Shown here one piece after another: positions 1-64,000 of a DNA stretch of 64,000 nt. Origin of the DNA: Anaerolineae bacterium. Its GTDB lineage: Bacteria > Chloroflexota > Anaerolineae > DRVO01. Both the position numbers and the translations under genes were made by a program. Where the stretch lies: the NCBI GenBank assembly GCA_050945695.1, contig JBMNTK010000001.1, forward strand, positions 7,729 through 71,728, in the 5' to 3' direction. Each line of letters starts with the position of its first letter. Positions within the stretch are counted from its first letter, which is position 1. The notes under the pieces were generated by a model, which made no database searches, was not told where the DNA came from, and saw nothing but the letters and a program-made list of their open reading frames with translations.

Positions 1-622
1 CGTACACGGCGGCCTGAGTACGGTCGGCCAGGTGCAGTTTGCTCAGGATGTTGCTCACGTGTCCCTTGACGGTCTTTTCACTGATGTAGAGCTTGGCCGC
101 AATCTCGGAGTTGGACAACCCGTCCGCAATGAGGCGCAGCAGCTCCAGCTCTCGGTCCGTGAGCTCCGTGAAGGGGTTCGGCGCGTCCTCTCTGGTGCCC
201 TGAAGCTCACGGATCACGCGCGCCGCCACCCGTGGGTGCAGCACGGCCTCCCCGGCCGCGGCCTTGCGCACGGCGTCCGCCAGTTCCACCGGCCCGATGT
301 CCTTGAGCACGTAAGATAGGGCGCCCGCTCGGAGCGCGGGGAAAATGTGCTCGTCCTCGTGGTAGGAGGTGAGCACGATCACCTGGGTATGGGGGCTGGC
401 CCGCCTGATCTGGCGGGTAGCCTCCACCCCGTCCATCCCTGGCATGATGAGGTCCATCAGCACCACGTCCGGCAGCTGCTCAGCCAGAAATGCCACAGCC
501 TCCTCTCCCGATCCCGCCTCTCCGATCACCTCGATGTCGGGCAAGGTGTCCAGGAAGGCACGGACCCCCTGGCGCACCAAGGCATGGTCGTCTACCAGCA
601 GCACCGATATGGGTTCAGCCAT
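1..622 (-). CDS. Two-component response regulator, NarL/LuxR family (5' partial at window edge; C-terminal HTH runs off coordinate 1)
   Basis: Reverse translation gives MAEPISVLLVDDHALVRQGVRAFL... receiver domain plus LuxR-type HTH (ELTDRELELLRLIADGLSNSEIAAKLYISEKTVKGHVSNI). ATG complement at 620-622 overlaps the upstream HK stop by 8 nt. Confidence 0.85.
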   Translation of the reverse strand, partial: MAEPISVLLVDDHALVRQGVRAFLDTLPDIEVIGEAGSGEEAVAFLAEQLPDVVLMDLIMPGMDGVEATRQIRRASPHTQVIVLTSYHEDEHIFPALRAGALSYVLKDIGPVELADAVRKAAAGEAVLHPRVAARVIRELQGTREDAPNPFTELTDRELELLRLIADGLSNSEIAAKLYISEKTVKGHVSNILSKLHLADRTQAAVY

Positions 623-2118
623 GCAGCGTCCTCCCCGAGTCCCCGGTCGCCCTTTCGGGGAACCGGAAGGTGAGCGTGGTGCCATGTCCGGGTGCACTTC
701 GCACTTCCATCCGTCCGCCGAGTGCCTCTACTCGCTCCCGCATTGACTTGAGCCCCAATCCCGGCCCGGTCGTGGTCGGATCGAAGCCCTTGCCGTCGTC
801 GGAGACGGACACAGAGAAGCCGTCCTCCTGCCATTCCAGGGTCACCGATGCCGACCCCGCTTCGCTGTGGCGGGCTACGTTGGAGAGGGCTTCCTGCGCT
901 ACTCGGAAGAGGGCATGCTCCACATCTACCGGCAGCGGCCGCTCACCGTGCACCTGTAGCCTGACTTGTACCCCCGTCTGTCCGGACCAGGACGGGATGT
1001 GTTCGCGCAGCGCCTGGGCCAGGCTCCGGCCCTCGAGCGCCGCCGGCCGCAGCTGTCGCACCAGGCCGGTCAACTCGCGCTGGGCCTGCTGCGTCAGTCG
1101 GGCCGCCTCCTCCAGTCGAGCGGATGCTGCCTGAGGGTCACTCTCCAGGAGTGCCTGAGCCGCCGCCAGCTGCATGGAGATGGCGAATACCTGCTGCTTC
1201 ACGCTGTCATGCAGGTCGCGGGCGAGTCTAGTCCGTTCCTCCATGGCCGCCAATTGGTGCCGGGCGTGCAGCAAGTTCTGCAGCTGCTCCGCCATGCGGT
1301 TGAGGTGGTGGGCCAGCTCGCCTATCTCATCCTGCGAGTCGTCCCGAGTGACCGTGGAGAAATCGCCCTGGCTCCAGGAGTCGGCGGCGTGCGCCAACCG
1401 GCGCAGCCGCCGAGTGAGGCCGCGGGCGGTGAAGGAGCCGAAGAGGGTGCCGACGGCGCCCGCCAGGATGATGAATATGCCGGCGCTCATGAGCACGGTC
1501 AGTCCTAGTTCGGAGATCGCCGTGGAGTCGAGTGTAGGTGGCTTCATGCCCAGGGCGAGGGCCCCCAGTAGCTGATCTCCGTCCTGAACCGGGGCGACTA
1601 CCACCAACTCGCCGTTTTCACCCCGGCCATAGAAGCCTCCGGGATCTCCCTCTCCTGCCAGCACGCGTTGCAGGATGGGATCCGCCCCAGGCAAGTCGCT
1701 GGGATGGTATGTCTTGCCCATGCGTGTCGGCCTCTGAGGGAGCGATGCCAGCAGCCGCCCGGATGCGTCGAGCACCAGTATCTGCATGCCCCCACCGCGA
1801 TCGTCCAGCCGGATGGAGAAGGCCTGGTTCGTCTCGACCGTGCGCTCTTGCTGGAAGAAGCTCTCGATCAAGTACTGAAGCCCCTCCGCGTCCGGGGGGT
1901 TGGTGATCAGGTAGGGCTTGGCCAACGGAGTGATCTGGCCGGCGGCCTGGCTTGCCAGGGACCGGATGAGGATGTCGCTATGGGTGAGCGCCAGCAACAG
2001 CCCCGCCAGCACCAGGACCTCCACCACCACCAGTGCCGCCACCGTCACCAGTGTGTAGGTGAGTGTGAGCTTCCATCGAAGCCGTCGCAGCGGCCTCAGG
2101 GACAGTCTGGGGATCATC
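615..2118 (-). CDS. Sensor histidine kinase (TM-periplasmic-TM, HAMP, HisKA_3, HATPase_c)
   Basis: ORF 615..2318; likely true start at internal MIPRLSLRPLRR (~2118). H-box LHDSVKQQVFAISMQL; ATPase G-box GLGLKSMRERVEALGG. Translationally coupled to the downstream NarL-type RR. Confidence 0.85.
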
Positions 2119-2364
2119 CTATCCGTTCCGCCTGGTGTGTCGTGGTGGGTGGCTGGACAGCCGAGACACCTGCACATGGCGCGCCTCGGCTGAGAACCGC
2201 AAGGGCAGACCTCGTACTTGCCTGGCCAAGCCACGCCGCCAACCGCCCCTTGCGGGACCGGGTGGCAGGCCGCGTGCATGCGGCCTGCAGAGTAACCCGA
2301 CCGGCCTGGCCCCGGCAAGGGCCCAGAGGCAGGGTAGCATACCCAGACCTCTGGGCCGTACCGC

Positions 2365-3210
2365 TCAAGCCGTCAAGTCCTGCCGCCGGAAGGACCAGAC
2401 CGCCAGGCCGAGAAAGACTACCACATAGCCGGCGATGAGGGCCGCCGCCGGCATCGGGTCGAGGAGTTGAGCGACCAGAGGCTCGGAGTCCATTCGAATC
2501 TGGACGAACTGCTCAGAGGTGAAGAGCAGGCTCTGAGCCAGCTTGCTGGGCAGGAACTGCCCGATTCGGGCCACGCTGTCGTTGGCCAGCGACAGCAACT
2601 GGATGAGCAGCCCCTCCACCATGAAGGCGAAGGCGATGGTGATCCCCAGGCCGGCGGTGGTGGAGCGAGTGACGACGGTGACGAACAGGGTGATGGCGGC
2701 GTAGGGAAGCAGCGTGTAGGTGGTGTACAGGGCCCGAAGCGCCGCCTTACCCACGTTCAGGTCTACCAGGTTCACGCTGCCATCGGCCTGCAGGGTCACC
2801 AGAGCACTGCCGATGGCTCCGGTCACCAGGGCCGTGAGGACCAGCAGGGCTAGCGGGGCCAGGAAGCTGGCGAACTTCACCACCAGCAGGGTGGTGCGGG
2901 ACAGGCCGCGGCTGAGCCACAGGTGCATCGTCCGCCAGGTGTACTCCTGCCCCACGGCCACGGCCACCAGGATGATGGCCAGGTAGCCGCCGAGTGAGCT
3001 GCCGCCCGCTGTGCTCAGGGACTCGTACACCCCATTGGGCCAACCCATGCTTGCGACCAACTCCTGGACCGGACCCGTGCCCATCTTGGTCATGGGGACC
3101 ATGAGGGCGTAGAGCAGCAGCACCAACAGACCCATCACTGCCATTTCGATCCAGATCAGCTTGCGCCGATAGAGCTTGCTGTTCTCCATGCGGAAGGTGT
3201 TGTAGGCCAT
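2365..3210 (-). CDS. ABC-2 type transporter permease
   Basis: 281 aa, six predicted TM helices, immediately downstream of the ABC ATPase. Confidence 0.75.
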   Translation of the reverse strand: MAYNTFRMENSKLYRRKLIWIEMAVMGLLVLLLYALMVPMTKMGTGPVQELVASMGWPNGVYESLSTAGGSSLGGYLAIILVAVAVGQEYTWRTMHLWLSRGLSRTTLLVVKFASFLAPLALLVLTALVTGAIGSALVTLQADGSVNLVDLNVGKAALRALYTTYTLLPYAAITLFVTVVTRSTTAGLGITIAFAFMVEGLLIQLLSLANDSVARIGQFLPSKLAQSLLFTSEQFVQIRMDSEPLVAQLLDPMPAAALIAGYVVVFLGLAVWSFRRQDLTA

Positions 3211-3265
3211 TCTAGTCTCCTCAAACCTGCGGTGTGCGGCTTACTCCGGCGTGTACGAAGTATGG

Positions 3266-4234
3266 TCAGTTGGGGATGTGCTGCTTGCCCAACGATGGAT
3301 CGGTGGCGGTGGACGATGCCTCCGCTGCCTCGTCACTCTGCTGCGTCAAGTCCAGGAACAGGGACTCGAGGTCTGGCCGTGAGGTGGTGACCTCAGCCGG
3401 GACGATGCCATGGGCGGTCAGGTGCCGCACCACGCTCTCCGCCGGCACCCCGCTCACCTGTACGTAGCGGCCGTTTCCCTGAACTGCACTCACTCCGGGC
3501 AGGGTGCGGAGTGCCTGGGCGGCCGGTTCCGGCGCTGTCACCTGCACCTTCACTACTTCCTGGCTGTTCATCAGGTCCTCGACCGAGCCCTGGGCCACGA
3601 CGCGCCCGCGGTTCAGCACTGCCACCCGGTCGCAGACCTGCTCCACCTCGTGCAGGAGGTGGCTGCTCAGGAAGACGGTCATGCCCTCGGAGGCAAGCTG
3701 GCGCAGGAGCGTGCGCACGTCCCGCATGCCGGCGGGGTCCATGCCGTTGGTGGGCTCGTCCAGGATGAGCAGCTCCGGCCGGTGAAGCAGTGCCATGGCC
3801 AGGCCCAGTCGCTGCTTCATACCGGTGGAGTAGCGGCCGGCGGCCCGGTCGGCGGCCCCGCTGAGGCCCACCTGGGCCAGGACCTCGGCGATGCGCTCGT
3901 CGGTCACGCCCGGGTGGAGCCTCGCCAGCAGCTCCAGGTTCCTTCGGGCGGAGAGGTAGGGGACGATGGCCGGAGAGCCCACTAGAGCTCCCACCCTGCT
4001 CAAAGCCCGGGTACGCGACGGGGACACCCTCTCGCCAAACAGCCGGATCTCGCCCGCGGTGGGGTGGATGAGCCCCAGAAGCATTCCGATGGTGGTGGTC
4101 TTTCCGGCGCCGTTAGGGCCCAGGAAACCGAAGACCTCCGCCGGCTGCACCGACAACGAGATGCCGTCCACCGCCTTCAGCGGACCGAACGTCTTCCTGA
4201 GCTCCCTGATGTCTAGGACCGATGTATGAGCCAT
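3266..4234 (-). CDS. ABC transporter ATP-binding protein (ABC-2/drug-exporter type)
   Basis: Walker A GPNGAGKTTT, signature YSTGMKQRLGLAMAL, Walker B LLILDEPTNGMD. ATG at 4232-4234. Confidence 0.9.
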   Translation of the reverse strand: MAHTSVLDIRELRKTFGPLKAVDGISLSVQPAEVFGFLGPNGAGKTTTIGMLLGLIHPTAGEIRLFGERVSPSRTRALSRVGALVGSPAIVPYLSARRNLELLARLHPGVTDERIAEVLAQVGLSGAADRAAGRYSTGMKQRLGLAMALLHRPELLILDEPTNGMDPAGMRDVRTLLRQLASEGMTVFLSSHLLHEVEQVCDRVAVLNRGRVVAQGSVEDLMNSQEVVKVQVTAPEPAAQALRTLPGVSAVQGNGRYVQVSGVPAESVVRHLTAHGIVPAEVTTSRPDLESLFLDLTQQSDEAAEASSTATDPSLGKQHIPN

Positions 4235-4460
4235 GTCACGGTCTCCTTACCGCTGTGAGCTTACGCGGTAAGGTTATCCGTGGAGGGGGCTGGGGTCAGC
4301 GGTCTAGAGATCTATTCTGAGTGGGGCTGTAGTCCTGTTTCTGCCGGGCTCTGGCCGGACCAGGGATCCGGACCGGCGGCTCCGGCCGTCCTGCGGGGTC
4401 GGCTAGGCGCCGGCGAGTAGCGGGCACTCAAGTGCAATCGCGGCGTTTCGCCAGCACTTC

Positions 4461-4646
4461 GTGAAGCCAGGATACATAGAGGCGGAGTACAGCGAAATCT
4501 ACGGCCGGATCATGGATGATAGACACGTCAGCGACTATGATGTAGAAGCCGCTATCGAGCCCGAGCTTGCTCGGCGTGACCTGGAGGACGCGCATCGGCT
4601 GGTGTGTCGTGCTGAGTGCTACTTGAGTGAAGGAGGCTGGCTGTGA
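4461..4646 (+). CDS. HEPN-domain protein (short/truncated), putative toxin partner of the downstream nucleotidyltransferase
   Basis: 61 aa from a GTG; Rx4-6H HEPN motif (RRDLEDAHRLV). No in-frame ATG upstream, so possibly N-terminally truncated. GTGA overlap with the next gene. Confidence 0.5.
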   Translation: MKPGYIEAEYSEIYGRIMDDRHVSDYDVEAAIEPELARRDLEDAHRLVCRAECYLSEGGWL

Positions 4647-5011
4647 GCCGTTCGCTTAGCTCCCTCCTCTCTCCGAACGAGTACAACGCGGTACTGAGAT
4701 TCGTCGAGCTGCTATACGAGCGGTACCCCGGACAGATTCGGGAGGCCATGCTCTTTGGGTCAAAGGCACGCGGGGACAGCCGGCCCGGGTCCGACATAGA
4801 CATCCTGATAGTCGTAGATAGCGATGACTGGCGCCTCCGCCATGCGATCAGCACCGTTGCCGCCGGCGTTTCTCTGGAGCACGACGTGCTCATCGGCTCA
4901 CTGGTTATCAGCCTGAACCGGTGGAGGCACATGGGGGAACGGCATGCCAGTCTCTACGAGAGGATCACTGCTGAAGGTGTCCCCCTAAGCCGCACGGCCA
5001 CGGTGCCCTAG
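4643..5011 (+). CDS. Minimal nucleotidyltransferase (MNT/Pol-beta superfamily), putative antitoxin
   Basis: GSxxxGxxxxxSDxDxxxV motif: LFGSKARGDSRPGSDIDILIVVD. Confidence 0.75.
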   Translation: MSRSLSSLLSPNEYNAVLRFVELLYERYPGQIREAMLFGSKARGDSRPGSDIDILIVVDSDDWRLRHAISTVAAGVSLEHDVLIGSLVISLNRWRHMGERHASLYERITAEGVPLSRTATVP

Positions 5012-5055
5012 CTTCGTCCGCCCTCGTGCTGCCAGTGAGGTCGCTGGCCCCCGGT

Positions 5056-5967
5056 TCACCCAACGGTGAACCGGGGCTCTCGCACTACCACCGTCCCCCC
5101 GTGCCAGTGGCTGGCGTTGGTTCCCCCGTAGCGGGTGTTATCCCCGAAGCAGAAGTGGCAAGTGCCACGCACTGCCTCGTCCTCCATGAGAACCCCGGAC
5201 GGCCGGGCCCCGCCATTGCCGCCAACACCCACCTCGGCCAGGCGGCGGTTGGCTTCACCCTCATCGAAGCGGCGCTCCATCTCCTCGACGTACATCCGGA
5301 AGAGCCGGTCGGTTGGGTCAGGGCAGCGCATAGAGACCAGCCGGCCTCCTTCTAGCTGCAGCTCTATGGGGGACGACACCAGCCCGTAGAAGACGCTCAG
5401 GTCGGCCACGATCACTCCCTCGGCCGACCCCTCCGCCGGGGCGGTGAGGACCTCGGTGAGCCCGCACAGCTGCCAGTCTCGGGAGCGGAAGGTAAGGTCG
5501 GTGCCACCGGGGGCGGTGACACGTACGGTGGTGGACTCCGGCAGGGTCTGCCGCAGGCTCTCAAGGTAAGCGCGGTCCTCTTGGGGGTCGGAGGCGTAGA
5601 TGCGCAGGAAGCTCTCTCGGGCTATGACCGTGTCAACGAAAAGGGGCGACGGGCGTACGTCGAGGCTGGGCTGGCCATCGCGCATGAGGAAGTAGCGGGC
5701 GAGGCCCTGCCGGGACCACATGGCGTGGGAGAGCAGGACTATGAGGCCGATGTTGGCGTCTGCGAATGCCTCCCTGACCGCGGGCGGCAAGTTGGGGGCA
5801 TCGTCGGGGACGAAAAGGAGCCTGGGGTGAGCGCCGCGCTCGCTCAGGCCCCGGGCCAGGGCCTCGGCTAGATCCGCCTTCTCTTGGGGGTAGACGATGG
5901 TGACCCGCTGGCCCGCCGGTGCCCGGAGGTGGTAGTCCAGGATGTTGGCGACGGCCTGCTGTATCAT
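5056..5967 (-). CDS. M29/AmpS-like aminopeptidase-family protein (short form); paralog of 36170..37135
   Basis: 303 aa; C-terminal GTCHFCFGDN...GGTNASHWH motif. Shares motif order with the protein at 36170..37135. Family assignment is tentative. Confidence 0.45.
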   Translation of the reverse strand: MIQQAVANILDYHLRAPAGQRVTIVYPQEKADLAEALARGLSERGAHPRLLFVPDDAPNLPPAVREAFADANIGLIVLLSHAMWSRQGLARYFLMRDGQPSLDVRPSPLFVDTVIARESFLRIYASDPQEDRAYLESLRQTLPESTTVRVTAPGGTDLTFRSRDWQLCGLTEVLTAPAEGSAEGVIVADLSVFYGLVSSPIELQLEGGRLVSMRCPDPTDRLFRMYVEEMERRFDEGEANRRLAEVGVGGNGGARPSGVLMEDEAVRGTCHFCFGDNTRYGGTNASHWHGGTVVVREPRFTVG

Positions 5968-5979
5968 CTCGGTGGGGAA

Positions 5980-6170
5980 GGGATATCACCGCAGAGACCG
6001 CTGAGATCGCGGAGGAAAGGAAAAACGGAAAGAGAGTCAGCAAAAGGTGAGGCGCCTGCGAATGCATGCTTCGCCTGTTCCACGGGCCAATCCCGTCCTT
6101 TCAGCCGCTCTTCCGCTCCCTTTCCTCTTCCCCTCTCTGCGCTCTCTGCGGTCTCTGCGGTGAATTCCCC
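5980..6170. mobile_element. MITE-like non-coding inverted-repeat element, copy 1 (~190 bp)
   Basis: Terminal inverted repeats gggatatcaccgcagagaccgc (5980-6001) and gcggtctctgcggtgaattcccc (6148-6170). Internal ctctgcg heptad tandem and hairpin gcgaatgcatgcttcgc. Second copy at 42144-42350. Confidence 0.6.
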
Positions 6171-6391
6171 TATATGCCTTTGAGGATGTTGCCCAGGGCG
6201 AGCACCGCGAAGGCGGCCGTGACCAGCCAGAAGGGACCGTCAGGCCCCAGGCCGACGTCCACCAGCCACGTTGCCACTCCCACCACTGCCAGCAGCAGCG
6301 ACAGATTCCAGGTTACTCGCTTGGGCGGGCTCAACTGCATCGCTGTCACCTCCCCACGTGTGTAGCGAGGGCAGGTGACAGCGATATCCAT
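6170..6391 (-). CDS. Small two-TM membrane protein (hypothetical), downstream of PspA
   Basis: 73-aa ORF (or 56 aa from MQLSPPKR) with two hydrophobic helices. No homology recognised and it overlaps the repeat element end, so low confidence. Confidence 0.3.
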   Translation of the reverse strand: MDIAVTCPRYTRGEVTAMQLSPPKRVTWNLSLLLAVVGVATWLVDVGLGPDGPFWLVTAAFAVLALGNILKGI

Positions 6392-6406
6392 GCCAAGACC
6401 CGGCGG

Positions 6407-7123
6407 CTAGCCCTGGTCCAGGTCCTTGCCTGCTGTCAGCTGGGCCTGGCCGGCGGCTGCCTTGAGCGCCAGCAGCTCCGCCTCGATCTCCAGGTCAGTC
6501 TCGCCCCGTTCTAGCGCCTCCAGCCGGGACTCGGGCGTGCCCGCCATCAGCTCCTGGCGGGCGGCCACTTCGGCCTCTTTCTCCCGAATGCGCCGCTCCA
6601 TGCGCTCGATCTGGCTGCTGGGGTCATAGACCGAGATGCTGCTGATGGTCTTCTCGGTGGTGCGCTGTATCTGTTCCTGGGCCCGGGCGGCCCGGAAGCG
6701 GGCGAGCAGCGAATCGCGGTTGGCCCGCAGGTCGGCGTAACGGGACTCCAGCAAGGCCAGCTCGGACTTGAGCTTGTTGAGCACGGGCTCCTGCGCCGCC
6801 AGCATCCGCTCCTGAGCCTGGGCGTTGGCCTCATAGTCCCGCTTGCGGATCAGGCACTCGCGGGCCAGGGCATCGTCTCCCTGAGCGACGGCCAGTTCGG
6901 CGTTGCGCCGCCACTTCTCGGCCAGCTCTCGCGCCTGCTCCAGGTCGCGCTGGATGAGCTTCTGCTGCGCCACCGCCTCCACCACCTGCTCCCGGGCTTC
7001 GCGGATGCCGTCATACATGTCCCGGAGGATCTGGTCTAGCATGACCTCGGGGTTCTCGGCCCGTTCCAAGGCGTCGTTGATGTTGGCGCGGATGAGGGTC
7101 GTGATACGGTTGAGGACTGACAT
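6407..7123 (-). CDS. pspA: PspA/IM30 family protein (phage-shock protein A-like)
   Basis: MSVLNRITTLIRANINDALERAENPEVMLDQILRDMYDGIREAREQVVEA... typical PspA coiled-coil. RBS ggaggtggttggaATG. Confidence 0.85.
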   Translation of the reverse strand: MSVLNRITTLIRANINDALERAENPEVMLDQILRDMYDGIREAREQVVEAVAQQKLIQRDLEQARELAEKWRRNAELAVAQGDDALARECLIRKRDYEANAQAQERMLAAQEPVLNKLKSELALLESRYADLRANRDSLLARFRAARAQEQIQRTTEKTISSISVYDPSSQIERMERRIREKEAEVAARQELMAGTPESRLEALERGETDLEIEAELLALKAAAGQAQLTAGKDLDQG

Positions 7124-7191
7124 TCCAACCACCTCCCATTAGCTGCCCGACAGGGCTACGACACAACCAAGCGGTAACACGTTTGGGTGAG

Positions 7192-7971
7192 CTAGAGGCC
7201 GCGGGCAAGCTCTCCCGCGGCTTCGGCGACGGCTTGCAGGCGCGCTGCCACCTGGGCCAGGTCACTCTCGCTCTGGCCGGCGGAGAGCGTCACCTGGGCC
7301 AGGCCCTCGCGGGCGGCCAGGACGGCCCCACTGAACCGGCCCAGCTTCTCCACCTCGCGCTCCACCGCCTCCTCCATGGCCGGGGTACGCACCCCCTGGG
7401 CCGACGCGGCAGCGGCGCTGGCAGCGGTGCGGGCCAGGGCAAGGCCGGCCTCCCGCAGGTCGTCGTGGACCCGATCCACCAGGGTGGAGGGGGCCCCGCT
7501 GGCGCGAGCAATGCCCGCCCCCTCGCGAAGGGCCGCCAGTTCGGAGGTGGCCCACAGGAGCTGCACCTTCAGCCGCTCGTAGGGCTCGCCGCTGATGGCG
7601 CCCTCGATCAGCCGGGCAGCCTCTGCCTGGCGCCCACGCTCCAAGCAGTCTCGGAGCCTCTCTTCGAAGGAAAGGCCCTCTCCGGGGCGGCCGATGCGGG
7701 TCCTCGGGTTGCCGAAGGTCTCGCCCATCCACCGGCCCACGGCCTGAGCTAGCCCCAGGATGGCGGTGGTGGAGAGTCCGGCGCCCAGGGCCACCCACCA
7801 TAGGGAGCGCAGGGCCACGGCCATGAGCAGGTAGATCAGGGGCGGCACCAGGGCGGCGATCACGCTCAGGCCCGGGCGGCGGTCCAGCCCTTCCAGCTCG
7901 CGGAACAGGCGCACCGAGCCCATCCATAGGAGCGTCGCTACCACTAAGTGATACAGTACCAGCAGGATCAC
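7192..7971 (-). CDS. Membrane-anchored coiled-coil protein (hypothetical), upstream of pspA in the same operon
   Basis: 259 aa; three N-terminal TM helices then an Ala/Glu-rich helical region; high GC3 coding bias. Confidence 0.5.
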   Translation of the reverse strand: MILLVLYHLVVATLLWMGSVRLFRELEGLDRRPGLSVIAALVPPLIYLLMAVALRSLWWVALGAGLSTTAILGLAQAVGRWMGETFGNPRTRIGRPGEGLSFEERLRDCLERGRQAEAARLIEGAISGEPYERLKVQLLWATSELAALREGAGIARASGAPSTLVDRVHDDLREAGLALARTAASAAAASAQGVRTPAMEEAVEREVEKLGRFSGAVLAAREGLAQVTLSAGQSESDLAQVAARLQAVAEAAGELARGL

Positions 7972-8031
7972 GGCTGCTCCCGGCTAGCTGACCCTATGCG
8001 CCGACGCTCTGCCTGACGACCCGAACGGCCC

Positions 8032-9642
8032 TCACGCCGCCTCGGTCAGCGCCTCCAGGGTCAGCTGCAGGCGGCGTCGCACCTCGTCCGCGCCCAGGAT
8101 CTGGGTGACCTCATAGAGGGGCGGAGTGCGCTCGGCGCCGGTGAGGGCCAGGCGCAGGGTCATGAAGAGCTTGCCCGCCTTCACCCCCGCTCCCTCGGCC
8201 TGTTGGCGGATCTTGGCCTCCCACTGCTCATGGCCATCGGCGAAGTCGTACTGCTCCAGGTAGGTCCGGAGCATGGCAGCGGCCGCCTCGGCGCTGCCCA
8301 TCTGCTTGGCCAGGGCTTCCGGCGAGGGCGGCGCGTACAGGTCGGGCAGGAAGAAGGCATATTGGAGGACGAAATCGCCCAGCTTCTTGAACCGCTCCGG
8401 CTCCAGGGTGAGGACCCTGCGGGAGTAGTCGGGATCGCGGCGGAAGGCGGCAGCGAAGCGACTCACCTCCTCGGCGCTCAGCTCGTGGGCCACCCGGCCC
8501 TGCTTGGTCCCCTCCTCGATGACCACCCCCTCGCCCTGGGCCTCGATCCGGGCCAGGAGGGCGTCCAAGGCCTCGTAGAACTGGCCGGGGTCAAGCTCGC
8601 GCAGGTACTGGCCGTTGATGAAGTCCAGCAGGTCCCGGTCTGCCACCGGCCCTGCCTTGGAGAGCTGCTCGATCTGGAACAGCCTCACGTACTCCTCGTA
8701 GGGGTAGACGTCCTTTTCCTCGGGGTGGGCCCAGATGATGCGGGTGAGGAAGTTGCGGAACCCCTCGGGGAGGTAACCCTGGTTGCGATACCACTCGATG
8801 GAGGTATCGCCGGAACGCTTGGAGAGCTTGCGTCGGCTGGCATCCCGCAGCAGTGGAGTATGCACGATGCGTGGCATCTCCCAGCCGAAGTAGCGATACA
8901 GGAGCAGGTGCTTGGGGGTGGAGGAGATCCACTCCTCGCCGCGGATGGCAGTGGTTACCCGCATGAAGTGGTCGTCCACCACCACTGCCAGGTGGTAGGT
9001 GGGGAAGCCATCCGACTTGAGCAGCACCTGGTCGTCCACTTGGCGGGAGTCGAAGACGATCTCGCCGCGCAGAGGGTCCTGGAAGCGGAATTCGGCCTCA
9101 TCAGGCACGATCAGGCGTATCACGCACTGTTCTCCCGCCTCCGCCCGGCGGCGGGCCACCTCCGGGTCGAGGTTGCGGCAGTGGCGATCGTACATGGGCG
9201 TGCCACCCACGGCTTGTTGGGCCAGGCGCATGGCCTCCAGCCGCTCTGGGGTGCAGAAGCACCGGTAGGCGTACCCCTGCTCCAAGAGCCACTCCGCCGC
9301 CGCCTGATAGATGGGCAGACGCTCGCTCTGGACGTAGGGGCCGTAGGCCCCGCCCTTCTCTGGCCCCTCGTCGGGGGCAATGCCCAGCCACTCCAGGGCG
9401 GCCAGGATCTCGTGCACGGCTCGGTCATCGAGCCGCTTGCGGTCGGTATCTTCGATGCGCAGGATGAAACGGCCCCCGGTCTTGTCGGCCAGGGCTCGGT
9501 CCACCACCGCCTGCAGGGCGGTGCCGATGTGGGGCCGGCCGGTGGGGCTGGGCGCTACGCGGGTGACCTCGGCGCCGGGCGGCAGATCGCGCGGAGGGTA
9601 GAGGGACTCGTATTGGGCAAGGGATAGCGGACGATCCGACAA
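8032..9642 (-). CDS. gltX: Glutamate--tRNA ligase
   Basis: HIGH motif PTGRPHIGTA; KMSKS-like KLSKRSGD; 536 aa class I aaRS catalytic domain. Confidence 0.93.
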   Translation of the reverse strand: MSDRPLSLAQYESLYPPRDLPPGAEVTRVAPSPTGRPHIGTALQAVVDRALADKTGGRFILRIEDTDRKRLDDRAVHEILAALEWLGIAPDEGPEKGGAYGPYVQSERLPIYQAAAEWLLEQGYAYRCFCTPERLEAMRLAQQAVGGTPMYDRHCRNLDPEVARRRAEAGEQCVIRLIVPDEAEFRFQDPLRGEIVFDSRQVDDQVLLKSDGFPTYHLAVVVDDHFMRVTTAIRGEEWISSTPKHLLLYRYFGWEMPRIVHTPLLRDASRRKLSKRSGDTSIEWYRNQGYLPEGFRNFLTRIIWAHPEEKDVYPYEEYVRLFQIEQLSKAGPVADRDLLDFINGQYLRELDPGQFYEALDALLARIEAQGEGVVIEEGTKQGRVAHELSAEEVSRFAAAFRRDPDYSRRVLTLEPERFKKLGDFVLQYAFFLPDLYAPPSPEALAKQMGSAEAAAAMLRTYLEQYDFADGHEQWEAKIRQQAEGAGVKAGKLFMTLRLALTGAERTPPLYEVTQILGADEVRRRLQLTLEALTEAA

Positions 9643-9811
9643 GTGTACTACTCCCGATCTTCGTTGAGCGTGGGGCTATGGTAGCACGGGGAAGGGAGGG
9701 GCTCAAGGCAGCGGAGAGCGACGCTCTACTGGCCGCACTGGCCTTGCCGGGCGGCGGTCCGATGGCGTAGCCTGAGGGTAACCATGCGTCCCGGCCCCGA
9801 AAGGAGCACCC

Positions 9812-10951
9812 ATGAACCGTGCGCCCCGATACGCCATGAGTCCGAGAGAGCGCGTGCTTACCTCCCTAAGCTGGCGGGAGCCCGACCGGGTGCCCATCCA
9901 GATCTACCTTACCCCCGAGGTCGAGTCCATGCTCCGGGCTCACTTCGGCGCCCAGGAGGCCCCCGAGCCCCTCAGCCCGGCCGCCCGCATCTCCACCGCC
10001 ACCCGCCAGACCCACGGCGACGATGCCCTCCTGGTGCACCTGGGGGTGGACTTCCGCACCATCGAGCCCCGCTGGCAGGGGCCGGTGAAGCCGCCCCATG
10101 ATGGCATTACCTACGACATCTGGGGAGCGGGCTACCGCCGCGTCTTTCACGGTTCCGGCTATTACGACGAGGCGGTGGAGCTGCCGTTGGCGCAGCTTCG
10201 CACCCTCAAGGACGTGGAGAACTACCCCTGGCCTGACCCCGATGACTACGACTACTCCGTTCTGGCCGAGCAGTGTCGCCGCTACGATGACTACGCCATC
10301 ATCCTGGGGAGCGCCGGTTTGCCCGATATCCTCAACGGCGTCTCGCGGGGGCGGGGAATGGAGCGGGTGATGATGGACATCGCCCTGCGCGATCCAGTGG
10401 GGCTGGCCATCATTGATCGGCGGGTGGACTTCTGCTACCAGATGCTGCGCCGGGGACTGGAGGCGGCCGATGGCCGGGTGGATATCCTGCAGCTGGGCGA
10501 GGATACCGGCAACCAAAACGGGCGCATGTTCTCCCCCCGCGACTTCGCCGAGGTCTTCCGGCCCCGGCTGGAGCCCTTCTACCGGCTGGCCCATGAGTAC
10601 GGTGCCCGGGCCATGATGCACTCCTGCGGCGACACCCACGACATCATGCCCACCTTCATCGAGATGGGCCTGGACGTCCTGGATGCCATGCAGCCGGAGC
10701 CCAAGGGCATGGACCCAGAGACGATACGGGCCGCCTGCAAGGGGAAACTGGCCTTCTGCGGGCTCATCAGCACCCAGAAGACGCTGCCCTTTGGCACGGT
10801 GGCGGAGTGCCGAGCGGAGGCGCGCCACCGGCTGGACGTCATCGCCCGCGGGGGTGGCTACATCTTTGCCCCCGCCCACTGCATCCAGCCGGGCACACCG
10901 CTGGAGAATGTGCTGGCAGTCTACGAGGAGGCGCTGGGAAGGCCCCTCTAG
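9812..10951 (+). CDS. Uroporphyrinogen decarboxylase (URO-D) family protein
   Basis: 379 aa; RBS aaaggag 6 nt before the ATG; URO-D/MtaA-like TIM-barrel sequence. Confidence 0.65.
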   Translation: MNRAPRYAMSPRERVLTSLSWREPDRVPIQIYLTPEVESMLRAHFGAQEAPEPLSPAARISTATRQTHGDDALLVHLGVDFRTIEPRWQGPVKPPHDGITYDIWGAGYRRVFHGSGYYDEAVELPLAQLRTLKDVENYPWPDPDDYDYSVLAEQCRRYDDYAIILGSAGLPDILNGVSRGRGMERVMMDIALRDPVGLAIIDRRVDFCYQMLRRGLEAADGRVDILQLGEDTGNQNGRMFSPRDFAEVFRPRLEPFYRLAHEYGARAMMHSCGDTHDIMPTFIEMGLDVLDAMQPEPKGMDPETIRAACKGKLAFCGLISTQKTLPFGTVAECRAEARHRLDVIARGGGYIFAPAHCIQPGTPLENVLAVYEEALGRPL

Positions 10952-12705
10952 TCGGGGGAGGCGCCGGCTTGAGGCAGAGTAAGGAGCACCGTTGTGCCCT
11001 GCCCGGGCGCCGAGGTGACCTGTAGGCGGCCGCCGAATAGCTGCGCCCTCTCCTGCATGCCGGTCAGGCCCAGGTGGCCGTCTCCCAGGTGGGAGTCAGC
11101 GCCCACCTGGAACCCAGGCCCGTCATCCTCCACCACCAGCTGCACCCGATCGGGCTCATAGATCAGGGCCACGCTCACGTGAGTGGCGGTGGAGGCGTGC
11201 TTGCGGATATTGGCGAAGGCCTCTTGGGCGATGCGAAACACGGTCAGCTCCAGTTCTGAGGGCAGCGCCCGCTCTCGGCCCACCACCTCGCAGTGCACCT
11301 GCGTCCCCTCCAGTTGGGTCTCCAGGTCTCGGGCGATGGCGCGCAGGGCCGCCGGTAGCCCCAGGTCCTCCAGGACGTGCGGGCGGAGGTTGTTGCTGAG
11401 CCGGCGCACCTCGCCGATGGCAGAGTGGAGCATGGCCTGGAACCGGGCCAGCTCGGCAGCCGCCTCCGCGTCCAGCTGGTTGCGGCTGCGCAGAAGGTCA
11501 AGCCGCTGGCTGAGGGCCACCAGGTCCTGCACGGTCTCATCGTGGAGGTCGCGAGATAGCCGCAGCCGTTCCTCCTCCTGGCCGCGAAGCACCTGCAGGG
11601 CATAGTGGCGGAGGGTGGCCTGCTGCTCGTCCAGCCGGGCCACCATGCCGTTGACTACCTGGAGCAGGGCGCGCACGTCCGCCGGCCCCTCCACGGCCAA
11701 GGGCCGGAACTTACGGCCGGCCAGGACCCTCTGCCCTTCGGTCACCAGGGCGTCGAGGGGCCGAACCACCCGGCGGGTCGCTCCTATGAGCAGGCCTGCC
11801 ACCAGCAGCACGGCCATTCCCCCCAGGCCGGCCAGGGCCCAGCGGTAGCGGGCCACCTCGCCGGCGATGTTGTCCCAGGGCTCTTCCACCACCACGTACC
11901 AGCCGGTGTCGCCGATGGGGGCAAAGCCCAGAAGCATGCCCGGCGCTTGGGGGTCGGTCTGATAGACGAGCTTTGCCTCTTTGCCCGCCGCCACCAGCTG
12001 CATGAGCCCGGTCTCGTTCACGCGGCTGCGGCCGATCCGCCCCGGGTCGGAGTGGTAGATGAGGTTGCCGGCACTGTCTATGAGGGAGATGGCGCCCCCG
12101 GGGGGCGGGGTGAGCAGGAAGGGTTCGCGCACCCAGTCGTTGCTGTGGAGCAGGAACTGGCCGGTCAGGACCCCCAACCTGCCGTTGGGTTCCTCGACCG
12201 GCACGGCGATGACCACCGCGCTCGCTCCGCTGGGCTGCTCGGCAAAGACGGACGAGAGCACGGGCTGGCCCGTGCCGGTGACGGCCCGGAAGTAGAGCCG
12301 GAAGGCGTAGTTCATGTCCAGGGACGCCCGGGCGGGCGGGGTGACGGCGATCACGTCGCCACCAGAGCCCAGCAGGCTCACCCCGCCCCCGAAGACGCTG
12401 AGCAGGTGAGCGCGATCCAGCAGCACCCGCTGCTGTCGCTCCACGTCGCCGTAGTAGACGGACAGCTCGGCAGAGGTGGCGTGCAGGAGGCGCAGGTAGC
12501 CTTTGAGCGTACCGTAGAGCCCGGCCGAGGCTACCCGAGCCTGCACGGCCTGGCGCTCGAGAGCTTGCCCCTGGGAGAGGGCCTGCAGGCCATAGGCCCC
12601 CAGCCCCAGCCCGATCGCTCCCACCAGCACCAGGGGCGCCAGCGTGGCCACCAGCAACCGCTGACGCAGGTTCAGCCGCGAGGTCCAGTCTCCCGTCCGG
12701 GTCAT
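10948..12705 (-). CDS. Sensor histidine kinase with extracytoplasmic Cache-like domain, HAMP, HisKA_3, HATPase_c
   Basis: 585 aa; N-terminal TM, ~270-aa periplasmic domain, second [16 protein letters not shown]-box, [15 protein letters not shown]-box. Coupled to the upstream RR. Confidence 0.85.
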
Positions 12706-13367
12706 TCCAAGTCGTCCACGCTCAGCCAGCCCTGGCGGAGGGCAAAGGCTACCGCCTCGGTTCGGCTGCTCACGCCCAGCTTGCCCAGGATGTTGCGAAC
12801 GTGCACCTGAACGGTGTAGGTGCTGATGGCTAGGTCGGCGGCGATCTCCTTGTTGGACTTGCCGGTGGACAGGGCTCGCAGCACCTCCATCTCCCGCTCG
12901 GTGAGCGCCTCGGCCAGGCCCTCACCGCTGTAGGTGCGGTGGCGGCTATCGAGCCGGCTTACCACCTTGCTCATCACTTGGGAGTCGAACACGCTCTGGC
13001 CCCGCATGACGCTGCGGATGGCCTGGGCCAGGTCCTCGCCGCTGGCGGTCTTGAGGAGGTACCCATCGGCGCCTGCTTCCAGGAGGGGGAACACGTAGCT
13101 ATCGTCTTCGTGGGCCGAGAGCACCAGCACTCGCACTTGCGGGTGGGCTGCCTTGAGGGCCCGGGTGGCCTGGATGCCGTTGAGCTTGGGCATGCGCACG
13201 TCCATGACCACCACGTCTGGCCCCAGCTCCCCGGTGAGACGCACGGCCTCTTCCCCATCTGCGGCCTCGCCCACCACGGCCAGGTCCGAGTATTGCTCCA
13301 GGAGGCGCCGGGTCCCCTCCCGTACCAGATCGTGGTCTTCGGCCAGCAGGATGCGTATGAGGCTCAT
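12702..13367 (-). CDS. Two-component response regulator, NarL/LuxR family
   Basis: [18 protein letters not shown]... receiver plus LuxR HTH; 4-nt overlap with the HK. Confidence 0.9.
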
Positions 13368-13413
13368 GCTCTCTCCCTCAAGGCAGGGCAGGGCGGGACG
13401 GATCCGTCCCGCC

Positions 13414-14743
13414 TCAGTCGGCGTCCGGGACCGGGGTAGCCTCGAGCTGCTCCTCCACTAGCTCTAGCCCGTCCTCTTGGAGCCGGTAGATCCGGGTGAC
13501 GGTCTGGCTAGGGCAGCACAAGGGGTCATCGGGCCCGGCGACTTTCATGATCACCGTTATTGTACCCTCTTCCACCCCGATGGACTGCACTTGCACCCGG
13601 TCCCCCAAGAAAGCCTGACCGGCCTGTTGGGGCTGGCCCTCGCGGTTGAGCATGGCCGCCAGGTAGTAGAAGCTTCCCGAGCCGCCCAGCTCCGTGGCTA
13701 TCACGGCCGCGGCATCATCCGCCCCGTCGCCGTCTAGGTCACCGAAGCCGGAGGCCTGGTAGAAGGCCCGATTGACCTCGGTGGCACCGGAGCCGTACTG
13801 GTCCTCGTAGCGGCCGGCGCGCAACTGGAAGGTGCCCAGGTCGGGCAGATCATACTCGGCGTTGGAGAGGTCATCCTCGGTGAGGGCCGTACCATCCATA
13901 TCGAGGAAAGTGGCCGTCTCGTTAGCGGCCCGGGAGATGAGCGCCATGACGTAGCCGTACACGGAGCGCAGCGTCGTCCCGTCCTCAGAGCGCAGGGTGC
14001 CGTCTTCGATCGTGTACTCGGTCACCACCGGCTCCTCGTAGACCTTGTCCTGCTGGCTGTTGAGCGTCACCTGGAGGGTATCGGGGCCGGTCGTCTCCCA
14101 GGTGCCTACCTCTTCGATCGGGGCCTCACCGTTGAGGAAGTCGGTCTTCTGGACGGCGATGCCATCAATCTGCAGGGACAAGGAGATGTCCCGAGCGCAG
14201 CAGGTGGCCGCAGGCAGGAACGCCTTGTAGATGTCGGCCAGCTCCCGCTCCATGCGCAGGGCGGCGGCCTCGGCGTCGTAGGGTATCTCCAGTTGGCCGG
14301 CAGCTAAGGCGCCCACCTCGTACCAGACCACTGGAAGCGCCCCAGCCTGGTCTTCGCCCCAGACGTGAGCCAGGGTGCCGTCTTCGGGCTGGAGGGTGAA
14401 GGCGGCGGGTTGCTCGTAGACCTGGCCGTCCTCGGAGCCGGTCAGCGTCAGGGTGACGGTGCCGTCCTGGGCCACGGTCCAGGTGCCCACCTCGGACAGA
14501 GGCGGCATTTCGTTGAGGTAGTCGTAGACCTGACGCGCGCTCCCATCGAAGTTGAGGTATAGGGTGGCGTCAATGCCAGGGCTGGAGGCGCCGGGCATGA
14601 TGGCCTTGTAGATCCCGACTACCTCGGGGGCCGCGTCGGGGGTGGGAGAGGCTGCCGGCGTTGGGGCGGTGCAGGCGGCCACCGCCAGGGCCAGGGCGAG
14701 CAGACCAATCCGGATAGCTGATCTTCGGGTATGGACGAACATG
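13414..14743 (-). CDS. Lipoprotein with tandem duplicated ~110-aa domain (hypothetical); first gene of the TCS operon
   Basis: Start at [24 protein letters not shown] (lipobox AVAAC). Two repeats beginning [24 protein letters not shown] / [24 protein letters not shown]. The ORF-track N-terminal extension runs into the repeat family and is spurious. Confidence 0.6.
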
Positions 14744-14869
14744 TTGACTCCTTTTGGGTCAAACGTCTCTACGTTGCCCAATGATAGGCGCCTGCCACCC
14801 CCTTGGCATCCCCGCTTGCGGGTACCCCGCCCTGCCAGGAACGGGTCAGCCGGGCTAACTGGGATTAGG

Positions 14870-15130
14870 TAGGCGGTGGGGATTGGCCACAGAGGCACGG
14901 AGACACAGAGGTGACACGTGACGAGTGACGCGTGACCGGCCACGACACCCACGCTACACGCCTGTGGGGGCGGACGACCCGGTCCGCCCTCAGGGGGCAC
15001 AACGAGTGCCAGTCCGGCGTCGGCCTTCGCCGACGCCCTGCCGAAGGCCCCTTAGCCCCGAATTCCATTCGCGAGCTCCGGCCGACCACAGATTCCTCGC
15101 TTCACTCGGAATGACAAGGAGAGGCGCTCG
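14870..15130. repeat. GC-rich mosaic REP-like repeat cluster (family B) copy
   Basis: ccacagaggcacggagacacagaggtgacacgtgac module plus hairpin gggcggacgacccggtccgccc and tcgcttcactcggaatgacaaggag module. Related copies at 19290-19460 and 59390-59900. Confidence 0.55.
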
Positions 15131-15569
15131 GGATGACGCACCGCCGAGGAGTCCGCATCCTCAGGCGCGGCTTCGCTGGCCCATCCTTGCGGCGTTGGCA
15201 TGGGATTCGCACGCAACTTGTGCTAGGCACGGCCTCGGGAGGGTACACTGTAGCCCTCATCGCCGGGGAAGCTCTCGCGCTTTGCTGCCCATCCCTTCGT
15301 CACTCCACCCTCGCTGCCACCGCCGGAGCGCCCATCGCCGGGTACGCCTCTTCGCCAGGCGCACCCTCCTCTCCGAGGCCCTGCCTGGATAGGGCGCCCT
15401 TGACGAGTGACAGTTATGTCTATATGATGCCCCGGCCTTGGGTAGGCCACCCCGACAGCCTCTGCGCCTTCGCCGCGCGGACGGTTGGGGGGTCCGGGGG
15501 AGCATCTCCGGCCATGTTCGCCTGAGTGCCGGTCGCCTGGGGCGCTGAGTCCGATACTGCAATCCGGGA

Positions 15570-18446
15570 GTGGATGGGTTGACCGGCAAGGCTCAACGCG
15601 TGGGGGAAGGAAGACGACCGTTCTTGCCTGTACAGCAAGCACTAGCCCGCGGCTGGCTCCAGGCTGCCCTGGGCTTGGTGGTCGTCCTTTACCTCACTAC
15701 CTTTGTTACCCCTCAACTGCCTCGGCCTGACCTGAGCCTGTACCTGGTGCAGCCGTTACTGTGGCTGGCGCTAGGAGCGGTGGCTCTGGCGTCTGGCCCC
15801 GGTGACCTGACGCGGCCGGACCGCTGGATGGTGTCGGTGGCGGCGCTGGTGGGGCTGTTCCAGGTGGCGCTGTTTCTGGTGGCAGGGATGCTCTCCGGTT
15901 TTGGGCTGTCGCCCTATTCCCACGGTCTGCTGCCGGTAGCGCTCAACCTCGTGTTCGTCTTCTCGCGGCTCTTTGGGCTGGAGATGGCCCGCTGGCGTCT
16001 GGTCCGGCCGTTCATGCGCAGTTCCAGTGCTGGCGGGATGGTGCTGGTGTGGCTGGGCCTGGCCCTGGCTTCGGTCCCCCTGTCGGGGCTGAGCCAACTG
16101 GGCGACCCGGCCTCGGCTTTCCGCATCACCGGCCGGATGCTGCTTCCGGCAGCCTCGGAGAGCCTACTGGCTACCTATCTGGCTGTGGTGAGTGGCCCTG
16201 CCGCGGCGATTGCCTACCGCGGGGCGCTGGCAGGCTTCGAGTGGCTGTTCCCCCTGCTGCCCAACCCGATCTGGCCGATCACCGCCTTCCTGGGAACAGT
16301 CTCGCCCCTGCTGGGGCTGCTCGTGGTGCGAGACCTGGCCGAGTTCCGCAAGGCCAAGGACCTAAGCGACGCTCTAAACCGCATCAACGCCATCATCAAC
16401 TCCTCCCTGGACATTGACCGCATCATGCACCAGGTGGTGGCGGAGTCGGGCCGAGTGCTGGACGCGGACTACACGTGCGTGGTGGCGCGACGGCGTGGCT
16501 CTTGGCAGGTGCGCTACGCCCACGGCATGGCCCCCGTGGCCCCCTGGGCTGATTCCGGAGAGGATGAGCTATCGCTGCCCGACCGGCTGCGCTCCAGCAA
16601 GGATATCCTGGCGGTGGAGGATGTGCGCCGCAGCGAGTGGCGACGCCACCGAGCCCTGGAGCGAAGCGGGGTGCGCGCCTTTCTGGCCGTGCCCTTGGCC
16701 GTGCGGCGCGACGTGATTGGGGTCTTGGTCTTTAGCTCCTACTCCGGCCTAGCCTCCTTCTCCGTAGCGCAGTTGGACTTCGCCCGCAAGCTGTCAGCCT
16801 CCATCTCGCTTGCCCTAGCCAACGCCCGCCTCTATCAGAACGAGCGCCGCCAGCACCTCCTGCTGGACGCCGTGGTGCGCAATGCGCCCGCTGCCATTGC
16901 CGTGCTGGATGGGCGGAGCCTGCGGGTACGCTGGGCCAACCCAGCGGCCGTGAAGGTGCTCGACCCCCCCCTGCGTCAGGACAGCATCACCGGCATGCGG
17001 ATCGAGGATATCCTCCCTGGGGCAGTCGAGGCTGGCATCGTCCAGGCCGCCCGGGAGGTTCTGCGCCGGGGCACTCCTCTCTCCGCTGCCGAGCAGCCGT
17101 ACAGTGGCTTTGCCCGGGGCCAGACGTACTGGCGCTACACCCTCCTGCCCCTAAATGTGCCCGGGAAGGAGTCGCCGGACCTGCTGGTGGTGGCCTTGGA
17201 GGTCACGGAGCAGGTGCAGTCTAGGCAGCGTGTGGCGGAGGTGGCTGCCGAGGCGGAGGAGAAGCTTCAGCGAAGCCTGCGCGAACTGGAGCAGACCCAA
17301 CAGCAGCTCTTCCAGGCCCAGAAGCTGGAGACCGTGGGCCGCCTGGCGGGGGGTATCGCCCACGACTTCAACAACCTCCTGACCGCGATCATGGGCTATG
17401 CCCAGATCGTGCTCGCTTCCCTGCCGGAAGGACCCCTCCAGCAGGACGTGGAGGAAATCGTACAGGCCGCCAAGCGGGCCACGGGGCTCACGAACCGGCT
17501 CTTGGCCTTCTCCCGCCGCCAGGTCATCCGTCCCCAGGCCTTAGAGCTGGACCGTCAGATCGAGAGCATGCACGACCTTCTGGCTCGGCTCCTCGGCGAC
17601 GATGTGGAACTCGTCATGCGCCTGGGCACTGACGGCGGCATCGTCCAGGCCGACCCGAACCAGCTAGAGCAGGTGGTGGTGAACCTGGTCGTCAACGCCG
17701 GCGACGCCATGCCGGAGGGGGGCACCCTCACCCTGGAGACGAGCCCTGTCGTGCTGGAGGACTCCGCTCCTGCCGATGGCCTCGGGCCGGGCCGATACCT
17801 CGCCCTCTCCGTCAGCGATACCGGAACCGGCATGACGAACGAGGTGAAGGAGCACCTCTTCGAGCCCTTCTTCACCACTAAGCCCACGGGGCTGGGCACG
17901 GGCCTAGGGCTGGCCACCGTGTATGGGATCATCAAGCAGCACGGAGGCGGGGTCACCGTACAGAGTGAACTGGGTCGCGGGTCTACCTTCACCATCTATC
18001 TGCCCCAGGTCGAACCCGAGGTCACCGAGCCCGAGGCCGTTCCCGCGCCGGATGAGGAACGCCTCCCCCGCGGACGGGAAGTGGTGCTGGTGGCAGAGGA
18101 TGAGGAGACGGTGCGATCCATCGTGGTGCGCCTGCTCCACGCCCAGGGGTACCGGGTGCTGGAGGCCGAGGACGGTCAGGCTGGGCTGGAGCTAGCGCGG
18201 CGTCACCCAGGGCCCATTGACCTACTGCTGACCGACGTGATGATGCCGCGCATGGGCGGCCACGAGCTGGCCGAGCGCCTGCGACAGGAGCGCCCCGATA
18301 CCCGGGTGCTGTTCATGTCGGGCTACAACACTGAGGAGAATCTCCTGCGCTTGCCCGGATGTGACGGCCCAGTGGGGCTCTTACCCAAGCCGTTCACCCA
18401 CCGGGATTTGGCACGGAAGGTGCGGGAGATACTGGACTGCCAGTAG
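15570..18446 (+). CDS. Hybrid sensor histidine kinase (polytopic membrane domain, GAF, PAS, HisKA, HATPase_c, C-terminal receiver)
   Basis: 958 aa; ~8-10 N-terminal TM helices; H-box [17 protein letters not shown]; G-boxes DTGTGM and [13 protein letters not shown]; C-terminal [22 protein letters not shown]...LLLTDVMMP. Confidence 0.85.
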
Positions 18447-18662
18447 GGATGTCTTGGCGGCCCTAACCATTTTCTAATACATTCGGCTCCACTTTCATAT
18501 GGATTAGGACTAAGGTACTATCACTCGAGTCTAGGCAACGATGCCAGCGGATCATCCCGCGGGAGCGAGTGTCCGCAAGCGAGTGACACTCCGTATCGTT
18601 GGTGCGAGTGAGGCATGGCGGGGGGCAACGGGTGCCTTACAAGTACGGCAGGAGTGGAAGGG

Positions 18663-18851
18663 ATGACCGATCTTAACAAGCTGGTGTATAAGGCAAGTAA
18701 AGGAGAGCTGCGCGTCGACGAACTGACCGAAGACGCAACTGCTCTCGCCCAGTTCGAGCTTTCGACTGAGGAGAAGGTGGCGCTGCAGCGTCACGTTCAG
18801 AGCGGCCAGTGGACGAACTTCGTCCCCAAGGCCGCCAGCGGCTGGATATAG
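18663..18851 (+). CDS. Small hypothetical protein (62 aa) in an AT-richer intergenic island
   Basis: RBS ggagtggaagggATG; MTDLNKLVYKASKGELRVDELTEDATALAQFELSTEEKVALQRHVQSGQWTNFVPKAASGWI. No Cys; atypical lower GC3 codon usage versus neighbours. Confidence 0.4.
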   Translation: MTDLNKLVYKASKGELRVDELTEDATALAQFELSTEEKVALQRHVQSGQWTNFVPKAASGWI

Positions 18852-19289
18852 GTCTGAACCAGCCTTCGCCAAGGGTGGGTTCACCGAACCCAAACCGAAC
18901 CGCAATCCTCCCACCCTGGAGATGACCTAGACCATCCAGCAGGGAGAGTGCCGAGCCCGGGCAGCACCGGACCGGCCTCGCCAACGACGGTACTATAGCA
19001 ATGCACCCGGGCCCCGGGGTTTGGCTGCCCTTCGCCTTAGTAGCCGACCCCAGCGCGCTTGAGCGTAGAGGCCACCCCGCCATGCCAACCGAACGGGCTG
19101 CCCGATCCTAGAGGGGCAGCCCGTCCCCTGTCCCGAACGCGCCGGGAATGATGACAAACACAGGAAGTCAGCTACTGCTTGCTTCCTTTCCACTCAAGGT
19201 AGCGAGGAGCGGATAAGGCGCCGTTCCTCGCTACCCTGCTTACGCCTCCGCTCCCCTGAGTAACCCCGGGCTGCCAACTTATGTCAAAC

Positions 19290-19460
19290 CGAGCGCATTG
19301 GCCGTCGAATCAACTCGGGGCTGTTGGGCTTTTGGCTGGGCGTCTTGCCCTCAGAGGGCGGACGGGGTCGTCCGCCCCTACCGGCGTGTGGCGTGTCACG
19401 AGTCACGTATCACCTCTGTGTCTCCGTGTCTCTGTGGCTAGTCCCCGCCTGGAGGCGGAA
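19290..19460. repeat. GC-rich mosaic REP-like repeat (family B) copy, inverted orientation
   Basis: gggcggacggggtcgtccgccc hairpin plus gtcacgagtcacgtatcacctctgtgtctccgtgtctctgtgg, the reverse complement of the 14880-14940 module. Confidence 0.55.
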
Positions 19461-19464
19461 GCTC

Positions 19465-19899
19465 TTAGTTGTCCGAACGGCACTTCGGGCAGATGCCGGG
19501 GATGGTCGTCTGCCCCAGGTCGGCATCGAAGCCGTAGCGGTCGTGGAGGTAGCCACGCAACGATGCCAGCTCTGTCTCGTCTAGCCCGAACAGGCCACCG
19601 CAGCGCTGGCAGAGCAGATGGGGATGAGGATGCTCGGTGCCCAGGAACTCCCAGAGACGCTCTTTGCGGCCGGTCTCGATGCACTTGACGAAGTCAATCT
19701 CCGAGAGGACCTCGAGCGTGCGGTAGACGGTCACGAGGTCCAGGCCTGGATCGCTCCGTTGGGCCCGTTCGTGGAGGGCTTCGGCGGTGGTGGTGCGCCC
19801 GGGCAGCTCGTGGAGGGCGCGGAGGATGGCCTCCCTTTGGGGTGTGAGCCGGAAGCCGCGCGCCCTTAGCTCGTCACGGAACTTCTCGTAGCAGGACAC
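19465..19899 (-). CDS. Fur-family transcriptional regulator (Fur/Zur/Nur-like)
   Basis: FRLTPQREAILRAL winged helix; metal sites HPHPHLLCQRCGG and CPKC. GTG start 3 nt after the upstream gene stop. Confidence 0.85.
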   Translation of the reverse strand: MSCYEKFRDELRARGFRLTPQREAILRALHELPGRTTTAEALHERAQRSDPGLDLVTVYRTLEVLSEIDFVKCIETGRKERLWEFLGTEHPHPHLLCQRCGGLFGLDETELASLRGYLHDRYGFDADLGQTTIPGICPKCRSDN

Positions 19900-19902
19900 A
19901 AC

Positions 19903-20115
19903 CTACCCTGCACCCTCTAGGGAGGCGAGCGCTGCCTCCAGTTCGGCGTTGGCCTGTTCCATCGCCCGGGCGGCGGCGGTGATACGGTCGGCAGCGGCGG
20001 CATGGCCGATGGCGCGTACGCGCTCTGCCCAGCGACGGAACTCCTCCGCATGCTCAGCGTTGTGCTCCATCCAGTGGGGAAGGAGGACCTTCACCCGCTC
20101 CTGGTCATCTGCCAT
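19903..20115 (-). CDS. Small His-rich helical protein (hypothetical, putative metal-binding)
   Basis: 70 aa; LLPHWMEHNAEHAEEF motif; translationally coupled between the CooT-like and Fur-family genes. Confidence 0.45.
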   Translation of the reverse strand: MADDQERVKVLLPHWMEHNAEHAEEFRRWAERVRAIGHAAAADRITAAARAMEQANAELEAALASLEGAG

Positions 20116-20317
20116 CAGGCTGCTCCTCGCTCAGGGGGACGAGATTGACGGTATGCTTGAGGAAGTCCACGCTGACCACGCGGGCGCGCACTAACTGCGG
20201 TTCCTCGAAGAAGGTGGCCAGGCGCACGCCCTCCGGGACCTCTTCGAGCATTATGACGTCCTCGGCAATCAACTCTGATGAGCCGTTAGCCGCAAGGTAG
20301 ACTTTGGCCTGACACAT
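20105..20317 (-). CDS. CooT-family small Ni-binding protein homolog
   Basis: 70 aa starting MCQAKVYL... Matches the CooT pattern MC-AKV-L...DV..L...VR..T-F-E...V..L.EE as recalled from memory of the R. rubrum CooT sequence, not checked against a database. Confidence 0.55.
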   Translation of the reverse strand: MCQAKVYLAANGSSELIAEDVIMLEEVPEGVRLATFFEEPQLVRARVVSVDFLKHTVNLVPLSEEQPDGR

Positions 20318-20498
20318 GGACGCTCCCCTACTAGGCCGGACCTAAAGAACGCCGACACGGTTACCATACACTGCCGGCAGAGGCCCCGCAAGGCAGGGGT
20401 TGGTGTCACTGCCTCGGTGGCTGGCCTGCTCCAGGCCGGTGACAGGGAGATCCGCCCGGGGCTGTTATCGGCGGGGCGGGGCGGGTATAATCGGCGGC

Positions 20499-22217
20499 AT
20501 GACAGATCAGGGCTCCACCTGGATCGTAGCCTCGGCCCAGCGCCGGCTGCGGGAACTGCGCCGGCTGCGGGAGATCGTCGGGGTGCTGGGGCGCAATGGG
20601 CTAGACTTCGTAGTCGAGCAGCTGCGACTTCTCGACCTCGTTCCCCGGCGACTGATCCTGCGGGCTGCCCGCCCGCGGCCCGAGGTGGAGCGCATGACCA
20701 TCCCCGAGCGGGTAAGGCGGACACTCGAGGACCTGGGGCCCACCTACATCAAAATCGGGCAAATCCTGGCCGGGCGAGCGGATGTCTTGCCGCCGGACTA
20801 CTCGGACGAGCTGTCCCGCCTCTGGGACCAGGCACCGCCAGAGCCCCCGAGCACAGTGGTGCGCACCATCGAGGAGGAGCTGGGGGCGCCGCTCGGGCAG
20901 ATCTTCGCCGAGTTCGAGCTCGAGCCGGTGGCAGCAGCCAGCTTGGCCCAGGTGCACCGAGCCCGGCTGCCCGACGGCCAGGTGGTGGCTGTCAAGGTGC
21001 AGCGCCCCGGGGTCCAAGAGGTGGTCCAGGCTGACCTGGACATCCTGCGCGACCAGGCCACCTTCCTGGAGGGCCGCTTGGCGGTCGCCCGTGAGCGTCA
21101 CCTGTCCGAGCTGGTAGAGGAGATCTCCTACGCCCTCCGGAGCGAGCTCGACTTTGCCCTGGAGGGGCGCAACGCCGACCGCCTCCGTCAGAACCTGAGC
21201 CGACTCGGGTTTGCCCACATCCCGAAGGTCTACCACGAGCTCAGCACTCACCGGCTGCTCGTCAGCGAGTTCATCGAGGGCATTCCCCTGAGCGATCCCG
21301 AGGCCCTGCGGGCGGCGGGGTACGACCTGAGGGCCATCGCGGCTCTGGGTACCCGCATGTACATGCAGATGATCTTCGAGGACGGCTTCTACCATGCCGA
21401 TCCTCACCCCGGCAACGTCCTCATCAGCGGTGAGCGCATCGCTCTGGTGGACTTCGGCACCGTTGGGTACCTGACGCCGGAGATGCGCGAGAGCCTGGGG
21501 GCGATGCTCATGGCTTTCGTGGAGCAGGATCCCCAGCGCATGGCCACCGTGATGCTGCGCATGGGGGCCATGCAGGAGTATGGCCGGGTGGAGGCGCTGG
21601 TCCAGGCGCTGCGCCGGCTCCTGTTGCGCTTCCATGGCATAGAGCTGCGGGAGGTGTCCCTAGGCGAGCTCCTCACCGAGATCTTCGGCACCGCCCGCGA
21701 GTACCGGGTGCTGGTCCCAAGCGAACTGGCGCTGCTGGCCAAGACCCTGATCCTGCTGGAGGCAGTGGCCCGCCAGCTGCACCCGGGCTTCGAGCTGGTC
21801 TCGGAGGTTCAGCCCCACCTGGAACGCCTGGCCCGACAACGGTTTCATCCCACCACTCTGGCCCGAGAGGGGCTCGACTTCGCCGAGCAGGCCCGGCACC
21901 TGGTGCAGTCGCTGCCGCTGCGCAGCGACCTGCTCTTGGAGAGGGTGGAACGAGGCCGGCTGGTGTTCGGTGTAGACATCCAGCGCATGGAGCAGCTCAC
22001 GCGGCGCATCAACGACGTCGGAAACCGGCTTTCCTTTGCCATCGTGGTGGCAGCGCTGGTGCTGGGATCGTCGGTGTTGTTGGCAGCGGGGCCGGAAGCC
22101 GCGATCTGGCGCATACCGATCGTCAACGCTAGAGTACCCATTGGCGCCCTCACCTTCCTGGCAGCGGGCTTCTTTGGATTCTGGCTCCTCATCACCATGT
22201 TTCGCTCCCGCCGATGA
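20499..22217 (+). CDS. ABC1/UbiB-family atypical protein kinase with C-terminal TM helices
   Basis: LEDLGPTYIKIGQILAGRADVLP, AAASLAQVHRARLPDGQVVAVKVQRPG, FYHADPHPGNVL; TATAAT 14 nt upstream of the ATG. Confidence 0.85.
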   Translation: MTDQGSTWIVASAQRRLRELRRLREIVGVLGRNGLDFVVEQLRLLDLVPRRLILRAARPRPEVERMTIPERVRRTLEDLGPTYIKIGQILAGRADVLPPDYSDELSRLWDQAPPEPPSTVVRTIEEELGAPLGQIFAEFELEPVAAASLAQVHRARLPDGQVVAVKVQRPGVQEVVQADLDILRDQATFLEGRLAVARERHLSELVEEISYALRSELDFALEGRNADRLRQNLSRLGFAHIPKVYHELSTHRLLVSEFIEGIPLSDPEALRAAGYDLRAIAALGTRMYMQMIFEDGFYHADPHPGNVLISGERIALVDFGTVGYLTPEMRESLGAMLMAFVEQDPQRMATVMLRMGAMQEYGRVEALVQALRRLLLRFHGIELREVSLGELLTEIFGTAREYRVLVPSELALLAKTLILLEAVARQLHPGFELVSEVQPHLERLARQRFHPTTLAREGLDFAEQARHLVQSLPLRSDLLLERVERGRLVFGVDIQRMEQLTRRINDVGNRLSFAIVVAALVLGSSVLLAAGPEAAIWRIPIVNARVPIGALTFLAAGFFGFWLLITMFRSRR

Positions 22218-22228
22218 GCCACCGAGCT

Positions 22229-22326
22229 TGTTTCACGTGAAACATCCACTGACCGGAGCGCCCCTCTTGGCACCCCCACGGTGACCGGGAGGGGAGCCGC
22301 GGCCAGCGCCTGTTTCACGTGAAACA
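22229..22326. promoter_or_regulatory. Two copies of a perfect 16-bp palindrome TGTTTCACGTGAAACA (22229-22244, 22311-22326), putative operator pair
   Basis: Exact identical palindromes 82 bp apart. The first is 12 bp after the UbiB stop; the second is 17 bp before the methyltransferase ATG. Confidence 0.5.
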
Positions 22327-22342
22327 AAGACCGGGAGAGACG

Positions 22343-23257
22343 ATGCCGGAGTTCTGCGACTACGAGGGCAGCGACTACAAGCAGCGCTTCTGGACCAAGG
22401 AGCGCCAATACGAGGACCTGGTGGAGCGCAAGGCGCTGTCTGCCCTGCTCCCACCGCGGGGCTCGGCCGTGGCCGAGCTGGGGGCCGGGTTTGGCCGGTT
22501 GGCCGACCTCTATGCCGGGTACGAGAGGGTGTTCCTGGTGGACTTCTCCCGCACTCTCCTGCGCCAGGCCCGTCAGGACCGCTCCGACGACCCGCGCTTC
22601 ACCTACGTGGCGGCGGACATCCGGCGCCTGCCCCTGGCGGCCAACGCCTTCGATGCCGTGGTCACCGTACGGGTGCTACATCACCTGCGCGACATCCGGC
22701 CGGCGCTGGCGGAGGCGCACCGCATCCTGCGGCCCGAGGCCCCGTACCTGCTGGAGTTTGCCAACAAGCGCCACCTCAAGTCCGTGGCCCGTTATCTCCT
22801 GCGCCGGCAGGAGTGGAACCCCTTCGCCCTCGAGCCGGTAGAGTTCGTCGAGCTCAACTTCGACTTCCACCCCGCCTACATCCGGGCTCACCTGGACGAG
22901 GCGGGGCTGGCCTTCGAGACCTGGACCGCCCTGTCGCTGTTTCGTTGGCAGCCGCTAAAGCGCCGCTTCTCCCCTCAGCGGCTGGCCGCACTCGAGGGTC
23001 TGCTCAGGCCCCTGGCGTCGCTCTATCCCCTAACACCGAGCGTCCTGCTACGTGCCCGGGCCCGCAAGCCGGCCGCCCAGGCGCCTGCCCACCTGCTGGC
23101 CTGCCCCGAATGTCACGGGCCCCTGGAGGAGGAGCCCCGCCGAGTCGTGTGCCCCGCCTGCCGGCTCCAATGGCCGGTGAGCGATGGCATCCTGGACTTC
23201 AAGGAGCCCGGCCGGCCCCTGGAGCGTGTATACGGGTCACGCGTCGAGAGACGCTGA
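22343..23257 (+). CDS. Class I SAM-dependent methyltransferase with C-terminal Trm112-like zinc ribbon
   Basis: Motif I VAELGAGFGRLADLY; C-terminal CPECHGPL...CPACRLQWPVSDGILDF. Confidence 0.75.
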   Translation: MPEFCDYEGSDYKQRFWTKERQYEDLVERKALSALLPPRGSAVAELGAGFGRLADLYAGYERVFLVDFSRTLLRQARQDRSDDPRFTYVAADIRRLPLAANAFDAVVTVRVLHHLRDIRPALAEAHRILRPEAPYLLEFANKRHLKSVARYLLRRQEWNPFALEPVEFVELNFDFHPAYIRAHLDEAGLAFETWTALSLFRWQPLKRRFSPQRLAALEGLLRPLASLYPLTPSVLLRARARKPAAQAPAHLLACPECHGPLEEEPRRVVCPACRLQWPVSDGILDFKEPGRPLERVYGSRVERR

Positions 23258-23366
23258 TGTGAGCCAGGAGCCTGCTCAGCTGGGCAGGCAGCTCCAGCCA
23301 CGGGGTCTGCGTGGTCTCCAGGTCGTGGGTTCTACAGGGCGAACGGTCGCGGAAGGGGCGCTACCC

Positions 23367-25187
23367 TCAGGTTAGCGCCATCTGGGTGTGGTAGAGGCGG
23401 CTGTAGAGGCCGTCGGCGGCCAGAAGCTCCTCGTGGGTCCCTTCCTCCACGATCTGACCGCCCTCCAGGGCGATGATCCGATCCACCTCGCGCACCGTGG
23501 CCAATCGGTGAGCGATCACGATGGCGCTGCGGCCGGATAGAAGCTCGTTCATCGCCTCTTGGATGAGCCGCTCGGTCTGGGTGTCCACGCTGGAGGTGGC
23601 CTCGTCCAGGATCACCAGGCTAGGCCGAGTAAACATCGCTCGGGCTAGACAGATGAGCTGGCGCTGGCCCAGCGAGATGTTCACCGCCCCCTCCTGCACC
23701 CAGGTATCGTACCCCTGGGGGAGAGTCTCGATGAAGACGTCCGCCCGGGCCAAGCGGGCCGCCTCTCGCACCTCCTCGTCGGTGGCCTCGGGGCGGCCGT
23801 AGCGGATGTTGTCGGCGATAGAGGCGGCGAAGAGGAATGGCTCCTGGGGCACCACGCCCAGTTGCCGCCGAAGCGAGGTGAGCTTGATATGCCGAACGTC
23901 GTTGCCGTCCAGGAGCACCGCGCCGCTGTCCACGTCGTAGTAGCGGGCAGCCAGCTTGGCGATGGTGCTCTTGCCGGCGCCGGTGGGCCCCACGATAGCT
24001 ACCCGCTCGCCGGGAGCAATGCGGAAGGACACCCCCTTCAGCACCGGCTCCTCGCGGTCGTAGGAGAAGACCACGTCCCGGAACTCCACCTCACCGGCCA
24101 CCTCGGTCAGCTCCAGGGCATCTGGGGCATCCACGATCCGGGGCGGGGTATCGAGAAGCCGCAGGATGCGCTCGCCGCCGGCTGCCGCCGACTGGACGGT
24201 GGTGAAGAGCTGGCTGAGCTCCTGGATGGGGGCAAAGAAGCGGGTTACGTAGGTGAGGAAGGCCACGATAGTGCCCACCGATACCGATCCCGCCATCGCC
24301 CAGAGCCCACCGAACCACAGGACGATGAGTGAGGCCCCCGCCGCCAGCAGGTCCACCGCGGGCCGGAAGGCGAAGGCCAGGGCCAGCGCGGCCACGTTGG
24401 CATCTCGGTTCTCGCGGTTGGTGTGCTCAAACTGCCGGGTGGCCCGGTCCTCCTCGGCGAAGGCCTTGATCACCCGCACGGTAGAGAGGTCCTCGGCCAG
24501 CCGACCCACCATCGCCCCGATCTTCTGGCGCGTGCGCCGATAGCTGCGGGCTGCCCGGTGGGAGAACCACCAGGTAAGCAGCACCATGAACGGCAGGACA
24601 CAGAACGACAGCAGAGCCAGGCGAGCATGGAGGCTCAGCATGATGGCGATGATGCCGGTAAGCATGAGCACATCGGAGGCTAAGGTGATGACACCGCTAG
24701 CCAGCAGCTCGTTGATGACCGACACGTCGTTGACCACGTAGGAGATGAGCCGCCCGGCGTCTTCGTGGTCGTAGAAGGACATGTCCAGCCGCTGCATGTG
24801 CTCGAAGAGGCGGCTGCGCATGTCCCGCAGCACTGCCTGGCCCATCTCACCCACCAGGAGCTCCTGGTGAGCGGAGGCATAGGCGCCGATCAGATAGGTG
24901 GCCAGCAACGCCAGCGCTATCCGGTCCAGCCCGGCCACGTCGCCGGTAGCTATCTGCTTGTCAATGATGTAGCGGATGAGGTAAGGGCCCACCAGTTGGG
25001 CCCCGGAGGACACGACCATCACCCCCAGAGCGGCCAGTAGCGTCTTCCAGTAGGGACGGACGAACCGAAACAGGCGTCGCAGAGCCCTCCAGTTGAGGCC
25101 TTCGGCCTCCTCGCCCGTTCCATAGGCCCGCAGCATCCCCAGCGGGCCGCCGCGCATCCCGGCGCTCATGAAACCCACGAATGGCAC
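23367..25187 (-). CDS. ABC transporter permease/ATP-binding protein (type I exporter half-transporter, MsbA-like)
   Basis: Six TM then NBD: GPTGAGKST, LSLGQRQLICLARA, LVILDEATSSVD. Confidence 0.9.
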   Translation of the reverse strand: MPFVGFMSAGMRGGPLGMLRAYGTGEEAEGLNWRALRRLFRFVRPYWKTLLAALGVMVVSSGAQLVGPYLIRYIIDKQIATGDVAGLDRIALALLATYLIGAYASAHQELLVGEMGQAVLRDMRSRLFEHMQRLDMSFYDHEDAGRLISYVVNDVSVINELLASGVITLASDVLMLTGIIAIMLSLHARLALLSFCVLPFMVLLTWWFSHRAARSYRRTRQKIGAMVGRLAEDLSTVRVIKAFAEEDRATRQFEHTNRENRDANVAALALAFAFRPAVDLLAAGASLIVLWFGGLWAMAGSVSVGTIVAFLTYVTRFFAPIQELSQLFTTVQSAAAGGERILRLLDTPPRIVDAPDALELTEVAGEVEFRDVVFSYDREEPVLKGVSFRIAPGERVAIVGPTGAGKSTIAKLAARYYDVDSGAVLLDGNDVRHIKLTSLRRQLGVVPQEPFLFAASIADNIRYGRPEATDEEVREAARLARADVFIETLPQGYDTWVQEGAVNISLGQRQLICLARAMFTRPSLVILDEATSSVDTQTERLIQEAMNELLSGRSAIVIAHRLATVREVDRIIALEGGQIVEEGTHEELLAADGLYSRLYHTQMALT

Positions 25188-25284
25188 TCCTGATATGATC
25201 TACCCCCAAGCGCGGGTGGGTCGTGGGTGGGCAACTCCCCCACCCTGGTCTGGTACCGAGGGGTGCGGGCCCGCGACAGCCGGC

Positions 25285-27033
<1,749 letters not shown>

Positions 27034-27036
27034 ACA

Positions 27037-27513
27037 CTAGTCTTCGCCGGGCGAAGAGCTCTGCTGGGCCAGTTGTGCCCTTTCCTCCTGAGCTAGGATG
27101 TCGTTGAGGGCAGCCACGCCCTGGCTGACCGCGGCCAGGTCTTCCTCGCCAAGCTGCGCCAGGAGCTCACCGACGGAGCCCGTCGCTCGCTGCTCGAGTT
27201 CAGCCTGCACTGCGCGTCCCCGGTCCGTGAGCCCCACGTAGACCAGCCGGCGGTCAACCTTGGAGCGCCACCGCTCCACCCAGCCCCGATCCACCAACAC
27301 GTCCAGGATCTTGGTGGCGGTAGGCAAGGTGACGGCGTTCCACTCCGCCAGTTCGGACACGGTGGCCTCACCCTGCAAGAGCCTACGCAGGATGCGATAC
27401 TGGGAGGGCGACACGCTCACACCGTCGGATCCCTCAGCCAGATCGGCCTTGACGATACGCATGAGCTGAAGCACCAGGTACAACAGCGCCGAAGAGACTG
27501 ATTCCTGTCCCAC
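27037..27513 (-). CDS. MarR-family transcriptional regulator
   Basis: wHTH SPSQYRILRRLLQGEATVSELAEWNAVTLPTATKILDVLVDRGWVER...DRRLVYVGLT. Stop overlaps the ABC start region. Confidence 0.85.
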   Translation of the reverse strand: MGQESVSSALLYLVLQLMRIVKADLAEGSDGVSVSPSQYRILRRLLQGEATVSELAEWNAVTLPTATKILDVLVDRGWVERWRSKVDRRLVYVGLTDRGRAVQAELEQRATGSVGELLAQLGEEDLAAVSQGVAALNDILAQEERAQLAQQSSSPGED

Positions 27514-28127
27514 TAGCTCACCCCTGCAGTCTAAACTGAATGTAAGAATACGGAAGCATCGCTAACAGTCAAACCGGCGACAAGGACTGGTACGGATGTG
27601 GGGCCAGCTAGAAGGTCCTCTCCCCCGGACAGCGCCATTTGGCACGGCGAAATCGCAGTCTCTCATGAGCCGAGAGGGGGAGTGTTGGGGCTAGGTCGGC
27701 CGTTCTTCCGCATCGGGGCCAAGACCACGGTGGAGTGCTCCGGACCCGGCTGCTACGGTTGCCCGAGGAAGAACGCCGATAGGCAAGAGGTGCCCCCAGG
27801 CCATCTGCTAAGAACCCAGAACCTGGGGGCGGGGGTAGCGGCCGGAGGCCGGCCGCATCAGTGAGGGCACTAGAGGTGCGGCAGTGCTGCGGGAGCTGCC
27901 TTGGCCTGCAGCCACAGGCCCACGAGTATCAGGACCCGGCCCGCCACCGCTGCTAGTGGCTTCCAGCGCTGCCCGGCGCCGGGGGCAACGGTCCGCAACC
28001 AACGCTCGCGCCGGGCTTCGGCTTCATATCGCGCCTGAGTGCGTCTTGCCAGTGCATCTAGCGCATACAGGTTGACCATAACGTCCACCTCTTACCAACT
28101 GACTCAGGGCGGCGCGCCCCGTCAGCT

Positions 28128-28727
28128 TCAGCTCTCTAGGCGGGCCTGCGCCAGCTGGCGCAGGCGTTCTTCCGTCAGGCTGGCGCCGGTCAGGTCGAGC
28201 CCGCTCAGATCGAGCCCCTGCAGGTTGGCGCCCTCCTCAATGTGGGCCCCGGTCAGGTCAGAGCTCTCCAGGGTGGCTCCCTGGAGGTTGACCCGGCGGA
28301 GCACTGCCCCGGTCAGGTCGGCGCGGTGCAGGCTGGCCTCCTGGAGGTTGGCCTCGGGCATGATCGCGCCCGTGAGGTCGGCCCCGCTGAGGTTGGCGTC
28401 CTGGGCATTGACGCGCCGGAGATCCGCCCCCGTGAGGTCCGTCCCTCGCAGGTCGGCACCCTCGAAGTTGGCGTCCCGCAGGTTGGCCCCCGTGAAGTCT
28501 GCGCCCTCGAGCCTGGCCTCGCGGAGCCGTACTCCCTTGAGGTCCGCCCCGCTGACATCTCCCAGCTCGAGCCGCCGCCTGGTTGAAGCGGGGCCGCCAC
28601 GGCCCCGCCCAAGGGTGGGATCATCGGAGCGCCGATCCCCCAGGGCCTCGAGCAGCTCCTCGGCTTCGTCGGCGGTGATCCGGCCTTCTTCGAGCATTCG
28701 CAGTATCCGCATCCGCTCTTCGTTCAC
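28128..28727 (-). CDS. Pentapeptide-repeat protein with N-terminal SHOCT-like helix (EERMRILRMLEEGRITADEAEELLEAL)
   Basis: ~25 consecutive A(D/N)LxG pentapeptides (ADLKGVRLREARLEGADFTGANLRDANFEGADLRGTDLTGADL...); RBS ggaggg before the internal GTG. Confidence 0.8.
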   Translation of the reverse strand: MNEERMRILRMLEEGRITADEAEELLEALGDRRSDDPTLGRGRGGPASTRRRLELGDVSGADLKGVRLREARLEGADFTGANLRDANFEGADLRGTDLTGADLRRVNAQDANLSGADLTGAIMPEANLQEASLHRADLTGAVLRRVNLQGATLESSDLTGAHIEEGANLQGLDLSGLDLTGASLTEERLRQLAQARLES

Positions 28728-28749
28728 GCCTGTCCCTCCACCGACCACC

Positions 28750-29817
28750 TTACTGACCCTGGTGCCTCTCCCGAAGCGCGCGCACGGTCTCTGAGTTCAG
28801 GTGCATTCCGACCAGGCTGATGTCTTGTAAGTCCAGGCCGCTCAGATCGGCCCCTTCGGTAAAGACCGTGCCCATCAGGTCCGCGTCGGTGAGGTCTGCG
28901 CCCTGCAGGTTGGCCTTGGGCAGCACTGCCCCCATGAGGTTGGCGTCGGCCAGGATGGCACCCTGGAGGTTGGCCCCGGTGAGTATGGCTCCCATCAGGT
29001 TGGCGTCGCGCAGGTCGGCCCCTTCGAGGTTGGCGCCCTCCAGTATCGCTCCATAGAGGTTGGCGTCACGGAGGTCAGCGTTGCGCAGGTTAGCGCCCTT
29101 GAGGACTGCCCCTTCCAGGTTGGCGTCCTCGAGCCTGGCCCCATCGAGGATCGCGTCCATCAGGACGGCGCCCGCGAACTGCTGGGTGTTGCCCTGCCGG
29201 CGGGCCTCCCGGTCTAGCCGGGCGGCGAGGCGCTCCAGTTCGGCGGACAGGCGACGGAGCGCGGTCTCGATCTGGGGCTGGACGTCGCGCACCGTCTGCT
29301 CGGTAGCGTCCCGCACCGACTCCACCAGGCGGTCTACCTCGTCTCCTATGCGCCGCCCCTGCTCGGAGTCAACCGCATCGTTGATCGCCCGGCTGACTTG
29401 CTCGGCCAGCCTACTGGCCTCGATCTCGAAGGCCCTCCACCTCTCCGAGCTGAAGCCTGCCCGGACGGCCTCGCTGATGCTGGCGCCCAGGTTCTCCAGC
29501 TCCTCTTCCACCTCGCCCCAGGTAGCCTCGGCCCTTTTGCTGTCCTGGGCGCCAGGGGCCTCCTGCTGCTCAGTGGTGGGCTCGGCTTCCTGGATAGGGG
29601 TGGCGACGGGCTCGGGCTCCTGCACGGAGGGAGCGATGGGCTCGACTTCCGGCATAGGGGCAGCGGCTGCCTCAGTCAGCACCTGCGCCGCCGGCTGGTC
29701 CGGCTCCTGTGACAGCAGCGGCTCCTCGTCTAGGGCCTCCAGGAGACCGTTGGCCTCCTCGGTGCTGATCCTGCCCTCTTCCAACATCCTCAATACTCTC
29801 ATGCGCTCTTCGCTCAT
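28750..29817 (-). CDS. Pentapeptide-repeat protein with N-terminal SHOCT-like helix, acidic linker and coiled coil
   Basis: Start MSEERMRVLRMLEEGRISTEEANGLLEAL (RBS gggaggga). Pro/Glu-rich linker, coiled coil, then a pentapeptide array (ANLEGAVLKGANLRNADLRDANLYGAILEGANLEGADLRDANLMGAIL...). Confidence 0.8.
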   Translation of the reverse strand: MSEERMRVLRMLEEGRISTEEANGLLEALDEEPLLSQEPDQPAAQVLTEAAAAPMPEVEPIAPSVQEPEPVATPIQEAEPTTEQQEAPGAQDSKRAEATWGEVEEELENLGASISEAVRAGFSSERWRAFEIEASRLAEQVSRAINDAVDSEQGRRIGDEVDRLVESVRDATEQTVRDVQPQIETALRRLSAELERLAARLDREARRQGNTQQFAGAVLMDAILDGARLEDANLEGAVLKGANLRNADLRDANLYGAILEGANLEGADLRDANLMGAILTGANLQGAILADANLMGAVLPKANLQGADLTDADLMGTVFTEGADLSGLDLQDISLVGMHLNSETVRALRERHQGQ

Positions 29818-29971
29818 GGTCGTCCCTCCCGTCTCGGCCACTTCCGGCCCTATCACGCCTTCGCCCTGCACTCGCGACGCGGGGCGCTCGCCAACCAGGC
29901 GCTGCCATATCCCTCGAAAAGCTGATCCGCGCGAATTCAGAACCTCTGCCGCCATGCTGGCCTCTCCTTGC

Positions 29972-30376
29972 CTAACTCCGTCTACGCTCTGACCCCAGAG
30001 CCGAGAGGAGAGCAGCCGCTTCCTTGGCGTCCAACTCCCCCGCTTCTAGCTGGTCCAGGATCTCCTTGCGGCGCGCTGCCACCTCTTCTGCCGAGGGCGC
30101 ACCCTCGGCCTCGTCGTATCCCATCTCCTTGATCACCTCGCTGAGACGGGTGCGTAGTGTCCAGTAGGACTCACCCAGTTCTCGCTCCATCTCCCGCAGA
30201 TTGCCCCGGCGCCGGACGAAGGACTCCACGAACCGGAGGCTCTCCGGTGAGAGGTTGCCCAGGGCGCAGGGCTCATAGCGAGCCAGGATGACCGTCTCGC
30301 AGTCACAGCACTCCAGACGGGTTGCCTCCAACTTGCCGCCACAATTTGGGCACTTGGTCAACATGGTGCGTGCCAT
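29972..30376 (-). CDS. DUF2089-like zinc-ribbon/HTH protein with C-terminal SHOCT-like helix
   Basis: N-terminal CPNCGG...CCDC zinc ribbon, central helix-turn-helix, C-terminal RRKEILDQLEAGELDAKEAAALLSAL. RBS ggaggtga. Confidence 0.7.
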   Translation of the reverse strand: MARTMLTKCPNCGGKLEATRLECCDCETVILARYEPCALGNLSPESLRFVESFVRRRGNLREMERELGESYWTLRTRLSEVIKEMGYDEAEGAPSAEEVAARRKEILDQLEAGELDAKEAAALLSALGSERRRS

Positions 30377-30402
30377 TCAATCACCTCCGCTCATGTGGCG
30401 GG

Positions 30403-30431
30403 AATATACAACGATATTGGCAACGTGTCAA
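30403..30431 (-). promoter_or_regulatory. Near-consensus sigma70-type promoter for the DUF2089/pentapeptide operon
   Basis: On the minus strand: TTGACA (30426-30431), 17-nt spacer, TATATT (30403-30408); ~25 nt upstream of the RBS/ATG at 30376. Confidence 0.6.
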
Positions 30432-30565
30432 GATCATTTGGGGGAGAACGCAAATCTGGGTGGCAGGGCCAAATCCTGCCGGCCCGTACAGGGCCGAGGA
30501 GAGGCTAGCTGGCGATGGCGGGGCGGTGAAGCGCTGGGATGCCGCCCCGCCAGGCCTAGAGGTAG

Positions 30566-32671
30566 CTAGGAAGCTGCGACCGGTTGGCCGGCCAATGTGG
30601 GTGACTCCTGCCAGGGCTCCCAGAGGACGAGGCTCAGGGCCTCCTGGGCGCCTGCTTGCCCATAGGCACGGCTCACCTTCTCCAGCTCCTTCGACCATTC
30701 CTTCTCGGTGAGGCGTACGCCGTTCTGGTCCACGACGTTGATGAGCGTCAGGGGCCGAGGGGCGAGCGCCGCCATGAGATCGGGCAGGTCGTAGGCGGTG
30801 AGGGCGCCGGACACGAAGGTGGACGGGTCGGCCGAATAGAAGCGGCTGGTCGCTACCGACCGGTAGGAGGCCAGGGGGTTGACCAGCGTGACGGCGGCGA
30901 TGCCCTCGTCGAAGGCAGCGGCGTGGAGCAGCGCCGGGCAGAGCTCTCCCCGGGCCAGCGCGCTCACGCCCTGGCCGCCAACCTCGAGCCGGCTCGACAG
31001 GAACCGGCGGCAACGCACGATGTCACCGGCCTGAACGCCCACTACGCTGCGGCCGATCAGCACCCCGGCAAAGGTCTCGAGATACGTTGGCTGTCCCTTG
31101 GGGCCGGCGAGCTCCCCGTAGCCGAGCAGATCGGCCGCCAGCACGGCGTAGCCCTGATCCACCAGCCGCTCGAGCTCCCCGCCCGGGGCCGCATCGGCCT
31201 CCTTGCCGGCCGGGGTCAGGTACAGCAGTCCCGGCACGGGCCCCTCAGCCTCGGGCACCAGGAGTAACGCCGGGATCTGGTAGTCGCCCTCTCCCTTGAG
31301 CATGTAGCGCTCGATGCAGTAGCCCTCGCGCCGGTAGCGCCCGGTGAAGACGGCCTCCGGTTCTCCTGCCGGCTCGACATAACCACACAGACGCCGGGCT
31401 GCCGCTACCGGGTCCTGGGCCGCTGCGCCCGGCAGAGACTGGGCTGCCTTGGCGTTGAGGCTGAAGACGCTCTCGCCGCCCAGCGAGTTGATGACCTGGC
31501 CCGTCTCGGTGATGCGCAGCTCCTCGGGGGTGAGGTACTCCACCTCCTCCTCGGCGGGATCGCCGGGCAGGTCGAGGTAGCGCTGCATGAAGCCGTAGAC
31601 AGCCTCACGGAGGGCCGGGGTGTAACCGTGAACGTGGTCGTCCTCAGCCAGCTGGAGGTCCGCCCCATCGCCCAAGGCGGCAAAGGCCCGGCGTGCTTCA
31701 TCCACCGTCTCTCGGGCGCCCTGGATGCTGAAGAAGTCGCGGGTGGTGGCCACCACCAGGGTAGGCTTGGGTGCCCGGGCGATGAGCAGGTCGGCGTGGT
31801 CCAGCCCCTGGGCGATGCCGGCCGGGAAGTTCTGCTCCGCGTCCTGCGGGCCGATGGACTCTAGCAGGCGGCGGAAGCCGGCGATGTAGCAGGTCGGGGC
31901 CGATGCCGCCACCCGGTCATCGAAAGCGCTCAGGTAGGCCGTGGCCGTGCCCCCGCCCGACAGGCCGGTGACCCCGATACGGTTGGGGTCCACCTCGTCC
32001 CGGGAGGTGAGGTAGTCAATAGCCCGCATCCCGTCCCAGATCCAGTAGCGGGCCAGGCTGGAGCCGGTCAGGAAGCACTGGTGGCCGACGTAGGAGTGCT
32101 CGGTAGTGGACCCGCCGATGCGGGAGCAGCCGATGGCCGGGTCGAAATACTGTAGGCGCTCGCCCTGCCCCGGTGGGTCGAAGGTGAAGACGACGAAGCC
32201 CTTCTGCACCAGGTTGAGGATGAGCTGCTGGTAGTACCAGGCGCGGAAGGCGATGTCGGTGTGGCCTATGGGGTTGACGATGCCGGGAGCGGGCTCCTTC
32301 AGCCCCTCGGGCACGAACAGGCAGCCGGTGAGGTAGAACCCCGGCTGTGCCTCCAGGACCACCTTCTCCATGCGGTAGCCAGGCTTGGCTAGGGTCCCTA
32401 CGGTGCGGGCGTTGAGTGGGGTGCGCTCCGGGAAGGGGCCCACGGTCTCGAGGAGGCGACGCTTGACGTCATCGCGGTACTCTGCCCACTGCTCTGGGGT
32501 CTGGAGAGCGGCGACCGTATCGGCGCGGCGGCGCAGGAGGTCGAAGGCTTGCCCCACGAGGTGACGATAGAGGGGACTGGCCTGGCCCGAAGGCAGCAGC
32601 CACGACGAGAGCACCGACAGATTCTCCGGCTCAGCGGGGGCAGGGGTGCGGCGCGATCTTACCGATGGCAT
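30566..32671 (-). CDS. Alpha/beta-hydrolase fold protein with tandem hydrolase-like halves (acetyl-xylan-esterase/S9-peptidase-like)
   Basis: ~701 aa from MPSVRSRR (RBS ggaggg); nucleophile elbow GLSGGG; second half also hydrolase-like. Confidence 0.65.
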   Translation of the reverse strand: MPSVRSRRTPAPAEPENLSVLSSWLLPSGQASPLYRHLVGQAFDLLRRRADTVAALQTPEQWAEYRDDVKRRLLETVGPFPERTPLNARTVGTLAKPGYRMEKVVLEAQPGFYLTGCLFVPEGLKEPAPGIVNPIGHTDIAFRAWYYQQLILNLVQKGFVVFTFDPPGQGERLQYFDPAIGCSRIGGSTTEHSYVGHQCFLTGSSLARYWIWDGMRAIDYLTSRDEVDPNRIGVTGLSGGGTATAYLSAFDDRVAASAPTCYIAGFRRLLESIGPQDAEQNFPAGIAQGLDHADLLIARAPKPTLVVATTRDFFSIQGARETVDEARRAFAALGDGADLQLAEDDHVHGYTPALREAVYGFMQRYLDLPGDPAEEEVEYLTPEELRITETGQVINSLGGESVFSLNAKAAQSLPGAAAQDPVAAARRLCGYVEPAGEPEAVFTGRYRREGYCIERYMLKGEGDYQIPALLLVPEAEGPVPGLLYLTPAGKEADAAPGGELERLVDQGYAVLAADLLGYGELAGPKGQPTYLETFAGVLIGRSVVGVQAGDIVRCRRFLSSRLEVGGQGVSALARGELCPALLHAAAFDEGIAAVTLVNPLASYRSVATSRFYSADPSTFVSGALTAYDLPDLMAALAPRPLTLINVVDQNGVRLTEKEWSKELEKVSRAYGQAGAQEALSLVLWEPWQESPTLAGQPVAAS

Positions 32672-32797
32672 GGCATTTCCCTCCGGCTTAAGCATTGGCA
32701 AGCGGTGGCCGCATGATAGCACTGGTCAGCAGGTCTTTGGAGCGGGGCCAGGGCCTACCGTATCCTCACCGGCAGGCCCTGCTCAGGAGATGGCGGT

Positions 32798-33286
32798 CTA
32801 GTAGACGAACGGGATCAGGAAGTAGGTGTCCCGAACGTAGGCCTGCCACTGCTCGGGGAACCGCCGGGCGATGGCCTCCTCTTCCAGGCGAGCCCGGTAG
32901 ATGGACATGGGCACAAACAGGGCCAGCGCCGCCGCTGCCCCCCACAGGCTATGCAGCGCCAGCGCCAACCCGATGAGGCCAATGATCACCCCCAGGTAGA
33001 GGGGGTGCCGGACGTAACGGTACGGGCCCACCTCGAGCAGCCGAGGGGACCGGGGCTCGATCATCCCTAGGGCCTCCAGGCGCAGGTAGGCCAGCGCCCA
33101 GCCGAAGATGGCAAAGCCCGCGGCGAAGAGCACGATTCCCATCGCCGAGCTCACGGACGCCGGCAGCGCCGATGGGGTCTTGGCAAGCAGGCTGATGATT
33201 ACCACGAGGACGAAGGTGCCGATATGAACCAGGCTTATCAGGCGCTCGTTTCTCACTACGGCCGCTCCCACTAACGTCAATGGCAA
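32798..33286 (-). CDS. Isoprenylcysteine carboxyl methyltransferase (ICMT/PEMT) family membrane methyltransferase
   Basis: Four or five TM helices; LLEVGPYRYVRHPLYLGVIIGLIG signature. Confidence 0.7.
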   Translation of the reverse strand: MPLTLVGAAVVRNERLISLVHIGTFVLVVIISLLAKTPSALPASVSSAMGIVLFAAGFAIFGWALAYLRLEALGMIEPRSPRLLEVGPYRYVRHPLYLGVIIGLIGLALALHSLWGAAAALALFVPMSIYRARLEEEAIARRFPEQWQAYVRDTYFLIPFVY

Positions 33287-33444
33287 AGCTATCGGTGTAG
33301 GCTCGACGCTGGGGCCATTCTAGGGGTCGCGGGCGGCCGGGTAAAGCCGGGGGGAGGCCTCACGCACAGCCGCGAAGGCGCCAAGTCACTTGTCCCGGCT
33401 CCCTCTGCGGCTTAGCGCCTTCGCGTGAGACCCCGCTTCGTCCC

Positions 33445-34941
33445 TTACCCCTCAACCCAGATGGGGCTGGACCAGGCCATGTGGCCGTTGCGCTGCTGCA
33501 CCCTCAGGTAGTAGTAGTCCCGCTCCCGTTCCGGGCGGGCCTCGTCGCGCAGGTCCCACTGCCACTGCAGCTCCTGGGCGGGCAGCGCCCGGTGGACGAG
33601 GAGCGTCTCGGCCGAGAACGAAGGGCCCATCCGTTGGACGTGGTTGCGCGTCAGGGCCTCTCCCACGGTCAGGCGCACCTGCTGGGCGCTGGGCATCTGC
33701 GTCTCGATGAGCAGCCGCGCTTCCGGGCGTGCCCGCAGGGTGAAGACCAGGGAATTGGTGGCGACGCCCCGGAAGGCTTGCCGGCGCGAGGTGTAGGAGG
33801 TCCAAGTGCAGGAGGTAGCGCTCTGCTCCAGGATCCGGTTGCGCCGCTCTTCATCAAGGGGGCCTGACTGGAAGTGCGGCACGACCGACAAGATCTCACC
33901 CTCGGTGAGCGACAACCGTATCAGCCAGTCCACCACCGTCTCGCTCTCCATGCCGCCCCAGCCCCACTCCACCCGGAGCACGCACTCGACCACGTCGGGG
34001 TCCGGGTCAGGGGCGGGGACAGGCAGTTCGCACAGGAGCCGCCGCCAGATGCGCCCGTTCTTGATGAGTTCCACCGCCAGGGGCTCATCCTCCAGCCGCA
34101 ACCCCGCTCGCAGGCGCCGATCCCCTTGGCCCGGCAAGACGCTGCCCATGGGGGCGCCGTTCAGGGCGAAGTCCAGGGTGATGCGGTCGCCGGTGACAGC
34201 GTAGGTGCGCCGGTCCTTGAGAGCCTGGAAGACTGACTCCCGGGTGAGCGACTCCGCCAGCACCCCGGTCAGGCCCTCGCCGTAGGCGCCCGGGTAGCCC
34301 AGGTGATCGTCGGTGGAGGCAGTGAACCCGAAGATCAACCCCTGCTCCAGTGCATAGCGGATGGTCTGCGCCGTCGAAGCTGGCCCCATGGAATGACCGA
34401 CCATGGGCCAGGCGCCCCACTCGGTCTCAGAGGCGCCGTGCTCGGAGAACACCTCCACCACGGGCGAGGCGACCGGATCGAAGTACTCCCAGGCGATGCC
34501 CCGGGAACCGCGGGCGTAGGCCACGTGGTGCGGCACCATGATGGCGCCCTCCCGGCGCACGTACTCCTGCAGTTGCCGGATGTCGTCGAAGTAGCTGATC
34601 TGGTGGTCCGGGCCCGGGTAGATGATGTGGTAGTCGCCCAGGTTGGAGGAATGCCACTCGTGCCCCAGGAAGGTGACGAACGATCCGGGCTGGTAAGCCG
34701 CCTGCATCTGGGCTCGCACCTGGTCCCATGCCTGCCGGACGCGCTCGAAGCCCTCCTGGTGCTTACGGTGCACTGCCGGGGGCGTGTTGGCCTCGTCGAA
34801 CCACTGCCCATGGGGCGTGAAGCAGAAGATGTCCAGGTGTTCGCGGGCGATCTCTATCGCTCGGGCGAGCGAGCCCCGCCCGTACCCAACCTCGTTGTGG
34901 TTATGCAGGTCGCCCCAGAAGATGCGGTGGTCGCTGTGCAC
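33445..34941 (-). CDS. DUF3604/PHP-like metal-dependent phosphoesterase-family protein
   Basis: N-terminal FWGDLHNHNEVGYGRGS (PHP His cluster), HEWHSS, VPHHVAY; 498 aa. Confidence 0.6.
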   Translation of the reverse strand: MHSDHRIFWGDLHNHNEVGYGRGSLARAIEIAREHLDIFCFTPHGQWFDEANTPPAVHRKHQEGFERVRQAWDQVRAQMQAAYQPGSFVTFLGHEWHSSNLGDYHIIYPGPDHQISYFDDIRQLQEYVRREGAIMVPHHVAYARGSRGIAWEYFDPVASPVVEVFSEHGASETEWGAWPMVGHSMGPASTAQTIRYALEQGLIFGFTASTDDHLGYPGAYGEGLTGVLAESLTRESVFQALKDRRTYAVTGDRITLDFALNGAPMGSVLPGQGDRRLRAGLRLEDEPLAVELIKNGRIWRRLLCELPVPAPDPDPDVVECVLRVEWGWGGMESETVVDWLIRLSLTEGEILSVVPHFQSGPLDEERRNRILEQSATSCTWTSYTSRRQAFRGVATNSLVFTLRARPEARLLIETQMPSAQQVRLTVGEALTRNHVQRMGPSFSAETLLVHRALPAQELQWQWDLRDEARPERERDYYYLRVQQRNGHMAWSSPIWVEG

Positions 34942-34989
34942 GGCTTTCCCTCCCGTTAGTGGAGGGAAACCTTAGCGGCAACGGGGCTG

Positions 34990-35420
34990 GGCGGCAAGGG
35001 GGGGCAGGCGCCGGGGGCGAGGGTGTCGCTGCGGGTGAGAGTCGCCGGGGGCGAGGGTTTCGCCGGGGGCTGAACCCCCCGGCTACCTATGCGAAGCCGG
35101 CCCTTCGGCCGGCTGGTGAGGCCGTCGCAGGCACGGGATCCGCGGACAGGTGTAGGGGCGGACGGCCCCGTCCGCCCTTTGGGGCAGGCGCGGTGGCCTG
35201 CCCCTACATGGACGTTGACGGAGGCAGCAGGCGTCTCTAGGCGGCGGTCACGTCGGGGTAGGGGCGGCGCGAAGGGCGTTAGCCCGGAGCTCCGCCCGGG
35301 TTTCCTCAAATGCAGCGTGTCGAGTGTCGGCGAGGGGCGATGGGCGGGGCTTCGCCGGGCGAAAAGATGCCCGGCTTCGCTCCGCCCCTACCCGGACGTG
35401 GCCGGCCCCCGGACCCCCTC
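34990..35420. repeat. GC-rich mosaic REP-like repeat cluster (family B/C)
   Basis: Hairpins gccgggggctgaaccccccggc and gtaggggcggacggccccgtccgccc; module ggcaggcgcggtggcctgcccctac shared with 59700-59760 (reverse complement) and 49940-49975. Confidence 0.55.
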
Positions 35421-35667
35421 AGCCGATCTCCTGGGCAAAGCGCTGGGTGTCGTACTCCCATTCCCGCGTTTCCAGCGTCACCTGTGAGCCCCGGCCACCC
35501 TCCCCGGCCTCGGCCGTGACGGTGACATACCCCCCACCGCCGGTGAACGTGACGCAAGTGTCCGACTGGGGGCGGGCCTCCATGCCTAGCCCCTGGGCGA
35601 AGTAACCGGTAGCCCGGGTGATGACCTGTTGCGGGTCGTATTGCGTCTTCACTAACAGTCTCAGCAT
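35419..35667 (-). CDS. Small hypothetical protein (82 aa)
   Basis: [82 protein letters not shown]. Composition is unlike the random high-GC ORFs; RBS aggcagggg. Confidence 0.4.
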
Positions 35668-35835
35668 TGCACACCCCTGCCTTACCCGCTGCCCTCTGCC
35701 GGGGCGGCGGGCGCAGTGCTGTATAGCCGCCCCGGGGCCCAGCGGTCAAGGCCGGTGCGCTTCACCATCCGCCACCGTTCAGGCATAATGGGGCGGATCC
35801 AGTCACCGCGCTGGGCGCGGCCCAAGGAGAGTACC

Positions 35836-36165
35836 ATGTTGATCACTACTACTAATACGTTGGAAGGCAAGAAAATCGTTCAGTACTTCGGCCTGGTGAG
35901 TGGCGAGGCCATTCTGGGGGCCAACATCTTCCGCGACCTCTTCGCCGGGGTGCGCGACATAGTGGGTGGGCGTTCGGCCGAATATGAAGAGGAGCTGCGC
36001 CGCGCCAAGGACTTGGCTATAGAGGAGATGAGCCACCAGGCCCTCGCCTTGGGCGCCAATGCCGTCATCGGTGTGGACCTGGACTACGAGACCATCAACC
36101 CCGGCGGAAGTGGTGGCATGCTCATGGTGACCGCTGCCGGCACCGCCGTCCGCTACGAAGAGTAG
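35836..36165 (+). CDS. YbjQ/UPF0145 (DUF74) family protein
   Basis: [54 protein letters not shown]... RBS aaggagagtaccATG. Confidence 0.8.
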
Positions 36166-36169
36166 CCTG

Positions 36170-37135
36170 GTGCCGGACGCCGACGGCGCCCAAACTGGCT
36201 TGTCGTCGTTGGCTTCGGTGGCAACTACCTGGGGCGGCCTCGGCCCGGACGACAGTCTCCTCGTAGTCACTGACGCCGGGTTCCTGCCGCTGGCGCAGCG
36301 CCTGGCCGAGGATAACCGCCCCTTCGTGCGCCGGGTGTCGCTCTTGGACGTGGAGGATGCCGGGGCTGCCGCTGCTGCCGAGGCCCTAGCCCCCAACGAT
36401 CTCCTGCTGGTGCTCATCGGCGCCGATTCGTTCATCAGCAAAGGCTATGGTCGCCACTATCCCCCGTTCTCTCGGCCATCGGGGGTAGTGGCCAAGTACG
36501 CCTTCGTCCGGCCTACCATCACTGCTGCCGCCCTGGCGCAGGGCCTCAATACCCCGCTTGCCCTGGCCGATGGGCTGGCCGCCCGCTACGGGGGAGCAAC
36601 CGCAGGGAGCTGGTTCCGGGTCACTGCTCCTGGGGGGACCGATCTGGCCGCCCAGGCGCGCGCTTGCACCTCCATCCCCTACCGCACTGCCGGTCCGGGC
36701 GAGGTGGCCTACCTGCCCCCGGCAGAGGTATCGTGGGCGCTGGTGCCTGGTACGGCCACCGGCCGCATCGTGGTGGACGTCACCGTCGGCGAGCTGCGGG
36801 TGGGCCACGAGCTTCGCGATGCCCTCGGGCTGGTTGACCAGCCGGTGCACCTGGAGGTGCGCGACGGCAAAGTGTGCGACATCGGCGGGGGACGCATCGC
36901 GGCCCGGTTGGCCGAGGGGCTGAGCCACCTGGAGGACTCCTGCCGAGAGGTGATCGAACTGGGGTTCGGGCTGTCGCGCATGGAGCCGACCGGCATCATA
37001 GGCATTGACGAGAGCATCGCCGGCACCTGTCACTTCGGCATCGGTGCCGATCACGCTGGGGGGCACAGTGCGCCCATCCACCTCGACATGGTGCTCTGGC
37101 ACCCGGGAGTCGAGGCGGTGGACGCGCCGCGGTAG
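36170..37135 (+). CDS. M29/AmpS-like aminopeptidase-family protein (short form); paralog of 5056..5967
   Basis: GTG start; C-terminal IAGTCHFGIGADHAGGHSAPIHLDMV, same motif order as GTCHFCFGDN...GGTNASHWH in the 5056..5967 protein. Confidence 0.45.
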   Translation: MPDADGAQTGLSSLASVATTWGGLGPDDSLLVVTDAGFLPLAQRLAEDNRPFVRRVSLLDVEDAGAAAAAEALAPNDLLLVLIGADSFISKGYGRHYPPFSRPSGVVAKYAFVRPTITAAALAQGLNTPLALADGLAARYGGATAGSWFRVTAPGGTDLAAQARACTSIPYRTAGPGEVAYLPPAEVSWALVPGTATGRIVVDVTVGELRVGHELRDALGLVDQPVHLEVRDGKVCDIGGGRIAARLAEGLSHLEDSCREVIELGFGLSRMEPTGIIGIDESIAGTCHFGIGADHAGGHSAPIHLDMVLWHPGVEAVDAPR

Positions 37136-37171
37136 TGCTGACATCCTGGATCTACAGAGGCAACAGGCAGT

Positions 37172-37853
37172 GAGGGGAGAGCAGAACCGGAATTCGCGCG
37201 CCGTCCTGTGGGACATGGACGGCACCTTGGTAGACACCGCCCAATACCACTGGCTTGCCTGGGAGGAAACCATGCAAGCCGAGGGTCAACCCATCACCTA
37301 CGAGCAGTTCCTGACCACCTTTGGCCAGCGCAACGATGTGGTGCTCCACGGATACTTTGGGCCCGACCTGCCAGAGGCCGAAGTAGCGCGCATCGCCCAC
37401 TTCAAGGAGGCCCGCTATCGCGAGCTGGTGCGCTCGCGCGGGGTCACCTTCCTGCCCGGGGCCCGAGAGTGGCTGGAGTGCCTCCAAGCTCAGGGCTGGC
37501 GCCAGGCCCTGGCCTCCTCCGCTCCCCGAGCCAACGTGGACACCATCCTGGAGGTGCTGGAGGCGGGCTGGCTCTTCGACGCCATCGTGGCCGGGGAGGA
37601 CGTGCAGCGGGGCAAGCCCGACCCGCAGGTCTTCCTCCTGGCTGCCCAGGCTGCCGGCACCCCACCCGAACGCTGCGTGGCCGTCGAGGACGCCCCGGCC
37701 GGGGTGGAGGCCGCTCGCCGGGCGGGAATGCCGGTCGTGGGCGTCCTCACCTCGCACGAAAGCCTCTCTGCGGACCTGGTGGTCCGGTCCCTGGCCGAAC
37801 TGCCCTGCGACAGCTTCGATCGGTTGCTGGAAGGCCGGGGCAGGCGCCGCTAG
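37172..37853 (+). CDS. HAD-superfamily hydrolase (beta-phosphoglucomutase-like subfamily IA)
   Basis: Motif I AVLWDMDGTLVDT; motif IV GEDVQRGKPDP; probable GTG start near 37172, as the ORF-track N-terminus overlaps the upstream gene. Confidence 0.75.
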
Positions 37854-38866
37854 CGCCCGTCTCGGCCCCACTCCAATACCACTCCCAGCCCCCGCGGGCC
37901 GGCAGCCAGCCGCTCGAAGACCTCCAGCGCCTGCTCTGCCGGCACCCGGTCGCTCACCAGGTCCGCCAAAGAGAGCCGACCGGCGGTCAGGAGGCTCAGC
38001 GCTACCCGCAGGTTCTGTTCTCGCGTCCAGGGGTAGCGGGCATTGGGTGTCTGTACGGTGGGGTTGGAGCCAATGACAGCGATGCCCTTGCGGTGGAGGT
38101 CGTTGTAGGGGTCTATCTCCACCCGACCGCGGGGGCTGCCCAGAAGCACGGCCCGGCCAAACTCGCTCGTCGCCTGCAGGACCTGCGGGATGACGGTGGG
38201 GTCGCCGGTGGCTTCGATCGCCACGTCCACCCCGGGCTCACCGAGCCCACTCACGAACCATTCCTGGAGCTGGGGCTCGCCTGGTGCCGCCACCAGGGCG
38301 CCGGCAGCCTGCGCCGCCTGGCGGCGCTCAGGGATGGGGTCGATTCCCACCACCCGGCTCGCCCCGGCCAGCAGCGCATAGCGCACGGTATACTGGCCGA
38401 TCAGGCCCAGGCCGAACACTGCCGCCGTCTCCCCCAGGGCCAGCCCGCTCACCCGCACCCCGTTGAGCCCCACGGCGGAGTGGCTGGCCAGGGCACCCTC
38501 CTCGAAGCTTACTCCCTCGGGCAGCAACTTGACCCGCCCGCTGGCGGCCTCCATCACCTGGTGAGTGCCGTAGCTTCCCAGGTAGGTGACCCGATCCCCG
38601 GGGGCAAATCCTTCCACCCCCGGGCCGACGGCCAGCACCACCCCGCCCACGTGCCCGCCCGGACGGTGAGGGTACCGGGGGTAGCGGGCCTGGGGGTTGC
38701 CCGCGTTGATGTGGGTGCCCTTGTAGATGGAGACATCGGTGCCGGCGCTTATCACACTCGCCCGGGCCTCAAGCAGCACCTCTCCCGGGCCTGGCGAGTC
38801 GGCGACTTCCCATTCTTCCCAGCGTGCCCGTCCAGGCACCTCGAAGAGCAGACGTCTGGCCTTCAT
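37850..38866 (-). CDS. Zinc-binding alcohol dehydrogenase family (MDR) oxidoreductase
   Basis: MKARRLLFEVPGRARWEEWEV...; GHVGGVVLAVGPGVEGFAPGDRV; Rossmann GLGLIGQ. Confidence 0.8.
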   Translation of the reverse strand: MKARRLLFEVPGRARWEEWEVADSPGPGEVLLEARASVISAGTDVSIYKGTHINAGNPQARYPRYPHRPGGHVGGVVLAVGPGVEGFAPGDRVTYLGSYGTHQVMEAASGRVKLLPEGVSFEEGALASHSAVGLNGVRVSGLALGETAAVFGLGLIGQYTVRYALLAGASRVVGIDPIPERRQAAQAAGALVAAPGEPQLQEWFVSGLGEPGVDVAIEATGDPTVIPQVLQATSEFGRAVLLGSPRGRVEIDPYNDLHRKGIAVIGSNPTVQTPNARYPWTREQNLRVALSLLTAGRLSLADLVSDRVPAEQALEVFERLAAGPRGLGVVLEWGRDGR

Positions 38867-39178
38867 GTCACCCCCCATTCCCGGGCGCCTCGGCCGGAGC
38901 CCGGCGTCGGCGTGATTGTGCCCTAGCCTTCAGGCGGCGGCAACGGGACCCGCGCGTAGTACCGTGGTACTATGCATCCGCGCCCGATCCTGCCGATAAC
39001 TTTGGCAGGTGGGCAGGAAGAGACCCGGACATCATCCCCCCAACGCTGACCACATCTCAGCACCACTGCATCAAACACCGCAATCCCTCATCATACCGGG
39101 TCATCCTCCCACCTACGGTGTGTCAGGGCGACCGGCCTCCATTACACCTCTTCTCCCCTGTGGTCATCGAGTTCTCTG

Positions 39179-39187
39179 TGGTAGAAT
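39179..39187 (+). promoter_or_regulatory. Extended -10 element TGgTAGAAT upstream of the PLDc_N/ABC operon
   Basis: tgtggTAGAATcc ~50 nt upstream of the GTG at 39240, within a lower-GC intergenic region. Confidence 0.35.
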
Positions 39188-39239
39188 CCCCACCCCTGAT
39201 TGCTGAGCGCGGGCGGTACACTCCCGGTAGGAGGGCGTA

Positions 39240-39437
39240 GTGGAAGAGCTTACCGAATTTCTGCCCCTTATAATACCGATCCTCCTCCTCGAGCTGGCCC
39301 TCATGGTGGTGGCCTTGGTGGACCTTCTGCGGCGGGAGCGCACCCGCAACCTGCCCAAGTGGGCGTGGATCCTGATCGTGGTCCTCTTCCAGATCATCGG
39401 GCCCATCGCCTACTTCCTGGCCGGACGGGAGGACTAG
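39240..39437 (+). CDS. PLD-nuclease N-terminal (PLDc_N) domain small membrane protein
   Basis: 65 aa, two TM; motif LPKWAWILIVVLFQIIGPIAYFLAGR; RBS ggtaggaggg. Confidence 0.7.
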   Translation: MEELTEFLPLIIPILLLELALMVVALVDLLRRERTRNLPKWAWILIVVLFQIIGPIAYFLAGRED

Positions 39438-39438
39438 C

Positions 39439-40371
39439 GTGGAGGCGGTCCGCTGTGAGGACCTGCGCAAACGGTTCGGCAGCGTGCAGGCGCTGGACGG
39501 GCTCACCCTGAGCGTGCCCGAGGGCAGCGTCTATGGGTTCCTGGGCCCCAACGGCGCCGGTAAGACCACTGCCATCCGCATCCTCACCGGGCTGGCGCGG
39601 GCCACCAGCGGGCGAGCCTGGGTGGCGGGGGTGGAGCTGGGCGGTGAAGGTGAGGACGTGGCCCGTCGCCTGGGCTACCTTCCCGAGGAGCCGGCCTTCT
39701 ACTCCTGGATGACGCCCACCGAGTACCTGGACTACGTGGGCCAGATCTTTGGCCTCTCCGCGGACGAGCGCCAGACTCGCACCGTCGAGCTGCTGGACCT
39801 GGCCGGCCTGAGCGAGGTGGCGAAGCGCCGGATCGGCGGCTTCTCTCGGGGCATGCGCCAGCGTCTTGGGCTCGCTCAGGCCCTGGTCAACAGTCCGCAG
39901 GTCCTGTTTCTGGATGAGCCGGCCAGCGCCCTGGACCCCGCGGGCCGGCGGGAAGTGCTGGAGCTGGTGGAGCGGCTGCGGGGCACCACCACGGTGTTCA
40001 TGTCCACCCACATCCTGGCCGACGTGGAGCGGGTCTGCGATATGGTGGGCATCATCGCCCGGGGTAAGGTAGTGGCCGAGGCCCGCCGGGAGGAGCTCCT
40101 CTCCCGCTACGCCGTGCCCGCTTTCGAGATCGAGACCTCCCCTGATTCGGGCCCCGCACTGGCCGCCTGGGCGAGCATGGTCGAGCAGGAGCCCTGGGTT
40201 GACGGTGTGGCCGTGGATGGTCATCGGGCGCGGGTGGCGGTGAGCGACACTGACCGGGCCAGCGTGGAGCTGGTCGCCTCCCTGGCGGCCGCTCGGCTGC
40301 CCCTGGTCCGCTATGAGATGGTGCGCCCCTCGCTGGAGGACGTGTTCCTCCGGCTGGTCAACCAGGAGTAA
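39439..40371 (+). CDS. ABC transporter ATP-binding protein (ABC-2 type)
   Basis: GPNGAGKTTA, FSRGMRQRLGLAQAL, VLFLDEPASALDP. Confidence 0.9.
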   Translation: MEAVRCEDLRKRFGSVQALDGLTLSVPEGSVYGFLGPNGAGKTTAIRILTGLARATSGRAWVAGVELGGEGEDVARRLGYLPEEPAFYSWMTPTEYLDYVGQIFGLSADERQTRTVELLDLAGLSEVAKRRIGGFSRGMRQRLGLAQALVNSPQVLFLDEPASALDPAGRREVLELVERLRGTTTVFMSTHILADVERVCDMVGIIARGKVVAEARREELLSRYAVPAFEIETSPDSGPALAAWASMVEQEPWVDGVAVDGHRARVAVSDTDRASVELVASLAAARLPLVRYEMVRPSLEDVFLRLVNQE

Positions 40372-40373
40372 CC

Positions 40374-41129
40374 ATGTTCGCCGTATCGCTGCGCAAGGAG
40401 ATCCTGGAGCAGTGGCGCTCTCGCCGGCTGCTCATCGTGACCGTGGTGTTTGTCCTCTTCGGGCTCATGTCGCCGCTGCTGGCCAGCCTCACCCCTCAGT
40501 TCCTACGGCTGCTGCCCCAGGGCGATCAGATCGCGGCCCTGGTTCCGCCTCCTACTGTGACCGACGCGGTGGGGCAGTACGTCAAGAACCTGAGCCAGTT
40601 CGGCTTTATCCTGGCCGTGCTGCTGGCCATGGGGATGGTAGCCCAGGAAAAGGAGCGGGGGACGGCAGCGCTCATCCTGGTCAAGCCCATGCCCCGCTGG
40701 GCCTTCCTGCTGGGCAAGTTCGCCGCCGTGGGGGTCTCTTTCCTGGTGGCAACGGGGCTGGCCGCGCTGGGGGCCTACTACTATACCGTGATCCTCTTCG
40801 AGGCCCCGCCGTTGGGGGGATGGGTCGCGCTCAACCTGCTGTTGCTGCTGAACTTCCTTGTATACGCGGCGGTGGCGCTGCTGTTCAGCACCCTGGCCCG
40901 CTCTCAGACCGCCGCGGCCGTGGGTGGGTTTGGGGCCCTCGTGGTCCTGCTCATCCTGGGGGCCCTGCCGGGGGTGGGGGCATACATGCCTAACGAGTTG
41001 GTCAACTGGGGCTCCCGGCTGGCGCTGGGAGGGGGGAGAGCCGCCTGGGCGGCAGTGGCCGTGAGCCTGGCCCTCATCGTGGTCTCGCTCGGGCTAAGCT
41101 GGCTCAGCCTCGAACGGCAGGAGCTGTGA
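40374..41129 (+). CDS. ABC-2 type transporter permease
   Basis: 251 aa, six TM helices, follows the ATPase with a 2-nt gap. Confidence 0.8.
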   Translation: MFAVSLRKEILEQWRSRRLLIVTVVFVLFGLMSPLLASLTPQFLRLLPQGDQIAALVPPPTVTDAVGQYVKNLSQFGFILAVLLAMGMVAQEKERGTAALILVKPMPRWAFLLGKFAAVGVSFLVATGLAALGAYYYTVILFEAPPLGGWVALNLLLLLNFLVYAAVALLFSTLARSQTAAAVGGFGALVVLLILGALPGVGAYMPNELVNWGSRLALGGGRAAWAAVAVSLALIVVSLGLSWLSLERQEL

Positions 41130-41145
41130 GCTAGGACGTTAAGCA

Positions 41146-41179
41146 CAGATGACGCTGATCAGAGGATCAGCGTCATCTG
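41146..41179. terminator. Bidirectional stem-loop terminator between convergent genes
   Basis: Perfect 15-bp stem cagatgacgctgatc / gatcagcgtcatctg with a 4-nt loop agag, between the ABC permease stop (41129) and the SMP-30 stop (41197). Confidence 0.6.
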
Positions 41180-41196
41180 CCTTCTATCCCCTCACC

Positions 41197-42060
41197 CTAC
41201 ATGAAGATACCGATCCGGGAGGGGTACTCGGGCATTCCCTTTACCTCGGCGCGCACCCGGAACAGCGCACCGGCGCCCTCGCCTTCGTTCTCCCGGTCCT
41301 GACCGCCGGCGGTGGTGATGTAGATGTCCTTCAGGTCGTTGCCCCCGAAGGTGAGGCTGGAAACCTTCTTGGCCGGCAGCTGGATGCGCAGATCCTCTTG
41401 CCCATCAGGCGTGTACCGTACCACGCAGCCGCCATCCCACCGAGCTGACCAGACGTAGCCTTTGGAGTCCACCGTCATACCATCGGGCGCCCCTTCGCCC
41501 TCGGGCACGCGCACGAAGAGCTCTCGGTGGCTGATGGCGCCGCTCCCTACGTGATATTTGAAGCGGTAGATCTCCCGTTTGCCGGAGTCGGTGAAGTAGA
41601 AGTACTTCTGATCCGGGGAGAAGCCCATCCCGTTTGCCGTCTCCACGCCCTTGAGGACGAGCCGCAGCATTTCGTCCACGTCGAGCAGGTAGAGGCGGCC
41701 GGGCCCGGCCGGGCTCGACATAGTACCACAGAAGATCCGGCCCACCGGGTCGGCGATGACGTCGTTGAAGCGGCTCTCGCGCTCGGCGGGAATCTCATCC
41801 ACCACTGCCCTCAACCCACCGGGCCGCATTATCTTTATGGCTCCCCGCTCCATGAAGAGCACCAGGTTCCCGTCTTCTTGGATGGTGAACCCCCCTACCA
41901 CGTCACCCTGGTAGACGCACTCGTGCTGGCCGGAGGCGGGGTCGTATCGGTAGAGCTTCCCCTCGGGTATGTCGGTCCAATAGAGACGCTTTTCCCGAGG
42001 GTGCCACAGTGGGTTCTCACCACACACGCAGCGGGTGTCTGCGACGATCTCCGGTTGCAC
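41197..42060 (-). CDS. SMP-30/gluconolactonase/LRE-family beta-propeller protein
   Basis: MQPEIVADTRCVCGENPLWHPREKRLYWTDIPEGKLYRYDP...; 287 aa. Confidence 0.8.
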   Translation of the reverse strand: MQPEIVADTRCVCGENPLWHPREKRLYWTDIPEGKLYRYDPASGQHECVYQGDVVGGFTIQEDGNLVLFMERGAIKIMRPGGLRAVVDEIPAERESRFNDVIADPVGRIFCGTMSSPAGPGRLYLLDVDEMLRLVLKGVETANGMGFSPDQKYFYFTDSGKREIYRFKYHVGSGAISHRELFVRVPEGEGAPDGMTVDSKGYVWSARWDGGCVVRYTPDGQEDLRIQLPAKKVSSLTFGGNDLKDIYITTAGGQDRENEGEGAGALFRVRAEVKGMPEYPSRIGIFM

Positions 42061-42143
42061 CGTATACCTCCTATCTTGACCTCTGCCGGCACCATGGTGA
42101 GTGCCGAGCCTATTATGCCACTGAGTCGGGGCTCCGGACAGTA

Positions 42144-42350
42144 CGGGGATCTCACCGCAGAGATCGCGGAGACCGCAGAGAGAACCAACTTAACCCCCCG
42201 TGCCCGCGCCATTTGGCCACGGCCAAATGGCGGACTTCCCTGCCAGGGAAGGGGGAGCCGAACTCCCCTCTCCCACACGTGGGAGAGGGGTCGGGGGTGA
42301 GGGCCTGCCATTTCCTTCCTTTCCTCTGCGGGCTCTGCGGTGAAATCCCC
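42144..42350. mobile_element. MITE-like non-coding inverted-repeat element, copy 2 (~207 bp)
   Basis: TIRs ggggatctcaccgcagag (42144-42161) and ctctgcggtgaaatcccc (42333-42350). Internal perfect palindromes ccatttggccacggccaaatgg and cccctctcccacacgtgggagagggg; ttcc-rich tract as in copy 1. Confidence 0.6.
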
Positions 42351-42434
42351 CTAGTTGAAGCCAAGGGACGCCGGTGTTAGCATCGAGTGACTCCGCGGCC
42401 GTCTAGCGGCGGCCGTTGTCCCCCGGGGGTGTGA

Positions 42435-44318
42435 GTGAGCGAGCTCAATCAACTCCGCTTCGGTCAATCTCAGGCCCCGGCCGCCTGGCGGCCACTTCGA
42501 GCGGGCCCCTTGTCCCTCTACTTCGACCCCGCTTCCGGAGACCTCCGCTACTTGCGGCTGGGAGACCGGGAGGTGCTCCGGCGGGTCTACGTGGCCGTGC
42601 GCGACCGCGAATGGGGCACCGTGCCGCCCACCGTCACCGGCATGCACGTGGAGGAGCAGGAAGACTCCTTCTCTCTGCGCTTCCTGGTGGTGCACCACCG
42701 CGACGAGATCCGCTTCGGCTGGGCAGGCGAGGTCTCCGGCGATGCGACCGGCCGCATAGTCTATAGCATGGTGGGTCAACCGCTGGCCTCCTTCCTGACC
42801 AACCGCACCGGCATCTGCGTGCTCCACCCGGCCCAGGAGTGCGCCGGCCTGCCCTGCACTGTGGAGCATACCGACGGCTCCACCGAAGAGGGGCGCTTCC
42901 CCCTCTACATCGCCCCTCATCAGCCCTTCAAGGACATCCGTCGGCTGACCTACCCCGTGGCCCCGGGCGTGAACGCCACCATCACCTTCGAGGGTGACGT
43001 GTTCGAGATGGAGGATCAGCGCAACTGGACTGACGCCTCCTTCAAGACCTACTGCACCCCCCTGGAACTGCCCTTCCCCAAGCTCCTCCGGGCCGGGGTG
43101 CAGGTGGCCCAGACGGTGACCATCACCTTGGAGGGTCAGCCTGCCCGTCCACCGGCCCGGCCGGCTCCTTCCCGTCCGCGCTGCCTCGTGGGTGATGATC
43201 CCCTCGGGATCCTGCCTGAGATCGGCCTGGGTGTGGCCCCGGGACCGGAGACGCACGGGGAGGCTCAGATCACCCACCTGGAGGCCCTGCAACCGTCCCA
43301 TCTGCGTCAGGACTTGGAGCTGGACGGTGAGTGGGAGGAAGCCCTCTGGGATGCGGCCGGGCTGGCCCACGACACGGGAGCACCCTTGGAGCTGGCGCTC
43401 TACCTGGGAGCGCAGCCCCAGGAGCAGCTGGAGGCCGTGGCCCACTTGCTGCCGGAGCTGGACGTGCCGGTGAAGCGGGTGCTGGTCTACTACGACGAGG
43501 GCACCGAGTCCGCTGAGCATGAGCTGCTGCTGGCTCAGTTGGCCCAAGCTCGGCCGGAGACCCGGCTGGGTGGAGGTACCTACCGCTACTTCACCGAGCT
43601 CAACCGTACCCGGCCGGACCTGCGCTGGGCGGACTTCGTGTGCTACTCGCTCAGCCCCCAGGTCCACGCCTTCGACCATGTCTCCCTGGTGGAGACGCTG
43701 CCCATGCATGCCTGGACGGTGGCCTGTACCCGGCGGCTCTACACCACCTTTCCCGTGGCCGTCTCCCCCGTCACCCTGACCCCGCGCCCGAAGCGCGAAC
43801 CCGGTGCCACGGGCAGGGCTCGCCCAGCCGCTGACCCCCGTCAGCCTTCGCTCTTCACCGCTGCCTGGGTTGTGGGCAGCCTCAAGTACCTGGCCCAGGC
43901 TGGTGCCCGCAGCGTTACCTACTTCGAGACGGCTGGCCCGGCCGGGATAATGGACAGCGCCGAACCGGGCCGGGTCTATCCCGTCTACCACGTCCTGGCC
44001 GATGTCCTAGAGCACCCTGGGGCCCTCGTCCTGCCCACGCTGTCGGCGGATCCGCTGCGGGTCGAGTCCCTGGCCCTGCGCTGGAGCGACCGCACACGGG
44101 TGTTGGTGGCCAACCTGAGCCTCGAGCCGCTGGAGGTGGAGGTGAGCGGGCTTGGTCAGGTGGCCTGGGTGCGGCACCTAGATGAGACTACCGCTGAGCA
44201 GGCCCTGGGCGCCCCCGATGAGTTCCGGGCGGCCCCCTGGACCGAGCAGTCCACCCATGAGCGGACCCTGGTAGTGGCGCTGCCTGCCTGTGGGGTAGTG
44301 ACCATTGATACCTGGTAG
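42435..44318 (+). CDS. Hypothetical 627-aa protein (no recognisable motif), first gene of a sugar-modifying enzyme cluster
   Basis: Long ORF with strong GC3 bias, followed on the same strand at short spacing by Gfo/Idh/MocA, a NAD-binding protein and a sugar-phosphate isomerase. Confidence 0.6.
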   Translation: MSELNQLRFGQSQAPAAWRPLRAGPLSLYFDPASGDLRYLRLGDREVLRRVYVAVRDREWGTVPPTVTGMHVEEQEDSFSLRFLVVHHRDEIRFGWAGEVSGDATGRIVYSMVGQPLASFLTNRTGICVLHPAQECAGLPCTVEHTDGSTEEGRFPLYIAPHQPFKDIRRLTYPVAPGVNATITFEGDVFEMEDQRNWTDASFKTYCTPLELPFPKLLRAGVQVAQTVTITLEGQPARPPARPAPSRPRCLVGDDPLGILPEIGLGVAPGPETHGEAQITHLEALQPSHLRQDLELDGEWEEALWDAAGLAHDTGAPLELALYLGAQPQEQLEAVAHLLPELDVPVKRVLVYYDEGTESAEHELLLAQLAQARPETRLGGGTYRYFTELNRTRPDLRWADFVCYSLSPQVHAFDHVSLVETLPMHAWTVACTRRLYTTFPVAVSPVTLTPRPKREPGATGRARPAADPRQPSLFTAAWVVGSLKYLAQAGARSVTYFETAGPAGIMDSAEPGRVYPVYHVLADVLEHPGALVLPTLSADPLRVESLALRWSDRTRVLVANLSLEPLEVEVSGLGQVAWVRHLDETTAEQALGAPDEFRAAPWTEQSTHERTLVVALPACGVVTIDTW

Positions 44319-44342
44319 CCGCGCCAGAGGAGAAGACCTCGG

Positions 44343-45362
44343 ATGAAGGAGTTGCGCTTTGCCGTCTTTGGAGCCGGGTTCTGGGCCCCATACCAGCTGG
44401 CCGCCTGGAGGGAGCTGAAGGGCGTCCGCTGTGTCGCCATCTACAACCGGACCTGGGAGCGGGCCGATGTGCTGGCGCGCCGGGCCGGCATCCCCGCCGT
44501 CTACGACGACCCCGAGGCGCTCCTGCGCAACGAGCAGCCCGACTTCGTGGACATCATCACCAGTGTCGAGTCCCATGCACCCCTCGTCCGCCTGGCCGCC
44601 CAGTACGGAATCCCGGTCATATGCCAGAAGCCCCTGGCCACGAGCCTGGCCGAGGCGGAGGAGATGGTGGAGGTGTGCCGGCAGGCAGGTGTCCCCCTGT
44701 TCGTGCACGAGAACTGGCGCTGGCAGACCCCGCTGCGGCAGCTTCGGCGCGAGCTGGCTAAGGGCGACATCGGCCGGCCCTTCCGCGCTCGGATCGAGTT
44801 CAACTCCAGCTTCCCCGTCTTCGACAATCAGCCCGCCCTCAAGGAGCTCAGGCAGTTCATCCTGACCGACATGGGCAGCCATATCCTGGACGTGGGACGC
44901 TTCCTTATGGGGGAGGTGGACCGGCTCTACTGTCAGGTACACCGGGTGCGCCCCGACATTGCCGGGGAAGACGTGGCCACGGTCATGATGCACACCCGCG
45001 CCGGAGCCACCCTCACCTGCGAGCTCAGCTACGCCAGCCGTACGGAGAAGGAGCGCTTTCCCGAGACGTTCGTGCTCATCGAGGGCGAGCATGGCTCCCT
45101 CGAGCTGGCCCCCGACTACTGGATCCGCCTCACCACCGCCCAAGGCGTGACTGCCCGCCGCTGGCCGCCACCGGTCTACGAGTGGGCAGACCCCGCCTAT
45201 GCCCTGGTCCACTCTAGCATCGTGGCCTGCAACGCCGACATCCTCAGAGCCCTACGCGGGGAAGGCCAGGCTGAGACCACCGGTGAGGACAACCTGCGGA
45301 CGGTGCGGCTGGTCTTCGCCGCCTATGAGTCTGCCGAGACCGGACGCGCTGTGGACCTGTAA
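44343..45362 (+). CDS. Gfo/Idh/MocA-family NAD(P)-dependent oxidoreductase
   Basis: MKELRFAVFGAGFWAPYQLAAWREL...; 339 aa; conserved EKP-like motif CQKPLA. Confidence 0.85.
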   Translation: MKELRFAVFGAGFWAPYQLAAWRELKGVRCVAIYNRTWERADVLARRAGIPAVYDDPEALLRNEQPDFVDIITSVESHAPLVRLAAQYGIPVICQKPLATSLAEAEEMVEVCRQAGVPLFVHENWRWQTPLRQLRRELAKGDIGRPFRARIEFNSSFPVFDNQPALKELRQFILTDMGSHILDVGRFLMGEVDRLYCQVHRVRPDIAGEDVATVMMHTRAGATLTCELSYASRTEKERFPETFVLIEGEHGSLELAPDYWIRLTTAQGVTARRWPPPVYEWADPAYALVHSSIVACNADILRALRGEGQAETTGEDNLRTVRLVFAAYESAETGRAVDL

Positions 45363-45471
45363 CGCCCTCCCCGACTATCGGCCCCCTCAGGGGAGGAGTG
45401 GGGGGAGAGGGCTCTCTGCTCCCCTACCTTGGCCGGGGAGTGGCTGGAGGGAGAGGTTCCAAGGAGGACAT

Positions 45472-46338
45472 ATGACAACCGTGGCCCTATTCGGTGCTGG
45501 CGGCAAGATGGGATGCCGCATCACCGACAACCTCATGCACCACCCGGACTACCACATGCTCTACATCGAGCCCGGGGGAGGCGGCCAGGAGCGCCTCCGG
45601 CAGCGGGGGCTCACCGTCACCCCCTATGCTGAGGCGGTCCCCACGGCCGAAGTCATCGTGTTGGCGGTGCCCGACAATCTAGTGGGATACGTGGCCTCCG
45701 AGCAGGCTGTGCCCTTGGCCCGGCCGGGCACGCTGGTGGTGTGCCTGGATCCGGCGGCGCCTCAGGCAGGGGTGCTGCCCGATCGCCCCGACATCGCCTA
45801 CTTCGTCACTCACCCCTGTCACCCTTCGGTATTCGTGCGCTCCGATGACCCTAAGGCGCTCGACGATTACTTCGGCGGGGTGAGTGCCCCTCAGCACATC
45901 GTCTGCGCCCTCATGCAGGGGGCCGAGGCCGACTACGCCCGAGGCGAGGCCCTGGCCCGCGACATGTTCGCACCGGTGCTCAACGCCTACCGGGTGACGG
46001 TGGAGCAGATGGCGCTGCTGGAGCCGGCCATGTCGGAGACGGTGGCCGCTACCTGCCTGACCGTGGTGCGCGAGGCCCTGGACGAGGTCGTGCGAAGGGG
46101 GGTGCCCCCGGAAGCCGCCCGCGAGTTCCTCCTCGGCCACATCCGCATCAACCTGGCCATGTTCTTCGGCGTCATAGACACGCCCCTCTCCGATGGGGCC
46201 AAGCTGGCCGTGGCCCGGGCCAAGAAGCTGCTGTTCCAGCCCGACTGGAAGGAGCGCGTCTTCGCTCCCGAGGCGGTAGAGGAGAGCATCCGGGCCATCA
46301 CCCAGGCCGAGTCCGCCGGCAGGACAGGCCAGGGATGA
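45472..46338 (+). CDS. NAD(P)-binding Rossmann-fold dehydrogenase-like protein (family unassigned)
   Basis: RBS aaggaggacatATG; MTTVALFGAGGKMG dinucleotide-binding motif; 4-nt overlap with the next gene. Confidence 0.6.
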   Translation: MTTVALFGAGGKMGCRITDNLMHHPDYHMLYIEPGGGGQERLRQRGLTVTPYAEAVPTAEVIVLAVPDNLVGYVASEQAVPLARPGTLVVCLDPAAPQAGVLPDRPDIAYFVTHPCHPSVFVRSDDPKALDDYFGGVSAPQHIVCALMQGAEADYARGEALARDMFAPVLNAYRVTVEQMALLEPAMSETVAATCLTVVREALDEVVRRGVPPEAAREFLLGHIRINLAMFFGVIDTPLSDGAKLAVARAKKLLFQPDWKERVFAPEAVEESIRAITQAESAGRTGQG

Positions 46339-47147
46339 AGCTGGGCATCAGCTCGTACACCTACCCCTGGGCCATCGGCGTGCCCGGCTACCCGCCGGAG
46401 CGCCCCATGTCGGCACTGGGCCTCCTGGACCGTGCCCGCGATGTGGGCGTGGAAGTGGTCCAGATTTGCGAGAACCTGCCGCTGGACCGTCTGGCGCCGG
46501 CAGAGCTGGAGGCGCTGGCCGAGCGCGCCCGTGAGCTGGGCATCAGCCTGGAGGTGGGCACGCGGGGCGTCCGGCCCCAGCACCTGCTCCGCTACCTCGA
46601 CCTGGCCCGCCAGTTGGGCTCGCCCATCCTCCGCACCGTCACCGACACGGCCGACTGGCAGCCGACGGATGAGGAGTTGGTCGACGCCCTGCGGGAGGTG
46701 GCACCGGAGTTCGAGACCGCCCGGATATCGCTGGCCGTGGAGAACCATGGCCGCCACCCGTCGGCCCGCCTGGTGGGCCTGCTGGAGCAGGTAGGTAGCC
46801 CTTGGGTCGGGATTTGCCTGGACACCACCAACTCCTTGGGGGTACCGGAGCGCCCGGAGGAGACGGTGGAGGTCCTGGCACCCTGGACGGTGAACCTCCA
46901 CGTCAAGGACTACACCATCCGCCGTCTGGACCACCAGTTCGGCTATGTCATCACCGGCTGCCCCGCGGGAACGGGGATGCTCGACATCCCGGGTGTCCTG
47001 CGCCGGGTCCGCGAGGCCGGCAAGGACGTCAACGTCATCATCGAGCTGTGGACCCCGCCCGAACCCAGCCTGACCGACACCATCGCCAAGCAGGAGCGGT
47101 GGGCGGAAGATAGCTTGGCCTACCTGCGCACGCTAGTGCCGCGCTAG
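46335..47147 (+). CDS. Sugar phosphate isomerase/epimerase (xylose-isomerase-like TIM barrel)
   Basis: MKLGISSYTYPWAIG...; 270 aa typical AP-endonuclease-2/TIM-barrel family. Confidence 0.8.
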   Translation: MKLGISSYTYPWAIGVPGYPPERPMSALGLLDRARDVGVEVVQICENLPLDRLAPAELEALAERARELGISLEVGTRGVRPQHLLRYLDLARQLGSPILRTVTDTADWQPTDEELVDALREVAPEFETARISLAVENHGRHPSARLVGLLEQVGSPWVGICLDTTNSLGVPERPEETVEVLAPWTVNLHVKDYTIRRLDHQFGYVITGCPAGTGMLDIPGVLRRVREAGKDVNVIIELWTPPEPSLTDTIAKQERWAEDSLAYLRTLVPR

Positions 47148-47408
47148 CCCCTCTCGTCTGTCCCTCCCCACCAGTCGTTCGCGCCCGCGCCCGGATCGGG
47201 CGCGCTTTTCTTGAGCCAGACTCGGGGGCGACCGTGCCTGATCCAATAAGAAGAGGCTTGAGAAAGGCCTGACCACAGACTTCGGCTGAACAGGTCAGTC
47301 AGCAGCCATGATAATCCGTTCACGGTCAGTCAAGTTAGCAGACGGGGGCGCATGAGCCGGGTGCACCACGAGACGGCATACGCCCATTCACAAGCTGCAC
47401 GGCAGCTA

Positions 47409-48908
47409 ATGAGGCGGGTCATGAAGCCATCCGCGTACTCCAGACAACGGAGTCTCGTTTTCCGCCTCTACACCTAGCCGTGGCTCTGGCACTGGCGTGT
47501 CCGGTTCTAGCAGCCCCTGCGACAGCCGCCGCCCAGGAACCGGGCACGACCAATCCGGCGGCCCGCTTCAGCGAGTGGCCCGACGACGAGTTGTTCGTGG
47601 CGCCACCGCCTCAGGTCACCACCACGCAGCGCCTGAGCACCTTCGCTCCCAGCAGCGACTTGAGACAGCAGACCGAGCTCGACTACATCGAGCAGGCGGG
47701 CGCCAACGCCCATGACGCCATCGCAGCCGCCGCCGGTCGCTTCCTGACGCCTGGCCGCGACTCGGTGCTCCTCGCCTATCGGTATCTCTCCACCTACGTG
47801 GGACTATCATTCTTCCGCCCCCAGACCGCTAGTCCCATCGCCAAACTGCCCAACCTGTCCGCCCGTGTCACCGGTGGCACCGACTTCTTCGACCTCGCCG
47901 CCGGCGACGTGGACGGTCAGCCCGTGCTGGACGGTGAGTACCGCGACGAAGCGGTGGTCGCCTGGGCCGAGACCGACCCGTCCGGGAAGCTGCCCATCTC
48001 CGTGGCCGTGCTCGCCTTCGACGCAGCGACCGAGACGTCGCCAGCCCCCACAGTGACGACGACCGCACTCGCTTCCGGGAGGCTCGACGCCGCCAGCATC
48101 GCGGCCGGCACCATCAGACCCATCGCCAACGCCCTATCCCTCGCCCTGGGAGACTTCAACGGCGACGGCGCGAAGGAGATCGCCCTCGCCTACCTTACCA
48201 GCCCCACGGCGCTGGCCGTGGACATCTTCAAGTACAGCGCCACGGAGGTGAATCACACCGTCCAGCGCTCTCTGACCCGGGTGGGCAGCACCACTGTCAC
48301 CCTTCGGCAGCGGGCAAAGCTGGAACGAGAGCCTCTCCTTGGCGGCAGGCGACTTCGACGGGGACATTCCCACCGGCCGAGACGAACTTGCCCTGGCTAC
48401 CTCCGAGCGCTCTATCTCAGGGAGCACGCACTGCCAGAACCTGCGCCTCCGCCTCTTCAGAACCATCTGCTCGGATGGCGCCGACTGCGAATCCTCTCCC
48501 GCCATAACCATCCAGCAAGCGCCAGCTGTCACTGATATCGGCGTTGCTCTCGAGGACAACGGGGCCGGCATTGCTCGCAGGGTGCAGATCGTGGCTGGCC
48601 TGTTCGTCACCGATCCGCAGAGCATGAGCCACCGCCAGATCGCGGCCGCCTACGCCGATCCTAACGGCAGCGGGCGCGTCGGGTGCTTACGTCTGGTACA
48701 GGTGGACGGGAACCTGGGTGTCACCCTGGGCGCGGCCGTCACTACGACTGCCGTCAATGAGGAGCTCTTCTGGCTCGCGGCGGGCGCCTTCCAGGGCGGC
48801 CGCTCGAGCACCGACCCGGAGCGGTTACGGTTGACAGGCCGCCGCCGGACGCGCATAGTCCGACACATTCGTCGTCAGGCTGGGCGACACAACAAGCGAG
48901 GTTCGCAC
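47409..48908 (+). pseudogene. Secreted FG-GAP/VCBS-like repeat protein disrupted by at least two frameshifts (putative pseudogene or sequencing errors)
   Basis: Signal-like MKPSAYSRQRSLVFRLYT ends in a stop. Frame +1 continues ...LALALACPVLAAPATAAAQEP with GDFNGDGAKE / AGDVDGQP repeats to ~48300. A second shift continues ...SLAAGDFDGDIPTGRDELALATS... until it runs into the epimerase ATG at 48909. Region is lower GC than its surroundings. Confidence 0.5.
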
Positions 48909-49820
48909 ATGGCTAAGGTACTGGTGATCGGGGGCAGCGGGTTCGTCAGCGGCACGGTGGCCCGGGCAGCGGTGGCGGCGGGCCACCAGACCTGGGTGGT
49001 CACCCGGGGTCAAAGGGAAGTCCCGGCTGGGGTGACGGCGCTTGTGGCCGACCGCAAGGACAGGCCCGCCTTTGCGGAGACGATCGCGTCGGCCGGCACG
49101 GACTGGGACGTGGTGTACGACTGCATCGGCTATTTCGCCGACGATGCCCGCCAGGACGTCGAGCTCTTCCGCGACCGTACGCCCCACCTCGGGTTCATCT
49201 CCACCGACTTCGTCTACGACCCGCCCCACCGCAAGGTGCCGCAGCCCGAGGATACTGAGTACTACCTCACCGACGACAGTTACGGGGCCAACAAGCGGCG
49301 CTGTGAGCTGGAGCTGATCAACGGCGACACCGGTGACATGAAGTGGACCATCATCCGTCCCTGCCACATCTACGGCCCGGGGTCGGAGCTAGGGTGCCTC
49401 CCCAAGCACGGCCGCGACCCGCAGCTGCTGCGGCGCATCCGTGAGGGCGAGCCCCTGGAGCTGGTGGGAGCGGGCTATTTCCTGCAGCAGCCCATATTCG
49501 TCCGCGACCTGGCGGCGTTCTTCCTCAGCATCATGGGGAACGCCAATTCCTACGGCCAGATCTACAACATGTACGGGCCCGATATCATTCAGTCCCGGGA
49601 CTACTACGAGATGGTCGCCGAGGTGCTGGGCACCCGAGCCAAGATCGCCGAGTTGCCGGTGGACCGCTACCGCGAGGAGCACCCGGAGCACGTTTCCTTC
49701 CTGTGTCACCGGGTTGCCACCCTGGACAAGATGCGCGCCCACGGCCTGGCCGTGCCCTCCACTCCCTTCGCGGAGGGCATCGTAGAGCATACCAAGGACA
49801 GGATCGCCGCCGGGAGGTGA
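48909..49820 (+). CDS. NAD-dependent epimerase/dehydratase family protein
   Basis: MAKVLVIGGSGFVSGTVARAAVAAGHQTWVVTRG Rossmann motif; YxxxK-like region; 304 aa. Confidence 0.8.
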   Translation: MAKVLVIGGSGFVSGTVARAAVAAGHQTWVVTRGQREVPAGVTALVADRKDRPAFAETIASAGTDWDVVYDCIGYFADDARQDVELFRDRTPHLGFISTDFVYDPPHRKVPQPEDTEYYLTDDSYGANKRRCELELINGDTGDMKWTIIRPCHIYGPGSELGCLPKHGRDPQLLRRIREGEPLELVGAGYFLQQPIFVRDLAAFFLSIMGNANSYGQIYNMYGPDIIQSRDYYEMVAEVLGTRAKIAELPVDRYREEHPEHVSFLCHRVATLDKMRAHGLAVPSTPFAEGIVEHTKDRIAAGR

Positions 49821-49839
49821 CCTGAGCAGGCACCGAATG

Positions 49840-49990
49840 AGGCAATCGGTGTGGGGCGGTGCGACGGGCTTCAGCCCGGAGCCCCGCCCTCTGCCTTTCG
49901 TAAAGGTACCTGCGGGGTGGGGCGTCGCCGGGGGGTTCAGCCCCCGGCGATGTCCTTGCCCCTACATAGACTCCGCCAGCGCCCTCACAT
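49840..49990. repeat. GC-rich mosaic REP-like repeat (family C) copy
   Basis: Hairpin cgccggggggttcagcccccggcg plus module ccttgcccctacatagac, related to 35045-35215. Confidence 0.5.
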
Positions 49991-50846
49991 CCAGAGGGAT
50001 TCCCTTATCCTCGTCACGCTCCAGCGTCAGCGCCCCCGCCGGACAGCGACCAACGCAGACTGAGCACCCCATGCACCGGTCCCAGTCCACTTCCGCCATG
50101 CCCTCCCGCTCGTGCAGGGCCCCGAAGGGGCAGGCCTCCCAGCAGGCGCCACAGCCGACGCACCGCTCCGCGTCCACCCGGGCGACGTAACCGGACGATG
50201 CCATCACCCCCACACCGTGGCGGACCATGGCTTCCAGCCCCACACAGCAACACCGGCAGCAGTTGCAGATGGCGTAGAACCGGTTGAGGGCGGTGTCTCT
50301 GAACCAAGCCGTGTGGATGTGCCCCCGCTCGTGCTCCTGGCGAAGCAGTTCCAGCGCCTCGGCTCGGTCCAGCCGGCGAGCCCCTCTAGGATGGTGATCC
50401 ACGGTGAAGTCCACGAAGGGCTGACCGACGATGAGGCACACCTGGGTGGGCTCGCAGTGACCGGGGCGCGACAGGCGGCAGGCGCACTCGTACACGGCGA
50501 TATCGGGCGGCCCAGAGAGGATCAGGTCGCGGGCATGGGGGTAGGGGATCACCTGCTCCAGGTCGCGCAGGGCGATGTCCCGGTCCAGCGTGATCACCGC
50601 CCCAGCCAACTCGGGCGTGAGCACCTTGGCGTGATAGCGCTGGGCCAGGTGGAGCCTCTGGTCCGGGCGCATTCGGGGGATCAGGCGCCGCAGCACGGCC
50701 ATGTACTGGCTGGTCCAACGGCCATAGACGTAGCTATGCAGCGTCACCGGCCGCAGAATCTGAGACCAGCCCATGAGGCGTACGCTTCGGCGGCTAGAGG
50801 GCAGCAGGAGGCGGCCCCGCTCTCCTATGAGCCACAGGGCCGCCAC
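49962..50846 (-). CDS. 4Fe-4S dicluster ferredoxin-domain protein with N-terminal domain of unknown function
   Basis: C-terminal CVGCGACWEACP and CMGCSVCVGRCP motifs; additional CNCCRCCC cluster; 294 aa. Confidence 0.65.
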   Translation of the reverse strand: MAALWLIGERGRLLLPSSRRSVRLMGWSQILRPVTLHSYVYGRWTSQYMAVLRRLIPRMRPDQRLHLAQRYHAKVLTPELAGAVITLDRDIALRDLEQVIPYPHARDLILSGPPDIAVYECACRLSRPGHCEPTQVCLIVGQPFVDFTVDHHPRGARRLDRAEALELLRQEHERGHIHTAWFRDTALNRFYAICNCCRCCCVGLEAMVRHGVGVMASSGYVARVDAERCVGCGACWEACPFGALHEREGMAEVDWDRCMGCSVCVGRCPAGALTLERDEDKGIPLDVRALAESM

Positions 50847-50903
50847 CCCGAGCGCTAGCGCGGTTAGGGCTATCCGGAAGAGCTTCAGCGATTGCCTCCT
50901 CTG

Positions 50904-51962
50904 CTAGAGCGCCGCCACCGTCTCGGCGTCCAGCTTGCCTATGACCGCGACGAGGAGCTTGAGCATAGCATCGTAGTCGTCGCGGTGCATGATCCCCGCC
51001 TGGCTGTGGACGTGGCGCACGGGAACCCCCAGCACCAGCGTGGGCACCCCGGCGTGATGCATGTGGATCAGGGCTCCGTCAGCGGCGGCGCCGGTGTAGG
51101 CTGAGTACTGCAGAGCGATACCCAGCTCCTCCGCCGTCTCGATCACGAGGTCCCTGAGCTTCAGGTTGGGGATCATGCGGGCATCCAGCAGCCACATGGA
51201 AGGGCCGCCCCCAAGCTTGGTGGCTGCCTCCTGAGGCTGGATCCCGGGCAGGTCGCCGCACAGGTCCACCTCCAGGATGAGGGCCACGTCCGGGTTGACC
51301 ACCTCGGCGCTGGTCTTGGCCCCGCGGGTGCCCACCTCCTCCATCACCGTGCCCACACCATAGATGGTGTTGGGGTGCGGGTTCTTGGCGAAGTGGTAAA
51401 GCAGCTCCACCATGAGGGCCACGCCGGCCCGGTCGTCGAAGGCCTTGCCCATGTAGGTCTTGCCACCGGACAGGATCTCGAAGGGTCCCACCGGCACCAC
51501 CGGGTCGCCTGGGCGGACCCCGGCTTGGACGGCCGCTTCCTTCGAACCGACGCCAATGTCAATGTACATGTCCTTGCGCTCTACCACCTTCTTGCGGTCC
51601 TCGACCGGCAGGAGGTGGGGTGGCTTAGCTCCGATAACCCCGCGCAGATCGCCTTGATGGGTCTTCACCGTCACCCGCTGGCCCAAGAGGACCTGATCCC
51701 ACCAGCCGCCCAGGGGCAGGAAGCGGAGCATGCCATCGTCGCCCACGTGGTGCACCATGAAGCCGATCTCGTCTATGTGCGCGGCCAGCATCACCCGGGG
51801 CCCGGAGTCCCCGATCCGGCAGATGAGAGAGCCGATGCGGTCCTGTTCGATCTCCGCCACCGGCTCGGCCAGGCGGCGCAGCACCGCCCGCACCTCGTCC
51901 TCATAGCCGGGTACGCCGTGGGCTTCACTGAGTTCTTTGAGCAGTTCCTCGGTCCGATCCAT
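50904..51962 (-). CDS. M42-family metallopeptidase (FrvX/CelM/glutamyl aminopeptidase-like)
   Basis: RBS ggaggaagagggATG; MDRTEELLKELSEAHGVPGYEDEVR...; AAHIDEIGFMV; HSQAG. Confidence 0.85.
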   Translation of the reverse strand: MDRTEELLKELSEAHGVPGYEDEVRAVLRRLAEPVAEIEQDRIGSLICRIGDSGPRVMLAAHIDEIGFMVHHVGDDGMLRFLPLGGWWDQVLLGQRVTVKTHQGDLRGVIGAKPPHLLPVEDRKKVVERKDMYIDIGVGSKEAAVQAGVRPGDPVVPVGPFEILSGGKTYMGKAFDDRAGVALMVELLYHFAKNPHPNTIYGVGTVMEEVGTRGAKTSAEVVNPDVALILEVDLCGDLPGIQPQEAATKLGGGPSMWLLDARMIPNLKLRDLVIETAEELGIALQYSAYTGAAADGALIHMHHAGVPTLVLGVPVRHVHSQAGIMHRDDYDAMLKLLVAVIGKLDAETVAAL

Positions 51963-52105
51963 CCCTCTTCCTCCCTGTGGCGTGATTGCCCGTGGGGCCA
52001 GGCTCAGTATAGCCATTTGCGCTGGGGGGCGACAGGGGGCGTAAGAAACACGAAGGCCGGGTGGCATGTCTTGCCACCCGGCCGTAAGTGAGGCCTAGAT
52101 GAAGC

Positions 52106-54325
52106 CTACTCCGATGCCTCTTCGGTTGCTTCCTCTGCCGGCGCTTCCGCTTCCGTTTCCGCTTCGGCCGGCTCTGCCGTCGGCTCCTCGACCGGCGGGA
52201 TGATCAGGACCTGCCCGACGCTGATCACGTTCGGGTTCTCGATGTCGTTGGCCTCGATGAGCGCTTCCAGAGTGACCCCGTGGTCCCGGGCGATCCGAGT
52301 GAGGTTATCCCCCGGCTGGACGGTGTAGGTCACCGGTTCGGGAGTGGGAGTCTCCGTAGGCACGGGAGTCGGCGTCGGCTCCGGAGTGTCCGTGGGTTCC
52401 GGAGTGGCGGTAGGCGTAGCGGTCGGTTCGGGCGTAGCCGTGGGTTCCGGCGTCGGCGTAGGGGCCGCGGTGGCCGTAGGAGCCGGGGTTTCGGTGGGAG
52501 CGGCCGCGGCAGGTTCTGGCGTGCTGGCCGGCTGGTCGGCAGCGGTGGGCTCAGCCGCGGGAGCGGATTCGGAAGCAGCCGGGGCGACCGGCGCCGCCAC
52601 CTTGAGCCCCATCAGGCCCTCCAGCGTTCCCAGCGGGAGCGGCTCATCGGTCAGGATGACGTCGAGCGTGATACCGAACCGGCTCAGCAGGCCCACCAGC
52701 AGGTCCACACCGGTCCGACCGATGCCTGAGGCCAGCATGGGGGGCAGGCCGAAGTCACGTACGCCGATATCGAGCAGGAGATCCACCACGTTATCGCGGG
52801 TCACAGCGTCCCACTCTAGGTGGGCCTTAGCCCCATTGACGCCCACGTCCACACCAGGGGCGCCGACACCCAAGCTGAGGGCTTGCACACCATCACCCAG
52901 CATTCCAACGTAGGACTGCACCATCTCCGGGATGCCCATCCCCAGCATGCCTAGAGGCAGGGGCTCGCCGTACACTGCCACCCGGCCATCGCTGCGGGAG
53001 ACGGTGATGGGCACGATCAGGTCACCCAGAGAGCCACTGGGCTGAGGCACACGAGCGAGCGCCTCTTGGCTGGGGGCAGGCGACTCCTCGTAGACCACGT
53101 GGGCGGTGAGGCTGGTCTGCTGCAGGACAGTCTCCAGTGCGTCCCAGGGCAGGAAATCACCGGCGAACGCTTCCGCCGCCGTCGGGACGAAAGCGGGGTC
53201 AAACCGGAGGGTGGGCATCGGCTGGTCGCCCAGAGCGGTTCGCATCCGCATGTCCTGGCCGTCCCAGGCCAAGCCTACCGAGCCAAACCGCTCGAGGTAC
53301 TGCAGGCTCATCGGGTCCAGGGCAAAACCGGTGCCGATGTTCTCCACGTAGAGGCTGCCGCCGCGCACTGCTACCTGCACCGGCCGGCCGACCCGGACCT
53401 GTAGCCCCTCTTCCTGGGGCTCCTCGGCCAGGTAGACGTCGGCCTCCAGCCGGCTATCCTTCAGCCAGCCGATTCCGAGCTCGGCCATCTGGCGGTCTTC
53501 CGGCCGCAGGGCCACCCCTGCCATACCCGCCAGGTCCTCGGCATTGGCCAGGAGCGAGTCCGGGTCCCAGCCCAGCAGCAGCCACTCTTCGCCGCTGACC
53601 GAGAGCCCGGTGCCATTATCGAGGAGCACCAGTTCCAGCTCGTTCAGCCCCAAGTCGGCGATGGGCAGCCCCCGGAGCACGGCGGGGTCGAACAACACCA
53701 TGTCGAGCCCGAGAGAGGCGGCATCAATACCACCAATGGAGACCAGGCGCCCGTCTGGGGAAATGGTAGCGCCCAGTTCGATGACGTTGAGGCGCTCACC
53801 GGATGGGTCGAGGGGGTCCAGCCGCTGCGATAGGTCAAGCGACTGCTCGCGCCCTTCGGGCAACCGTACCACAGTGGCCACGTTAGCCTGGCTGATCCAG
53901 CGGGCGACCGCTTCCAGCTCCGGCACCCACTCCTCAGCCAGAGTGCCCAGGGCAGACTCGGTGACCGACACGCTGGTCAGCGGTGCGCCGTTGAGGAAGA
54001 TGGTGATCTCCTCTCCGCGCTTGACCAGGGCGAGGTTGCTCACGCCGGTGTCGCTGGCTAGCTGGATGTATACCGGCTCTAGCGACAGCGGTGGCAGGCC
54101 CAGGCCCATCCGCTCCCCGAGCGAGCTCAGGTCACCAGACCGTACTTCGGTCGGTGCTCCCGGTAGGGCCACAGCCCAGTCGCCCGTGTCCTCGAGCTGG
54201 ACCTCCACCACCGGAGGAGTCACTCCTGCCTCCTCGGGGCCGGCAGCGCCGGCGGGCAACGCCCCGGCGAGCACCAGAAGCAGCGCGAGAACTACACCCA
54301 GACTCCCGAACCTCGGTCTGCTCAT
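52106..54325 (-). CDS. Secreted LysM-domain protein with Pro/Thr/Glu-rich linker
   Basis: Signal peptide MSRPRFGSLGVVLALLLVLAGALPAGAAG; long P/T/E/A low-complexity linker; C-terminal LysM YTVQPGDNLTRIARDHGVTLEALIEANDIENPNVISVGQVLIIP. Confidence 0.8.
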   Translation of the reverse strand: MSRPRFGSLGVVLALLLVLAGALPAGAAGPEEAGVTPPVVEVQLEDTGDWAVALPGAPTEVRSGDLSSLGERMGLGLPPLSLEPVYIQLASDTGVSNLALVKRGEEITIFLNGAPLTSVSVTESALGTLAEEWVPELEAVARWISQANVATVVRLPEGREQSLDLSQRLDPLDPSGERLNVIELGATISPDGRLVSIGGIDAASLGLDMVLFDPAVLRGLPIADLGLNELELVLLDNGTGLSVSGEEWLLLGWDPDSLLANAEDLAGMAGVALRPEDRQMAELGIGWLKDSRLEADVYLAEEPQEEGLQVRVGRPVQVAVRGGSLYVENIGTGFALDPMSLQYLERFGSVGLAWDGQDMRMRTALGDQPMPTLRFDPAFVPTAAEAFAGDFLPWDALETVLQQTSLTAHVVYEESPAPSQEALARVPQPSGSLGDLIVPITVSRSDGRVAVYGEPLPLGMLGMGIPEMVQSYVGMLGDGVQALSLGVGAPGVDVGVNGAKAHLEWDAVTRDNVVDLLLDIGVRDFGLPPMLASGIGRTGVDLLVGLLSRFGITLDVILTDEPLPLGTLEGLMGLKVAAPVAPAASESAPAAEPTAADQPASTPEPAAAAPTETPAPTATAAPTPTPEPTATPEPTATPTATPEPTDTPEPTPTPVPTETPTPEPVTYTVQPGDNLTRIARDHGVTLEALIEANDIENPNVISVGQVLIIPPVEEPTAEPAEAETEAEAPAEEATEEASE

Positions 54326-54704
54326 CGCCGTACTCCTCACACTTCGGAGATGTGCAAGCCATCTTCCGCCACGAGCTTCGAAGTGACTACGGCCGGCATC
54401 ACTCCGAAGACAGTAGCCCCCAGCAGTCTCTTAGTAGTCTCGTGACGGCCCCAGGCGGCGTCAGGTAACAGCGCCGGCCCAAGTATAGCAGATTCCAGGG
54501 GTGCGTCCAGCCGTTTTTTACGATTTTTAGAGGGGAATTTCACAGTAAATGCAAGATCCCGGCCAGCTCCCGCGGAATCTGCCCGGGCAGACCGCGATGA
54601 CGGGGGAAAACGCGGAGAGCCGATAGGCAACGAGCAGGGTCTGCTACCCCTGGGACCCCCGTGGTGGCAGGGCTCTCTTCTTATTCAGGCAGGCAGCCCA
54701 CCTG

Positions 54705-54713
54705 TGCTAGAAT
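54705..54713 (+). promoter_or_regulatory. Extended -10 element TGcTAGAAT upstream of surE
   Basis: gtgcTAGAATcgg 26 nt upstream of the RBS aagggggaa / ATG at 54739; possible -35 ttcagg with an 18-nt spacer. Confidence 0.4.
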
Positions 54714-54738
54714 CGGAGCGGCAAGGGGGAACTAGATC

Positions 54739-55536
54739 ATGCGGATCCTAGTCACCAATGACGACGGTGTGCGCTCACCTGGCCTGGCCGCCCTGGCCGC
54801 CGCCCTGCGGCAGCTGGGAACGGTCATCATTCTAGCCCCCGATCACAACTGGAGCGCCGCCGGACACAACAAGACCATGCACAAGCCACTACGGGTGGAG
54901 CCCGTGCAGCTGCCCGATGGCCAGACAGCCCTGGCTACCAACGGCACACCCTCGGACTGTGTGGCTATGGCGGTGCTGGGGGTGGTGGAGTCCCCCATTG
55001 ACATAGTGGTATCCGGCATCAACGTCGGCGCCAACCTCGGCCAGGACATCACCTATTCGGGCACGGTGGCTGGGGCCATGGAGGCCGCCATCAACGGGCT
55101 GCCCGCCTTGGCCGTGTCCCTGGCATCCTATGACCCCAACTCGGACTTTGGCCCGGCGGCCGAGGTGGCCGCCGCCGTGGCGCGCACAGTACGGGTCTGC
55201 GGGCTCCCAGCGGGAGTGTTCCTGAACGTGAATGTCCCGCCCAGGCCAGACGCCGCCCGCCGAGAAGTGAGGTTGACTCGCCTGGGCCGCCGGGTGTACC
55301 GGGACGTCCTACTGCGCCGCGAGGACCCTCGCGGCCGGCCCTACTACTGGATTGGGGGCGACCCCCCGACCGGTGAGCCCGATCCCGATACCGATATCTG
55401 GGCCTTGGAGCACGAACTGGTCTCCATCACCCCCGTCCACATGGACATGACCGCCTACTCCCTGCTTGAGGAGAAGGACGAATGGCGGTGCCGCCTGCTC
55501 AAGGAGCTATCTCGGGAGCCGGGAGGTGAACGATGA
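54739..55536 (+). CDS. surE: 5'/3'-nucleotidase SurE
   Basis: MRILVTNDDGVRSPGLAALAAAL...GINVGANLG, canonical SurE N-terminus. Confidence 0.92.
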   Translation: MRILVTNDDGVRSPGLAALAAALRQLGTVIILAPDHNWSAAGHNKTMHKPLRVEPVQLPDGQTALATNGTPSDCVAMAVLGVVESPIDIVVSGINVGANLGQDITYSGTVAGAMEAAINGLPALAVSLASYDPNSDFGPAAEVAAAVARTVRVCGLPAGVFLNVNVPPRPDAARREVRLTRLGRRVYRDVLLRREDPRGRPYYWIGGDPPTGEPDPDTDIWALEHELVSITPVHMDMTAYSLLEEKDEWRCRLLKELSREPGGER

Positions 55537-56423
55537 GGTTTAGCCCTCGCCCCGGGTCCGCTATCTGGGTGCTCTCCGGGGCGACTGCACTGGCCGGCCT
55601 TGCCGCGGCCGCCGCCATATGGGGTGGCCTGCAAGTCTCGCCCGGCCCGGTCGCCTTCCTCCTGTTCCTCTTGGCCCTGGTGGCTTTGGTTCTGACAGGC
55701 CTGGGACTGGCCTACACCCTCAGCTTCCGCGCCCTCACCTACCACCTGGACCGCAACGGCCTGGTCATCCACGCCGGCCTCTGGCAGCTGACCATGCCCA
55801 TGGACGCCATCGAGGGAGTCTACTCTCCCCCGGAAGGCATACGGGAGCGGCCCTTCCGGGGCCTGCGCCTGTCGGGGCATAACGTGGGCGTTGCTCGATC
55901 GGGGGAAGGCGTAGAGGTGGTCTTCGCGGCCAGCGCCCCACCCGAGGAGTGCCTCTACGTCAAAGTGGGCACCCGCGCCTATGCCATCTCGCCGGATGAC
56001 CTGGAAGGCTTCCTGCGCGCCTTCCAGGCCGAGCGCCAGCTCAGCCCGTTGCATCCTCTTCCCGAAGGCCTGCAGCTGCCTCGGTGGCTCCAGAGCCTGG
56101 CCTGGCGAGATCGGCTGGGCATGGCCCTGACGGCCACGACCCTGCTTGCCGCTCTGGCTCTGGTGGGACTGTGTTTCTGGCGCTACCCTCACCTGCCCCC
56201 CGAGATACCCATGCACTTCGATGCCCTGGGCCGGCCGGACCGGATGGCAGCGCCGCGCAGCATCTTCTATCTGCCTCTGGCCGGCGCCACCGTCCTCATC
56301 TTCAACTACGCCCTGGCCATTCCTCTCTACCGCTACGAGAAGTTCCTCTCGTACGTCCTCTGGGCGGGGGCAGGAGTGGTGCAGGTCATACTGATCCTGG
56401 CTCTGCGATCCATCACCGGGTAG
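55533..56423 (+). CDS. Membrane protein with PH-like (bPH) domain, hypothetical
   Basis: 296 aa; two N-terminal TM, a soluble domain, then three or four C-terminal TM; overlaps the surE stop by 4 nt. Confidence 0.5.
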   Translation: MRFSPRPGSAIWVLSGATALAGLAAAAAIWGGLQVSPGPVAFLLFLLALVALVLTGLGLAYTLSFRALTYHLDRNGLVIHAGLWQLTMPMDAIEGVYSPPEGIRERPFRGLRLSGHNVGVARSGEGVEVVFAASAPPEECLYVKVGTRAYAISPDDLEGFLRAFQAERQLSPLHPLPEGLQLPRWLQSLAWRDRLGMALTATTLLAALALVGLCFWRYPHLPPEIPMHFDALGRPDRMAAPRSIFYLPLAGATVLIFNYALAIPLYRYEKFLSYVLWAGAGVVQVILILALRSITG

Positions 56424-56424
56424 A

Positions 56425-57054
56425 GTGACGTTGCGCCCATCACTGCTTCTGGCCACCGGCAACCCCGGTAAGCTGCGCGAGTTCAGCCAGATCCTATCTG
56501 GCCTGCCGGTGCGCCTCGTCAGCCCGGCCGACCTGGGGCTGGAGCTGGACGTGCCGGAGGAGGGGGACACCTTCGCCGAGAATGCCCGCGCCAAGGCCTG
56601 TGCCTACGCCGCGGCCGCTGGTGTGCCCGCCCTGGCCGATGACTCGGGGCTGGAGGTGGATGCCCTCGGGGGGCGCCCGGGGGTCCTGTCGGCCCGCTAT
56701 GGCGGGGAAGGAGCGACCGACGCCGACCGGCGCCGTAAGCTCCTGGCCGAGATGGAGGGCGTGGAAGAGGGCCGGCGCTCCGCCCGCTTTCGCTGCGTGG
56801 TGGCCCTGTGCTGGGACGGAGAGGTCTACCTCACCGAAGGCACCGTGGAGGGCGTGATCACCCGGGAGGAACGGGGCACAGGCGGGTTTGGTTACGACAG
56901 CATCTTCCTGCTTCCCGACCGGGGCCAGACCATGGCCGAGCTACCGCCCGAGGAAAAGAACGCCCTCAGCCACCGTGCCCAGGCAGCCCAGGCCATGCGG
57001 GCGGTGTTGGAGCGGCTCTTGCAGGGGGATGACCTTACGACAGCCGGCTGTTGA
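56425..57054 (+). CDS. rdgB: Non-canonical purine NTP pyrophosphatase (RdgB/HAM1)
   Basis: LLATGNPGKLREF...; FGYDSIF; 209 aa. Confidence 0.9.
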   Translation: MTLRPSLLLATGNPGKLREFSQILSGLPVRLVSPADLGLELDVPEEGDTFAENARAKACAYAAAAGVPALADDSGLEVDALGGRPGVLSARYGGEGATDADRRRKLLAEMEGVEEGRRSARFRCVVALCWDGEVYLTEGTVEGVITREERGTGGFGYDSIFLLPDRGQTMAELPPEEKNALSHRAQAAQAMRAVLERLLQGDDLTTAGC

Positions 57055-57108
57055 CCCTCGGGCTGAGGCGGGGGTAGAATAGCGGCTCGCCGGGAAAGTA
57101 GAATCTGT

Positions 57109-57975
57109 ATGTCTAGTGCTGACCTTCACATCATCGTAGTCACTTATAAGGTGCGCGAGCTCCTTCAGGACTGCCTGGCCTCGTTGCGGGAGAGCCGGCT
57201 GCCCGGGCTCGATGTGGTCGTGACCGTGGTAGACAACGACTCCGGCGACGGCAGTGCCGAGATGGTGGAGGAATGCTTCCCCGAGTTCTCCCTCATCCGC
57301 AGCGAGAACCTCGGTTACCCCTACGCCAATAACCTCGGGTTTGCTCGGCGGAACGCTCGCTACCAGCTCATGCTCAACCCGGACACGCTCCTGCCCCCTT
57401 CTGCCCTGGCGGAGACTGTTCGGTACATGGACGAGCACCCCGATGTGGGCGCCCTGGGACCTCGTCTGGTGCTGGCTGATGGCAGCCTGGATCTGGCCTG
57501 CCGCCGCGGGTTCCCCACCCCCCTCAATGCCTTTGCCAAGTACAGCGGGCTTTCCCGCTTATTCCCTCGCAGCCGGCGGCTGGGCTCCTACAACCTCACT
57601 TACCTGAACCCCGACGAGACGGCCGACGTGGGTTCTCTGGTGGGGGCGTTCATGCTGTTGCGGGGGGAGGCCCTGGAGCAGATCGGCGGGCTCGACCAGA
57701 CCTTCTTCATGTATGGCGAGGACCTGGACCTGTGCTTCCGTTTGGCCTCGCTTGGCTGGCGCGTCGTCTACTGGCCGGGGGTCACCGTCTTGCATTACAA
57801 GCGCGCCTCTAGCTCTCAGTCTACCCGCGCAAGTCGCGAGTTCTTCCGCGCCATGCGCATCTTCTACGATAAGCACTACTCCGACGGCGTCCTCCCGCTG
57901 CGGCGGACGGCCGTCTCCGCTGGCATTGGCCTAATAGAGCGCTTTGTGGGCTACGGGCCAGGGGCTACCAAATGA
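57109..57975 (+). CDS. Family-2 glycosyltransferase
   Basis: HIIVVTYKVRELL...VVTVVDNDSGDGS; DxD-like LNPDTLL; 288 aa. Confidence 0.85.
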   Translation: MSSADLHIIVVTYKVRELLQDCLASLRESRLPGLDVVVTVVDNDSGDGSAEMVEECFPEFSLIRSENLGYPYANNLGFARRNARYQLMLNPDTLLPPSALAETVRYMDEHPDVGALGPRLVLADGSLDLACRRGFPTPLNAFAKYSGLSRLFPRSRRLGSYNLTYLNPDETADVGSLVGAFMLLRGEALEQIGGLDQTFFMYGEDLDLCFRLASLGWRVVYWPGVTVLHYKRASSSQSTRASREFFRAMRIFYDKHYSDGVLPLRRTAVSAGIGLIERFVGYGPGATK

Positions 57976-59378
57976 GCAAACGACGTCTACGCACCATATC
58001 CACGTTCCTGCTGGTCCTGACAGACGCCGGCATGACGGCACTGGCGTTCTACCTGGGCTATCGTATCCGGTTGGCGACTGAGACTCAGCCCGACTCGAAC
58101 ATCCCCGACTTCTCGGTCTACACGGGGATGATGCTGATCCAGATCGCGGCCATGCTCACCGTCTTCTTCTTCACCAAGCTCTACCACGTCAAGCGGGTGT
58201 CCTCCCGGGTGGATGAGTTCTACTCGGTGTTTGGCGCCGTCTCGGTGGGCAGCCTCTTCTCCATCGCCGTTACTTCCTTCATCTACAAGGGGGCACTGGA
58301 CTTCCCCCGCCTCATGCTCGTCTACGCCTGGATCCTCACCATCGTCCTGGTGATGGTGGGCCGGGTCCTTCACAGCACCGCCCGCCGGTTCCTGCGCCGC
58401 TCTGGGGTCGGCTGTGATCGCGTCCTCATCGTGGGCACCGGTGACGTGGGGCAGCTTCTTCTCCAGAAGGTGCGTCACGCCCCCCACCTGGGGTACGAAC
58501 CGGTCGGGTTTGTGGACGGAAATGGCCTGCATCAGGGTGAGGTCATGGGCCTGCCCATCCTGGGCACCGTCTCGGAGCTGTCTGCCATCATAGATCGCTA
58601 TGAGGTGGACGAGGTGATGATCGCCCTGCCGGAGGCTCCCCGGGAGAAGCTGCTAGAGATCATCTCCCGCTGCGACCGCAGCCGCATCGGCATCAAGGTC
58701 TTCCCGGACGTCTTCCAGATCATCGCCTCAGAGCTGAGCATCGGCGACCTCGATGGCCTGCCCATGCTCACCGTCCGTGACGTGGCCCTGCGCGGGTGGA
58801 AGCTCACCCTGAAGCGTGCGTTCGACCTGGTGGTGGGCAGCATCTGCCTGATCATCGCCTCTCCCTGGATGCTCCTCATCGCCCTGGCCGTGAAGCTGGA
58901 CTCGCCCGGGCCGGCGCTATTCGTCCAGGAACGCATGGGGCTGGACGCCCGCCCCTTCCCGGTGATCAAGTTCCGCACCATGAGGACCGACGCCGAAGCC
59001 GAGACCGGACCGGTCTGGGCCAAGGCGGGCGATCCCCGGTGCACCCGCCTGGGTGCCTTCCTGCGGCACTACTCTCTGGACGAGTTGCCCCAGCTCATCA
59101 ATGTGGTTCTCGGTGAGATGAGCTTGGTGGGCCCGCGGCCCGAGCGGCCCGTGTTCGTGGAGCAGTTCCGTCAGCGTATCCCTCGGTACATGGACCGACA
59201 CCGAGAGAAGGCGGGGCTGACGGGCTGGGCCCAGGTCAACGGGCTGCGAGGCGACACCTCCATCGAGGAGCGCACCAAGTACGACCTCTGGTACGTGGAG
59301 AACTGGTCTCTCCTCCTCGATATCAAGATCCTCATACGTACCCTCTTCCGCGTCCTCCGCGACCCTAACGCCTACTGA
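57972..59378 (+). CDS. Polyprenyl-phosphate sugar phosphotransferase (WbaP/exopolysaccharide 'bacterial sugar transferase')
   Basis: Four or five N-terminal TM helices; C-terminal KFRTMRTDAE, DELPQLINVVLGEMSLVGPRP signature. Confidence 0.88.
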   Translation: MSKRRLRTISTFLLVLTDAGMTALAFYLGYRIRLATETQPDSNIPDFSVYTGMMLIQIAAMLTVFFFTKLYHVKRVSSRVDEFYSVFGAVSVGSLFSIAVTSFIYKGALDFPRLMLVYAWILTIVLVMVGRVLHSTARRFLRRSGVGCDRVLIVGTGDVGQLLLQKVRHAPHLGYEPVGFVDGNGLHQGEVMGLPILGTVSELSAIIDRYEVDEVMIALPEAPREKLLEIISRCDRSRIGIKVFPDVFQIIASELSIGDLDGLPMLTVRDVALRGWKLTLKRAFDLVVGSICLIIASPWMLLIALAVKLDSPGPALFVQERMGLDARPFPVIKFRTMRTDAEAETGPVWAKAGDPRCTRLGAFLRHYSLDELPQLINVVLGEMSLVGPRPERPVFVEQFRQRIPRYMDRHREKAGLTGWAQVNGLRGDTSIEERTKYDLWYVENWSLLLDIKILIRTLFRVLRDPNAY

Positions 59379-59389
59379 GGGCTTGGGAA

Positions 59390-59900
59390 GTAGCCACAGA
59401 GACACGGTGACGAGTGGCACGTGACCCGTGAAGCGTGGCACGTGACCACCGCCACAACCCCATTGAGGAGTGCGCAACTAGGCGCACACTGGTGCGCCCA
59501 GGCCCCAGGCGCGCTTGGCCCATCCGGCGTCGGCGAAGGTGGGTCACGGCAAAGCAGTGACCACGTTCACAGCTCTGCTGTGAAACCTGGACGCCCGGCC
59601 GAAGGCCCAGCAGCCCCGACTTGAGTCGAGGGCTCTGCTGTCGCACTGGTGGGGGCGTGTGGCAGCGGGCGCATTAAGCCACCCACGAGGTCCGGGTAGG
59701 GGCAGGCCACCGCGCCTGCCCCCAAAGGGCGGGCGGCCCCGCCCGCCCCTACCGGCGCGCATGCCTCGGGGGAACTGTCATTCCGAGCGAAGCGAGGAAT
59801 CTCTGCCTGCCGGAAGGGGTAGATCCCTCGCTTCGCTCGGGATGACAAGGAGGTTGCGCCGGTCATGCCGAAACCATTGCGCGCCTCGGGGCGCGCACCC
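59390..59900. repeat. GC-rich mosaic REP-like repeat cluster (family B/C)
   Basis: ccacagagacacggtgacgagtggcacgtgac module (compare 14880, 19400); ggtaggggcaggccaccgcgcctgcccc (reverse complement of the 35170 module); gtcattccgagcgaagcgagg / cctcgcttcgctcgggatgacaaggag inverted pair (compare 15090). Confidence 0.55.
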
Positions 59901-60018
59901 CTCAATTGGGCGTGTAGCGCCAAGTCACGGGTCACGCATCTCGCCTCAACCGGAGCGAGTTGCGGGTGGTGGCACCAGCCCTTCCCTGTGTTATACTCTG
60001 ATAATAGGCACCCCAAAC

Positions 60019-60963
60019 ATGGAGGCTTTCCCCGTGGATCACCTGCTCACGCTGGCGGACCTGTCAACGGCTGAGATCCGGCGCCTGTTGGAGCTGGCGC
60101 GGGAACTGCGCCAGGAATGGCAGAGCGGTGGCAACCGACCGCTGCTGGCGGGTCGGTGCCTGGGGATGATCTTCCAGAAGCCCTCCCTGCGCACGCGGGT
60201 GTCCTTCGAGCGGGCTATGCAGCACCTGGGGGGCTCGGCCATGTACCTATCTCCCCAGGAGATCCGGCTCGGAGAGCGCGAGAGCGTCCCTGACGTGGCC
60301 CGCGTCCTGAGCCGGTACGTCGAAGTCATCATGGCCCGGGTCTTTGCCCACTCTGATATCGAACAGCTGGCCGCCTACTCGCGCGTGCCGATGATCAACG
60401 GGCTCTCAGACAAGTATCACCCTTGTCAGGCCTTGGCCGACTACCTGACCATCTGGGACCGGTTCGGCCGCCTGGAGGGGATTCGCCTGGCCTACGTCGG
60501 GGACGGCAACAACGTGGCCCACTCGCTGCTGCTGGGGGGCGCCAAGCTCGGGGTCAGCGTCACTGTGGCCACCCCGTCGGGCTATGCCCCCGATGCGGAC
60601 GTGGTGGCGATGGCCCGGGCCGCGGCGGCCGAGACAGGAGCGGAGGTGACTCTGCTCGAGGACCCGGTCGAGGCCGTACGGGCCGCCGATGTCGTCTACA
60701 CCGACGTTTGGACCAGCATGGGCCAGGAGGCTGAGGCCGACGAACGCCGAGCCCGGTTTGTGGCCTATCGGGTGGACAGGGCGCTGATGGCCGAGGCTAG
60801 CCCAGACGCCATCGTCCTGCACTGCCTGCCCGCTCACCGAGGAGAGGAGATCACGGACGAGGTCATTGACGGGCCCCAATCAGCCGTCTTTGACCAGGCT
60901 GAGAACCGTCTGCACGCCCAGAAAGCCGTGTTGGCCGCGCTCTTTGGCCATGGAGGATTCTAG
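60019..60963 (+). CDS. argF: Ornithine carbamoyltransferase
   Basis: STRTR motif ([11 protein letters not shown]), [10 protein letters not shown]; 314 aa. The ORF-track upstream extension is repeat DNA. Confidence 0.92.
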
Positions 60964-61062
60964 CCCACGGCTGGCTTGCCGGTTTCTGATGCCCTTATCG
61001 AGAGGAGCGGAACGCCTTGTGGCCCCGCCCCACCGACGGTTACCAACTGAAGGAATGCCTTA

Positions 61063-61905
61063 GTGTCCCAGCTCACATGGTTGGTGCAGCGGCTCACCTG
61101 GCTCAGCCTGCTGGACATACTGCTGGTGGCAGCCATCATCTATGGCCTGCTCACCCTCTTGCGACGCACCCAGGCGGTGCTGGTGCTGCGCGGGCTCATT
61201 ATCGTTGCCATCCTCGCCGTTCTCATGACCACCCTGCTGCCCCTTCCCGCCTTTACCTGGCTTGTCAGCAATTCCCTACCTGCCCTTCTCGTGGCCATCC
61301 CCGTCATCTTCCAGCCAGAGCTGCGCCGGGCCCTGGAGCGCCTGGGGCGCGCCGGCCCGATGGCCAGCTGGTTTGGTCGCGAAGTGTCCATGGACCTGGC
61401 CATCGAAGAGGTGGCCGATGCCTGCGTGCGCCTGGGAGAGAGGCGGCATGGCGCCCTCATCGTGTTCGAACGGGAAACCGGCCTACAGGACATCATTGAC
61501 ACCGGGGTCTCGCTAGACGCCGAGGTCAGCAGCGAGCTGCTCCTGACCATCTTCTACCCCAACACCGCTCTGCACGACCAGGCCGTCATCATCCGGAACG
61601 GCCGCATCGCCGCTGCCTCCGCCGTGCTGCCCCTGTCGGAGCGCCTGGCCACCAGCCACGTTCTTGGTACCCGCCACAAGGCCGGTATCGGCGTGACAGA
61701 GCGCAGCGATGCCGTGGCGGTGATCGTGTCCGAAGAGACCGGCATCATCAGTATTGCCCACAACGGGCGTATGATCCGCCGTCTGGACGGGGAGCGGCTG
61801 CGCAACATCCTGCGGGCGTTCTTCACTCGCTCCAGCGACCTGACCCTGGCCAGCCGGCTCCGCGGTGTCTTTCCTGGCAACGCCAGTCGCTCCCGAATAG
61901 CGTGA
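61063..61905 (+). CDS. cdaA: Diadenylate cyclase CdaA (DisA_N domain)
   Basis: Three N-terminal TM; DAC domain GALIVFERETGLQDI...DGAVIIRNGRIAAASAVLPLS...TRHKAGIGVTERSDAVAVIVSEETG. Confidence 0.9.
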   Translation: MSQLTWLVQRLTWLSLLDILLVAAIIYGLLTLLRRTQAVLVLRGLIIVAILAVLMTTLLPLPAFTWLVSNSLPALLVAIPVIFQPELRRALERLGRAGPMASWFGREVSMDLAIEEVADACVRLGERRHGALIVFERETGLQDIIDTGVSLDAEVSSELLLTIFYPNTALHDQAVIIRNGRIAAASAVLPLSERLATSHVLGTRHKAGIGVTERSDAVAVIVSEETGIISIAHNGRMIRRLDGERLRNILRAFFTRSSDLTLASRLRGVFPGNASRSRIA

Positions 61906-61912
61906 GCCTAGA

Positions 61913-63190
61913 ATGGAGCCTAGGTTGAGAAGAATCATCAATACGCTCGGTTCCATCCTGTTGTCTTTAGTGTTGGCTTTCATCATTTGGGCCGGCGCCA
62001 CCAGCGCCGAGAACCCTCCGGTCACCCAGGCCTTCCGCCAGCCCATCCCTATCCAGCTACGCAACCAGCCCGAGGGCACCGTCGTGGTAACCCGGACGGA
62101 GTCATCGGTGCAGCTGCGCCTGACTGCCCCCCAGAACACCTGGACGGTCCTCGGGACCAACGACATTGATGCCTACGTGGATCTATCCCAGGCACCGGTC
62201 GGCTCCGAAGTAGAGCTGCCGGTCACGGTGCAGATCAAGCGGCCCGGCATTCGAGTGGTCGAGCAGTCTCCCGTCCTGACGAGGATCCGCCTTGAGCGAC
62301 TGTCCAGCAAGCAGGTGCCGGTGCGAGTCAACATCATCGACTCGCCGCCCCTGGGATACGTCACGCGGGAACCGGTTGTAGACCCGGCGCAGGTCACGGT
62401 GAGCGGGCCCGAGCCCGCCGTCCAGAGCATTGTCTCGGCGGGGGTGGATGTCTGGCTGCGCGGTACCACTGAGACGGTAGACCGTTCCCTGGCGCCCACT
62501 CCTCTGGATGAGGACGGGCTCCCGGTGACAGGGGTGACCATGCAGCCCTCGGTGGTAAACGTGCGGGTGGAGCTGGCCCAGAGGGCAAACTGGGAGCCTT
62601 CCGTCCCCGTGCGGGTCAACCTGGTGGGCGAGCCGGCGGCCCTCTACTCGGTCAGCAACATCACCGTGACGCCATCGCGAGTTACGCTTCTAGGCTTGCC
62701 TGCGGCCCTGGACGAGATCGAGGGCTACATCAACACCGAGCCCATAGACATCACCGGGGCGACCGACTCCATCTCCATGCGGGTGGCTCTGGAGTTGCCC
62801 CCAGGGGTGACGGTGGTCCCCGACAGCCCCGAGGCTTCGCAGACAGTCCTGGTCAGTGTCGAGATCGTTCCGATTACGGCCAGCCGTACCATGCAGGTGC
62901 CGGTTCGTGCCCAGGGTATCGCCCCCGGGCTCGAAGCTCACTTCTCTCCCGAGACCGTGGATGTGATCCTCAACGGTCCTCTGGCCCAGCTCCAGAACCT
63001 CGCTCCCGAGAGCGTAGAGGCCACGGTGAACCTGGTAGACCTGGCGCCCGGCACGCACCGCCTCACCCCCACCGTGATCGTGCCTGCCGGCATCGAGCTG
63101 AGGGGCATCCTGCCGGAGGCCGTGGAGGTGCAGCTCATCGCGACCGAGGCCACTCCCGAACCGGAGGCGACCGCTGCTCCCTCGGGCTAA
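61913..63190 (+). CDS. cdaR: CdaA regulatory protein CdaR (YbbR-like domain repeats)
   Basis: N-terminal TM then four YbbR-like beta-rich repeats; immediately downstream of cdaA. Confidence 0.8.
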   Translation: MEPRLRRIINTLGSILLSLVLAFIIWAGATSAENPPVTQAFRQPIPIQLRNQPEGTVVVTRTESSVQLRLTAPQNTWTVLGTNDIDAYVDLSQAPVGSEVELPVTVQIKRPGIRVVEQSPVLTRIRLERLSSKQVPVRVNIIDSPPLGYVTREPVVDPAQVTVSGPEPAVQSIVSAGVDVWLRGTTETVDRSLAPTPLDEDGLPVTGVTMQPSVVNVRVELAQRANWEPSVPVRVNLVGEPAALYSVSNITVTPSRVTLLGLPAALDEIEGYINTEPIDITGATDSISMRVALELPPGVTVVPDSPEASQTVLVSVEIVPITASRTMQVPVRAQGIAPGLEAHFSPETVDVILNGPLAQLQNLAPESVEATVNLVDLAPGTHRLTPTVIVPAGIELRGILPEAVEVQLIATEATPEPEATAAPSG

Positions 63191-63209
63191 GCTGCTGGCT
63201 GGGGCCGGC

Positions 63210-64000
63210 GTGAGGCTCTATGGGCGTCGTGCCCTCCTGGCTGGGGCGGCCCTGACCCTGGCGGCCACTGCCGCCGGCGGGCCGGCCTGCCCCAGGGGCT
63301 CGACCCAAGCCAGGGATGAGGTGGAGCAGTTCCTGCATCTGCTGGCAGAGGAAGACGCGGCCCCTCACCTGCTGCGCCCGGCTCTGGACTCGGTGACCTC
63401 GGCCTTGCCGGAGCAGGTCCGGCAGCGGCTGGCCGTGGCAGCCGGGCAGGTGTGCATCTCGGAGGGGGATTTCCTCAGCTACTCATTGCTGGAGGGCTTG
63501 CCCTTCTCGGCTCGGCTCCTGTCTCACTATGTACCCCGTTGTCTGGCCTTTTGCGTACCCGGAGGCCCGGGGCAGAACGGGCTCCTCGGAGCGGGCATGT
63601 TGCCTGCCCTGCTACCCCCGTCCTGGCGTCCCTCCTCCGGCCACAAGGGGCTGGGGTTTGGGCTGCGTCCGGGGCTCTACCTGGGAGCTAACCCCGGGCT
63701 GGCCGTCGCCACTCTCCTGGACCCGGGGGCCGAGTGGTTGGGCCCCGGCATTCCCCCCGCGGCCGCCGGCGAGTACTGCTTGGAGACCGCTCGTTCGCCC
63801 GAGGCGGCCCTGAAGGTGTTGGCCGAGCTCCGACCGGCGCGCTCTTCCCGCTACCTCCTCTGTGATCCGGTGGCGGGCGGCGCCATGCTAGTGGAAGTGG
63901 GCCTGAGACCCAAGGTTGCGCCGGTGGAAGAGCCTTTCATGGTGGTGAGCTCGGCCGGGCCCTCCGCAGAGCCCAATGCCGAACGCCTGCGCGCCGGCCT
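63210..64000 (+). CDS. Secreted hypothetical protein (3' partial at window end)
   Basis: GTG start. Signal-like RRALLAGAALTLAATAAG. Open in frame to the window end with high GC3. Absent from the ORF track only because it lacks a stop inside the window. Confidence 0.45.
   Translation, partial: MRLYGRRALLAGAALTLAATAAGGPACPRGSTQARDEVEQFLHLLAEEDAAPHLLRPALDSVTSALPEQVRQRLAVAAGQVCISEGDFLSYSLLEGLPFSARLLSHYVPRCLAFCVPGGPGQNGLLGAGMLPALLPPSWRPSSGHKGLGFGLRPGLYLGANPGLAVATLLDPGAEWLGPGIPPAAAGEYCLETARSPEAALKVLAELRPARSSRYLLCDPVAGGAMLVEVGLRPKVAPVEEPFMVVSSAGPSAEPNAERLRAG

Follow-up and report, generated by a model that had tools for sequence, protein, structure and literature searches.

A three-nonamer hairpin repeat in the intergenic DNA of an Anaerolineae bacterium, with arms that recur across bacterial phyla and in phages

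What are the two small inverted-repeat elements that occupy intergenic DNA in this Anaerolineae genome, and do they belong to any known class of bacterial repeat? The window, that is the whole stretch of 64,000 nucleotides analysed here, carries copy 1 at 5980-6170 (191 nt) and copy 2 at 42145-42350 (206 nt). A sequence-only reading had placed two inverted-repeat elements with shared termini and internal hairpins at these positions, as we also find, and had taken them for a MITE-like or REP/BIME-like element. The idea of a small interspersed inverted repeat is retained below, with REP/BIME-like as the better fit; the MITE part is not, given unrelated interiors and the lack of target-site duplications (TSD). 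The surroundings are those of an ordinary chromosome, with genes for two-component systems and ABC transporters, gltX, pspA, sugar-lactone metabolism genes, an ornithine/aspartate carbamoyltransferase and a DAC-domain (diadenylate cyclase) protein, and a Pfam search of the ORFs of the 64 kb window revealed no transposase, integrase or Y1/RAYT domain. The named homologues of the window proteins are found in Anaerolineae MAGs, and the same proteins recur unchanged in contigs of several other metagenome assemblies, one of them labelled biogas fermenter. The elements are present in at least ten independent assemblies of the source species.

Copy 1 occupies the gap between ORF 6170-6391(-), at whose stop codon it begins, and a NicX/aminopeptidase-T-like gene (5056-5967(-)), ending 13 nt before the ATG of the latter. 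Both genes lie on the minus strand in the same direction, so that the convergent or divergent setting first proposed for the two copies applies to copy 2 but not to copy 1. Copy 2 separates a divergent pair composed of an SGL/gluconolactonase gene (41197-42060(-)) and an apionate-lactonase-like gene (42435-44318(+)). The reported overlap of the distal end of copy 1 with the stop of a small membrane-protein ORF is real and amounts to 1 nt, the final C of the right arm being common to the element and to the stop codon of ORF 6170-6391(-).

The terminal inverted repeats, initially given as 18-23 bp, exist but are longer: the full arms of both copies are imperfect, span approximately 35-40 nt and are built of tandem 9-nt units, CTC-N-GCG-NN. 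Read from 5' to 3', the element is TTCAC-(CGC-N-GAG-NN)x3, a loop, and (CTC-N-GCG-NN)x3-GTGAA. The left arm of copy 1 (5980-6018) reads GGGATA-TCACC-GCAGAG-AC-CGCTGAG-AT-CGCGGAG, i.e. three CGC-N-GAG units, and its right arm (6133-6170) reads CTCTGCG-CT-CTCTGCG-GT-CTCTGCG-GTGAA-TTCCCC. The left arm of copy 2 (42145-42186) likewise contains three units; its right arm (42311-42350) consists of a TTCC-rich tract followed by two units and GTGAA-ATCCCC. Three of the four window arms match CTCNGCGNNCTCNGCGNNCTCNGCG without mismatch, the right arm of copy 2 being the one with two units. A repeat search of the window returned the same structure, with inverted arms of 35 nt and 86% complementarity in copy 1 (5980-6014/6135-6169) and of 30 nt and 83% complementarity in copy 2 (42142-42171/42324-42353), and with cross-matches between the arms of the two copies. 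A search of the window for the terminus CTCTGCGGTGAAWTCCCC, allowing 3 mismatches, gave five matches against 0.22 expected by chance: 5979-5996(-), 6153-6170(+), 42145-42162(-), 42333-42350(+) and a weak fifth at 39174. The latter (39174-39191, plus strand, CTCTGTGGTAGAATCCCC, 3 mismatches) is a possible degenerate solo arm that an arm profile search does not recover.

When folded as single-stranded DNA, the two copies reach -56.6 kcal/mol (z = -7.2) and -66.5 kcal/mol (z = -6.8), far below their dinucleotide shuffles. Their alignment in both orientations concentrates the invariant columns in the arms and leaves the interiors unrelated. The two perfect hairpins described inside copy 2 were recovered at 42209-42230 (CCATTTGGCC-AC-GGCCAAATGG) and at 42265-42290 (CCCCTCTCCC-ACACGT-GGGAGAGGGG), the second being a separate palindrome module.

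The three-nonamer architecture of the arms and their sharing across phyla are two features absent from the sequence-only reading. A consensus was built from 79 metagenome partner arms that had not been selected by the search pattern. It reads tTT-CTCtGCG-nT-CTCtGCG-nt-CTCtGCG-GTGAA, with CTC/GCG positions conserved in 79-100% of the arms and N positions free. A coding constraint behind the 9-nt period was considered and rejected, the conserved C after NN falling on a third codon position. Among 59 unique paired elements, lengths peak at 71-82 nt (26 elements) and the tail reaches 456 nt, and the window copies can therefore be considered as probable expanded versions of a founder hairpin of approximately 75 nt, whose interiors would have gained unrelated sequence and other small palindromes. 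In an AT-rich lineage, a 77-nt hairpin lies at the centre of a mosaic repeat of about 190 nt whose outer arms come from a different tandem unit; very small secondary insertions distinguish the hairpins of L151 from L152 and of L219 from L212; and two elements are adjacent, possibly nested, in L106. Tandemly duplicated copies are known from other loci too. In some genomes, copies at different loci share their interior (soil contigs L146, L167, L214, L229 and L244, as well as L106).

Among the matches listed, the hairpin was found in at least six phyla, namely Chloroflexota, Acidobacteriota, Armatimonadota, Gemmatimonadota, Planctomycetota and TA06. A loose pattern of 15 specified bases (CTCTGCGGTGANNTCCC) gave at least 116 loci in genome contigs, most of them chance matches in coding DNA, and approximately 15 true family members among the 116 listed. 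In these true loci, tandem CTCTGCG-like units that end in GGTGAA face an inverted TTCACCGCAGAG partner across a variable interior. The named MAGs that carry members, again among the matches listed, are assigned to Armatimonadota, Gemmatimonadales, Anaerolineae, Dehalococcoidia, other Chloroflexota, Phycisphaeraceae, Blastocatellia, other Acidobacteriota, Candidatus Angelobacter and TA06. In metagenomes, a 20-mer spanning two units (CTCWGCGGTCTCTGCGGTGA) occurs in at least 120 contigs for a chance expectation roughly estimated at 10 or fewer. Viral contigs contained 38 stretches that match a stricter pattern (three units, 22 specified bases), and one of these contigs (L261) combines portal and terminase genes with three complete elements. 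By contrast, 72,556 plasmids yielded a single match, a variant without the TTCACC/GGTGAA termini located after metW on a Sphingopyxis plasmid, and no element was detected in cultured-phage records or in 5,426 E. coli genomes. Literature searches with sequence strings gave nothing relevant: no paper on a matching repeat, and no precedent for an arm shared base for base across phyla. The recurrence of an almost unchanged arm in at least six phyla argues for an apparently undescribed and unusually widespread REP/REPIN-like family rather than a genome-specific miniature transposon.

How stable are these elements at a given site? The order PspA, small ORF, element, NicX-like gene is retained in three relatives, L127 (GCA_013178015.1), with 74% identity of the neighbouring protein, and L130 and L260, with 67%. 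All three carry an element built in the same way, which takes up the whole spacer between the stop codon and the next start codon, a retention in the same spacer of related genomes that the sequence-only reading had named as evidence against its own proposal. The interiors of these orthologous elements are unrelated, and the whole interior differs between the window and L127; in the arms, every CTC and GCG is kept between these two and the N positions differ. The six units of the 67% clade are all of the form CAC-N-GAG and CTC-N-GTG, which would reflect either a concerted switch that preserves pairing or a replacement by the CACAGAG subfamily known from other loci. In the source lineage, the terminus carries a specific extension, GGGGAnn. 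The site of copy 1 is old, and the element has persisted vertically there, which is not the case for copy 2. Copy 2 is absent from the orthologous divergent spacer of L132 (74%) and L133 (69%), where promoter-like boxes (GTGGCATAAT and GATGCTARCACC) are kept on both sides of its site. A third, degenerate element lies approximately 160 nt beyond the start of the window (L117, 15095-15232) and is absent from L127, the one relative examined. By these comparisons, copy 2 and the third element are lineage-specific gains.

At a shorter time scale, the arms and the interior of copy 1 behave differently. Contig L118 and the window show 99.5% identity across 15.9 kb, and 57 of the 81 differing columns fall within 6011-6138, i.e. 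the 128-bp hypervariable interior of copy 1, the outer 32 nt of each arm being identical. Bases 5979-6010 of the left arm show no difference among all the strains compared. Six assemblies (L117, L118, L120, L131, L255 and L258) share one interior and the window carries another; L257 ends 5 nt into the window-type interior, and L256 ends exactly at the boundary between arm and interior. Since direct alignment of the two interiors is no better than reverse alignment, the change from strain to strain is a replacement and not an accumulation of point mutations. A simple inversion was rejected, the reverse complement aligning no better and the scores reflecting composition, as was A-to-G or C-to-T hypermutation, the two interiors not being alignable column for column. 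An assembly error through a paralogous copy, which would itself need a paralogue with identical arms, may explain the window-type interior instead of strain variation. For copy 2, other strains have a left arm of two units (9-nt indel) and 2 SNPs in the terminus, between flanks that are 100% identical, and all six short-read contigs that contain its neighbouring gene end inside the element.

These properties have practical consequences. Short-read contigs break at the elements, and the interior of copy 1 is not the same in all assemblies of one species; most differences between near-identical strains are concentrated in the elements, which matters for strain typing; and the ORFs crossing the elements are spurious overlaps, a source of error for gene calling.

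Movement of the elements was examined through their boundaries. A set of 59 independent elements, to which both window copies belong, was tested at 14x14 boundary offsets, none of which showed an enrichment of direct repeats of 2-8 bp; neither window copy has a TSD of this size, the check that had been suggested for a transposable element. This fits elements moving without target duplication. Conservation at the flanks is limited to T|TCACC...GGTGA|A and a weakly palindromic extension. That the termini (TTCAC|GTGAA) form a split parS site was rejected, flank position -3 not being G. No exact pair of empty and filled sites was recovered, the relatives without copy 2 being too diverged for a view of the insertion at the nucleotide level.

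We lean, with moderate confidence, towards the view that both window sequences belong to a widespread, non-coding, extragenic hairpin repeat of the REPIN/BIME-like kind, served by a putative trans-acting partner. Conserved inverted arms, a free spacer, intergenic copies, the lack of TSD, long residence combined with rare gains, and lineage-specific terminus extensions all fit such a repeat. A REP unit is an imperfect palindrome of 20-40 bp (PMC3733652), and a REPIN associates two units in inverted orientation around a variable spacer in extragenic DNA (10.1101/2021.07.10.451892). Like the three-nonamer hairpin, REPINs have two conserved inverted arms, a short and highly variable spacer, an extragenic location, a founder size of approximately 70-100 nt and no TSD, and they show long persistence at orthologous sites, lineage-specific master sequences and slow gain (10.1101/2021.07.10.451892; PMC3733652). 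Resemblance to BIMEs lies in the mosaic of palindromic modules in extragenic DNA, to be compared with the two unrelated hairpins nested in copy 2 and with the mosaic repeat of the AT-rich lineage, and in the location inside operons and at gene 3' ends.

The differences are as clear. The three-nonamer arm consists of three direct 9-nt units and is not self-complementary, unlike the REP palindrome of 20-40 bp; its termini are TTCACC/GGTGAA, whereas REPs are tagged by GTAG or CGTC. Being direct-repeat arrays without such a tag, the arms do not belong to the REP/REPIN family as defined. RAYT-associated REPINs, whose genomes have a single-copy gene for this Y1 HUH transposase, usually with the repeats on its flanks, differ further, no RAYT being found among the ORFs of the window, and BIMEs are made of the PU/REP Y and Z motifs of Enterobacteriaceae, without sequence relation to the present units. 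Above all, REPIN sequences differ between genera, whereas the three-nonamer arm is the same across phyla; this base-for-base conservation is unlike known REPINs, counts against the REPIN-like reading and is left unexplained by it.

Other known systems share part of the architecture. Correia and Nezha MITEs are also small, non-coding, multicopy elements with terminal inverted repeats and presence/absence differences, but the three-nonamer hairpin has no TSD, no conserved interior in the source genome and no cognate IS in the window or in the metagenome and viral loci scanned, and differs by its tandem-nonamer arms and its cross-phylum distribution. The cyanobacterial STRR tandem heptamer repeats, reportedly presented by Elhai et al. 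in 2008 as hairpin 'hosts' of small dispersed repeats, are said to resemble it in using short tandem units as arms of intergenic hairpins with small insertions inside; they are reportedly heptamers of other unit sequences restricted to cyanobacteria, whereas nonamers are found here. The attC sites, which act as folded single strands, have in common with it imperfect inverted repeats, conserved ends, a variable centre and persistent mismatches. In contrast to attC, the three-nonamer hairpin has no RYYYAAC/GTTRRRY core sites, gene cassettes or nearby integrase, and its neighbours are ordinary chromosomal genes.

Selection on a transcript could in principle maintain such a stem-loop, which would act as a terminator, shield the 3' end of the upstream mRNA or link stop and start codons within an operon. 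The stop-hairpin-start layout of copy 1, kept in L127, L130 and L260, is what this explanation expects, many metagenome copies lie just after stop codons, and the predicted fold is strong. By a crude ORF heuristic, the 53 classified gene contexts comprise 16 convergent, 30 co-directional and 7 divergent pairs. Convergent pairs, expected in about 15% of contexts, are approximately twice as frequent as that. Similar roles have been proposed for REPs (PMC3733652). The seven divergent contexts nevertheless speak against a transcript-level function, as does the position of copy 2 between two divergent promoters. Neither window copy has a T/U tract or a terminator-like site, the flank after GGTGA being A, then A or T, and Rfam gave no gathering-score match in the window; on the window copies together with five minimal elements, it returned only generic hairpins resembling miRNA precursors, far below threshold.

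The arms themselves are the most informative in this respect. Among the 38 elements with a sense strand defined by ORFs, mismatches on this strand amount to 61 G·T and 57 A·C (p = 0.78), so that G·U is not in excess over A·C as an RNA stem would require. The arms are 73% Watson-Crick paired, and this pairing comes from the conserved triplets: N positions agree between the two arms no more often than by chance, and a spacer GT in one arm faces a complementary AC in its partner in 6 of 53 elements. Variable positions therefore show no covariation that would preserve pairing, the sole compensatory change being the concerted passage of all units from CGC to CAC, and from GCG to GTG, in one clade. 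A stem, moreover, gives no reason for the recurrence of one 7-nt motif across phyla. We consequently regard an RNA function as unlikely. Since N positions do not covary and G·U shows no strand bias, these data point to sequence-specific recognition of the arms at the DNA level, alike on both strands, rather than to selection on a stem.

Under the REPIN/BIME-like reading, the invariant CTC/GCG triplets would most likely be the contact points of a sequence-specific trans-acting protein. This putative protein would act on DNA in one of two states, a duplex array or a folded single strand (hairpin or cruciform), and might occasionally copy the element, or install or convert a copy, without generating a TSD, in a way that would resemble the supposed handling of REPINs by RAYT. 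The element would be non-autonomous, long-lived at a site and homogenised within a lineage, and its interior, being unconstrained, would turn over rapidly through slippage of the units, insertions nested within it and recombination among paralogues. The outcome of the searches for a partner counts against this reading: no transposase or RAYT among the ORFs of the window, no recurrent family among the neighbouring genes beyond generic ABC ATPases and one cluster of large proteins, and, in the metagenome and viral loci scanned (see below), only one gene between paired arms, a methylase in a viral contig. A more ambitious proposal, which we put forward only tentatively, is that of a selfish or domesticated DNA replicator present across phyla, whose arms would form the recognition array of a widely shared or horizontally transferred enzyme acting on folded single-stranded DNA without TSD and whose loop would serve as a landing pad and recombination hot spot. 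If this were true, the loop would generate local hypervariability between otherwise near-identical strains.

DNA-level recognition could also be that of a host infrastructure site, CTC-N-GCG arrays being bound by a conserved nucleoid-associated protein, topoisomerase or repair factor and persisting by selection and not by transposition. Conserved triplets with free N positions, symmetric on both strands, would be expected of such a site, and so would the positional conservation of copy 1; a conserved host protein would yield conservation across phyla, and E. coli BIMEs are bound by gyrase and IHF. The lack of the element in the 5,426 E. coli genomes, by which any binding factor cannot be universal, and its near absence from the plasmid collection are less easily accommodated. 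Nor does a fixed host site predict the turnover of sites between close relatives, the adjacent, nested and tandemly duplicated copies, the presence in phage genomes or the conserved interiors specific to some lineages, which together resemble a replicating population. We consider this explanation quite improbable.

Still less credit can be given to a classical MITE, i.e. a deletion derivative of a DDE-type IS, mobilised in trans by its transposase and flanked by TSD. Terminal inverted repeats, small size, the lack of coding capacity, the presence or absence of copy 2 between species and the interiors shared between loci in the soil contigs and L106 would suit such an element. Multiple sub-terminal repeats also exist at some transposon ends, such as those of IS21, Mu and Tn7. 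However, the 59 elements show no TSD (2-8 bp, all offsets), the two window copies do not share an interior, and no transposase is encoded in the window. Nor did the loci scanned reveal an autonomous partner: in 630 kb of metagenome loci, no gene lies between inward-facing arms spaced by 0.6-5 kb, and the single gene-enclosing pair in 362 kb of viral loci surrounds a DNA methylase gene on a Mu-like phage contig and not a transposase. Clustering of neighbouring genes disclosed no recurrent family beyond generic ABC ATPases and one unannotated cluster of large proteins. One variant match in the plasmid collection and none in cultured-phage records also fit poorly with a MITE, as does copy 1, kept with intact consensus arms across 67-74% amino-acid identity, unlike a decaying MITE.

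Finally, chance similarity or an assembly artefact, to which the low sequence complexity, the short-read contigs that break inside copy 2 and a window-type copy 1 interior known from the window only (plus the 5 nt of L257) might lend some colour, has a negligible probability and is already refuted for the elements themselves by the excess of terminus matches over chance, by fold z-scores near -7 and by their occurrence in the independent assemblies of the species and in hundreds of unrelated contigs.

REP, REPIN and MITE repeats are generally regarded as lineage-specific. An arm of approximately 30 nt that stays the same, base for base, from Chloroflexota to Acidobacteriota, Planctomycetota and phages would imply one of two things: a mobile system of exceptionally wide range, or a conserved and so far unrecognised activity that binds or processes DNA. 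Three CTC-N-GCG units plus GTGAA make a motif that is precise enough for direct phylogenetic profiling, as (CTCNGCGNN)x3GTGAA, and for protein pull-downs, as (CTCTGCGGT)x3GTGAA. Two minor observations concern the window itself. An exact look-up of a 73-aa ORF returned no record, and its 56-aa version gave matches. GTAG-tagged REP doublets occur elsewhere in the window and form a family separate from the three-nonamer hairpin.

The three-nonamer hairpin family, whose inverted arms of three CTC-N-GCG-NN units enclose a variable interior, has a third, degenerate member just outside the window. In another assembly of the source species (L117), this element occupies positions 15095-15232, some 160 nt outside the window at its position-1 end, and a response-regulator gene of the GerE type has its stop codon ahead of it. 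Drift has turned the left-arm units into CGCAAAG or CGCCAAG, and the relative GCA_013178015.1 (L127) has no counterpart of it.

Elements of this family break metagenome assemblies. All six independent short-read contigs that carry the SGL/gluconolactonase gene of window 41197-42060 (L121-L126) stop inside copy 2 (window 42145-42350), their ends falling 114-210 nt upstream of the gene.

The 73-77-nt hairpins compared between L151 and L152, and between L219 and L212 or L245, are identical save for left-arm insertions, which measure 23 nt and 39 nt. The three-nonamer hairpins seem to serve as landing sites for still smaller elements. In an Armatimonadota MAG (L106, 1700-2010), an element of the CACAGAG type has one of the CGCAGAG type beside or inside it; the two share homologous interiors and meet at the centre of a small palindrome (CCGGAAC-GGTTCGG, junction at the hyphen). 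In an AT-rich lineage (L143, L154, L155, L164, L212, L240, L245 and others), the 77-nt hairpin sits within a mosaic repeat some 190 nt long; this conserved unit also includes an extra small hairpin and outer arms of tandem GGTGTCA/GGTTTCA units. Finally, a Mu-like phage contig with MuA-type transposase matches (L262, 1914-3525) contains an ORF for a 485-aa N6/N4 DNA methylase that has a left arm of this family on one side and a right arm on the other. After each arm come roughly 25 nt, and these two stretches are mutual reverse complements, a hint of either an inversion mediated by the arms or a composite that carries cargo.

The window also contains GTAG-tagged GC-rich palindromes (14875-15004, 19341-19449, 35152-35216, 35240-35409 and 59678-59757), for example GTAGGGGCGGAC...GTCCGCCC and GGGGCAGGC...GCCTGCCCCTAC, which constitute a separate repeat family. 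They occur both as single units and as inverted doublets, and a GTAG tag with a GC-rich palindrome in either arrangement is the classical REP/REPIN signature (PMC3733652). Adjoining them are palindromes of a third family, TGTCATTCCGAGCGAAGCGAGGAATC, detected by repeat search at 15087-15121 and 59776-59852. The dense direct repeats of 15- and 30-nt period at 28039-29955 (families D1, D2 and D4) are coding repeats of a pentapeptide-repeat protein, not intergenic ones.

The parS consensus palindrome TGTTTCACGTGAAACA occurs twice without mismatch (window 22229-22244 and 22311-22326). The two copies are spaced by 66 nt and lie within a 39-nt inverted repeat, with an ABC1-kinase-like gene on one side and a methyltransferase gene on the other. 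This pair suggests a ParB loading site, possibly close to the replication origin.

Follow-up and report, generated by a model that had tools for sequence, protein, structure and literature searches.

REPs and REPINs that carry a GTAG tag are reportedly mobilised by RAYTs, and heptanucleotide tandem repeats (STRRs) are said to occur in heterocystous cyanobacteria. The BIMEs of E. coli, which like the mosaic intergenic regions of Neisseria consist of short modules in variable order and orientation between genes, bind the host factors IHF, gyrase and Pol I. Members of the GTAG superfamily have an unpaired GTAG (sometimes GTGG) head, a stem of 5–13 bp and a loop of 2–20 nt, frequently form head-to-head dimers and clusters, and have hosts that include Chloroflexi (C. 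aggregans; T. roseum GTAG-23) (PMC3733652). The CGTC superfamily is characterised by a CGTC tag (often TGTC, with a CCTC variant allowed), a stem of 8–9 bp started by AT, a loop of 4–5 nt and a 3-nt tail that is mostly CCA; head-to-head dimers predominate, no transposase is associated, and the members include dRS3 of Neisseria as well as RPE-6 (CGTC-1) and RPE-4 (CGTC-4) of Rickettsia (PMC3733652).

We analysed a 64-kb stretch of DNA from an Anaerolineae bacterium (the window, meaning this whole stretch), with a G+C content of 62–71%, in which repeat modules recur in five intergenic islands:

Locus 1, 14870–15130: spacer between divergent genes
Locus 2, 19290–19460: spacer between convergent genes
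Locus 3, 34990–35420: spacer of a tandem gene pair, downstream of one gene
Locus 4, 49840–49990: spacer between convergent genes
Locus 5, 59390–59900: spacer of a tandem gene pair, downstream of one gene

About 45 genes of the window were compared with Pfam; they form an ordinary chromosomal set that includes two-component kinases, ABC transporters, GluRS, Fur, OTCase and sugar transferases. Neither this comparison nor a RAYT profile HMM trained on 16 published RAYT/TIRYT sequences revealed a transposase, integrase, HUH or RAYT domain in the window, and no RAYT domain was found by the profile in 726 kb of sequence from relatives. The modules are therefore considered non-autonomous. A check for a cognate RAYT gene had been proposed in the initial annotation of this DNA; carried out on the window, it was negative.

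The same annotation had reported that REP-like strings recur at these loci above the high-GC background, and this was borne out. All strings that it quoted are present at the positions named for them, and a window self-BLAST combined with a repeat search links all five loci by significant matches (E from 1e-4 to 7e-14). The modules recur in both orientations far above chance: the head GTAGGGGCRG has 7 matches vs 0.64 expected, and 27-mers of two further modules have 2 (module A core) and 3 (module C) matches vs 0 expected from shuffles. Blocks of 30–75 nt that are 82–100% identical, including non-pairing flanks and loops, lie at unlinked loci in both orientations. Since independent JGI and Logan contigs carry the same sequence (99.8–100% identical), the islands are not assembly artefacts; island 5 is crossed gap-free by one JGI contig, and Logan contigs assembled from different runs cross locus 2. 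Within the islands, short-read contigs break off at 15042 (two), 19355 (two), 19368 and 59506 (four Logan contigs), as multi-copy repeats would cause in de Bruijn assemblies, and such breaks within units in independent assemblies suggest that further copies exist outside the window. Insertion polymorphism was not seen among near-identical strains, and a BLASTN comparison of island 5 with 72,556 plasmids gave no match.

The islands consist of at least three unrelated kinds of repeat with very different phylogenetic ranges. The description of the islands as one REP-like mosaic family thus fits the hairpins, modules B, C, D and E, in so far as they are REP-like, and fails for a single family; the first of the quoted strings, which belongs to module A, is not palindromic. 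Likewise, the modules do form a mosaic, as had been proposed, but they do not combine differently at every locus, since loci 1 and 2 carry a collinear A-B-F composite of about 190 nt with 82–88% identity in opposite orientation. The predicted folding was confirmed for the hairpin dimers (B, z from -4.65 to -5.2; C, z -7.5) and not for module A, which is unstructured. In having short modules in variable order and orientation between genes, the islands resemble the BIMEs of E. coli and the Neisseria mosaics, from which they differ in the module sequences.

With a probability of roughly 0.7, we read the islands as BIME-like mosaics of selfish, non-autonomous REP-type DNA that accretes in permissive spacers, in which the GTAG units would be copied by a RAYT and the TGTC units by another activity. 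Real repeats, structurally constrained hairpins, the absence of the islands of loci 1 and 5 from relatives and a window devoid of a transposase are the observed base of this reading. According to it, permissive intergenic spacers would gather several kinds of small hairpin repeats, beside and inside one another.

The GTAG-tagged modules and their copies are as follows:

Module B, consensus: GTAGGGGC followed by stem, 4–6-nt loop and stem; at 14964 and 19355, and as adjacent inverted pairs, GTAG tags outermost, at 35152/35181 and 59696/59727
14964–14989, plus strand, locus 1: module B, degenerate REP with a GTGG tag, GTGGGGGCGGACGACCCGGTCCGCCC
19355–19381, minus strand, locus 2: module B, GTAG-tagged REP GTAGGGGCGGACGACCCCGTCCGCCCT; three Logan contigs break off here, at 19355 or 19368
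35152–35207, locus 3: module B head-to-head dimer, GTAGGGGCGGACG..CGTCCGCCC then GGGGCAGGC..GCCTGCCCCTAC, GTAG tags outside
59696–59752, locus 5: module B head-to-head dimer, tags outside; fold -24.9 kcal/mol, z -4.65
Module D, consensus: GTAG-tagged GCCGGGGG-CTGAA-CCCCCGGC
35058–35086, minus strand, locus 3: module D, GTAGCCGGGGGGTTCAGCCCCCGGCG; preceded by a tandem repeat of 2 x 34 nt at 34999–35066
49924–49966, minus strand, locus 4: module D, GTAGGGGCAAGGACATCGCCGGGGGCTGAACCCCCCGGCGAC; abuts the stop codon of a ferredoxin gene and is 87% complementary to 35048–35086
Module E, consensus: GT(A/G)GGGGCGG.GCGA.GGGC-TTCA-GCCC.GGAGC.CCGCCC
35258–35297, locus 3: module E, enclosed by inverted GTAGGGGCGG(C/A)GCGAAG arms
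35240–35409, locus 3: the inverted pair of these arms, 100 nt apart, around module E
49851–49889, plus strand, locus 4: module E, long GTGG-tagged hairpin 30 nt past the stop codon of an epimerase gene; 86% identical to 35261–35297

The string GGGCGGACG-N4-CGTCCGCCC of module B occurs at 19355–19381 and 35152–35177 and in degenerate form at 14964–14989, while GGCAGGCGCGGTGGCCTGCCCCTAC at 35181–35207 has its reverse complement at 59696–59722. As a whole, the dimer of locus 3 is 91% identical to the reverse complement of 59696–59752 and folds as DNA with -24.2 kcal/mol (z -5.2). For module D, GCCGGGGGCTGAACCCCCCGGC at 35060–35083 and the reverse complement of 49927–49950 are identical at 24 of 24 positions, and the copy of locus 4 has a fold of -19.7 kcal/mol (z -4.7); the fold of module E at the same locus is weaker (-14.7 kcal/mol, z -2.2). 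All seven GTAGGGGCRG heads of the window lie inside loci 2, 3 and 5, and each precedes a stem of 9–11 bp with a loop of 4–6 nt; GTGG variants are found at 14964 and 49851. The stems vary (GGCGGACG, GGCAGGC, GGCGGGCG), each being matched by its own complement. Altogether, the 64 kb contain 7–10 copies of the GTAG/GTGG type.

Judged by their sequences, modules B, D and E are GTAG-tagged REPs, mostly arranged as head-to-head dimers. They share with described GTAG REPs and REPINs the unpaired GTAG or GTGG head, a G+C stem of 9–12 bp, a loop of 4–6 nt, head-to-head dimers, clustering in blocks and the intergenic position. In contrast to these, the stems in the window are lineage-specific, and the units form part of larger composites such as A-B-F. 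Hairpins with the head GTAGGGGC and other stems were also detected in other Chloroflexota, in Acidobacteriota and in viral loci (17 vs 1 in the reversed-sequence control). One case in Roseiflexus castenholzii lies just upstream of a RAYT remnant: GTAGGGGCAGGTCCCCGTGCCTGCCCC, which has the same head and stem as GTAGGGGCAGGCCACCGCGCCTGCCCC of the window, ends a few nucleotides before the annotated start of Rcas_2775, whose annotated N-terminus GRPQGVAPT is translated REP. Rcas_2775 is listed as a RAYT in a supplementary alignment (PMC3733652). Since it is a truncated RAYT remnant, the link between REP and RAYT in Chloroflexota is indirect; a search for RAYT homologues returned mostly fragments of 70–130 aa, none of them from this metagenome-assembled genome (MAG). 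By analogy with the described GTAG systems, modules B, D and E would most likely be copied via a single-stranded DNA hairpin, and a RAYT (HUH/Y1 transposase) encoded elsewhere in the genome would most likely recognise the hairpin and cut near GTAG. This ssDNA/HUH copying mechanism is one that we infer from that likeness.

Module C is of another kind and is present at two of the loci:

Module C, consensus: CTCCT-TGTC-ATTCC-GA-GC-GAA-GC-GA-GGAAT-CT; at 15090–15116 (minus strand) and as an inverted pair at 59776–59847
15088–15138, minus strand, locus 1: full TGTC unit (15090–15116) and a partial direct copy CGTCATCCCGAGCG (15125–15138), 22 nt away
59775–59852, locus 5: head-to-head dimer, TGTCATTCCGAGCGAAGCGAGGAATCT, 18-nt spacer, AGATCCCTCGCTTCGCTCGGGATGACA

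The dimer of locus 5 folds with about -28 kcal/mol on both strands, and its two arms differ by a compensatory change from T-A to C-G. The string TCGCTTCGCTCGGGATGACAAGGAG at 59828–59852 recurs as a variant at 15097–15121. All three full units of the window carry the tag TGTC, the partial copy at 15125–15138 carries CGTC, and in 86% of 122 copies taken from other genomes the base before GTC is T. The core of the module is a hairpin of 21 nt composed of a covarying 5-bp stem, tandem G.A/A.G, a 2-bp stem and a G-N-A triloop. Its stem thus has nine positions with an AT...AT start, of which positions 6 and 7 are G.A/A.G, so that seven Watson-Crick pairs result.

A scan of one genome per GTDB species with the pattern GTCANNCCGAGYGAAGCGAGGNNTC located module C in at least 120 stretches from at least 11 phyla. 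By record title, the hosts among the matches listed are Acidobacteriota (about 65), Chloroflexota (about 17), Gemmatimonadota (about 11), Pseudomonadota (about 11), Bacteroidota (6), Planctomycetota (4), Armatimonadota (3), Patescibacteria (3), and Nitrospirota, Verrucomicrobiota and Desulfobacterota (2 each). A further 22 viral contigs of IMG/VR contain the module, and a BLASTN comparison of the C dimer with 50,697 phage genomes gave insignificant matches only. At the free stem positions of the pattern, TT/AA was found in 73 copies, TC/GA in 51 and CC/GG in one, and five copies do not pair. Beyond the search pattern, the species-genome loci hold 65 copies vs 1 in the reversed-sequence control, which add the stems ATTCT/AGAAT, ATCCT/AGGAT, ATTTC/GAAAT, ATGCC/GGCAT, ATGTC/GACAT and ACCTC/GAGGT. 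The inner pair shifts from GC..GC to AC..GT. Among 64 distinct sequences, 94.2% of the cells are paired and 58 cells are compensatory; compensatory double changes occur in seven of seven pairs, a result reached by none of 500 shuffles, while slid controls gave 9–52%. The tandem G.A/A.G positions and the G and A of the loop are nearly invariant (loop G in 53 and loop A in 59 of the 64 sequences), and the middle base of the loop is free. A single unit has a weak nearest-neighbour fold (-2.7 kcal/mol, z -0.6); nearest-neighbour models give no credit for sheared G.A pairs or GNA loops.

Conservation stops at 27 nt, with a C-T tail and random flanks. In 43% of the units an inverted partner follows 15–50 nt downstream, with the tags outside. 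Partial copies of the terminus with a period of 17–22 nt accompany 16 of 122 units, and the layout of such partial repeats at 15090–15138 of the window is the same as in other phyla. Elsewhere, the module lies in tandem (50), convergent (18) or divergent (7) spacers at a median of 73 nt from the end of the upstream gene, and single units show a weak orientation bias (24 vs 13, based on crude gene calls). No gene family is tied to it, the ORF clusters at the 120 loci being ubiquitous response regulators, ABC ATPases and SDRs, and a Y1 transposase is encoded nearby in just 2 of 120 genome loci and 2 of 22 viral loci. We also considered whether module C is the terminal repeat of the acidobacterial TIR-associated Y1 transposases; the Y1 gene of one such locus (L082) is flanked by another palindrome, GCGGCGCTTAAGCGCCGC, and this candidate was rejected. 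A hammerhead-like core was dismissed upon inspection, as the CUGANGA box is absent.

The strong covariation of module C and its conservation across phyla could also be expected if the islands gave rise to small structured RNAs or contained a cis-regulatory RNA built around a conserved hairpin. Searches against Rfam 15 found nothing that reached the gathering thresholds, and relaxing the limit to E up to 5 brought only chance matches to hairpin-shaped miRNA models. Moreover, no gene family is associated with the module, its units face either way with respect to neighbouring genes, and sequence conservation ends at 27 nt. Wobble pairs favour neither strand (G.T 9 vs A.C 15) and do not decide the strand of function. 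We therefore regard an RNA gene or RNA regulator as very improbable.

Module C resembles the CGTC superfamily in its unpaired (C/T)GTC tag, the AT start of the stem, predominantly head-to-head dimers, the lack of an associated transposase and the spread over several phyla. The outer arms GTCATTCC...GGAATC are those of CGTC-1, whose published peptide VIPAKAGI back-translates to GTCATTCCCGCGAAAGCGGGAATC. Unlike in the superfamily, however, the stem is broken by the conserved tandem G.A/A.G pair, the loop is G-N-A of 3 nt instead of 4–5 nt, and the tail is CT instead of CCA. The host list published for the CGTC superfamily (PMC3733652) lacks the hosts seen here for module C, including Acidobacteriota, Chloroflexota, Gemmatimonadota, Planctomycetota, Armatimonadota and Patescibacteria. 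Because of these differences in pairing, loop, tail and hosts, we consider module C a new variant related to the CGTC superfamily and not a strict member. A full-text literature search, run with the module strings and the peptides translated from them, found no published description, so that a hairpin of 27 bases that is almost unchanged across at least 11 phyla appears here without a published description that we could find.

The remaining blocks, modules A and F, accompany the hairpins at loci 1, 2 and 5:

Module A, consensus: GGGGAT-N3, then (CACNGAGN)x3, then (GTGACNN)x3–4; non-palindromic
14875–14941, plus strand, locus 1: module A, GGGGATTGG + (CACNGAGN)x3 + (GTGACNN)x4; 82% identical to the reverse complement of 19383–19449
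19383–19449, minus strand, locus 2: module A, beginning 16 nt past the stop codon of the Fur gene
59384–59455, plus strand, locus 5: module A, beginning 6 nt past a sugar-transferase stop codon; 72–76% identical to the copies of loci 1 and 2
Module F, consensus: GACGCCC..GCCGAAGGCCC..AGCCCCGA; a block common to loci 1, 2 and 5
15032–15064, plus strand, locus 1: module F, matching 59590–59622 (85%) and the reverse complement of 19312–19344 (79%)
19301–19344, minus strand, locus 2: module F, 84% identical to the reverse complement of 59590–59633
59590–59633, plus strand, locus 5: module F
59460–59940, locus 5: weak outer inverted repeats as read from the sequence, CCATTGAGGAGTGCGC at 59460–59480 vs 59886–59910 and GTGAC heptamers at 59408–59447 vs 59915–59940

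The string CCACAGAG(G/A)CACGGAGACACAGAGGTGA(C/T)ACGTGAC of module A lies at 14887–14922 on the plus strand and at 19402–19437 on the minus strand, and the DNA of the module folds no better than shuffles (z -1.3 and -0.8). Arrays of the A type were also found in Acidobacteriota and viral loci that bear module C (19 matches vs 0 in the control), in one case (L075) 17 nt from a C unit, and 17 of 130 C units have an array of 6–9-nt tandem repeats no more than 150 nt away, vs 7% of random positions. A phage-like contig with 45% G+C (L227) contains three copies of one composite, all between co-directional genes, in which a C dimer is followed by partial terminus repeats of 20–22 nt and then by (ATTATTC)x4. 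Module A is thus a lineage-variable octamer/heptamer array that travels with the hairpins. As a lead only, we note that module A and the arrays beside C units are intergenic tandem repeats of 7–8 nt with lineage-specific units, as are the cyanobacterial STRRs; unlike these, they are short (3–4 copies) and physically linked to REP-type hairpins. Two hairpin elements of about 200 nt, at 5975–6172 and 42142–42353, have inverted ends that carry the module A octamer C-R-C-N-G-A-G-N. They are presumably the "first" repeat family of the initial annotation.

Inverted ends raise the alternative that the modules are MITEs, i.e. deleted derivatives of DDE transposons moved by cut-and-paste, with the TGTC...GACA and GGGGAT..(CNCNGAGN)n arrays as terminal inverted repeats and the 22-nt partial repeats as transposase-binding sites. 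The C dimers are indeed inverted pairs with TGTCA/TGACA termini, the partial terminus copies are periodic, strikingly so in L227, and the two 200-nt hairpins have A-type inverted ends. However, no target-site duplication is visible at the inspected copies, the inverted units of 120 genome and 22 viral loci have no transposase between or next to them, and about 57% of the C units lack a partner arm within about 90 nt. In addition, covariation inside a single arm points to pairing within one strand, a constraint not required of a double-stranded terminal repeat. With inverted ends present but neither a duplication nor an autonomous IS partner found in the loci examined, an origin of the modules as MITEs appears quite unlikely.

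The islands also affect gene calling. The initial annotation had stated that the long spurious frames share peptide strings, which is correct for HLCVSV, whereas VTCHLCVSVPLWP is encoded in the ORF 13414..15000 only; the peptide of the 19324 frame is VTYHLCVSVSLWL and has only HLCVSV in common with that ORF. The first approximately 85 codons of 13414..15000 are spurious, and its true start is likely the ATG at 14745, which is located behind a putative AAAGGAG ribosome-binding site.

Comparison with relatives showed that two of the islands are additions. The bioreactor-metagenome contig L128 (about 80% amino acid identity, 67% G+C) has an identical gene order over the whole run from the epimerase gene to YbbR, SurE included, and its spacer between the sugar-transferase gene and argF measures 74 nt vs 640 nt in the window, with the promoter-like box TGnTATACT of argF retained in both. 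A second MAG (L237) encodes a histidine kinase 77% identical to that of the window with an adjacent NlpE-like gene in common; the two sequences align over 258 nt beside the kinase gene at 66%, and the locus 1 island has no counterpart. The islands make loci 1 and 5 200–570 nt longer than the orthologous spacers of relatives and, since they are absent there, are regarded as lineage-specific additions and not as conserved regulatory DNA. At locus 4, L128 has a plain hairpin in place of modules D and E, i.e. the content differs rather than the island being absent. A BLAST comparison of all islands with the 726 kb from 80 relatives yielded a single short match, and the relatives carry GTAG and TGTC hairpin variants of their own.

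These spacers bear on the possibility that the hairpins evolved in place as transcription terminators or 3'-end mRNA stabilisers, were never copied and owe their likeness to a common functional consensus. The location of loci 2 and 4 between convergent genes and of loci 3 and 5 downstream of a gene in a tandem pair would fit this, as would the great stability of the hairpins, the preference of module C elsewhere for tandem and convergent spacers close to an upstream gene end, and the plain hairpin of L128 at the position of locus 4. A common consensus does not, however, account for near-identical blocks that include non-pairing flanks and loops at unlinked loci in both orientations. Locus 1 separates divergent genes, U-tract terminators are absent from the 14–20 kb region scanned, the islands of loci 1 and 5 exceed the orthologous spacers in length, and the orientation bias of single C units is weak. 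Taken together, we consider an origin of the hairpins as uncopied terminators or stabilisers unlikely, and a secondary use as 3'-end RNA hairpins plausible at loci 2–5, where the position would suit such a role, in contrast to locus 1.

We therefore return to mosaics of copied, non-autonomous REP-type DNA as the preferred reading. In kind, the feature is ordinary overall and includes one under-described cross-phylum hairpin family. For this family we put forward a tentative and still doubtful extension, namely that the TGTC hairpin is the recognition core of undescribed cross-phylum non-autonomous elements spread by an enzyme acting on ssDNA. The partial terminal repeats of 20–22 nt and the lineage-specific heptamer/octamer arrays that are often found with the hairpin may then belong to the same element, which may range over at least 11 phyla of bacteria and a number of phage-like contigs.

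For the organism, the islands account for spurious long ORFs, for gene calls that run too far, as in 13414..15000, and for breaks in short-read contigs, and they mark lineage-specific DNA that is of use in strain typing. The occurrence of module C in at least 120 species of at least 11 phyla provides a clean marker that can be correlated with gene content in the search for the mobilising enzyme. If the TGTC hairpin is such a recognition core, finding that enzyme would tell how CGTC-type REPs propagate.

Four positions within the intergenic repeat islands of the window, namely 15042, 19355, 19368 and 59506, were found to be end points of independent Logan short-read contigs, which stem from different sequencing runs.

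The octamer type of the non-palindromic module A arrays of the islands was also identified in the inverted ends of two elements:

5975-6172, hairpin (MITE-like) element of ~200 nt
42142-42353, hairpin (MITE-like) element of ~200 nt

In both elements these ends are 40-60 nt long and are composed of GGGRATNTCAC, three copies of CGCNGAGAN and a purine tract. Searches for octamer arrays of this kind returned 19 matches in Acidobacteriota and viral loci, compared with 0 in the control.

Hairpins with the TGTC tag of module C were also seen outside the window. The phage-like IMG/VR contig L227 (45% G+C) carries a composite three times (3985-4130, 5385-5575 and 7560-7640), in which a TGTC hairpin dimer is followed by 20-22-nt partial repeats of the GGATGACA end of the dimer and then by (ATTATTC)x4; all three copies are located in gaps between co-directional genes. 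L237, the MAG of a relative (77% identity), has TGTC-tagged hairpins of its own at about 13370-13560, namely TGTCATCCCTGTCGCAGGGACGAAT and TGTCATCCCCTCGTAGGGGCGAATC, in which the tag is retained and the stems are different.

Several other palindromes were found in the window:

13392-13413, isolated perfect 22-nt palindrome directly after a response-regulator gene
19199-19234, isolated palindrome GTAGCGAGGAGCGG...CCGTTCCTCGCTAC with GTAG on both strands
22229-22245 and 22311-22327, perfect 16-bp palindrome TGTTTCACGTGAAACA in two copies 82 nt apart, between a UbiB-like and a methyltransferase gene
41146-41179, isolated 34-nt palindrome between convergent genes

The two TGTTTCACGTGAAACA copies look like a candidate paired operator for a dimeric regulator.

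The direct repeats obtained by the repeat search of the window are dominated by pentapeptide coding repeats from the following group:

28128-30376 (-), three genes, of which one encodes a DUF2089 HTH/zinc-ribbon protein and the other two encode pentapeptide-repeat proteins with SHOCT-like N-termini

Immediately downstream of the histidine kinase gene lies a 62-aa ORF (18663-18851, +) without a Pfam match, which is also called in the independent assemblies L231 and L232, and an ORF of matching length and position is called in L237. Upstream of the hybrid histidine kinase gene, the non-coding stretch 15188-15445 shows 66% identity over 258 nt to the corresponding spacer of L237 (7629-7873), where the adjacent repeat island is missing although the spacer itself aligns. 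This stretch could represent a conserved leader or regulatory region.

Follow-up and report, generated by a model that had tools for sequence, protein, structure and literature searches.

Few nickel chaperones are understood as poorly as CooT and CooJ, and almost everything done on them has been tied to CO dehydrogenase (CODH). The 64-kb stretch of DNA analysed here (hereafter designated the window) raises the question of what a cooT-like gene does when it is joined in one operon to a gene for a second small protein and to one for a Fur-family regulator. The operon occupies positions 20317–19465 on the minus strand and comprises, in the order cooT, DUF8180, and fur, a cooT-like ORF (20105..20317; 70 aa with the N-terminus MCQAKVYL; PF10133), a DUF8180 or CooJ-type ORF (19903..20115; 70 aa; PF26551), and a Fur-family ORF (19465..19899; 144 aa with a GTG start; PF01475). 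When all coordinates and couplings were re-derived, the tight arrangement described in the first-pass annotation was recovered, with an 11-nt overlap between cooT and the middle ORF (20105–20115) and a GTG start of the fur ORF placed 3 nt past the stop codon of the middle gene. Shine-Dalgarno-like sequences are found 5' of cooT (GGGGAG, 20323–20328) and 5' of the middle gene (GAGGAG, 20123–20128). Public contigs that carry these genes have been called independently as PF10133 CooT, PF26551 DUF8180, and PF01475 FUR; their CooT product is identical to that of the window, and the best database matches of the middle protein and Fur are 99% identical, the exact window sequences of the latter two being absent among the database clusters. 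Moreover, the triad is kept as proteins in five separate lineages of the clade to which the window belongs, with 65–84% identity. Because of this conservation, the three genes are regarded as real and not as chance ORFs of a genome with 67% GC.

The product of the first gene was found to be what the first-pass annotation had taken it for. In the search against the Pfam CooT HMM (PF10133), it scored 57.3 bits (cut-off 27; E 1.9e-15) over profile positions 1–59 of 60, and the segments M1-C2-Q3-A4 and D51-F-L-K-H55 are invariant across 30 CooT homologs. The AF2 model (pLDDT 86.7) has the small all-beta fold of the seven-strand structures 5N76 and 6FAN, with six beta-strands assigned by DSSP, one long element of which is probably two merged strands. 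All seven of the best PDB matches of the model were CooT proteins (6FAN, 5N76, and 6Y8V; E 2e-6 to 2e-3), the next match having E > 0.5, and the best was CooT of Carboxydothermus hydrogenoformans (ChCooT, 6FAN; E 2e-6, TM 0.77–0.88), with which Cys2 and His55 of the window protein are aligned. On the basis of the family HMM, the Cys2/His55 pair, and the matching structure of the predicted model, the gene 1 product is a true CooT. Its sequence nevertheless differs considerably from that of ChCooT (22–23% identity), and it belongs to a subfamily that has invariant FFEEP and DFLKH blocks of its own and a fixed DUF8180 partner. Cys2 and the fold are likewise shared with CooT of R. rubrum. In the CooT proteins studied so far, Cys2 is a ligand of Ni(II), and the cooT and cooJ mutants of R. 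rubrum are rescued by added nickel (PMC6006190).

The middle protein had been described at first as an anonymous, His-rich, helical mini-protein of 70 aa. Its length and helicity hold, but it is not His-rich, because there are only four His in its 70 residues (14, 18, 22, and 38); what distinguishes it is that three of these form a motif on a single helix (H14-W15-M-E-H18-N-A-E-H22), and the protein appears instead to be a tail-less member of a CooJ-type family. PF26551 (DUF8180) is the precomputed assignment for 28 of 28 homologs as well as for the public-contig copies (best match, 99% identical). All 28 of the closest homologs share the pattern LLPHW-EHN-EHA-EFRRWA unchanged, and the H-W-x2-H-x3-H motif occurs in 148 of the 178 family representatives. 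The AF2 model, with a pLDDT of 95, is a two-helix hairpin formed by helices 4–35 and 39–68.

A helical hairpin with a closely similar His motif is also present in R. rubrum CooJ (6HK5). CooJ-type chaperones are characterised by a coiled coil of two helices per monomer, two of which assemble into a four-helix bundle. A profile of 28 DUF8180 sequences gave no CooJ match among PDB sequences, and a 124-member profile matched 6HK5 over the full length at E 0.0052 (20.2 bits), second behind a designed helical protein; fold searches cannot tell helical hairpins apart, and the sequence link to CooJ is itself borderline (E 0.005), with a similarity to the window protein of about 27%. In the alignment from the 124-member profile, HW..H...H of DUF8180 is in register with HF..H...H of 6HK5, in which the motif stretch reads HFLDHVEGH. 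Comparison of the two families by hhalign gave a probability of 73.6% (E 2.9e-5), and the real score was reached by none of 5000 shuffles (0/5000). The form H(W/F)x2Hx3H is reportedly strictly conserved in CooJ. Judged from these comparisons, the hairpin, and the position right behind cooT that is also that of cooJ, DUF8180 is most likely a CooJ-type nickel-binding domain.

Unlike R. rubrum CooJ, the window protein ends in ...ASLEGAG with no His after residue 38 and thus lacks a His-rich tail. Such a C-terminal tail is present in about 45 of the 178 sampled DUF8180 members, and 96 are bare; the same sample contains four CooT-DUF8180 fusion proteins. Four DUF8180 proteins, two from an automated count and the other two recognized by eye, have an MCxxCGC N-terminus of the HypB type followed by a His-rich linker. 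CxxCGC is the N-terminal motif of E. coli HypB. Some relatives of the window protein carry modules matching those of the His-rich nickel storage proteins and chaperones (CxxCGC of HypB; His tails of UreE and SlyD), whereas the window DUF8180 lacks any such add-on module as well as a GTPase or any other domain with enzymatic activity. The family extends over 763 clusters at 50% identity and approximately 314 species-level genomes, and no mention of it was found in a search of paper texts.

The genomic surroundings of the pair were then compared with those of the known system. As in the cooFSCTJ cluster of R. rubrum (CooT, 5N76; CooJ, 6HK5), a cooJ-type gene directly follows cooT in the window, but cooC, cooS, and cooF are absent from the scanned ORFs and flanking calls, and the regulator is a Fur-family protein within the operon, not CooA. 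A Pfam search of the 20 largest ORFs of the window and the precomputed Pfam calls within about 10 kb of the operon in both directions revealed neither CODH nor a hydrogenase, urease, or nickel transporter, in line with the original observation that CODH genes are missing here. The accompanying statement that CooT is normally encoded in CODH operons was too narrow, as CooT was already known to be widespread beyond them; among 111 homologs, 26 occur in proteomes without CODH and 85 in proteomes with CODH (PMC6006190).

Of 77 species-level loci, 58 have CooT as the immediate upstream neighbour of DUF8180, to which one fusion is added. The pair is located inside or beside ECF importer operons of the CbiM(N)QO/NikMNQO type in 11 loci, as exemplified by the order Fur>CbiMN>CbiQ>CooT>DUF8180>CbiO in Thermoflexales; the cargo of CbiM-type importers is Ni or Co, and NikM and CbiM are not separable here, the components CbiM, CbiN, CbiQ, and CbiO being named cobalt transporters by NCBIfam. 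In 12 loci the pair is accompanied by linked Nur-like Fur genes, in four different arrangements, three of which are found in other Chloroflexota beyond the triad. At locus L096, which encodes a close ortholog of the window Fur, neither CooT nor DUF8180 occurs within 10 kb. Also encoded near the pair are MinD-Fer4 pairs (16 loci) and radical SAM (12), CDF-NifX fusion (11), NifX-like (7), and Mrp (5) proteins; in the CDF-NifX fusion, a CDF efflux pump is joined to a NifX-like domain, and Fe-S-type proteins recur as well. The location of the pair, a conserved unit of two genes, away from CODH, the triad in five lineages, and the recurrent Fur linkage lend comparative support to the first-pass proposal that chaperones and regulator form a stand-alone module for nickel or another metal.

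The third gene product matched PF01475 with 70.3 bits (cut-off 23.1; E 2e-19), contains TVYRTL, and has the winged helix and the two CxxC pairs (structural zinc site) of the Fur family. Its metal sites had been read correctly as HPHPH and CxxC, the full sequence being EHPHPH (H90, H92, and H94) followed by C97/C100 and C137/C140. The further suggestion that this Fur is possibly Nur-like points the right way. Its closest solved relative is, by a narrow margin, Nur of S. coelicolor (3EYY; 74–75 bits versus 66–68 bits for Bacillus-type Fur (67.7)), with which it shares the His trio and both CxxC pairs, and its best NCBIfam matches are the Fur and PerR models. Nur character is clear in the pair-linked Furs from other lineages, which score 97–118 bits to Nur and at most 97 bits to any other reference, and the nearest database homologs of the window Fur outside its clade carry the HAH motif of Nur. 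The M-site of Nur comprises His33, His86, His88, and His90, of which the last three correspond to H90, H92, and H94 of the window Fur; His33 is replaced (R35), as is the nearby Glu101 (G105). The nickel-specific site of Nur, formed by His70, His72, and His126 (PMC2691836), is also lost, with K72, I74, and Q130 at the equivalent positions. Conversely, Nur lacks Cys3, which is invariant in the clade of the window Fur, and Cys73, which is frequent there. These features suggest that the window Fur belongs to a diverged, Nur-related clade that would have descended from Nur-like nickel sensors. As a separate observation, the usual regulatory ligands (His33 and Glu101, with the nickel site of Nur) are gone from the Nur-like clade of Chloroflexota, which has acquired an invariant N-terminal Cys (MSC..., and MxHCH... 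in Thermoflexales) that resembles the Cys2 site of CooT.

The Nur box of regulated promoters is tTGCaa-N5-ttGCAA, with TTGCAA as the half-site (PMC2691836). At the Fur-linked relatives, this half-site was found as TTGCAA-N4-TTGCAA in 12 occurrences, as compared with 2.0 +/- 1.5 in shuffles, and seven of these sites are 30–50 nt upstream of the Fur-linked operons; sites with the N5 spacing were not found in the relatives. The relatives resemble Nur in the half-site and in lying beside importers of the NikM/CbiM type, a class of Nur targets, and differ from it in operator spacing (6-4-6 versus 6-5-6). In the window, a search for a Fur or Nur box at the promoter gave a negative result: the TTGCAA hexamer is absent from the entire 64 kb, a Nur-like box is absent at any spacing, no inverted repeat occurs in 20300–20540, and no palindrome is common to the five clade promoters. 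Because the Nur-site ligands, His33, and the Nur box are all missing, we infer nickel sensing by the window Fur from its context and not from sensor residues; likewise, in the absence of a TTGCAA hexamer and a promoter palindrome, autoregulation of the window copy is put forward as a proposal.

A putative promoter of the operon was located at 20363..20391 on the minus strand, with a −35 element TTGCGG (20386–20391) and a 17-nt spacer that ends in TG before a −10 element TATGGT (20363–20368). The pattern CCTTGCGG...TGTAT(G/C)GT is common to the window and the related loci L005 and L091, and this candidate scored under the threshold in a sigma-70 consensus scan, which called no promoter. A GC-rich hairpin (CCGCC-TCCA-GGCGG; 19445..19458, minus strand), read from the sequence, begins 7 nt past the fur stop codon and is possibly a terminator without a U-tract; an intrinsic-terminator scan called none, this hairpin included. 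Farther downstream are heptad direct repeats, GTGATAC-GTGACTC-GTGACAC-G (19392..19413, minus strand), as a clade-specific candidate cis-element, and after them a second hairpin (19356–19377). The sequence GTGATACGTGA has a single exact copy within the 64-kb window and, among 95 loci, is confined to the clade of the window, where it occurs once per locus and always no farther than about 100 nt from the triad, 5' of cooT in L005, L091, and L092 and 3' of fur in the window. Beyond short motifs, the non-coding flanks of the five triad lineages gave no alignment, and an Rfam scan of 18400–20600 detected no RNA element.

Taking together the three family memberships, the conservation of motifs and operon, the linkage to Ni/Co importers, and the Nur-type operators of the relatives, we consider it fairly probable that the locus is a self-contained nickel-handling operon, in which cooT, a tail-less cooJ-type gene, and a gene for a Fur metalloregulator are served by one promoter. 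The three genes, driven from this promoter, would be translationally coupled. CooT, presumably as a dimer, would hold one Ni(II) through Cys2, with His55, and DUF8180, presumably as a dimer forming a four-helix bundle, would hold Ni(II) at H-W-x2-H-x3-H in the dimer interface; this site would represent the structured high-affinity site of R. rubrum CooJ without the low-affinity storage tail. The two proteins may capture scarce cytoplasmic nickel, as the likely metal rather than cobalt, and hand it on to the enzymes that they serve. The metal-loaded Fur would most likely repress the operon together with nickel-uptake genes elsewhere, so that the chaperones would be made at low nickel. Weighing against this reading are the replaced Nur ligands of the window Fur and its narrow margin over Bacillus-type Fur, the missing TTGCAA and promoter palindrome, the borderline sequence link to CooJ, the Ni or Co cargo of the importers, the lack of a nickel enzyme in the scanned parts of the window, and the Fur ortholog at L096 without the pair. 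A bolder variant, which we hold to be a long shot, is that CooT and the CooJ-type protein deliver metal to Fur itself; the chaperones, translated alongside Fur, may then transfer nickel to it through ligand exchange, and such a chaperone-gated sensor would read chaperone occupancy, not free nickel.

One alternative to the self-contained nickel operon concerns the identity of the metal. The module may handle cobalt (or zinc or iron), with Fur sensing that metal and with CooT and DUF8180 acting as generic His/Cys buffers for the cargo of CbiMNQO, as would agree with the cobalt names of the linked importer parts, the Fur and PerR models that best match the window Fur, its missing nickel-specific site, and the recurrence of CDF-NifX fusions and Fe-S-type proteins near the pair. 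Against this, the studied CooT proteins bind Ni(II) via Cys2 (PMC6006190), the importer loci contain no cobalamin (B12) riboswitch detectable by Rfam, and the linked Furs of the relatives, Nur-like themselves, rely on the half-site of Nur. The HypB-type CxxCGC and His tails on some DUF8180 members, moreover, are typical of nickel chaperones, and we regard a metal other than nickel as rather unlikely.

The client may be questioned as well. CooT and the CooJ-type protein could be ordinary maturation factors of CODH (or [NiFe]-hydrogenase) encoded away from their client cooS/acsA, with Fur as an unrelated, co-transcribed neighbour; CooT and CooJ are established as factors of CODH maturation, CODH is present in the 85 proteomes mentioned above (PMC6006190), CooC, CooT, and CooJ of Desulfobulbales are encoded away from their own CODH (PMC11247825), and the genome has been seen here over 64 kb. 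Yet in 80 related loci no cooC- or cooS-like gene was found among the recurrent families or in 10 scanned large ORFs (a chromate transporter, Lon, NrdD, a Mg-chelatase-like protein, and others, with no Prismane/CODH), a scan outside which about 40 single-copy ORFs of at least 480 aa lie, and the families that do recur beside the pair comprise ECF importers, Fur, CDF-NifX, and MinD-Fer4. The Fur linkage in four independent gene orders, with shared operators before the operons, argues against an accidental neighbour, and remote CODH maturation is accordingly given a small chance. Still smaller is the chance that the pair feeds an uncharacterised assembly line for a metallocofactor (MinD-Fer4, NifX-like, Mrp, radical-SAM, and DUF364 proteins), of which the window copy would be a remnant: the components accompany the pair in many Anaerolineae at the frequencies given above, but the association is loose, the gene order varies, and the window and the five triad lineages have none of these genes.

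Returning to the nickel-handling operon, the travelling of the pair with Ni/Co importers and Nur-like regulators rather than with CODH suggests that its role in supplying nickel is a general one. The probable identification of DUF8180 with CooJ provides a testable function for a domain of unknown function, and structural studies of nickel hand-off would find convenient minimal constructs in the tail-less CooJ variants and natural CooT-CooJ fusions. The linked regulators, with their remodelled metal sites and the 6-4-6 TTGCAA operator, constitute a natural system for the evolution of metal specificity in the Fur family. Collectively, these results suggest that the CooT and CooJ-type pair is a portable metal-handling cassette, not only an accessory of CODH.

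The three open reading frames that the first-pass annotation had placed in one tightly coupled operon were borne out in position, overlap and spacing. On the minus strand, a CooT-like gene (20105-20317; 70 aa, starting MCQAKVYL...) overlaps by 11 nt a second gene of the DUF8180 family (19903-20115; 70 aa), and a Fur-family gene (19465-19899; 144 aa) begins with a GTG codon 3 nt past the preceding stop. Genes 1 and 2 each follow a good Shine-Dalgarno sequence (20323-20328 and 20123-20128, respectively). The same three genes are called independently on public contigs, as Pfam CooT, DUF8180 and FUR. An exact database match was obtained only for the cooT product, the best matches of the middle protein and Fur being 99% identical. 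The genes come from an Anaerolineae (Chloroflexota) MAG with 67% GC. In agreement with the earlier statement that the window lacks CO-dehydrogenase (CODH) genes, no nickel enzyme or transporter was found among its 20 largest ORFs and the precomputed calls within ~10 kb of the operon, which comprise histidine kinases, ABC exporters, UbiB, methyltransferases and housekeeping enzymes.

The assignment of gene 1 to CooT, made in the first pass from its residue pattern, was confirmed by the Pfam HMM search, in which the product scored 57.3 bits for PF10133 (cut-off 27). The M-C-Q-A and D-F-L-K-H55 blocks are invariant in its subfamily, and both Cys2 and His55 are in register with Carboxydothermus hydrogenoformans CooT (ChCooT), in which His55 reportedly has a role. 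The AlphaFold model (pLDDT 86.7) significantly matched only CooT crystal and NMR structures in the PDB (6FAN, 5N76 and 6Y8V; E 2e-6 to 2e-3), followed by a gap to E > 0.5. In R. rubrum CooT, Cys2 is the established nickel ligand (PMC6006190). Gene 1 therefore encodes a true CooT.

The product of gene 2 had been described as His-rich, which is an overstatement for 4 His in 70 residues; its real feature is the placement of H14, H18 and H22 on a single helix of a confidently modelled two-helix hairpin (pLDDT 95). It had no match in local Pfam and NCBIfam searches, and all of its homologs carry PF26551 (DUF8180). The block LLPHW-EHN-EHA-EFRRWA, that is, H-W-x2-H-x3-H, is invariant in the 28 closest homologs, most of which end in a His-rich tail (e.g. 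HHHHHPHSH) that the window copy lacks. The motif H(W/F)x2Hx3H, as found in DUF8180, is what we take to define the CooJ nickel site. The family comprises 763 clusters at 50% identity (E <= 1e-3), with a relative encoded in 314 species-level genomes. A profile of 124 DUF8180 sequences matched R. rubrum CooJ (PDB 6HK5) over the whole domain with E 0.0052, pairing LLPHWIEHNEEH of DUF8180 with YLAHFLDHVEGH of CooJ; hhalign gave 73.6% probability (E 2.9e-5), and the real CooJ fragment scored 19.7 bits, and the best of 5000 composition-matched shuffles 12.7. Moreover, the DUF8180 gene directly follows cooT, as does cooJ in the R. rubrum cooCTJ genes. CooJ is difficult to detect by sequence, and its homologs have variable N- or C-terminal His-rich regions (bioRxiv 10.64898/2026.03.10.710785), as does the DUF8180 family: among 178 sampled members, 96 are, like the window copy, free of such additions and ~45 have C-terminal His tails. 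By these comparisons, gene 2 most likely encodes a CooJ-type protein. Four sampled members (P0130, P0188, P0252 and P0256) and an additional ORF (L048 7806-8225) are natural single-chain CooT-DUF8180 fusions, which implies that the two proteins would interact physically. Four others (P0190, P0208, P0225 and P0257; two from an automated count and two read by eye) combine an N-terminal MCxxCGC, resembling the high-affinity nickel site of HypB, with a CPxCGG...CxxCG Cys ribbon and a long linker rich in His; no such apparently composite nickel-binding protein is described in the literature searched.

Across 77 usable species-level loci (numbered with L), CooT lies directly upstream of DUF8180 on the same strand in 58; the remainder are 1 fusion, 9 loci with CooT within a few kb and 9 without CooT, 3 of them cut by contig ends. 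Recurrent neighbours within 5 kb, by Pfam and NCBIfam, were MinD-Fer4 pairs (16 loci), Fur (12-13), radical SAM proteins (12), a CDF efflux pump fused to a NifX-like domain (11), the ECF importer components CbiM(N), CbiQ and CbiO (11) and an XDH-type molybdoenzyme (8). In Thermoflexales (L023, L024), the pair is within the importer operon (Fur>CbiMN>CbiQ>CooT>DUF8180>CbiO), and in Syntrophales and Desulfobacterales (L080, L036) CbiMNQO is followed by DUF8180 without CooT; no cobalamin riboswitch was found at the importer-linked loci. No CODH- or CooC-like family recurred near the pair, and 10 large neighbouring ORFs scanned, besides which ~40 other large single-copy ORFs lay outside the scan, were unrelated. 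On these data, the CooT-DUF8180 pair forms a conserved unit with no tie to CODH.

The CDF transporter with its C-terminal NifX/NafY-like (Nitro_FeMo-Co) domain is directly downstream of the pair (e.g. L001 5246-6493 and L033 4479-5702), often with a radical SAM gene next. In anaerobes, a recurrent set of DUF364/DUF4213, Mrp/NUBPL, two NifX-like proteins, two MinD-ferredoxin fusion ATPases and a radical SAM protein, together with two conserved ORFs without a Pfam match (clusters of ~278 and 316 aa), also lies beside the pair (L002 1-5743; L026, L029, L033, L039, L041, L051, L054, L069 and L079) and may be an uncharacterised metallocofactor assembly system.

Five lineages (window, L005, L091, L092 and L094) retain the whole CooT-DUF8180-Fur triad, with 65-84% Fur identity; four of them have UbiB as the upstream neighbour, and the fifth has a TPP enzyme. 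A stand-alone Ser73-type Fur ortholog on a 2.09-Mb Anaerolineae contig (L096) has no CooT or DUF8180 within 10 kb, and the linkage is thus frequent, not obligatory; the 556 nt upstream of this Fur (9445-10000) contain no called gene and no CooT or DUF8180 ORF.

The suggestion that the Fur protein is Nur-like held in part. The gene 3 product matches PF01475 and, among proteins of solved structure, is closest to S. coelicolor Nur (3EYY; 75 bits), ahead of Bacillus-type Fur (67.7), Campylobacter Fur (59), Mtb Zur (55.5) and PerR (~48-50). When the Nur sites (PMC2691836) were mapped through an alignment, H90, H92 and H94 (Nur H86, H88 and H90) and both CxxC pairs were retained, M-site H33 was replaced by R35 and E101 by G105, and the nickel-specific site had lost each of its three ligands (H70 replaced by K72, H72 by I74 and H126 by Q130). 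The nearest homologs outside the clade, from a search of 5.8 billion proteins, carry the Nur HAH motif. Within the clade (22 clusters), Cys3 (MSC...) never varies, and either Cys or Ser occupies position 73; an N-terminal Cys, which Nur lacks, occurs in 13 of the 14 aligned pair-linked Furs, including those of other Chloroflexota (MSC... or MxHCH...). Thermoflexales Nur-like Furs (L023, L024, L018) start with M(T/P)HCH..., a His-Cys-His N-terminus, and most other pair-linked Furs with MSC. Against Nur, the pair-linked Furs of other Chloroflexota reached 97-118 bits, and against none of the other references, among them E. coli Fur and B. subtilis PerR, did they exceed 97. By sequence, these Furs are clearly Nur-like, and that of the window's clade is only marginally so.

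In 80 related loci, TTGCAA-N4-TTGCAA with at most one mismatch occurred at 12 non-redundant sites against 2.0 +/- 1.5 (maximum 5) in first-order Markov shuffles, an approximately six-fold enrichment; other spacings from 0 to 10 gave 0-5 sites each, with zero for N5. The Nur box is tTGCaa-N5-ttGCAA (PMC2691836), so that the relatives' operator has the same half-site with 6-4-6 in place of N5 spacing. This 18-20 bp palindrome, TTATTGCAA-N4-TTGCAATAA (L012 1058 and 1631; L017 872 and 2261; L027 115; L040 7736; L053 1037; L055 715; L056 7609; L066 7958; L072 7157; L074 51), marks Fur/CooT/DUF8180 operon promoters in other Chloroflexota, 7 of the 12 sites being 30-50 nt upstream of the first gene. 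Its enrichment, position and half-site are good evidence that in these relatives the linked Nur-like protein controls the chaperone operon, and the palindrome probably defines the regulon of a new Nur-like clade.

In the window itself, the divergent promoter in which a search for a Fur or Nur box had been proposed, the 181-nt cooT-ubiB intergenic region, has no inverted repeat, and TTGCAA is absent from the 64 kb. A promoter-like CCTTGCGG-N17-TGTAT(G/C)GT is common to the window, L005 and L091, and these and L092 share an 11-mer, GTGATACGTGA, heading GTGAnnn heptad direct repeats. Among 95 loci, the 11-mer is confined to the window's clade, as a single copy per locus that adjoins the triad: in the cooT leader of L005 (4719-4729), L091 (763-773) and L092 (5955-5965, opposite strand), and in the window at 19392-19413 (minus), past the stop and 52 nt downstream of fur. 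The heptads could be an operator or a relocated leader fragment. The 613-nt gene-free gap in which they lie (18852-19464), between fur and a convergent conserved 62-aa ORF (~18663-18851, plus), also contains GC hairpins (19445-19458 and 19356-19377) and has no Rfam match. On the plus strand, a perfect TATAAT (GGGTATAATCGGCGGCATG, 20486-20498) lies 7 nt before the ATG (20499) of ubiB, a UbiB/ABC1 kinase gene; its conservation next to this start codon in three lineages (window, L005 and L091) suggests that the ubiB transcript has no leader or a very short one.

The best-supported reading of the triad is a nickel-handling operon, in which two nickel-chaperone-type proteins, CooT and DUF8180, would act together with a co-transcribed, diverged regulator descended from Nur; most likely, the chaperones would be produced when nickel is scarce. 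Production at low nickel is consistent with the finding that nickel remedies the phenotype of cooT and cooJ mutants in R. rubrum (PMC6006190) and with the pair's place in importer operons. The main rival keeps this architecture and changes the metal, and we infer nickel rather than cobalt, as we do the direction of regulation and the clients. In the second rival, the proteins would serve ordinary CODH or hydrogenase maturation in trans.

Collectively, CooT, CooJ and Nur-like Fur are known kinds of parts. Apparently undescribed in the literature searched are the equation of DUF8180 with the CooJ domain, the 6-4-6 TTGCAA operator, a CODH-independent CooT-CooJ cassette in Chloroflexota, with its fusions and tail-less forms, and the recurrent coupling of this cassette to Nur-like regulators and ECF importers.
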